A stretch of 8,063 nucleotides of DNA, taken from the IMG/VR virus record IMGVR_UViG_2600254977_000002; one strand, 5' to 3'. Below the pieces are notes generated by a model. It searched no databases, had not been told where the DNA came from, and saw nothing but the letters and a program-made list of their open reading frames with translations. Within the stretch, counting starts at the first letter, position 1, and every line of letters begins with the position of its first letter. Both the position numbers and the translations under genes were made by a program. Below are positions 1 to 8,063 of this stretch, one piece after another. The DNA comes from a virus. Taxonomy: Duplodnaviria; Heunggongvirae; Uroviricota; Caudoviricetes.

Positions 1-2595
1 GAACAGACCACCATCGCGCATCTGTGCCTGGATTTCATCACGGGCACCCTTGCGGGCCATGTCATACACCGCCTTCATCATCTGTGGACCTGGCAGACCA
101 TTCGTACCGTCGTTCTGAATCACCACGTTGTTGTTCTGCTCAAACCTGATACCCTCTGAACGCCGCATTTGCGCCGGACTTCCGGTGCCACCGACATAAC
201 CGCCGGTGGCATAGCCGCGCATCAGCCGGTAGAGATTTCCCACGCCAATCCGGCTGGTTGCCTCCTTCGTGAAGACAAATTCACCACGGTGAACAATCCC
301 CGCTGGCTCATATTTGCCGCCGGTTCCCGTAAATCCTCCGGTTGCAAAATGGAGTTTCGCCGCAGCGGCCTGAATGGCTGTACCGCCTGACGCGGATGCG
401 CCGCCACCAACAGCCCCGCCAATAGCGCTGCCGATACTCCCGACAATCCCCACCATTGCCTGCTTAAGCAGAATTTCTGTCATCATGGACAGCACGGAAC
501 GGGTGAAGCTGCGCCAGTTCTGTTCACTGCCGGTCAGCATCGCCGCCATATTCTGCGCAATACCATCAAAGGTCTGCGTGGCAGCACTTTTAACCTGCGA
601 CATACTGTCCGTGGCACTCTCTTCCCACTCACTCCAGCCGGACTTCAGGCCTGCCATCCAGTTCCCGCGAAGCAGGTCTTCAGCCGCCCTGGTCTTTTTC
701 TGCTCTGACATGACGTTATTCAGCGCCAGAGGATTATCGCCATACTGTTCCTTCAGGCGCTGTTCCGTGGCTTCCCGTTCTGCCTGCCGGTCAGTCAGCC
801 CCCGGCTTTTCGCATCAATAGCGGCCCGTTTTGCCCGTTGCTGCTGTGCGAATTTATCCGCCTGCTGCGCCAGCGCGTTCAGGCGCTCCTGATACGTAAC
901 CTTGTCGCCAAGTGCAGCCAGCTGGCGTTTGTACTCCAGCGTCTCATCTTTATGCGCCAGCAGGGATTTCTCCTGTGCAGACAGCTGGCGACGTTGCGCC
1001 GCCTCCTCCAGTACCGCGAACTGACTCTCCGCCTTCCACAAATCCCGGCGCTGCTGGCTGATTTTCTCATTTGCTCCGGCATGCTTCTCCAGCGTCCGGA
1101 GTTCAGCCTGAAGCGTCAGCAGGGCAGCATGAGCACTGTCTTCCTGACGATCGCCCGCAGACACCTTCACGCCGGACTGTTTCGGCTTTTTCAGCGTCGC
1201 TTCATAATCCTTTTTCGCCGCCGCCATCAGCGTGTTGTAATCTGCCTGCAGGATTTTCCCGTCTTTCAGTGCCTTGTTCAGTTCTTCCTGACGGGCGGTA
1301 TATTTCTCCAGCGGTGTCTGCAGCCGTTCGTAAGCCTTCTGCGCCTCTTCGGTATATTTCAGCCGTGATGCTTCGGTATCGCTCTGCTGCTGCGCATTTT
1401 TGTCCTGTTGACTCTGCTGTTCAGCCTTCTTTCGGGCGGCTTCAAGCGCAAGACGGGCCTTTTCACGATCATCCCAGTAACGCGCCCGCGCTTCATCGTT
1501 AACAAAATAATCATCCTTGCGCAGATTCCAGATGTCGTCCGCTTTCTTAAACGCAGCCTCTGCCTTAATCAGCATCTCCTGAGCGGTATCAGGACGACCA
1601 ATATCCAGCACCGCATCCCACATGGATTTGAATGCCCGTGCTGTCCTGTCTGCCCAGGTTTCCAGCGTGCCCATGTTCTCTTTCAGGCGTCGGGTCTGGT
1701 CATCAAACCCTTTCGTTGCGGCCTCGTTCGCCGCCTGCAATGCCCCGGATTCATCGCCGGAACGCTGCAACTGAGCAACATACGCAATCTGCTCCGCCGT
1801 TACGTTATGGAACTGGCGCGCCATCGCCGTCAGCCCCGACGTCGGGTCAGTGGTCAGCTTCCCGAAGGCTTCAGCGACCTTGTCCACCTCCACGCCGGAT
1901 GCAGAGGAGAAACGCGCCACACTCTGGCTGATGGATGCAATCTGAGCCTCACCGCTTACTCCCGCCTTAACCAGTGCGCTGAGTGACTCGCTGGTCTGGT
2001 TAAACGTCAGCCCTGCCGCCTGCCCGGCTCTGGACAGGACCAGCATACGATCTGCCGTCAGACCCGACTGATTGCCGGAAAGGACCAGCGTTTTGTTGAA
2101 ATCGGACAGGGTTGAGTTACCCTGATACCAGGCATACGCCAGCGCACCGGTCGCCACCGCCAGCGAGGTGGCCCCGACCATCGGCAGGGTGATCGCACCG
2201 GCAAGCCCCCGGAACATGGGGATCATCCCGCCGAAGGAGTCCTTAACCTGACCACCCTGTTGCAGCAGGATCAGCCACGGGCTTTGCCCGCCTGCAAGCT
2301 GCGTGGCCACGTCGGTGAACTGTGCAGGCAGCATACGCATGGCGGCTTTATACTGCCCGACGGAACTCCCCGCTTTCTGTGCAGCCAGCGCCNNNNNNNN
2401 NNNNNNNNNNNNNNNNNNNNNNNNNNNNNNNNNNNNNNNNGCCTGTCGGCTCAGCGACTGTTCAACGACTGCCGCTGTTTTTTTCGCATCACTTTCCGTA
2501 CCGGAAAAATGACGCCTGACTCTGGCCATCTGCTCGTCAAATCTGGCCGCATCCAGACTTAAATCAACGACCAGATCGCCTACCGGTTCAGCCAT
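1..2595 (-). CDS. H: Tail tape measure protein (lambda gpH-like); 3' end lies beyond window start; contains a 48-nt N block
   Basis: Hand translation from the ATG at 2595..2593 gives MAEPVGDLVVDLSLDAARFDEQMARVRRHFSGTESDAKKTAAVVEQSLSRQA, matching the recalled lambda gpH N-terminus. The reverse complement of 1..120 gives ...NDGTNGLPGPQMMKAVYDMARKGARDEIQAQMRDGGLF in the same frame (2595 nt = 865 codons), matching the gpH C-terminal region and stopping about 5 codons short of its end. No stop-terminated ORF in this frame appears in the ORF track across 1..2595. The start overlaps the T stop codon (2588..2590). Confidence 0.9.
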   Translation of the reverse strand, partial: MAEPVGDLVVDLSLDAARFDEQMARVRRHFSGTESDAKKTAAVVEQSLSRQXXXXXXXXXXXXXXXXXALAAQKAGSSVGQYKAAMRMLPAQFTDVATQLAGGQSPWLILLQQGGQVKDSFGGMIPMFRGLAGAITLPMVGATSLAVATGALAYAWYQGNSTLSDFNKTLVLSGNQSGLTADRMLVLSRAGQAAGLTFNQTSESLSALVKAGVSGEAQIASISQSVARFSSASGVEVDKVAEAFGKLTTDPTSGLTAMARQFHNVTAEQIAYVAQLQRSGDESGALQAANEAATKGFDDQTRRLKENMGTLETWADRTARAFKSMWDAVLDIGRPDTAQEMLIKAEAAFKKADDIWNLRKDDYFVNDEARARYWDDREKARLALEAARKKAEQQSQQDKNAQQQSDTEASRLKYTEEAQKAYERLQTPLEKYTARQEELNKALKDGKILQADYNTLMAAAKKDYEATLKKPKQSGVKVSAGDRQEDSAHAALLTLQAELRTLEKHAGANEKISQQRRDLWKAESQFAVLEEAAQRRQLSAQEKSLLAHKDETLEYKRQLAALGDKVTYQERLNALAQQADKFAQQQRAKRAAIDAKSRGLTDRQAEREATEQRLKEQYGDNPLALNNVMSEQKKTRAAEDLLRGNWMAGLKSGWSEWEESATDSMSQVKSAATQTFDGIAQNMAAMLTGSEQNWRSFTRSVLSMMTEILLKQAMVGIVGSIGSAIGGAVGGGASASGGTAIQAAAAKLHFATGGFTGTGGKYEPAGIVHRGEFVFTKEATSRIGVGNLYRLMRGYATGGYVGGTGSPAQMRRSEGIRFEQNNNVVIQNDGTNGLPGPQMMKAVYDMARKGARDEIQAQMRDGGLF
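2393..2440. other. Run of 48 N (unresolved or masked sequence) inside the tape measure gene
   Basis: Directly visible as n characters at 2393..2440. Its length is a multiple of 3 and the H reading frame is continuous across it. Confidence 0.99.
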
Positions 2596-3426
2596 ACCGG
2601 ACTCCTCCTGCGATCCCTTCTGATACTGTCATCAGCATTACGTCATCCTCCGTCATGCCCGCCATATCCGGGGAAGCGGGGATAACTTCATTCCCGTCCG
2701 GGCCAAAGCGGACGCCTCCGGTAAGCCCTGCCGCTTTCTGCATCAGCACATCATCTTCAGGCTCTTCGTCATCCTCACGCCGGTTCAGCAAACTGAAATC
2801 CAGCGGATGCATATCCGGATCGCTGAAAAACAGGCTGAGCACAGTGTACGTCAGCCCGGAAAAGTGCATATCCAGCAGAACATCATGAAAATAATGGGTA
2901 CTGTAAAAGCGGTGCCAGTCGGCATACTCCGTGGATGACATCCCGGCAAGCATGGCGCGCCAGTCAGGTCGCCCCATCTCTCGCGCCAGTTTCAGGGCAA
3001 AACTCAGCTCACCGTCGAACACTTTCCCGCAGAAACAGGCTCTGCAGGCCCGGAGTCCTCTGCCTGGTCAGGGGCATCATTCACCACAAACCCATACATA
3101 CCGGACAGCCGGTACACCACGTTTTCAGCATGAGAAATTGCCTCCGCGGGCCAGGTGGTAAGCACTTCCTGCTCAATCTGTTTAACGGCTTCATTCATGG
3201 AAGGCTGCTTTGTCTTCTGCGGATGGTTATGCCACAGGGACATCGCCACCACAAAAGCACCGGTTCTGATGGCGTCTTCCACAGTAACCTGCCGGTTGCT
3301 GTCTGACTCCGCCTGTTCTGCCTGCTGTTTCATCAGGGCGAGATGCTCAATACGCTGCAGGGCTGACAGTTCAGAAAGCGTGACGGTCACGCCGTTATGT
3401 TCAAATGATTCGGTTTTCAGGAACAT
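2588..3426 (-). CDS. T: Tail assembly chaperone G-T fusion (lambda gpGT-like), made by -1 programmed ribosomal frameshift at 3028..3022; T portion is 2588..3022
   Basis: The ORF 2588..3022 (MFDGELSFALKLAREMGRPDWRAMLAGMSS...) matches recalled lambda gpT. The T frame is -1 relative to G and has no independent ribosome-binding context. The slippery heptamer G GGA AAG sits at the G/T junction. Confidence 0.88.
3004..3426 (-). CDS. G: Tail assembly chaperone (lambda gpG-like), 140 aa
   Basis: MFLKTESFEHNGVTVTLSELSALQRIEHLALMKQQAEQAESDS...AGKCSTVS is near-identical to recalled lambda gpG. GGAGAG Shine-Dalgarno lies upstream of the ATG at 3426. Confidence 0.93.
   Translation of the reverse strand: MFLKTESFEHNGVTVTLSELSALQRIEHLALMKQQAEQAESDSNRQVTVEDAIRTGAFVVAMSLWHNHPQKTKQPSMNEAVKQIEQEVLTTWPAEAISHAENVVYRLSGMYGFVVNDAPDQAEDSGPAEPVSAGKCSTVS
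3022..3028 (-). other. -1 programmed ribosomal frameshift slippery site (GGGAAAG) for G to G-T
   Basis: Plus strand 3022..3028 is cTTTCCC, so the minus strand reads G GGA AAG in the G frame (codons 134-135, ...A-G-K-C-S-T-V-S-stop). After -1 slippage the next codon is GTG (3022..3020), the first codon of the T ORF. Confidence 0.85.
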
Positions 3427-3441
3427 CGCTGACTCTCCGGA

Positions 3442-4182
3442 TTAACTGTCGGTGACAGTGATTTCTGCAACCGCAGCAAGTTCACCATTACCGGATACAA
3501 CCGGAATGTTGACCTTGCCTGCAGCAACGCCGTTCACGGTGATGGTCATACCACTGACCGACACGGTGGCTTTTGTTTTATCCGCTGACACCGCACGGAA
3601 GCTCTTGTCAGTTGCGCCCTCCGGCTGGAAGGCCACGGTCAGCGTGGTGCTCTGCCCTTTCACCACCGAGGAGCTGGCAGGCGTCACGGTCATACCGGTT
3701 GCCGCCGTCACCGTACTGCGATCTTCTGCCATTGACGGACGGCCCACATTGGTGACCTTCACCGTACGGGTGATCACTTCCTTCGCCGTCACCGCCTTAC
3801 CGATACTGCTGACCCAGCCGCGGAACACATCGACCGTGCCGTTCGGGAAGCGGATTTTATAGGCACGGGTATCACCTTCATTAAACCACGCCAGCAGCGC
3901 CTGCTGCCCCTGCTCTCCGGGCATCCACGCCAGCGTGAAGCTGGTATCTCCGGCGGATTTCTGCCCCTGCCCGGTCGCGGTCCAGTCCGCATCTTCATCA
4001 TCGAGATAACTGTCGTCATAGGACTCAGCGGTCAGTTCGCCGGGCGTCAGGTCTTTAATTTTTGCCAGACGCGACCAGTCATTGTCTGAAAGCGGGTTTG
4101 CATAAGGGTCGCCGCTCCCGTTATAAACCCACAGTGTGGTCCCGGCCCCTTTCACCGGTGCCAGAGGATTTGGTGTTGGCAT
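3442..4182 (-). CDS. V: Major tail tube protein (lambda gpV-like), 246 aa, with C-terminal Ig-like (Big_2-type) domain
   Basis: From the ATG at 4182..4180: [33 protein letters not shown]...[23 protein letters not shown], near-identical to recalled lambda gpV. The track ORF begins at 4212, but the internal Met gives the lambda-length product. GAGGA Shine-Dalgarno overlaps the U stop. Confidence 0.94.
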
Positions 4183-4189
4183 ATCGTCC

Positions 4190-4585
4190 TCACATTTCAT
4201 AGGTAATGACATAAGTCAGATCGGCTGAACTCCACAGGCCCGCATCATCGTCGCGCCGGTAGTCATAGCCACTGGCCACCATACTGGTGATCAAATCTGA
4301 CAGTGCCGGGATATCGCTCATCACCGGATAAATCCGGGACTCCATCCACGAATCCAGCTCTGAATCCGGCACCTGAGCAGGCAGGAAAACTTCAATATGC
4401 AGCTCCGCCTGCCAGGTATCGCTGTCCAGCTCTTCGCCCGTGTATTCAGCGCCGGTGAGATAAACGGCAATTGCCGGAAAATCTTCCTCATCAAAAACAG
4501 CAGGGCGACCATCAAAAAGCGTCGCCCCGGTGTCATGCTTCTCCAGTGCATCCAGTACGGCTGCACGGAGTTCAGTATGTTTCAT
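4190..4585 (-). CDS. U: Tail tube terminator protein (lambda gpU-like), 131 aa
   Basis: [131 protein letters not shown] is near-identical to recalled lambda gpU. Its ATG overlaps the Z stop as ATGA (4582..4585). Confidence 0.94.
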
Positions 4586-5160
4586 CGCTTTATTACCATT
4601 CTCAGTTGATGCTGCAGCGCATAGCCCAGCTCTTTCGGAAGACGCTCACGCCGTATCCGCTCAATATTCTGTTTAAACGCCGTGGTCAGCGGCACCGCCA
4701 TCGGGATTTTCACCACATCAATGGGGTAACGGTTTTTCCCGGCCACACGCTGCATGACATGCCACCGGCCATTTTTCAGTTGCTGAATAAACGCGCCGGG
4801 AATACGACGGTTTCCCACCACAAGCACGCTGCCGCCACCTTTCAGGGATGAACGCTGCCCCTTTTTACGACGCCTGCGTCGGGACAGGACAACCCGCGCG
4901 TTACCCAGCCTGATTACGGGCAAATCCCCCCGGTTAACTTTGATTCTGGCCTGCGGATTTTTGACCGTGGCCCTTTTCAGCCTGGCCCTTTCCTTTACCA
5001 GTTTCCGGCGTACCTTTGTCTCACGGGCAACCAGTGACGCCGACTGCGATATCGCGGATGAAGCAACGCGGTTAATGGCCATTGCGGCGGCACCAGGCAC
5101 TGCCGTTTTGCTGATACGGCTGAGGTTTTCAACGGCCTGCTCAAGACCTTTTATGGCCAT
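4582..5160 (-). CDS. Z: Tail completion protein (lambda gpZ-like), 192 aa
   Basis: From the internal Met at 5160..5158: MAIKGLEQAVENLSRISKTAVPGAAAMAINRVASSAISQSAS...LRMVIKR, matching recalled lambda gpZ. AAGGGGGA Shine-Dalgarno lies upstream. The track ORF start at 5226 is an in-frame upstream extension overlapping FII. Confidence 0.92.
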   Translation of the reverse strand: MAIKGLEQAVENLSRISKTAVPGAAAMAINRVASSAISQSASLVARETKVRRKLVKERARLKRATVKNPQARIKVNRGDLPVIRLGNARVVLSRRRRRKKGQRSSLKGGGSVLVVGNRRIPGAFIQQLKNGRWHVMQRVAGKNRYPIDVVKIPMAVPLTTAFKQNIERIRRERLPKELGYALQHQLRMVIKR

Positions 5161-5171
5161 ACATCCCCCTT

Positions 5172-5525
5172 TCAGCGGCGACGGCTGGCGGCAGGTGGTT
5201 GCCCCCGGTTGAGCCAGAGATAACAACTCCCTCCGTCATCCGGAGAAACACGGTCCACCCAGAACATCTCGCCGTTAATGGTCAGCGTGTCACCACGCCG
5301 TACAGCACAAACCGTATCCGTAAGCACAAATAATGACGGGTTACTTCCTTCAATACGGATCCCACTACTGGCAAAACCCAGCGACTCCGGATCGTCAAAA
5401 ACGCCATGAACCTCGCCGCCACGCTGTGCACCGGAGGTGAACTGCGCACTGATGCCCATCACTTCAACAATCGTACTGTCCACCCCGGCAAGGGCGGCAT
5501 CAAAGGCATTCTGAAAATCACGCAT
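5172..5525 (-). CDS. FII: Head-tail joining protein (lambda gpFII-like), 117 aa
   Basis: From the internal Met at 5525..5523: MRDFQNAFDAALAGVDSTIVEVMGISAQFTSGAQRGGEVHGVFDDPESLGFASSGIRIEGSNPSLFVLTDTVCAVRRGDTLTINGEMFWVDRVSPDDGGSCYLWLNRGQPPAASRRR. It is collinear with recalled lambda gpFII and becomes increasingly similar toward the C-terminus (…FWVDRVSPDDGGSC…). The start overlaps the FI stop (5518..5520). Confidence 0.9.
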   Translation of the reverse strand: MRDFQNAFDAALAGVDSTIVEVMGISAQFTSGAQRGGEVHGVFDDPESLGFASSGIRIEGSNPSLFVLTDTVCAVRRGDTLTINGEMFWVDRVSPDDGGSCYLWLNRGQPPAASRRR

Positions 5526-5892
5526 AAACAGCCATTCCACCATCAACGTGTGTTTTTGCATCTGAGGACATAATCAGAATCACCCGACCAACATCCGCAA
5601 GCTCAACGGATTCCCCCGTTTCACCATCAACGCCACAGAGATGGAGGCAGGTCAGAACTCTGATGCGCGTTAACGCGCCGGATGTTTCCTCACGAACATC
5701 ATGAGCCGCGGTTTCCCGCTCCCGGATATCCATATTCATAACCTGTACATCATCGCCGGATGACTGCATTTCCTCTTCCCATTCTGCCACCCGCTGCGCT
5801 ATCTCTGCGGCACTCCCGGATATATCCGGCTCACGCCCCAGAATCAGGGCCAGTTCATCAAGCCGTTTCAGATTTTGCTCTTTCGTTGCCAT
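5518..5892 (-). CDS. FI: DNA-packaging / head completion protein (lambda gpFI-like), 124 aa
   Basis: From the Met at 5892..5890: MATKEQNLKRLDELALILGREPDISGSAAEIAQRVAEWEEEM..., resembling the recalled lambda gpFI N-terminus (MTKDELIARLRSLGEQLNRD...ELALRVAELKEEL). AGGGGG Shine-Dalgarno lies 6-8 nt upstream. The track start at 5940 is an unlikely upstream extension running through a hairpin. Confidence 0.85.
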   Translation of the reverse strand: MATKEQNLKRLDELALILGREPDISGSAAEIAQRVAEWEEEMQSSGDDVQVMNMDIRERETAAHDVREETSGALTRIRVLTCLHLCGVDGETGESVELADVGRVILIMSSDAKTHVDGGMAVYA

Positions 5893-5904
5893 ATCAGCCC
5901 CCTG

Positions 5905-5935
5905 TGAAAAAAGACACGGGGGCATTTCGCCCCCG
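5905..5935 (-). terminator. Putative intrinsic terminator or attenuator hairpin between E and FI
   Basis: On the minus-strand transcript: 5'-CGGGGGC GAAAU GCCCCCG-3' (7-bp GC stem at 5935..5917, 5-nt loop), followed by UGUC and UUUUUU (5912..5907). It lies 9 nt after the E stop codon and just upstream of the FI Shine-Dalgarno and ATG. Confidence 0.4.
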
Positions 5936-5943
5936 CTCACGGA

Positions 5944-6972
5944 TTATTTCACCTGTACCACCACAAACTCATCCGGGTCCGGCAACACCATCAGCGGCGC
6001 GGACTGCGTCATGGTAAATTCACGGGCGGGATCCCCTACCGTCAGCCAGTGTTTCGGATAACGGGAAGAGGCCACCACACCTTCGGACAACGCCTGAGCA
6101 TCCTGAATGGCACCGTAACAACGGATCCCATCTGCAGCAGTATTCCCCAGAACCAGCATGCCATCTGGAAGATAACGTTTTTCGATACCGTCTTCTGCTA
6201 TATAAGACGTTTTCGCCACCACAATGGCCAGATCGCCGTAATACCCCTTGAAGGACACCACTGCGCCCAGATCTTTCACTGCCGTTTCGAGTTGAGAATT
6301 TGAACCGCGACGGGTATCCAGTTTTTCGCGGAACAGCTTAAAACCATTCAGAAGACGCCAGACGGTACCGTCCATAATGGCAATATTCACAAGACCGCTG
6401 GCCAGGTCGCAGTAGAGGTCAATATCATGTGTAGGATCGAACGTGTCACGATCCTGTTTTGACCACTCCTTACCACTACCCTGAGTGATGTTATTCTTCG
6501 TCGACCTGCCAAAATCGACCTCAATTTTCTCGAACTGGTCTCCTTCCATGGTGTATTTGCCATACAACACAGCATTTACCGCCTGCATTTCTTCCACCTG
6601 GACAATCGCGTGCTCTTCCTGTTTGAGGTTATCGGTAATGATACGCAGACGGCGGTAAGCCGGATCATTCAGTTGAGATGGATCTTCACCAGGAAGGCGC
6701 TCAACCGCCTGCTGGTAATTAAATTCGTGTTTCGGCTTGACGTAGCCCGGACGCAACACGCGGGTTTCACCACCACGATGACGCAGCACTTTTCCTTCAA
6801 CAACCGGGGAGACATAGGCCGCCACCGGCGTTTTTCCGGTAATTTTGTCCAGCATCACCTCTTCGGTATGGAAATTCACCGTACGGCGGAAAAACAGCTC
6901 CAGAAACAGCGCACGAAATTTAACTTTTTGTTCGGTATAACCGAGTAACTGGCGGGTCGTAAACAATCCCAT
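5944..6972 (-). CDS. E: Major capsid protein (lambda gpE-like), 342 aa
   Basis: MGLFTTRQLLGYTEQKVKF...PGYVKPKHE...VEEMQAV...KLDTRRGSNS.LETAVKDLG...GDPAREFTM.QSAPLM...DPDEFV.VQ is collinear along its full length with recalled lambda gpE (341 aa), with many conserved blocks. AAAGGAAC Shine-Dalgarno lies upstream of the ATG at 6972. Confidence 0.93.
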   Translation of the reverse strand: MGLFTTRQLLGYTEQKVKFRALFLELFFRRTVNFHTEEVMLDKITGKTPVAAYVSPVVEGKVLRHRGGETRVLRPGYVKPKHEFNYQQAVERLPGEDPSQLNDPAYRRLRIITDNLKQEEHAIVQVEEMQAVNAVLYGKYTMEGDQFEKIEVDFGRSTKNNITQGSGKEWSKQDRDTFDPTHDIDLYCDLASGLVNIAIMDGTVWRLLNGFKLFREKLDTRRGSNSQLETAVKDLGAVVSFKGYYGDLAIVVAKTSYIAEDGIEKRYLPDGMLVLGNTAADGIRCYGAIQDAQALSEGVVASSRYPKHWLTVGDPAREFTMTQSAPLMVLPDPDEFVVVQVK

Positions 6973-7000
6973 AAATCAGTTCCTTTCATTCAGAAATCAG

Positions 7001-7022
7001 TCAGGCCACCGCGGTGGCCTGA
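7001..7022. other. 22-nt perfect palindrome (potential RNA hairpin or dimeric protein site) in the D-E intergenic region
   Basis: tcaggccaccgcggtggcctga equals its own reverse complement, giving a 9-bp GC-rich stem and a 4-nt CGCG loop in RNA. It sits 8 nt downstream of the D stop and 28 nt upstream of the E ATG on the minus-strand mRNA. Confidence 0.5.
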
Positions 7023-7029
7023 TAACGTG

Positions 7030-7377
7030 TTACGGCAGCGCCGCGTGACTCAGGGCACTGCCAGCAAAGGCGTTGGCCTTTTTGTGTTCATCCACACTTT
7101 CAGGCCAGTGGATTGCCTCCGTCGCAAAGGTTCCCGACTTGTAATACGTCAGCGCCGTCTCTGTGCCTTCAAGCGGCAGTACCAGTATGCCAACCGCACT
7201 ACCGGCTTTCTGTCCGTCCCAGACCACCAGTTTCCCGGTGGCTTCATCCAGCATCAGGGGCGTCAGTGCCGGTGTTGGCGAGGAAATCCCGCTGCTGCCT
7301 GTGGCGGTATGAGCCGGATCATTACCGGCAAAAATACGTACTTCCGCACGCTGTTCAGTGATGGTTTTCGTCACCAT
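7030..7377 (-). CDS. D: Head decoration protein (lambda gpD-like), 115 aa
   Basis: MVTKTITEQRAEVRIFAGNDPAHTATGSSGISSPTPALTPLMLDEATGKLVVWDGQKAGSAVGILVLPLEGTETALTYYKSGTFATEAIHWPESVDEHKKANAFAGSALSHAALP shares the DPAHTAT...TPLMLD...WDG...VGIL...YKSGTF...AFAG blocks with recalled lambda gpD. Strong AGGAGG Shine-Dalgarno lies upstream. Confidence 0.92.
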   Translation of the reverse strand: MVTKTITEQRAEVRIFAGNDPAHTATGSSGISSPTPALTPLMLDEATGKLVVWDGQKAGSAVGILVLPLEGTETALTYYKSGTFATEAIHWPESVDEHKKANAFAGSALSHAALP

Positions 7378-7413
7378 ATTGTAAAAACCTCCTATTGATG
7401 GTCAGCACTGACT

Positions 7414-8063
7414 TCATGGCATGGCCATGAGCATTTTCACGTCCGCATCACCGTCTGCTGACGTCTGTGCCACGCCACCCTGTACCGCTGCCGGTGAATG
7501 GTTCGCCATGAAATGTTCAAACATGGCGGTTGTGGATGCAGAGACCGGTTCTGCCTTACCTGATCCCGCAGCCAGCACAGCCCGGGCGCTCTCCACTGTC
7601 ATTCCCGGGCAGGCAGCCAGCTGTTCAGCCTGCGCCTCAGCCCCTTTTGCCTCATCCAGTGCCATGATCTGATCACGGAGTGATGGTCCGGCATCCGCCT
7701 GCGGTGAAGCAGCCAGGATCGGGCGGGCTTTTTCCACCGTCATCTCCGGCATCGCCGCCAGCGTTGCCGCCAGTTGTTCACGACCGTTCGCTTCTTCACA
7801 CACCATAATGCGATCGGCTTCACTCTGCGTGGATGCCACCGGCTGCTGCGGTGCCGCCGCGGCCAGAATCGCCCGGGCCTGTTCAACGCTCATGCCCTGT
7901 TGTCCTGCCAGCATCGTGGCAAGCTGTTCACGTCCTTTCGCTTCCTGGCATGTCAGGATCCCCATCACTCGCTGGTTCTCCTGCGCGGCGGCTTCCGTTG
8001 CAGTTAATTGCGGCATAGTGCCTCCTCTGACATTACTGTTCAGCGCCGTGGCCATCACACTGA
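7414..8063 (-). CDS. C: C-terminal part of head maturation protease / nested scaffold (lambda gpC / Nu3-like); 5' end lies beyond window end
   Basis: The translation contains ENQRVMGILTCQEAKGREQLATMLAGQQGMSVEQARAILAAAAP, matching the recalled lambda gpC/Nu3 C-terminal motif ENSRIMGILNCEEAHGREEQARVLAETPGMTVKTARRILAAAP. The in-frame codon at 8061..8059 is AGT with no stop, so the frame stays open to the window edge. The stop is at 7414..7416. Confidence 0.88.
   Translation of the reverse strand, partial: SVMATALNSNVRGGTMPQLTATEAAAQENQRVMGILTCQEAKGREQLATMLAGQQGMSVEQARAILAAAAPQQPVASTQSEADRIMVCEEANGREQLAATLAAMPEMTVEKARPILAASPQADAGPSLRDQIMALDEAKGAEAQAEQLAACPGMTVESARAVLAAGSGKAEPVSASTTAMFEHFMANHSPAAVQGGVAQTSADGDADVKMLMAMP
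7567..7971 (-). repeat. Three tandem in-frame copies of a ~35-40 aa scaffold motif (IMxxxEAxGREQLAxxLAxxPGMTVExARxILAA) within C/Nu3
   Basis: Copy 1 is residues ~30-68 (7855..7971), copy 2 is ~83-117 (7708..7812) and copy 3 is ~130-164 (7567..7671) of the in-window ORF. The spacing is 47-53 codons, and the similarity is also visible at nucleotide level (e.g. GAAGCGAA[A/C]GG[A/T]CGTGAACA[G/A]CT). Confidence 0.8.

What the first reader, a model, noticed from the sequence alone, without database searches (positions are those of the whole stretch)
3022..3028. Conserved G to G-T -1 programmed frameshift site (GGGAAAG)
The G ORF ends ...A-G-K-C-S-T-V-S-stop, with GGA AAG at codons 134-135 preceded by G. 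The T ORF is in the -1 frame and begins immediately at GTG (3022..3020). This reproduces the lambda gpG/gpGT recoding architecture, which yields a low-ratio G-T fusion needed for tail assembly. Automated annotation usually miscalls T as a separate GTG-initiated gene or misses it.
Basis: partly seen in the sequence, partly recalled or inferred. Interest (0 to 1): 0.4.

Follow-up and report, generated by a model that had tools for sequence, protein, structure and literature searches.

The report
Lambda G/GT tail-chaperone frameshift site

Summary
Confirmed and already known. On the minus strand, GGGAAAG lies at 3028..3022. It is phased G_GGA_AAG at codons 134-135 of a 140-codon gpG homologue (3426..3004), five codons before the G stop. 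The -1 frame is open from 3067 and runs 144 codons from GTG 3022 to 2588; it encodes a gpT homologue. The locus lies between the major tail protein gene V and the tape measure gene H.

The G-T DNA is 99.8% identical to phage 21 and about 97% to lambda. The heptamer and 65 nt around it are identical to lambda, where the shift was shown experimentally (about 4%, G:GT about 30:1). The whole window, apart from a masked insertion in H, matches E. coli chromosomal prophages at 100%.

The motif alone is not above chance (1 found, 1.24 expected). Its phase, position and conservation are what count. All 80 close relatives keep it. Diverged relatives carry A_AAA_AAG, G_GAA_AAG or A_AAA_TAG at the same junction, and the codon at GTG 3022 is often not a start codon there.

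No conserved RNA stimulator was found. RefSeq and PGAP still annotate T as a separate GTG gene. Interest is low.

The parts
3022..3028 (-). Slippery heptamer G_GGA_AAG (codons 134-135 of G, plus the preceding G)
   Evidence: Read directly from the sequence. Identical in sequence and position to lambda 10109..10115. Kept in 80/80 close IMG/VR relatives.
3004..3426 (-). Gene G, tail assembly chaperone (140 aa), the zero-frame product
   Evidence: PF06894 Phage_TAC_2, E 1.3e-57. TIGR01674 phage_lambda_G equivalog, E 8.7e-63. SD-like GGAGA 7 nt upstream of the ATG.
2588..3022 (-). T segment in the -1 frame (144 codons plus stop), read only after the shift; annotated elsewhere as a separate GTG gene
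   Evidence: PF06223 Phage_tail_T, E 2.8e-14. TIGR01715 phage_lam_T equivalog, E 7.1e-56. Frame relation computed.
3004..3067 (-). 64-nt stretch in which both the G frame and the -1 (T) frame are open
   Evidence: the T frame is open from 3067 and the G stop is at 3006..3004.
2588..3426 (-). Predicted GT fusion coding region, join(3426..3022, 3022..2588), 279 aa, junction ...PVSAGK|VFDGELS...
   Evidence: phrog_32165 (290 positions) matches G at profile positions 1-142 and T at 140-285. Phage 21 annotates the equivalent joined CDS.
3442..4182 (-). Gene V, major tail tube protein with a C-terminal Ig-like domain (upstream neighbour)
   Evidence: PF16461 Phage_TTP_12, E 1.3e-70, and PF02368 Big_2. 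The 246-aa start follows the phage 21 and lambda annotation.
1..2595 (-). Gene H, tape measure protein (downstream neighbour). It runs off the left end of the window, and its ATG overlaps the end of T by 8 nt.
   Evidence: PF06791 TMP_2, E 2.8e-69, and PF09718 Tape_meas_lam_C. Start located.

Best explanation
This is the lambda-type G/GT programmed -1 ribosomal frameshift of a lambdoid (phage 21/lambda-like) prophage of E. coli. Most ribosomes translating G read G_GGA_AAG in the zero frame and stop five codons later, giving the 140-aa chaperone gpG. A small fraction, about 4% in lambda, slip back one base on the heptamer: tRNA-Gly moves from GGA to GGG and tRNA-Lys(mnm5s2UUU) from AAG to AAA. 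They then read GTG as Val and continue for 144 codons, giving a 279-aa gpGT. By the lambda model, the G part of both proteins coats the tape measure protein gpH, and the T part of the rare gpGT recruits the major tail protein gpV. The slip rate therefore sets the G:GT ratio (about 30:1) needed for tail assembly, and neither protein ends up in the virion. Shown here: the sequence, phase and frame layout, the homology, the synteny and the conservation. Inferred from lambda, not measured here: that the shift happens, its rate, and the roles of the proteins.
For: The heptamer is in phase, five codons before the G stop, and opens a 144-codon -1 ORF. G and T are equivalog-level matches to lambda gpG and gpT. 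They lie between V and H. The G-T DNA is 99.8% identical to phage 21, where GT is annotated as a joined CDS, and about 97% to lambda; the heptamer and 65 nt around it are identical to lambda. All 80 close relatives keep GGGAAAG, while neighbouring synonymous sites vary. In diverged relatives the amino acids at the site change but a Lys-codon slip motif stays in phase at the junction: A_AAA_AAG in two Stx phages, and G_GAA_AAG in phi80, mEp237, mEp043, Gifsy-2, mEp460, 569R4 and a Providencia phage. Among more distant loci, 75/80 have G_GAA_AAG and 5/80 have A_AAA_TAG. T-frame homology starts exactly at the last base of the motif. phrog_32165, a fused-GT family, covers both halves contiguously. 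Literature: lambda G/GT uses G_GGA_AAG, with about 96% zero frame and a 30:1 ratio, and is sensitive to tRNA-Lys thiolation (PMC5009743; PMC3296357; PMC7618472).
Against: Nothing was measured for this prophage. The heptamer by itself is no more frequent than chance. No stimulatory RNA element was detected: the downstream fold has z = -1.49, the alifold covariation term is -0.16, and there is no Rfam hit. This fits a low-efficiency site but adds no positive support. A GTG codon does sit at the start of the T frame, so independent initiation cannot be excluded from sequence alone.
Confidence: 0.95

Rival explanations
1. T is an ordinary separate gene, translated from its own GTG start at 3022 as RefSeq and PGAP annotate it, and the heptamer is incidental.
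For: A GTG codon is present at 3022..3020. Lambda RefSeq and PGAP on the identical E. coli prophage annotate a 144-codon T CDS from that GTG.
Against: Anti-SD pairing upstream of this GTG is weak and misplaced: -4.3 kcal/mol with 1-nt spacing, against -10.3 for H and -6.6 for G at 7-nt spacing. In relatives, the codon at this position is GCA, GCC, GTC or GTA, none of them a start codon, yet T homology begins exactly there and the slip motif is kept. A fused-GT PHROG family matches both halves. The lambda literature describes T only as part of the frameshift product gpGT.
Confidence: 0.03
2. The G-T fusion arises by RNA polymerase (transcriptional) slippage, not by ribosomal slippage.
For: Nothing specific was found. 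Transcriptional slippage is a known alternative route to frameshifted products (review PMC5009743).
Against: The site has only three consecutive A and three consecutive G. From my own knowledge, not a tool result, transcriptional slippage needs considerably longer homopolymer runs. In lambda, the G:GT ratio responds to tRNA-Lys anticodon modification, which is a translational effect.
Confidence: 0.01
3. The heptamer is a chance match, and no fusion is made in this (possibly defective) prophage.
For: GGGAAAG is expected 1.24 times by chance in a window of this size. The window alone does not show that the prophage is intact or expressed.
Against: Its phase, its position next to the stop, the 144-codon -1 ORF, identity with the proven lambda site and conservation across relatives are jointly very unlikely by chance. 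Every gene from Nu3 to H in the window is intact as far as it can be read.
Confidence: 0.01

Closest known systems
Phage lambda G/GT -1 programmed ribosomal frameshift (Levin, Hendrix and Casjens 1993; Xu, Hendrix and Duda 2004, 2013, 2014)
   Same: Same heptamer, G_GGA_AAG, at the same codons (134-135 of a 140-codon G), with the same 64-nt overlap, the same 144-codon T frame and the same V-G-T-H order. DNA is about 97% identical, and 65 nt around the site are identical.
   Different: About 3% nucleotide differences elsewhere in G and T. The head genes of this prophage are of phage 21 type, not lambda type. Nothing differs at the recoding site.
Phage 21 tape measure chaperone G/GT (OL657228, CPT_21_14 and CPT_21_15)
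   Same: 99.8% DNA identity over G-T. The frameshift product is already annotated there as a joined CDS.
   Different: Two nucleotide differences in the T part; T protein identity 98.6%. The window is a chromosomal prophage copy.
Tail assembly chaperone frameshifts of other long-tailed phages (phi80, N15-like mEp phages, Gifsy-2, Stx phages)
   Same: Homologous G and T, the same position between the tail tube and tape measure genes, and a -1 shift on a Lys-codon motif at the end of G.
   Different: Their motifs differ: A_AAA_AAG, G_GAA_AAG or A_AAA_TAG. The distance to the G stop is 0 to 5 codons. Their T is shorter, about 110 to 117 aa, and lacks the C-terminal extension of about 35 aa seen in lambda-type T.
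E. coli dnaX -1 frameshift (A_AAA_AAG with an upstream SD-like element and a downstream hairpin)
   Same: A -1 tandem slip that relies on the single E. coli tRNA-Lys re-pairing from AAG to AAA.
   Different: No SD-like element upstream, no significant or conserved downstream hairpin, and no Rfam match. Efficiency in lambda is a few percent. The purpose is a fixed ratio of an assembly chaperone.

Membership tests
Lambda-type tail assembly chaperone G/GT -1 frameshift | Upstream ORF is a gpG homologue | tested here: met
   PF06894, E 1.3e-57. TIGR01674 equivalog, 210 bits against a cut-off of 74.
Lambda-type tail assembly chaperone G/GT -1 frameshift | Downstream ORF is a gpT homologue | tested here: met
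   PF06223, E 2.8e-14. TIGR01715 equivalog, 187 bits against a cut-off of 77.
Lambda-type tail assembly chaperone G/GT -1 frameshift | The pair lies between the major tail protein gene and the tape measure gene | tested here: met
   V (PF16461 and Big_2) lies upstream at 4182..3442. H (TMP_2 and Tape_meas_lam_C) lies downstream from 2595.
Lambda-type tail assembly chaperone G/GT -1 frameshift | The downstream ORF is in the -1 frame and overlaps the 3' end of the upstream ORF | tested here: met
   The T frame is open from 3067 and the G stop is at 3004, a 64-nt overlap in the -1 relation.
Lambda-type tail assembly chaperone G/GT -1 frameshift | An in-phase slippery heptamer X_XXY_YYZ inside the overlap | tested here: met
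   G_GGA_AAG at 3028..3022, in phase. It is the only one of seven in-phase heptamers in the window with a long -1 ORF behind it.
Lambda-type tail assembly chaperone G/GT -1 frameshift | The site is orthologous to the experimentally proven lambda site | tested here: met
   Alignment A1: same column and same codon number, with 65 nt of identical context.
Lambda-type tail assembly chaperone G/GT -1 frameshift | The slip motif, not a T start codon, is what relatives conserve | tested here: met
   80/80 close relatives keep the heptamer. Diverged relatives keep an in-phase Lys-codon slip motif, ending in A_AAG in 75 of 80 distant loci and reading A_AAA followed directly by the TAG stop in the other 5, while the first T codon is GCA, GCC, GTC or GTA.
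Lambda-type tail assembly chaperone G/GT -1 frameshift | T has no translation start of its own in this sequence | tested here: inconclusive
   A GTG is present at 3022. Anti-SD pairing is weak (-4.3 kcal/mol) with 1-nt spacing. This argues against initiation but does not exclude it.
Lambda-type tail assembly chaperone G/GT -1 frameshift | A GT fusion protein is actually made at a few percent of G | not testable with these tools
   Known for lambda only: about 4%, ratio 30:1. Testing it here needs protein or reporter work.
dnaX-type stimulated -1 frameshift | An upstream SD-like stimulator and a downstream stem-loop | tested here: not met
   No SD-like element in the 20 nt upstream. The downstream 92-nt fold has z = -1.49, and 21/200 shuffles fold as well. 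The consensus fold of 12 relatives is -13.1 kcal/mol with a covariation term of -0.16. No Rfam family matches.

The most novel reading that the evidence does not exclude
Nothing about the site in this window departs from lambda. The most novel reading the evidence leaves open concerns the relatives. The T family uses at least four junction motifs: G_GGA_AAG, A_AAA_AAG, G_GAA_AAG and A_AAA_TAG. The last two cannot re-pair both tRNAs. This would imply a single-tRNA slip (tRNA-Lys in the A site, or in the P site next to a stop codon), perhaps with different G:GT ratios in different lineages. This is probably covered, at least in part, by Xu et al. 2004 and later recoding surveys, which I could not read here.
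Probability: 0.15. Interest if true: 0.2.

Novelty: already known. Interest (0 to 1): 0.05.

Why it matters
For biology, very little: this is a further copy of one of the best-studied recoding sites, in a prophage found in many E. coli genomes (4053 of 5426 complete genomes have some match to the window). For annotation it has practical value. RefSeq lambda and PGAP still give T as a free-standing GTG gene, and many phage records give a truncated T. The real product, the 279-aa GT fusion, is therefore missing from most protein sets.

Tried and rejected
- **Rfam:** a scan of the whole window at gathering thresholds gave no match.
- **Downstream stimulator, single sequence:** the 92 nt after the heptamer fold no better than shuffles (z = -1.49).
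- **Downstream stimulator, comparative:** the consensus fold of 12 relatives is weak, with essentially no covariation. I rejected a conserved stimulator.
- **Upstream stimulator:** no SD-like element was seen.
- **Solved structures:** a PDB sequence search with the 279-aa fusion found nothing.
- **Relatives in IMG/VR:** the first scan returned only near-identical sequences. I repeated it with a distant T as the lead sequence to obtain diversity.
- **Xu et al. 2013 (PMC3762263):** not held in the library (one search failed on a term format). Details of Levin 1993 and Xu 2004, 2013 and 2014 rest on reviews that cite them.
- **Masked stretch in H:** pattern scans for the flanks of the N-run with a 36-60 nt gap found nothing in viral contigs or genome contigs.
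- **Transcriptional slippage and a chance match:** both were considered and rejected (see the rival explanations).

Full report
**Observation.** The genes of this window are on the minus strand. Plus-strand 3022..3028 reads CTTTCCC, which is GGGAAAG on the minus strand from 3028 to 3022. A 140-codon ORF runs 3426..3004 and ends ...PVSAGKCSTVS-stop. The first base of the heptamer lies at offset 398 of that ORF, so the phase is G_GGA_AAG. GGA is codon 134 and AAG is codon 135, five codons before the stop. The -1 frame is open from 3067, giving a 64-nt overlap. From GTG 3022..3020 it runs 144 codons to a stop at 2590..2588. A -1 slip on the heptamer predicts a 279-aa protein with the junction ...AGK|VFDGELS.

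**What the ORFs are.**
- The upstream ORF is a gpG tail assembly chaperone: PF06894, E 1.3e-57, and NCBIfam equivalog TIGR01674, E 8.7e-63.
- The -1 ORF is gpT: PF06223, E 2.8e-14, and equivalog TIGR01715, E 7.1e-56.
- Upstream lie U and the major tail protein V, which matches Phage_TTP_12 and Big_2.
- Downstream lies the tape measure protein H, which matches TMP_2 and Tape_meas_lam_C. Its ATG at 2595 overlaps the end of T.
- The rest of the window is the lambdoid late operon, in the order C/Nu3, D, E, FI, FII, Z.
- PHROG family 32165 has 290 profile positions. It matches G at positions 1-142 and T at positions 140-285, so it is a family of annotated GT fusion proteins that covers both halves contiguously.

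**Where it comes from.**
- The 839-nt G-T segment is 99.8% identical to phage 21 and phage ev017, and about 97% identical to lambda and many lambda-like phages.
- Aligned with lambda and phage 21, the heptamer is in the same column, and 65 nt around it are identical in all three. The lambda coordinates are 10109..10115, with T annotated from 10115.
- The whole window matches chromosomal prophages of E. coli strains such as GN02100 and UPEC129 at 100% and IHE3034 at 99.9%. The exception is a masked insertion in H, described below.
- This is therefore the lambda G/GT site itself, in a phage 21/lambda-like prophage.

**Is it more than chance?**
- The bare heptamer is not. It occurs once on both strands, against 1.24 expected from shuffles.
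- The specificity comes from context. The ten genes of the window hold seven in-phase X_XXY_YYZ heptamers. From my own arithmetic, about ten are expected for roughly 2,600 codons at 1/256 each.
- Six of the seven open -1 frames of only 2 to 46 codons, and all six lie far from the stop of their gene.
- Only the one in G lies next to the stop, opens a 144-codon -1 ORF, and has A_AAG as its second half. Recoding reviews list G_GGA_AAG among the most shift-prone heptamers in E. coli.

**Comparative evidence.**
- All 80 close relatives fetched from IMG/VR keep GGGAAAG followed by GTG, five codons before the G stop. Nearby synonymous positions vary among them: CCT/CCC/CCA, GAC/GAT and GCG/GTG.
- Thirteen phages with T identity from 98% down to 36% were examined in detail.
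  - Stx2a and PhiR5_1 phages keep GGGAAAG.
  - Stx1_1649 and Stx2_14744 have A_AAA_AAG at the same position. The encoded residues change from Gly-Lys to Lys-Lys, but the site stays slippery.
  - mEp237, mEp043, phi80, Gifsy-2, 569R4, mEp460 and Providencia phage PSTCR8lys have G_GAA_AAG, zero to five codons before the G stop.
- In every case, T-frame homology begins at the last base of the motif (VFDGEL, AFEGEL, ALASEL, VLNNEL, VLTREM, VARRER).
- The codon at that position is GTG only in the lambda-like set. Elsewhere it is GCA, GCC, GTC or GTA, none of which is a start codon.
- Among 80 more distant loci, 75 have G_GAA_AAG in phase at the junction. The other five have A_AAA followed directly by the TAG stop.
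- What is conserved is a lysine-codon slip site at the G/T junction, not an initiation codon for T.

**Stimulatory elements.** No stimulatory element was found.
- No Rfam family matches.
- The 92 nt after the heptamer fold to -34.9 kcal/mol, z = -1.49, and 21 of 200 shuffles fold at least as well.
- The consensus fold of 12 relatives is weak, at -13.1 kcal/mol with a covariation term of -0.16.
- There is no SD-like element upstream of the heptamer.
- This fits a low-efficiency site that depends mainly on the heptamer, but it adds no positive evidence.

**Rival: T is translated on its own.** A GTG is present, and RefSeq lambda and PGAP annotate T from it. Anti-SD pairing upstream of it is weak and misplaced, at -4.3 kcal/mol with 1-nt spacing. 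The values for H and G are -10.3 and -6.6 kcal/mol, both with 7-nt spacing. Together with the missing start codon in relatives, I put this rival at about 3%. Transcriptional slippage is unlikely with runs of only three G and three A. In lambda the G:GT ratio also responds to tRNA-Lys thiolation, which is a translational effect.

**Mechanism, taken from lambda and not measured here.**
- About 96% of ribosomes stay in frame and make gpG. About 4% slip -1 on G_GGA_AAG and make gpGT, for a ratio of about 30:1.
- gpG and the G part of gpGT bind the tape measure protein gpH.
- Neither protein is in the finished virion.
- Loss of thiolation (hypomodification) of tRNA-Lys(mnm5s2UUU) raises the shift and lowers phage yield.

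**Annotation.** Phage 21 (OL657228) carries the joined GT CDS. Lambda RefSeq and PGAP give T as a separate 144-codon gene. Several phage records give a truncated T from a downstream start.

**Verdict.** The feature is already known, an exact copy of a textbook recoding site, and interest is low.

**Asides.**
- Gene H carries a 48-N run at 2393..2440. With an adjacent GGC, this forms a 51-nt in-frame extra stretch relative to lambda, phage 21 and the otherwise identical E. coli prophages. No sequence with such an insertion was found in two public collections.
- The scaffold ORF 7414..8058 contains three tandem repeats of about 45 aa and has no Pfam match.
- No solved structure is related by sequence to G or GT.

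Noticed in passing
window 2393..2440 (gene H, minus strand): A run of 48 N lies inside the tape measure gene. Relative to lambda, phage 21 and the otherwise 100%-identical E. coli GN02100 prophage, the window has 51 extra in-frame bases here (GGC plus 48 N, 17 codons) after H residues ...SLSRQA. Next to it is one substitution, Ile to Ser. The content is masked. It could be a 51-nt tandem duplication, which would lengthen the tape measure, or a mask added by the pipeline. Scans with the flanks and a 36-60 nt gap found nothing in viral contigs or genome contigs.
   Followed up: partly
L006:792-798 and L007:792-798 (Stx1_1649, Stx2_14744): At the position of the lambda heptamer these Stx phages carry A_AAA_AAG, the dnaX-type heptamer. 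The G residues there change from Gly-Lys to Lys-Lys, but the site stays slippery. The G:GT ratio might differ from lambda.
   Followed up: partly
L008-L014 (mEp237, mEp043, phi80, Gifsy-2, 569R4, mEp460, PSTCR8lys) and 75 of the loci L095-L174: The junction motif is G_GAA_AAG, which is not X_XXY_YYZ. Only the Lys tRNA can re-pair fully after a -1 shift, which suggests a slip dominated by the A-site tRNA. The motif lies zero to five codons before the G stop.
   Followed up: partly
L098, L099, L102, L103, L152, around position 895-904: Five distant relatives end G with GCA (or GAA) AAA TAG. The only possible -1 slip there is tRNA-Lys moving from AAA to AAA with the stop codon in the A site, a 'shifty stop' arrangement.
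   Followed up: no
window 7414..8058 (minus strand), the Nu3-like scaffold part of gene C: The 214-aa ORF has no Pfam match. It contains three tandem repeats of about 45 aa, with the consensus I-M-x-C-x-E-A-x-G-R-E-Q-L-A-x-x-L-A...M-T-V-E-x-A-R-x-I-L-A-A. The reading frame stays open to the right end of the window, as expected for the nested C/Nu3 gene pair.
   Followed up: partly
window 4810..4816 and 4858..4864 (gene Z, minus strand): Two more in-phase slippery-type heptamers, G_GGA_AAC and A_AAG_GGG, are followed by -1 frames of 30 and 46 codons, far from the end of the gene. They are most likely chance matches.
   Followed up: no
window 2588..2595, 4582..4585, 5518..5525: Short overlaps between successive late genes: the end of T with the H start (ATGGCTGA, 8 nt), the end of Z with the U start (ATGA, 4 nt), and the end of FI with the FII start (8 nt). 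This is the usual layout for translational coupling. The longest ORFs for V, Z, FI and FII start upstream of the starts annotated in phage 21 and lambda.
   Followed up: no
L003 (E. coli GN02100, NZ_CP147567) and L002 (lambda NC_001416): PGAP and RefSeq annotate 'phage tail assembly protein T' as a free-standing CDS from the GTG, with no ribosomal-slippage join. The 279-aa GT product is therefore absent from these protein sets.
   Followed up: yes

Follow-up and report, generated by a model that had tools for sequence, protein, structure and literature searches.

The RNA between the major capsid gene and the FI gene of Escherichia phage 21 folds into a compact GC-rich hairpin with a U-rich tail. 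On the comparison of junction sequences reported here, this hairpin is the local version of a positionally conserved element that stands behind every sampled capsid gene of the E family. As far as can be read from sequence, the census of the lambda-E family shows that a hairpin behind the capsid gene is near-universal and that it is under selection for both its stem and its T-tract. We consider it probable that the element acts as a hairpin of the Rho-independent terminator type that is read through under Q21, with residual termination, protection of RNA 3' ends and the stopping of polymerase lacking Q as its combined contributions.

The capsid-FI junction of phage 21

The window, by which we mean the whole stretch of viral DNA that was analysed (8,063 nt; IMG/VR record IMGVR_UViG_2600254977_000002), is 100% identical over positions 5500..7400 to Escherichia phage 21, for which both a 'head gene operon' entry (M81255.1) and a complete genome (OL657228.1) are available. 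The late operon runs along the minus strand of the window. Gene names and coordinates were taken from the OL657228.1 annotation and checked with Pfam, and a window position w was converted to a position x in OL657228.1 by x = 13325 - w. The genes and codons that frame the junction are the following:

Ending at 7414, minus strand: gene 6, the Nu3 homologue (OL657228.1 annotation)
7030..7377, minus strand: shp, head decoration protein, the lambda D homologue (Pfam PF02924, HDPD, 1.2e-24; annotated in M81255.1 and OL657228.1)
5944..6972, minus strand: gene 7, major capsid protein, the lambda E homologue (Pfam PF03864, Phage_cap_E, 6e-64; M81255.1 and OL657228.1)
5946..5944, minus strand: stop codon TAA of gene 7 (sequence)
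5518..5892, minus strand: ORF1, homologue of the DNA packaging protein FI (Pfam PF14000, Packaging_FI, 2.6e-16; M81255.1 and OL657228.1)
5892..5890, minus strand: ATG of ORF1 (FI) (sequence)

The Pfam matches for gene 7 and ORF1 agree with an earlier note on this DNA, made from the letters alone, which had named capsid gene E and FI as the flanks of the hairpin. Downstream of ORF1 the gene order is FII, Z, U, V, G/GT and H (OL657228.1). By the OL657228.1 coordinates, gaps of more than 50 nt in the stretch from gene 6 to H are found only at shp/gene 7 and at gene 7/ORF1, the other genes abutting or overlapping. No terminator is annotated in the gene 7-ORF1 gap in M81255.1 or OL657228.1, the sole feature there being the ribosome binding site of ORF1; OL657228.1 does annotate late-operon terminators elsewhere, between I and J and after J.

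Other features of these genes were recorded alongside. The heptamer GGGAAAG at 3022..3028 (minus strand), at the end of gene G, matches the slippery sequence of the lambda-type G/GT -1 frameshift and agrees with the joined GT coding sequence in OL657228.1; it has one match in the window against 1.24 expected by chance. Sigma-70-like hexamers (CTGACC-16-TACAAT; 7378..7405, minus strand) fall within the 36 nt that separate gene 6 (Nu3) from shp, and promoter-like matches across the window are at chance level (3 found, 3.8 expected). Three 'Tri box' repeats, their function stated as unknown, are annotated inside gene 6 in M81255.1 (window 7414..8058); a search of the gene 6/Nu3 region for direct repeats with a 9-nt seed returned none, so the annotated repeats must be degenerate. 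The record of Aeromonas phage AP1 (MT713136.1) includes 245 nt (250152..250396) that are 99.6% identical to phage 21 gene 7. This match falls in an unannotated part close to the end of the 254-kb jumbo-phage sequence and may be an assembly chimera or contamination.

The gap between gene 7 and ORF1 is 51 nt long and is filled by the hairpin element, whose parts are listed here in the order of the RNA:

5937..5943, minus strand: UCCGUGA, the spacer from stop codon to hairpin, predicted to pair as the 5' strand of an outer helix with UCAC-GGG (5907..5900)
5929..5936, minus strand: 5' arm of the hairpin, GCGGGGGC (sequence and fold; pairing kept in all 12 variants of the 21 type)
5924..5928, minus strand: loop of the hairpin, GAAAU (sequence and fold)
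5916..5923, minus strand: 3' arm of the hairpin, GCCCCCGU (sequence and fold; its alternative partner is the FI Shine-Dalgarno region)
5907..5915, minus strand: U-rich tail, GUCUUUUUU, with six consecutive U at 5912..5907 (sequence and terminator scan)
Between the tail and the GGGGG of the FI Shine-Dalgarno, minus strand: CACA spacer (sequence)
5898..5903, minus strand: Shine-Dalgarno of FI (ORF1), AGGGGG (annotated ribosome binding site in M81255.1 and OL657228.1)

The stem consists of 8 bp, seven G-C pairs and one G-U pair, and closes a loop of 5 nt, both within the sizes expected of intrinsic terminators (stems of about 5-14 bp, loops of 3-8 nt). It starts 7 nt past the gene 7 TAA and the hairpin ends 23 nt before the ORF1 ATG, in non-coding RNA. 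The sequence CUGAU separates the FI Shine-Dalgarno from the AUG (5892..5890), and the GGGGGC of the 5' arm is repeated by this Shine-Dalgarno together with C5897. The earlier note had described a 7-bp all-GC core with a 5-nt loop in the minus-strand RNA, followed by a U-tract and placed directly 3' of the E stop codon; all of this held, with the G-U pair lengthening the stem by one.

RNA folding, which had been proposed as a check, gave a stable structure. The hairpin alone reached -16.8 kcal/mol, inside the range of -12 to -20 kcal/mol covered by the terminators annotated in the phage 21 genome. The 38-nt element at 5943..5906 reached -17.7 kcal/mol (z = -3.0; 2 of 200 dinucleotide shuffles folded as well), whereas the wider 81-nt window around the hairpin was unexceptional (z = -1.2). 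For the whole intergenic RNA the minimum-free-energy structure (-24.3 kcal/mol) was the terminator form plus the predicted outer helix, UCCGUGA/UCAC-GGG, which takes in the first G residues of the FI Shine-Dalgarno. In a terminator scan of the window the gene 7/ORF1 hairpin ranked first, among 15 terminator-like matches where 6.9 were expected.

Past the GC core the tail reads U-G-U-C-U6, with 6 U among the first 8 nt. The U-tract is thus split from the stem by G-U-C, unlike the U-tracts of the annotated phage 21 terminators. An interrupted stem-proximal U-tract weakens termination in terminator studies, and a d'Aubenton-Carafa-type score, by approximate hand arithmetic, described a borderline-to-moderate terminator. 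Apart from this imperfect stem-proximal U-tract, the element fits the structural definition of an intrinsic terminator, with termination as its predicted activity.

Rfam 15, run over the whole window at the gathering threshold, returned no match. A terminator for antisense transcription was considered and rejected: the plus-strand hairpin has no T-tract behind it and was absent from the scan output. Upstream of its ATG the FI frame stays open across the hairpin as far as a GTG at 5940, which makes a 140-aa ORF (5518..5940, minus strand). An in-frame AUG at 5925 spans the loop and 3' arm, with no Shine-Dalgarno evident, and the upstream extension of 16 open codons is not unusual.

The second of the two long gaps, between shp and gene 7, holds a sister hairpin:

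7001..7022, minus strand: UCAGGCCACC-GCGG-UGGCCUGA followed by CUGAUUUCUG (terminator scan and sequence)

The products of D and E are the head proteins needed in the largest numbers, in about equal amounts. Thus the genes for the two most-needed products are each trailed by a hairpin of the terminator type.

Conservation across the lambda-E capsid family

Loci of capsid relatives came from four IMG/VR queries and from one genome per species, searched with a protein-alignment query. Each capsid match was extended to its stop codon and the downstream sequence was extracted. The resulting census covered 308 loci, which reduced to 92 distinct junction sequences and then to 25 independent hairpin types, the E proteins of which range in identity to phage 21 from 100% down to 28%. 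A hairpin was counted if a compact GC-core stem folding at -8 kcal/mol or lower lay no more than a few tens of nucleotides past the stop codon. As controls we used 594 windows tiled through capsid (E) coding sequences.

A compact GC hairpin was present just past the capsid stop in 25/25 types, compared with 13% of the control windows. When at least 4 T were demanded in the 8 nt past the GC core, the proportions were 76% of the types and 0.5% of the controls, and with at least 5 T they were 60% and 0/594; the mean T count past the GC core was 4.7 in the types and 1.5 in the controls, a contrast that is somewhat overstated, since the control windows are coding sequence, which has fewer T than intergenic DNA. 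From type to type the hairpin sequences show no relationship, and what is conserved is position and shape, as the following examples illustrate:

21 type: CGGGGGC-GAAAU-GCCCCCG
Providencia: CGGCGGG-GAAA-CCCGCCG
A further enterobacterial type: GGCGGG-AUAUU-CCCGCC
Vibrio: GGGGAGC-UUA-GCUUCCC
Shewanella: GGAGGC-UUUU-GCCUCC

In types with a long gap to FI, the T-tract adjoins the hairpin and not the Shine-Dalgarno, which points to the architecture of an intrinsic terminator rather than to a U-rich translation enhancer. A minority of junctions (L090, L226, L163 and L323) has the hairpin without a T-tract, an example being CGGGGCC-GGAA-GGCCCCG followed by AAAUGAGG in L226, and the stem is more universal than the tail among E-family junctions. 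Its conservation across the capsid-gene family shows, by comparative criteria, that the hairpin with its T-tract is under selection, in keeping with an element of the terminator type. The D/E junction has a hairpin in nearly all the other types as well, usually with a cleaner T run; that of lambda is GCCGC-CUGU-GCGGC followed by UUUUUUU.

Lambda, with which the earlier note had suggested a comparison, also has a hairpin at the E-FI position, AUGGCCC-UUCG-GGGCCAU followed by UGUUUCUCUG (NC_001416 7163..7180), behind the homologous capsid gene and before FI. Like that of phage 21 it combines a GC stem with a small loop and has a U-rich tail that is interrupted, and it too is unannotated in its record. 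It differs in being unrelated in sequence and shorter in the stem (5-bp GC core plus two A-U pairs, -12.3 kcal/mol), in starting 2 nt past the stop codon, and in the pairing of its 3' arm with the FI Shine-Dalgarno, which is worth only -1.2 kcal/mol.

Variation within types was also assessed. In the 12 distinct sequences of the 21 type, standard pairs occur in 96/96 pair cells; sliding the partner by 1-3 columns lowers this to 48-71%. Variation was seen at five of the eight stem pairs, as single transitions to G-U at four of them and as a double change from G-C to A-U (CGGGAGC/GCUCCCG) at the fifth. In the 18 sequences of the lambda type 96% of the cells are paired, and the two outer pairs show exchanges between U-A and C-G (4 sequences) and between A-U and G-C (2 sequences); the covariation score of this type was reached by 0/500 column shuffles, a significance that is overstated because the sequences are related. 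The pairing signals within types are modest, and the weight of the argument lies on the result between types.

These comparative data make it very unlikely that the hairpin arose by chance or survives as a functionless, neutral relic. The ordinary 81-nt context and the abundance of terminator-like matches in the window would suit such an origin, but the local z-score, the recurrence of a hairpin at the same position in all 25 unrelated junction types, and stem substitutions that keep the pairing in the 21 and lambda types speak against it.

Of 5426 complete E. coli genomes, 1538 (28%) have the 21-type junction in a prophage, among them O145 strain RM9872 and Nissle 1917. Capsid genes and hairpins of the 21 type that are nearly identical are followed by at least two different FI alleles, beginning MATKEQNLKR... 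and MATKEENLNR... (L311, L296, L300, L316). The differences between these alleles start at the Shine-Dalgarno (about 5895..5905), which places a mosaic recombination boundary close to the hairpin. Many short contigs from unrelated organisms carry lambda E (L093-L108, L126, L129, L132, L138 and L143-L153), under labels that include Kitasatospora, Bradyrhizobium, an Akkermansia MAG, Corynebacterium, Enterococcus and others; where they extend to the E-FI junction, it is that of lambda. These assemblies look contaminated with lambda DNA.

Alternative pairing with the FI Shine-Dalgarno

Two partners are available to the 3' arm, GCCCCCGUG: it can pair with the 5' arm, giving the terminator form, or with CAC-A-GGGGGC, which includes the FI Shine-Dalgarno, giving a sequestered form. 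The two forms are mutually exclusive, with the 3' arm in common, and isoenergetic (-15.6 to -16.8 kcal/mol for the sequestered form, -16.8 kcal/mol for the terminator form). Over the whole intergenic RNA the added outer helix UCCGUGA/UCAC-GGG tips the predicted balance to the terminator form, and blocking at least 10 nt past the stop codon, which a terminating ribosome might do, switched the predicted fold to the sequestered form. When duplex energies of the 3' arm were calculated for 41 ribosome-binding regions of phage 21, that of FI was the best partner (-15.1 kcal/mol), followed by one at -11.9 kcal/mol, with a median of -5.1 kcal/mol. Variants in which the arm reads CGGGAGC (L217, L235) likewise have GGAGC or CGGGAGC in their Shine-Dalgarno region.

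Such features would be expected of a translational switch for FI, restricted to the 21 type. In phage 21 and its closest relatives the element would then be a two-state RNA, its 3' arm common to a terminator hairpin and a hairpin that buries the Shine-Dalgarno, and what happens at the E stop 7 nt upstream, for instance the melting of the 5' arm by a ribosome that terminates there, could toggle FI translation. If this were so, the ribosome ending at the capsid stop, or the termination of transcription, would set how much of the FI packaging chaperone is made per capsid protein. We regard such a switch as quite unlikely. Over the 25 types, the mean duplex energy of each arm with its own Shine-Dalgarno was -4.49 kcal/mol, against -4.40 kcal/mol for cross-pairs (permutation p = 0.40), so that no conserved pairing was detected. 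Even within the 21 type, the alternative hairpin is less stable in 43/128 loci, at -13.8 to -4.7 kcal/mol, owing to Shine-Dalgarno variants such as GGAGGC, GAGGGC and GGAGAC, and G-rich Shine-Dalgarno sequences pair with C-rich arms by nature. The predicted accessibility of the FI ribosome-binding region is also ordinary, at 0.45 against a family median of 0.54 and within the family range, and was hardly altered by masking the 5' side.

The suggestion in the earlier note that the Shine-Dalgarno could pair with the 3' arm therefore stands for phage 21, where the two forms balance, and fails as a conserved property of the family; we rejected the pairing as a general feature and kept it as a lineage-specific possibility. 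A general occlusion of the FI ribosome-binding region was likewise rejected, as the unpaired probability had a median of 0.54 over the types and was unchanged with the 5' side masked.

Proposed read-through, termination and RNA stabilisation in the late operon

Late transcription of phage 21 proceeds from pR' and is Q21-dependent. Q21 forms a nozzle on the RNA exit channel of the polymerase that extrudes single-stranded RNA, so that pause and terminator hairpins are prevented, and it acts processively, remaining attached over tens of thousands of nucleotides (bioRxiv 10.1101/651190). The proviso in the earlier note, that expression downstream would be lowered unless transcription is antiterminated by Q, was thus apt. 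Since essential tail genes and at least two annotated terminators lie downstream, most late transcription must read through the hairpin. The action of Q21 on terminator hairpins makes strong attenuation of late transcription unlikely, and favours a reading in which the element stabilises RNA and terminates residually.

During lytic growth, we infer, the operon would be transcribed by Q21-modified RNA polymerase, most of which would read through the hairpin, while a minority of transcripts would end there by residual termination. Once an endonuclease had cut the message, the hairpin would block 3'-to-5' exonucleases, and the shp-7 (D-E) RNA would thereby outlive the RNA for head completion and tail downstream. 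Polymerases that never acquired Q would be stopped at the hairpin. Overall, capsid and decoration protein would be made in excess of the proteins encoded downstream.

The element could instead be a true attenuator, at which the Q21-modified polymerase itself terminates substantially, so that less RNA would be synthesised for FI, and for all the head-completion and tail genes further down, than for the capsid gene. The conserved terminator architecture, with its T-tract adjoining the stem, fits this proposal; T-phi of T7 acts in this way behind its capsid gene (bioRxiv 10.1101/647024), and antitermination in another phage-like cluster passes only some polymerases (PMC11150451). We nevertheless consider an attenuator unlikely. 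Between D and E there is another terminator of this kind, often a stronger one, and this argues against strong step-down termination, which would be counterproductive between two genes needed about equally. Moreover, at least two more annotated terminators precede essential tail genes, and the late tail genes would be starved of transcription if termination were strong at every one of these sites.

It is also conceivable, though decidedly improbable in our view, that the hairpin has no lytic role and serves only to stop Q-less transcription, arising in the prophage state or from spurious internal promoters, from entering the late genes. This is one possible role proposed by the phage L authors (bioRxiv 10.1101/2020.10.05.325894), and it fits with the conservation of the T-tract, which matters only for a terminator-sensitive polymerase. 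A pure safeguard leaves unexplained, however, why the elements stand exactly behind the two most-needed head genes in every lineage and not at module boundaries generally.

The stabilising component of the preferred explanation, a terminator-type hairpin that is mostly read through, has parallels in bacterial operons. Intercistronic stabiliser hairpins occur in Rhodobacter puf, in the E. coli malE-malF REP and in the pap pilin operon, where a stem-loop ends the more highly expressed upstream cistron and has been proposed or shown to block 3' exonucleases, giving unequal levels of mRNA segments within one operon. In phage 21 a stable stem-loop likewise stands at the 3' end of the more abundantly expressed cistron (gene 7, with the sister hairpin after shp), the greater abundance of the capsid and decoration products being taken from virion stoichiometry, and by structure and position the hairpin is a candidate intercistronic mRNA stabiliser. 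None of the puf, malE-malF and pap stabilisers needs a U-tract. In the E family, by contrast, the T-tract shows strong conservation, which brings the element closer to a genuine intrinsic terminator than to a simple barrier against decay. Blocking exonucleases alone would not call for a T-tract, and its conservation points to an interaction with RNA polymerase, which Q should abolish. A search of the literature for 3'-end mapping or half-life data on the lambda or phage 21 late operon found none.

Comparable elements have been described in other phages. T-phi of T7 lies directly behind major capsid gene 10, and RNA reads drop past it (bioRxiv 10.1101/647024). It is like the phage 21 element in being a terminator-type hairpin right behind the most abundantly needed structural gene, but it acts on T7 RNA polymerase in a phage without a processive antiterminator, whereas phage 21 uses the host polymerase with Q21. 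In the P22-like phage L, a predicted Rho-independent terminator ends the procapsid module within a late operon antiterminated by a Q-type protein, gp23 (bioRxiv 10.1101/2020.10.05.325894). Here too the terminator stands behind the coat-protein module inside an antiterminated late operon, and both elements are predicted only, although phage L has another capsid gene family and another morphogenetic module. Phage transcriptomes commonly contain weak terminators by which read-through is tuned (PMC9163698). The phage 21 element is best filed as a previously unannotated instance of the terminator-type hairpins that lie behind major capsid genes inside late operons.

Phages need hundreds of capsid subunits for every few completion and tail proteins, and have to make them from one long transcript. 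The phage L paper calls the role of terminator-like hairpins inside antiterminated late operons unknown (bioRxiv 10.1101/2020.10.05.325894). Taken by itself, the phage 21 locus is an ordinary regulatory feature of known type. What is new here is the census, by which hairpins behind the capsid and decoration genes of the lambda-E family are near-universal and selected for shape, and which turns an anecdote into a testable rule for this capsid family. As the 21-type junction is common in E. coli, RNA-seq or Term-seq during induction could separate termination, RNA stabilisation and insulation.

Follow-up and report, generated by a model that had tools for sequence, protein, structure and literature searches.

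The described systems that come closest to the element analysed here are the intrinsic terminators embedded in antiterminated operons and the stem-loops that stabilize mRNA between cistrons. Among the latter are the REP element in malE-malF and the C(UUCG)G hairpins of T4 intercistronic regions. Terminators within antiterminated operons are known from P22/L-like phages, lambdoid late operons and conAn conjugation operons, and the roles proposed for them are insulation from spurious transcription or differential expression (PMC8022706; PMC8955417). Terminator-like hairpins are often seen in phage late operons, where phage genome authors have called their roles unknown (PMC8022706). Q21, the Q protein of phage 21, prevents terminator hairpin formation, and its 'nozzle' also prevents pause hairpins from forming at the RNA exit channel (bioRxiv 10.1101/651190); Q-lambda acts likewise (PMC9388147). 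In reporter experiments, terminators placed a few nucleotides past a stop codon were almost fully repressed by the terminating ribosome (PMC4824070). Terminator hairpins also raise the abundance of upstream mRNA, the upstream RNA being protected from decay (PMC11696848).

The locus considered here is the short spacer between the head decoration and major capsid protein genes of phage 21, shp and gene 7; the corresponding position between the D and E genes of any lambda-like head module is called D|E below. The hairpin at this position is annotated neither in the curated phage 21 record nor in the lambda reference records, and a search of the literature available to the analysis, which included searching by sequence, found no paper describing the lambda or phage 21 D-E hairpin. 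A study of lambda small RNAs (PreS, LPR2 and 6S) covers loci other than D-E. The record of phage mEp237 annotates its own D|E copy as a 'rho-independent terminator'.

Anatomy of the phage 21 decoration-capsid spacer

The window (the whole stretch of 8,063 nt that was analysed) is the head/tail late operon of phage 21 presented as its reverse complement, the mRNA strand being the minus strand. Its segment 6800-7250 (minus) is 100% identical to both M81255, the phage 21 head-operon record, and the complete genome OL657228, and Pfam assigns FI, FII, Z, U, V, G and T to minus-strand open reading frames at lower window coordinates. The features under discussion are collected in Table 1, in which the Pfam matches of shp and gene 7 bear out the D and E assignment that the original prediction had given to the genes around the palindrome.

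Table 1 Features of the phage 21 window, in window coordinates.
Feature	Position	Strand	Details
Tri boxes	~7555-7949	minus	Inside scaffold gene (gp6/Nu3 homologue); M81255 annotation
shp, head decoration protein, lambda D homologue	7030-7377	minus	Pfam HDPD, E 1e-24
shp stop codon TAA	7030-7032	minus	7 nt before the hairpin
Extended helix	6996-7026	minus	RNAfold; 4 extra flanking pairs (GUUA/UGAU, one bulged C)
Perfect 22-nt palindrome TCAGGCCACCGCGGTGGCCTGA	7001-7022	minus	Exact reverse complement, 11+11 nt arms, no gap
3' tail CUGAUUUCUG	6991-7000	minus	5 U in 10, longest U run 3
Gene 7 Shine-Dalgarno AAGGA	6981-6985	minus	RBS annotated in M81255; 16 nt downstream of the hairpin, outside it
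Gene 7, major capsid protein, lambda E homologue	5944-6972	minus	Pfam Phage_cap_E, E 6e-64
Second intercistronic hairpin GCGGGGGCGAAAUGCCCCCGU	5916-5936	minus	Begins 7 nt past the gene 7 stop; followed by GUC, then U6 (5907-5912)
Run of 48 N (masked)	2393-2440		In the tape-measure (H) gene region

The spacer between shp and gene 7 is 57 nt long; the hairpin begins 7 nt past the stop codon of shp, and 28 nt separate its end from the ATG of gene 7, as the original prediction had stated. Read as mRNA, the spacer is UAA-CACGUUA-[UCAGGCCAC-CGCG-GUGGCCUGA]-CUGAUUUCUGAAUGAAAGGAACUGAUUU-AUG, with the hairpin in brackets. The palindrome first described is exact, and the GC-rich stem and CGCG loop proposed for it are confirmed by folding: as RNA it forms a 9-bp stem, six of whose pairs are G-C, closed by the CGCG tetraloop, with an energy of -16.8 kcal/mol. 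The extended helix reaches -18.4 kcal/mol (z = -4.3), and 0 of 200 shuffles fold as well. An Rfam covariance-model scan of the whole window, at E up to 10, returned no match at or near 6950-7060, and a promoter scan returned no promoter-like site in the shp-gene 7 spacer.

The palindrome had also been called unlikely by chance, and the numbers agree: when the window was shuffled 2,000 times with dinucleotides preserved, 7 shuffles had a perfect palindrome with arms of at least 11 nt; analytically, 0.002 are expected per window and 9e-6 in a spacer of 57 nt; and this is the sole perfect palindrome with arms of at least 8 nt across the 42.9-kb phage 21 genome. Most likely, the symmetry over all 22 nt is incidental, the property of a hairpin whose 4-nt loop happens to be self-complementary; a self-complementary tetraloop suffices for perfect DNA symmetry and has a chance of 1 in 16.

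Some further observations concern the surrounding genes and their copies in other records. Within gene 6, M81255 annotates three ~110-bp repeats, the 'Tri boxes' (Tri1, Tri and Tri3), as 'function unknown; putative'. In the 254-kb record of Aeromonas phage AP1 (MT713136.1), the 174 bp at 250152-250325, which carry no annotated feature in that record, match the 5' part of gene 7 of phage 21 at 99.4% identity and may be an assembly chimera or contamination. A lambda-type E gene also lies on many short, low-coverage contigs from unrelated taxa (L097-L112, L135, L137, L139-L156 and others), among them Bacillales, Actinomycetes, Bacteroidota and Rhodobacteraceae; their E proteins are 60-68% identical to gp7, the same as lambda E itself, and most likely represent contamination of sequencing libraries with lambda DNA.

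A hairpin of constant position in lambda-like head modules

D-E spacers were taken from phage records and from one genome per species, duplicates were removed and the best single hairpin in each spacer was located, which gave a survey of 32 non-redundant lambda-like head modules. At a threshold of -10 kcal/mol or stronger, a hairpin is present in 30 of the 32 spacers, compared with 2.8% of 320 control coding windows from the same loci. The spacers come from lambda, N15-like phages, Kluyvera, Enterobacter, Citrobacter, Klebsiella, Erwinia, Serratia, Buttiauxella, Trabulsiella, an Aeromonadaceae MAG, a Vibrio phage and others. The hairpins hold a constant position, and their stems, 6-13 bp long, differ in sequence between lineages (GCCGC/GCGGC, CCGCC/GGCGG, GGGTCGC/GCGGCCC, CAGGCGCTGC/GCAGCGCCTG and GGCCACC/GGTGGCC). 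The phage 21 hairpin (-17 kcal/mol) is the strongest enterobacterial D|E hairpin surveyed, and only that of the Vibrio phage is stronger (13 bp, -21.6 kcal/mol). Providencia, whose D-E spacer is 26 nt long, has no hairpin.

In an unsupervised MAFFT alignment of the stop-to-start regions, the phage 21 hairpin occupies the columns of the lambda terminator, and this D|E hairpin is the sole consensus structure given by RNAalifold, so that phage 21 shares the family's alignment and consensus fold. It also has a single strong sense-strand hairpin between an HDPD gene and a Phage_cap_E gene, the arrangement by which the D|E positional family is defined here. Covariation is modest, since the GCCGC/GCGGC core mostly keeps its sequence: double changes occur in two of the seven consensus pairs, one of them owed to the inner stem of phage 21 (ACC/GGU). 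On this anatomy and homology, the palindrome is very probably the form taken in phage 21 by a D|E stem-loop whose position is conserved. The original prediction had looked to the D-E spacers of relatives for conservation with compensatory changes: structure and position are kept across the family, with stems that differ, but compensatory change is absent within the phage 21 lineage itself.

The lambda hairpin, AAAGGCCGCCTGTGCGGCTTTTTTT, lies at lambda 6097-6125, and the lambda D|E element as a whole, AAAGGCCGCCUGUGCGGCUUUUUUU, has the shape of a textbook intrinsic terminator. Phage 21 shares with the lambda and N15-like D|E terminators the spacer, the strand and the presence of one hairpin per spacer, as well as a GC-rich stem of 7-10 bp, a 4-nt loop, a GGCC/GCC core and the same MAFFT columns. 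It differs from them in the absence of a T6-T7 tract, in the inner stem (ACC/GGU in phage 21, GC/GC in the lambda and N15-like types) and in a self-complementary loop that makes the DNA a perfect palindrome. The spacing differs as well: the hairpin lies 7 nt from the stop codon in phage 21 versus 17-40 nt in the lambda and N15-like types, and 28 nt from the ATG versus 15-21 nt.

These dimensions bear on the suggestion that the palindrome is a processing site for RNase III or another double-strand-specific nuclease between shp and gene 7. The natural substrates of E. coli RNase III are usually helices of about two turns (roughly 20 bp). The phage 21 helix is perfect and intercistronic, as such a site might be, but it measures 9 bp, or 13 bp with a bulge, its homologues are equally short and no Rfam family matches the site. 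It offers neither about two helical turns nor a validated minimal substrate with proximal and distal boxes, and we consider RNase III processing, which the original prediction had listed first among candidate roles, highly improbable.

Terminator features and the degenerate U-tract

Outside phage 21, the D|E hairpin is mostly that of a canonical intrinsic terminator: a T6-T7 tail follows it in 26 of 29 loci, and this shape extends to the N15-like group, Erwinia, Serratia, Buttiauxella, the Aeromonadaceae MAG and the Vibrio phage. The T run after the last G or C of the stem is 6-7 long in the lambda and N15 types and 3 long in phage 21, Gifsy-1 and Trabulsiella guamensis. Gifsy-1 and T. guamensis have strong hairpins of different sequence, and their U-tract is degenerate too. 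From these comparisons, the branch comprising phage 21, Gifsy-1 and T. guamensis appears to have retained the hairpin while its U-tract decayed, and the tail CUGAUUUCUG is a degenerate remnant, or an equivalent, of the U-tract seen after the hairpin in most relatives.

Of the sequence hallmarks of an intrinsic terminator, phage 21 has the GC-rich stem-loop, which lies past a gene and in the transcribed strand (9 bp, -16.8 kcal/mol), and lacks the mostly-U tract, typically of 6-8 nt, directly 3' of the stem. The site passes a loose terminator scan and fails a stricter terminator index. On this index (U-tail score plus hairpin energy per nucleotide, of the d'Aubenton-Carafa type and only approximate, with energies from ViennaRNA) the phage 21 D|E site scores -23 and 26 of the 29 relatives score +7 to +45. 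Among five annotated phage 21 terminators, four score +8 to +49 on the same approximate index and the fifth, tR', scores -17.5, its stem having a bulge of a kind that the scheme does not model. The palindrome had been described as lacking an adjacent U-tract and as not being a canonical terminator. The first statement stands in that the longest U run is only 3, but five of the ten tail nucleotides are U; the second is right for phage 21, where the U-tract is degenerate, but misses that the positional homologues are canonical terminators.

The D|E element is of a known kind, a terminator-type stem-loop inside an antiterminated phage late operon, and what is new is a natural version of it without the U-tract. 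As in other antiterminated operons, the hairpin lies inside a long operon transcribed by a Q-modified polymerase, and phage 21 has several such hairpins (shp|7, 7|FI, I|J and J|stf); unlike the terminators of those operons, the phage 21 copy is not expected by sequence criteria to terminate efficiently.

It could still be a working intrinsic terminator, perhaps a partial or conditional one, that stops polymerases which failed to load Q21 at pR', for instance those reading in or initiating spuriously within the prophage, keeping the capsid gene silent in lysogens, and is ignored by Q21-loaded polymerase. The canonical homologues across the family and the loose consensus scan, which lists the site as terminator-like, speak for this, as do the insulating role proposed in reviews of antiterminated operons (PMC8955417; PMC8022706) and the existence of internal promoters in prophage capsid clusters (PMC7067206). 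Against it stand the U run of at most 3, an approximate index that falls below those of four of the five annotated phage 21 terminators scored and of 26 of the 29 relatives, and the distance of 7 nt from the shp stop, a spacing that almost abolished termination in reporters (PMC4824070). We regard a working terminator in phage 21 as unlikely. For the family at large, the near-universal T6-T7 tract elsewhere argues that real termination, or use of the U-tract itself, has been selected, and because the tract is near-universal in the other lineages, a purely RNA-level role may not be ancestral.

Hairpins on both sides of the capsid gene

The genes of the phage 21 late operon overlap or lie no more than 15 nt apart, except at five spacers of at least 36 nt. 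Hairpins of -15 to -17 kcal/mol are present in four of these five (shp|7, 7|FI, I|J and J|stf), and the fifth, Nu3|shp (36 nt), holds none. Gene 7 and gene J are thereby each flanked on both sides by hairpins of this strength (phage 21 genome 15633-15692 and 19176-19233), and since gene J, whose product is low-copy, is also hairpin-flanked, the hairpins do not simply mark abundant products.

The 7|FI hairpin corresponds to the position between E and FI in relatives, where a hairpin directly follows the capsid gene in about 27 of 30 loci, often as GGCCC-UUCG-GGGCC and frequently with a poor U-tail. Its tail is U6 in phage 21 and weak in lambda, the reverse of the D|E situation. With hairpins at both D|E and E|FI, the capsid gene is bracketed by two across the family, and the frequently weak tails at E|FI indicate that the hairpins, not the U-tracts, are the constant element. 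The idea that a strong terminator at E|FI makes up for a weak one at D|E was dropped, the indices of the two sites being uncorrelated across 29 loci (Spearman 0.01). The gene that follows is delimited differently by different sources: the mechanical list of open reading frames gives an FI-like gene at 5518-5940 (minus) with a GTG start at 5940, overlapping the post-capsid hairpin, and the curated phage 21 record starts it at an ATG at 5892, leaving a 51-nt spacer that holds the hairpin.

The post-capsid hairpin also bears on the proposal that the palindrome adjusts how gene 7 is translated, either from a position ahead of the ribosome-binding site, as a structural insulator or a standby platform, or by slowing ribosomes that leave shp. 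The distance from hairpin to ATG is fixed within groups (28-33 nt for the branch of phage 21, 15-21 nt for the others) and the Shine-Dalgarno sequence is essentially unpaired in predicted folds, both of which would suit such a role. However, the end of the hairpin is 16 nt away from the Shine-Dalgarno sequence, on its upstream side and beyond the core 30S footprint; no sequence feature couples it to the ribosome-binding site; and gene 7 is itself followed by a similar hairpin, after which there is no highly expressed gene. Translation tuning is accordingly unlikely, and with it the regulation of E initiation that the original prediction had considered, given an unpaired AAGGA 16 nt away.

Variation within the phage 21 lineage

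The phage 21-type head module has a match in 1,944 of 5,426 complete E. coli genomes, and 200 loci were examined and reduced to 57 indel-free haplotypes. The outer 8-bp stem is intact in 49 of the 57. Common alleles alter only the loop or the loop-closing pair (CCGCGG to CCATGG, C10T and G14T/C), one rare haplotype keeps a wobble pair (C6T), and rare variants break the stem (G17A, G17T, G16A, T15C and a 1-nt deletion). Among the 57 haplotypes, none has a compensatory double change in the stem. Segregating sites number 4 of 16 in the outer stem versus 18 of 122 in nearby gene 7 coding sequence, a difference that is not significant, so that no extra constraint is apparent at this depth. The population sample neither demonstrates nor excludes selection on the stem, and the structural argument rests on the family-wide comparison.

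These data are relevant to the possibility that the element is a decaying relic, an ancestral D|E terminator that lost its U-tract and left a hairpin without function. The lack of extra stem constraint and of compensatory change among close haplotypes, the rare stem-breaking alleles, the loss of the U-tract in three related lineages and the hairpin-less, 26-nt spacer of Providencia are all compatible with decay. By contrast, most haplotypes keep the outer stem and the common alleles differ only at the loop or its closing pair, a stability of -17 kcal/mol that exceeds every other enterobacterial D|E hairpin surveyed is unlike erosion, and Gifsy-1 and T. guamensis likewise retain strong hairpins, of different sequence, without a U-tract. 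Together these make a functionless relic rather improbable.

The CCATGG allele (window 7011-7012; L051-L053, L089-L091 and others) differs by two adjacent transitions that leave the 22-mer perfectly palindromic. The changed bases are loop nucleotides in the RNA, and a one-step intermediate, CCGTGG, exists (L047); the allele could be due to chance (about 1 in 12) or to a hairpin-templated (template-switch) mutation.

In three contigs, L206 from IMG/VR and L343 and L348 from metagenomes, the region separating shp from gene 7 contains an IS200 element that encodes a 152-aa TnpA and has end hairpins of its own. The insertion point, ..CCTGACTGATT|GTGCACAG.., lies 6-7 nt past the palindrome on its 3' side and is equivalent to window ~6994-6996. 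This place beside the hairpin is a possible hot-spot for insertion, and a polar effect of the element on the capsid gene is presumed.

The exact 22-mer occurs 83 times in metagenomes, always with the same flanks and context, and a search of the phage 21 genome with the 16-nt core, allowing up to three mismatches, found only its own site and two chance-level coding matches. With a single genomic copy and one metagenomic context, the element does not behave as a dispersed repeat of the REP/BIME type or as a multi-copy operator. A role at the DNA level, whether in binding a dimeric protein, in forming a cruciform or as a hot-spot of recombination or insertion, would draw on the perfect symmetry, on the common CCATGG allele that preserves it and on the IS200 insertions nearby. 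That role is opposed by the uniqueness of the site in the 42.9-kb genome, with no half-sites beyond chance and no promoter-like site in the spacer, and by the invariant context of all 83 metagenomic copies (83/83). The CCGTGG intermediate also weakens the appeal to symmetry, as about 1 in 12 single loop changes from it restores the palindrome. Moreover, the hairpins of relatives are mostly asymmetric-looped at the same place, which means that what is conserved is strand-level pairing and not two-fold DNA symmetry. We judge a DNA-level role very unlikely, and the dimeric-protein site of the original prediction, for which repeated half-sites and an adjoining promoter-like site are both missing, is likewise unsupported.

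A candidate decay barrier in the late transcript

The explanation that we favour, and consider probable on balance, is that the palindrome is an intra-operon terminator-type stem-loop, the D|E allele of phage 21, which is read through by Q21-polymerase and then probably acts as a barrier to mRNA decay. Late transcription would start from pR' with Q21-loaded RNA polymerase, and, going by published structural work, the Q21 'nozzle' would block terminator hairpins at the RNA exit channel, so that the site is passed; given this blocking, the D|E hairpin cannot stop the main late transcript. Judging from the spacing, the hairpin would fold behind the polymerase when no ribosome is terminating at the shp stop 7 nt upstream. 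Once folded, it would persist in the mRNA and may present a barrier to exonucleases working 3'-to-5' from a cleavage further downstream, so that the ...C-Nu3-shp segment is protected, and together with the post-gene 7 hairpin it may delimit a relatively stable capsid-gene segment. It could also keep the gene 7 ribosome-binding site free of long-range pairing. Stopping of polymerases without Q21 would probably be weak, as the tail CUGAUUUCUG, the sequence index and the reporter data on the footprint of a terminating ribosome suggest.

The stabilizing mechanism itself is advanced more tentatively. A stability element was among the roles first proposed for the palindrome; it is compatible with the data and is the role preferred here, as a plausible reading of our analysis. 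Like mRNA-stabilizing stem-loops, the phage 21 element is a stable, GC-rich hairpin that directly follows a cistron with high expression, and in many relatives the companion post-capsid hairpin is itself C(UUCG)G. Unlike REP-type stabilizers, the phage 21 hairpin is not a dispersed repeat, being unique in its genome and confined to one context, and its stabilizing role is putative. Several observations speak against a stabilizer: the 57 haplotypes show neither compensatory change nor extra constraint in the stem and include rare stem-breaking alleles, the T6-T7 tract is near-universal in other lineages, gene J is hairpin-flanked too, and the curated phage 21 and lambda records leave the site unannotated. 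The missing U-tract and the 7-nt distance from the stop weigh against efficient termination, and for this reason the RNA-level barrier is ranked first; a weak insulator comes second and a functionless terminator relic third.

Implications for lambda-like phages

A broader possibility, which we raise with some reserve, is that the two bracketing hairpins, D|E and E|FI, have been selected at the RNA level in lambda-like phages, where they might set off a stable or exonuclease-shielded capsid segment within the 20-kb late transcript. The U-tract would then be dispensable, and the 'U-less' variant of phage 21 would separate the function of the hairpin from termination.

Lambda and phage 21 offer a natural comparison, with and without a U-tract at the same position, in two phages that are both genetically tractable and whose Q proteins are structurally understood, and the pair is suited to experiments on what such hairpins are for, be it termination and insulation or the stability of mRNA. 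Beyond this contrast, the element is of an ordinary, expected kind, with a small twist in its lost U-tail. As the phage 21-type module is present in 1,944 of the 5,426 E. coli genomes, any effect of the hairpin on capsid expression would apply widely.

Follow-up and report, generated by a model that had tools for sequence, protein, structure and literature searches.

Three protein-level copies of a conserved, ancestrally single unit in the scaffold region of a phage 21-type head gene locus

The scaffolding protein Nu3 of phage lambda interacts with the capsid protein E, with itself and with the protease C in yeast two-hybrid assays, and is degraded by C before packaging (PMC3224144). In phage P22, a C-terminal helix-turn-helix of the scaffold binds the N-arm of the coat protein electrostatically, and in both P22 and the herpesviruses the capsid-binding element lies at the extreme C-terminus, with self-association upstream of it (PMC12005531). 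The lambda genes for gpC and Nu3 (NC_001416, 4418-5737 and 5132-5737) have the same layout as those of phage 21, i.e., an S49 protease and an in-frame nested scaffold between the portal and D/E.

The window, by which we mean the whole stretch of 8,063 nucleotides analysed here, is 99.8% identical in nucleotides over its entire length to OL657228.1, the complete genome of Escherichia phage 21 announced in PMC9119081. Its open reading frame at 7414-8063 (minus strand) matches the C-terminus of phage 21 gp5 with 100% identity over 215 aa (tblastn; M81255.1 and OL657228.1) and likewise the nested scaffold gp6, the Nu3 homolog; genes 5 and 6 of phage 21 and of the window show no substantial difference. 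Homology thus identifies 7414-8063 as a C/Nu3-type scaffold region and the window as carrying the head genes of phage 21, a classic lambdoid phage, the source being a phage-21-type prophage or phage. A run of 48 N occurs elsewhere in the window (2393-2440). The source paper of M81255 is presumably Smith & Feiss, Gene 1993. The features of the locus are the following:

7414 to 8063, minus strand: 3' part of gene 5 (lambda C homolog; S49 prohead protease and scaffold C-terminus), gp5 residues 287-501 and the stop codon; the reading frame leaves the window at its end.
8021 to 8027, minus strand: Shine-Dalgarno sequence GAGGAGG of gene 6, 4 nt 5' of the ATG; a ribosome-binding site is annotated at the corresponding place in M81255.1 and OL657228.1.
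7414 to 8016, minus strand: gene 6 (lambda Nu3 homolog), 200-aa scaffolding protein nested in frame in gene 5; CDS 5475-6077 of M81255.1, 'scaffolding protein' in OL657228.1.
7855 to 7980, minus strand: Tri1 unit (42 aa, ENQRVMGILTCQEAKGREQLATMLAGQQGMSVEQARAILAAA), 75.4 bits with the unit HMM; GenBank 'Tri1 box' at 7846-7949.
7822 to 7854, minus strand: linker 1 (APQQPVASTQS), low pLDDT at residues 57-62.
7705 to 7821, minus strand: Tri2 unit (39 aa, EADRIMVCEEANGREQLAATLAAMPEMTVEKARPILAAS), 79.1 bits; GenBank 'Tri box' at 7699-7809.
7681 to 7704, minus strand: linker 2 (PQADAGPS), pLDDT dipping to 67 in residues 101-110, the block with most of the linker.
7564 to 7680, minus strand: Tri3 unit (39 aa, LRDQIMALDEAKGAEAQAEQLAACPGMTVESARAVLAAG), 73.0 bits; GenBank 'Tri3 box' at 7555-7668.
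7417 to 7563, minus strand: C-terminal tail (49 aa), pLDDT 43-63, with a weakly conserved F/L-E/D-x-x-M helix.
7030 to 7377, minus strand: shp (lambda D homolog), head decoration protein, 52% aa identity to lambda D.
5944 to 6972, minus strand: gene 7 (lambda E homolog), major capsid protein and proposed scaffold partner, 62% aa identity to lambda E.

The S49 domain itself lies outside the window, because the reading frame runs off at 8063; in the same frame, PF01343 (Peptidase_S49) matches residues 146-293 of full-length phage 21 gp5 (E 3.7e-35). The gpC protease is reportedly the subject of Medina et al. 2010. Gene 6, whose product consists of the three units and the tail, has matches to PHROG 53, 8399 and 8940, and its candidate internal start reads GAGGAGG-CACT-ATG (8027-8014, minus strand, with the ATG at 8016-8014), as annotated in both phage 21 records. 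The D and E homologs are on the same strand, with gene 5/6 placed upstream of both. The original prediction that the head genes are the more diverged part of the module holds: window positions 1-5300 are 95% identical to lambda in nucleotides, and the proteins E, D and Nu3 are 62%, 52% and 26% identical in amino acids.

Translation of the minus strand of 7414-8061 places all three predicted peptides in one frame, which bears out the claim of three in-frame motif copies at 7567-7971. The number of copies stands, and only their boundaries had been set slightly short: the array covers 7564-7980, and the unit, slightly longer than first drawn, includes a conserved N-terminal helix (E-x-x-R-I-M) ahead of the EAKGRE motif, whose charged residues E10, K12, R14 and E15 are conserved. 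Units are 39-42 aa long, with the consensus E-R-x-R-I-M-x-C-x-E-A-K-G-R-E-x-L-A-x-x-L-A-x-x-P-G-M-T-V-E-x-A-K-x-I-L-A-A-A, and the region sits between the protease domain and the C-terminal tail of about 50 residues. In a self dot-plot (BLOSUM62, 25-residue window), the check that had been proposed for the repeat, the copies score 73 (offset 50), 64 (offset 47) and 62 (offset 97), against maxima with a mean of 29.0, a standard deviation of 4.1 and a highest value of 45 in 300 composition-preserving shuffles (z about 8-10.6). Compared pairwise by BLASTP, the units are 56-60% identical in amino acids (E 3e-7 to 2e-4 for a nominal database of 1e8 residues); they have 16 invariant alignment columns, in register among the copies, and all three score 73-79 bits with the unit HMM.

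The picture is different in the DNA, where the units are 54-63% identical, third codon positions match at 14 of 39 sites (near random) and the longest common exact word is 8-9 nt. Tandem Repeats Finder reported no repeat in 7300-8063, because the copies are too diverged at this level. Low nucleotide identity, near-random third positions and the empty repeat search therefore indicate that conservation acts on the protein. The repeat is present at the protein level only, and purifying selection at that level maintains each copy. Units are also better conserved than linkers: between phage 21 and Gifsy-1, identity is 76% in Tri1, 77% in Tri2 and 62% in Tri3, compared with 45% and 50% in linkers 1 and 2 and 29% in the tail. 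The protease and E of the two are 70% and 84% identical.

The triplication is already known, as the feature table of GenBank M81255.1 documents: it carries the Tri1, Tri and Tri3 boxes (5542-5645, 5682-5792 and 5823-5936) as repeat_regions inside gene 6, labelled 'function unknown'. Mapped onto the window, these boxes overlap the HMM-defined units and differ from them in beginning at the Cys/Leu just 5' of the EAKG motif, without the N-terminal helix. Of 5426 complete E. coli genomes, 1870 (about a third) contain the Tri region, at 2,922 places in all. Being old, common and annotated before, the triplication is not a discovery.

How old it is can be approached by comparing copy numbers across relatives. 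A search of 1.84e9 representative proteins with the unit profile gave 354 matches; one copy is found in 139 of the best 150 of these and in 52 of the 53 full-length matches (at least 380 aa). At species level, 30 genome loci, found with a 3-sequence alignment whose search patterns favour Tri-like units, comprise five with three units (Enterobacterales) and 25 with one, from Vibrio to Leptospira and Acidobacteria. The original prediction had noted that three copies in lambda would make three the ancestral state; since the family as a rule has a single copy and three are derived, this does not hold, and lambda C/Nu3 contains exactly one (79.6 bits with the unit HMM), as had been stated. One copy is thus ancestral and three are an old derived state of Enterobacterales prophages. 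Three units are found in Gifsy-1, Trabulsiella and Providencia too, so the triplication is not peculiar to the phage 21-type locus, and the array predates the split between phage 21 and Gifsy-1. Tri1 and the lambda unit are 62% identical (E 5e-11) and have a GIL insertion in common, by which Tri1 is identified as the ortholog of lambda's single unit. We consider both the identity with phage 21 and this evolutionary account to be nearly certain.

The tail after the last unit evolves fast yet is never missing, with 32-68 aa in 30 of 30 species-level loci at any copy number. It had been described as differing from that of lambda. It has indeed diverged, but it can be aligned with the lambda tail and is common to the whole family. 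A segment of the lambda tail (ALDRLM...PLAAG) considered as a vestigial second unit was rejected, as its counterpart in the alignment with phage 21 and other members is the tail helix.

Among close relatives, length classes correspond to copy numbers: 451/452 aa to two copies, 482 and 472 aa to a partial Tri2 (about 2.5), 501 aa to three and 551 aa to a possible four, the last in two single-contig clusters only. The possible four-copy locus L005 has N bases exactly where the junction lies and again at the corresponding position in the following copy. Variant junctions fall at microhomologies of 5-8 nt (GAAGCGAA, CACCGCAG and CTGGC). Judging from these junctions, copy number still varies among near-identical prophages by deletion or duplication at such microhomologies: E is identical at 342 of 342 positions in the two-copy and four-copy loci checked, where D is also 100% identical, and at 339 of 342 in the 482-aa locus. 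The two-copy variant L012 lies in a prophage whose capsid gene is deleted. The expectation that tandem repeats are recombination-prone is therefore weakly supported, in that copy number varies, but not as homologous exchange, given units that are 54-63% identical in nucleotides and junctions at microhomologies. Because variants with two and 2.5 copies exist, three copies may not be required.

Structure prediction had also been suggested, and AlphaFold2 gives three small three-helix modules, one per unit, on flexible linkers. Means of pLDDT over 10-residue blocks are 78-85 in the units (about 82-85 in Tri1) and low in linkers and tail; overall, the model, built from a shallow alignment of 43 sequences, has a moderate mean pLDDT of 70.6 and a pTM of 0.28. 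Each unit is thus predicted to fold independently, the modules being strung like beads via flexible linkers. Sequence and profile searches of PDB chains with the unit gave nothing below E 0.2, no structural relative of the predicted modules reached significance, small three-helix-bundle binding modules (protein A, GA, UBA and Ebh repeats) being among the candidates considered, and Pfam has no family for the unit, only sub-threshold matches to helix-hairpin-helix (HhH) families.

What the units do can be approached through their likely partners. We infer that they allow the scaffold to bind another protein, most likely the capsid protein, in a multivalent manner. The unit would be a protein-protein contact by which the scaffold, and the protease with the same C-terminus, co-assemble with the shell. 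The favoured partner would be the major capsid protein gp7/E, bound through its basic N-terminal arm in a contact that may be functionally analogous, with charge reversed, to the helix-turn-helix hook of about 40 residues in the P22 scaffold. With three units, every molecule of gp6 (and of gp5) would be trivalent, and thanks to the linkers the S49 protease could chop the scaffold into small fragments for removal. This mechanism of capsid-binding valency is put forward tentatively. A further reading, in which the Tri units are autonomous capsid-binding modules and the valency of both the scaffold and the protease packaged with it depends on how many there are, is possible but rather doubtful; taken as a whole, the explanation by identity, evolution and capsid-binding valency is evenly poised between right and wrong. 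On the side of capsid binding, gp6 is acidic (net -11; units net 0 to -3, with conserved acidic positions), gp7 is net basic over its first 60 residues, and Nu3 and E of lambda interact in two-hybrid assays (PMC3224144). On the other side, the portal, the protease domain or a further scaffold molecule would be just as plausible a partner, and the element that binds the capsid in P22 and the herpesviruses is the extreme C-terminus, which corresponds here to the tail.

The latter point leads to a reading in which the units are modules of homotypic or scaffold-core association (scaffold-scaffold or scaffold-protease) and the tail of about 50 residues binds the capsid. The three units would then make gp6 a core cross-linker and replace the protease-derived N-terminal segment of lambda Nu3, which gp6 lacks: lambda Nu3 begins in the protease domain and gp6 just before Tri1, both being of about 200 aa. 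The Nu3-Nu3 and C-Nu3 interactions of lambda (PMC3224144), the order of self-association and capsid binding in P22 and the herpesviruses (PMC12005531) and a tail found regardless of copy number all fit this view. However, AlphaFold leaves the three units unpacked against one another (at the low pTM of the model), and no part differs more between phage 21 and Gifsy-1 than the tail, despite capsid proteins that are 84% identical. Units for association, with a capsid-binding tail, are thus conceivable, but we do not expect this to be the answer.

Alternatively, the repeat could be mainly a processing cassette, a role compatible with binding, in which the L-A-A-A/S/G unit ends and the linkers are cleavage sites of the S49 (Ser/Lys-type) protease. 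Cuts at these places would turn a three-unit scaffold into peptides of about 45 residues, able to exit the procapsid. C of lambda does degrade Nu3 ahead of packaging (PMC3224144), and L36 (100%), A37, A38 and A39 close every unit across the family. The sole processing site annotated in the lambda record, that of the portal gpB, is cut after Ala22 (EYA/GY), and Tri3 ends in AA/GSG. Yet conservation spans the whole 39-residue unit, buried helix positions included, which is more than a cleavage site, and Pro, which most serine proteases accept poorly at P1', follows two of the three unit ends. We regard a primary role in processing as unlikely.

Still less probable is that helices B and C of the unit form an HhH that binds DNA non-specifically and, e.g., couples the exit of the scaffold to the entry of DNA. 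HhH families are the only recurrent Pfam matches (HHH_5 in 5, HHH in 3 and HHH_3 in 1 of 50 diverse units, best E 0.0014), and L-x-x-h-P-G-M-T-x-x-x-A-x-x-I-L resembles L-x-x-h-P-G-h-G-x-x-x-A-x-x-h-h. But every match is under the Pfam gathering score (HHH on Tri3 reaches 14.9 bits, E 0.025, against a cut-off of 24), T or S takes the place of the second hairpin glycine in 93% of units, the protein and its units are acidic, and lambda Nu3 is reported to be degraded ahead of packaging (PMC3224144). Chance or compositional similarity in an alanine-rich region (gp6 is 23% alanine), or a DNA-level repeat such as a cis-acting site (two CII-consensus pattern matches are marked here in the newer phage 21 record), is hardly credible and is refuted by shuffles that never exceed 45 against 62-73 observed, by the 16 in-register columns, by the DNA divergence described above and by a unit found in 354 representative clusters.

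If the units do bind the capsid protein and set valency, prophages with two, about 2.5, three and possibly four units would be a natural allelic series on scaffold valency, which could address head size, the scaffold:capsid ratio and the fidelity of assembly in a T=7 phage of the lambda type. From Enterobacterales to Leptospira, strong conservation in the Nu3 region is confined to the unit of about 40 residues. This unit bears on how lambda-type scaffolds touch the shell, and no solved structure matches it. Being strongly conserved, ancestrally single and polymorphic in copy number, it is an obvious target for binding experiments and cryo-EM.

Besides phage 21 itself, the described systems to compare include that of lambda, which has the same conserved unit and an alignable tail. 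It differs in having one unit instead of three and in the site at which the scaffold begins: the annotated Nu3 start (MDATRQMF...) falls within the protease domain, that of gene 6 immediately ahead of Tri1; the global identity between Nu3 and gp6 is 26%. The gpC homologs of Gifsy-1 (STM2605, Salmonella), Trabulsiella and Providencia have three units in the same order, each nearest to its phage 21 counterpart. Gifsy-1 and other Enterobacterales homologs are about 55% identical to phage 21 in the scaffold region, with a diverged and longer tail. The P22 hook, a helical hairpin of about 40 residues near the C-terminus that binds the coat N-arm electrostatically, may serve as a working analogy only (PMC12005531). 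It is a single copy at the extreme C-terminus and is basic, whereas the phage 21 units are acidic; the P22 coat-binding helix-turn-helix and the unit did not match in sequence or fold searches. The P22 scaffold is also recycled, not proteolysed. The herpesvirus genes UL26/UL26.5 have an unrelated protease family and are without a tandem module repeat. They resemble gene 5/6 in encoding a nested in-frame protease and scaffold with a common C-terminus, the part that the capsid protein binds (PMC12005531), and it is because this C-terminus is shared through nested genes that the herpesvirus protease is carried into the procapsid.

The window carries a late operon of the lambda type, with every long ORF on the minus strand:

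partial, minus strand: H, the tape-measure gene
minus strand: T and G
3442-4182, minus strand: V
4190-4585, minus strand: U
minus strand: Z and FII
5518-5940, minus strand: FI-like ORF, 140 aa from GTG (mechanical ORF call)
5944-6972, minus strand: major capsid protein
7030-7377, minus strand: decoration protein
7414..8063, minus strand: gene 5/6 ORF, open at the window end

By megablast, the whole window is 99.8% identical to Escherichia phage 21 (OL657228.1, 5262-13273) and to several induced E. coli prophages. The phage 21 alignment appears as '99% covered, 2 pieces' because of a run of 48 Ns at 2393-2440, within the H gene, which looks like masked sequence of the source record. In the phage 21 records, the FI-like gene starts at an internal ATG that has its own RBS and encodes 124 aa; the longer GTG start is probably not used. 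One GGGAAAG heptamer (3022-3028, minus strand) lies where the G homolog ends and the T frame starts, matching the site of the programmed -1 frameshift (G/GT) in lambda; a single match is no above-chance count across the window, and its position alone is informative.

The gene 5/6 ORF agrees with phage 21 gp5 at all 215 residues (100% identity), and full-length gp5 matches Peptidase_S49 (E 3.7e-35). The record M81255.1 ('Bacteriophage 21 head gene operon'), cited as an earlier fragment in the phage 21 genome announcement (PMC9119081), places gene 5 at 4572-6077 and a nested gene 6, with its own RBS, at 5475-6077. In the window, the internal start ATG is at 8016-8014 (minus strand), preceded by GAGGAGG at 8027-8021. 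The complete genome of 2022 (OL657228.1) names the products 'capsid protease/scaffolding protein' and 'scaffolding protein'. The original prediction had placed the motif in the C-terminal region of a Nu3-like scaffold, and this identity with gp5 and the annotated gene 6 bear it out. Three repeat_regions in gene 6 of M81255.1, all labelled 'function unknown; putative', coincide with the three copies (window = 13491 minus the M81255.1 coordinate):

7855-7980, minus strand: Tri1, gp5 residues 314-355 (HMM); copy 1, 'Tri1 box' at 7846-7949 (M81255.1)
7705-7821, minus strand: Tri2, gp5 residues 367-405 (HMM); copy 2, 'Tri box' at 7699-7809 (M81255.1)
7564-7680, minus strand: Tri3, gp5 residues 414-452 (HMM); copy 3, 'Tri3 box' at 7555-7668 (M81255.1)

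The triplication is therefore the Tri repeat already known and annotated in the phage 21 scaffold. Gene 6 of OL657228.1 also holds two matches to the 'CII binding site' pattern (ttgynnnnnnttgy) on the opposite strand (3051-3064 and 3285-3298; window ~7998-8011 and ~7764-7777), putative sites by consensus match only.

Three in-frame tandem copies had been claimed, and the minus-strand translation of 7414-8061 indeed contains all three quoted peptides in a single frame. Self-comparison (BLOSUM62, 25 residues) scored 73, 64 and 62 at offsets 50, 47 and 97, versus shuffle maxima with a mean of 29.0 ± 4.1 and a top of 45 (n=300). The units are 56-60% identical in pairwise BLASTP (E 3e-7 to 2e-4), and their alignment has 16 invariant columns. 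Each opens with a short conserved helix (E-x-x-R-I-M), which the limits first drawn had omitted. At the DNA level, identity between copies is just 54-63%, with 14 of 39 third positions matched and a longest common word of 8-9 nt, and Tandem Repeats Finder reported no repeat over the scaffold region. These observations establish the repeat as real and highly significant, and as maintained on protein rather than DNA. An origin by chance, by composition or at the DNA level is excluded.

In the wider family, a search of 1.84 billion representative proteins with the three-unit profile matched 354 clusters. Among the best 150 of these, a list skewed to multi-copy proteins, 139 have one unit, six have two and four have three; one unit was found in 52 of the 53 matches of at least 380 aa. 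In a species-level survey of 30 loci, three units occur in E. coli, E. albertii, Shigella, Trabulsiella and Providencia, and one in the remaining 25, including Vibrio, Marinomonas, Chryseobacterium, many Alphaproteobacteria, Leptospira, Acidobacteria and Desulfarculus. All 30 have a tail of 32-68 residues after the last unit. Gifsy-1 of Salmonella has three units, positional orthologs of those of phage 21: between the two, the units are 76/77/62% identical, the linkers 45-50% and the tail 29% (protease 70%, capsid protein 84%). One copy is therefore the ancestral state, and the triplication, as had been proposed, a derived one, older than the split between phage 21 and Gifsy-1; each copy is under purifying selection. 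Younger independent duplications occur elsewhere (P0129, P0132, P0272, P0165). One library protein, P0197 (258 aa), is a Gifsy-1-like scaffold with systematic replacement of Ala by Val and of Thr by Ile/Met, the pattern expected of assembled, translated C-to-T converted (bisulfite-like or deaminated) reads, and looks like a database artefact.

The feature is ancient and widespread, besides being already annotated. Two useful points remain: the unit makes up the conserved core of a so far uncharacterised scaffold family, and natural copy-number alleles of scaffold units exist. Of 5426 complete E. coli genomes, 1870 have the region, most best matches being full length, and close E. coli and Shigella relatives carry these variants:

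451 aa: Tri1/Tri2 hybrid plus Tri3
452 aa: Tri2 deleted
472 aa: Tri2 without its first half
482 aa: Tri2 without its last two helices
501 aa: three copies
551 aa: four copies
657 aa: 156-residue duplication

The exact 482-aa protein occurs in 3,592 indexed blocks of the sequence collection. Deletion junctions sit in microhomologies (GAAGCGAA, CACCGCAG and CTGGC), the first being the longest exact word common to Tri1 and Tri2. The rest of gene 6 is identical in DNA to the window at the 451-aa locus and differs at a handful of positions at the four-copy locus; capsid (342/342) and decoration protein (115/115) are identical to the window in both. In the only four-copy allele inspected (GCA_900537015.1, LS992828.1; 5313-5332 of the locus), an N directly follows ATGAC at the duplication junction and a second stands at the equivalent site in the next copy, which hints at an ambiguous consensus or assembly instead of a clean duplication. 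At the locus with the 452-aa allele (E. coli O157:H7 CP038421.1; 4301-5289 of the locus), the major capsid gene is cut to 88 codons and V follows directly; this prophage is defective, and some reduced-copy alleles, at least, therefore lie in decaying prophages. The 657-aa protein (P0001) comes from E. coli O145:H28 RM12581 / RM13514 (NZ_CP007136.1, ~1149728). Its duplication runs from the last part of the protease domain through Tri1 and Tri2 into Tri3, for a total of 5.4 units, and the second half carries another allele at the junction (RLTDELVN versus GLADELIN), suggestive of an exchange between two prophages.

The AlphaFold2 model of gp6 (43-sequence alignment; mean pLDDT 70.6, pTM 0.28) has three short helices per unit, e.g., 6-21, 30-37 and 44-53, with pLDDT of 78-85 within units (10-residue block means) and under 60-67 in the linkers and most of the tail. 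The predicted picture is one of independently folding modules joined by flexible linkers. Foldseek found no match to the model in the PDB, nor did sequence or profile searches match the unit to PDB chains, and Pfam has no model for it. The most conserved positions across 112 non-redundant units are E10 A11 K12 G13 R14 E15, A18, L21 A22, M27, A32, L36 and A38.

Protease and nested scaffold have their C-terminus in common: three conserved modules with linkers, and a tail. For lambda Nu3, interactions with E, C and Nu3 itself have been reported (PMC3224144), and the P22 scaffold binds the coat N-arm electrostatically through a helix-turn-helix of ~40 residues (PMC12005531); gp6 is an acidic protein (net -11), and gp7 is basic overall across its first 60 residues. 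The module would be the protein-contact element of the Nu3-type scaffold. These points lead us to favour, tentatively, capsid binding by the modules, three of which would make both scaffold and protease trivalent. Somewhat less probable is the main rival, in which the modules form the scaffold core and the tail is the part that binds capsid. The unit ends and linkers could possibly act as a processing cassette, consistent with the gpB cut annotated after Ala22 and compatible with other roles. An HhH or DNA-binding role is unlikely: HhH families are the only recurring Pfam matches, all sub-threshold.

The comparison with lambda shows a mosaic. Up to a boundary at ~5300, the tail genes (1-5300, H to Z) are 95% identical to lambda in nucleotides; from FII onward, amino acid identity is 64% (FII), 62% (E) and 52% (D), and 26% for Nu3, so that the head genes are, as anticipated, the more diverged part of the module. 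Lambda C (439 aa) has exactly one unit, ENSRIMGILNCEEAHGREEQARVLAETPGMTVKTARRILAAA, as the original prediction stated. Tri1 is the ortholog of this single unit, being 62% identical to it (E 5e-11) and sharing its GIL insertion, absent from Tri2 and Tri3. The tails were said to differ; they have diverged, yet can still be aligned by a weak h-[DE]-x-x-M helix and a P...G segment after it. Lambda Nu3 as annotated (733-1338 of the lambda locus, MDATRQMF...) has its start ~60 residues into the S49 protease domain; that of phage 21 gp6 (window 7414-8016) lies 12 residues before Tri1, and yet the two proteins are nearly equal in length (201 and 200 aa). The two extra units of gp6 may compensate for the missing protease-derived segment of lambda Nu3.
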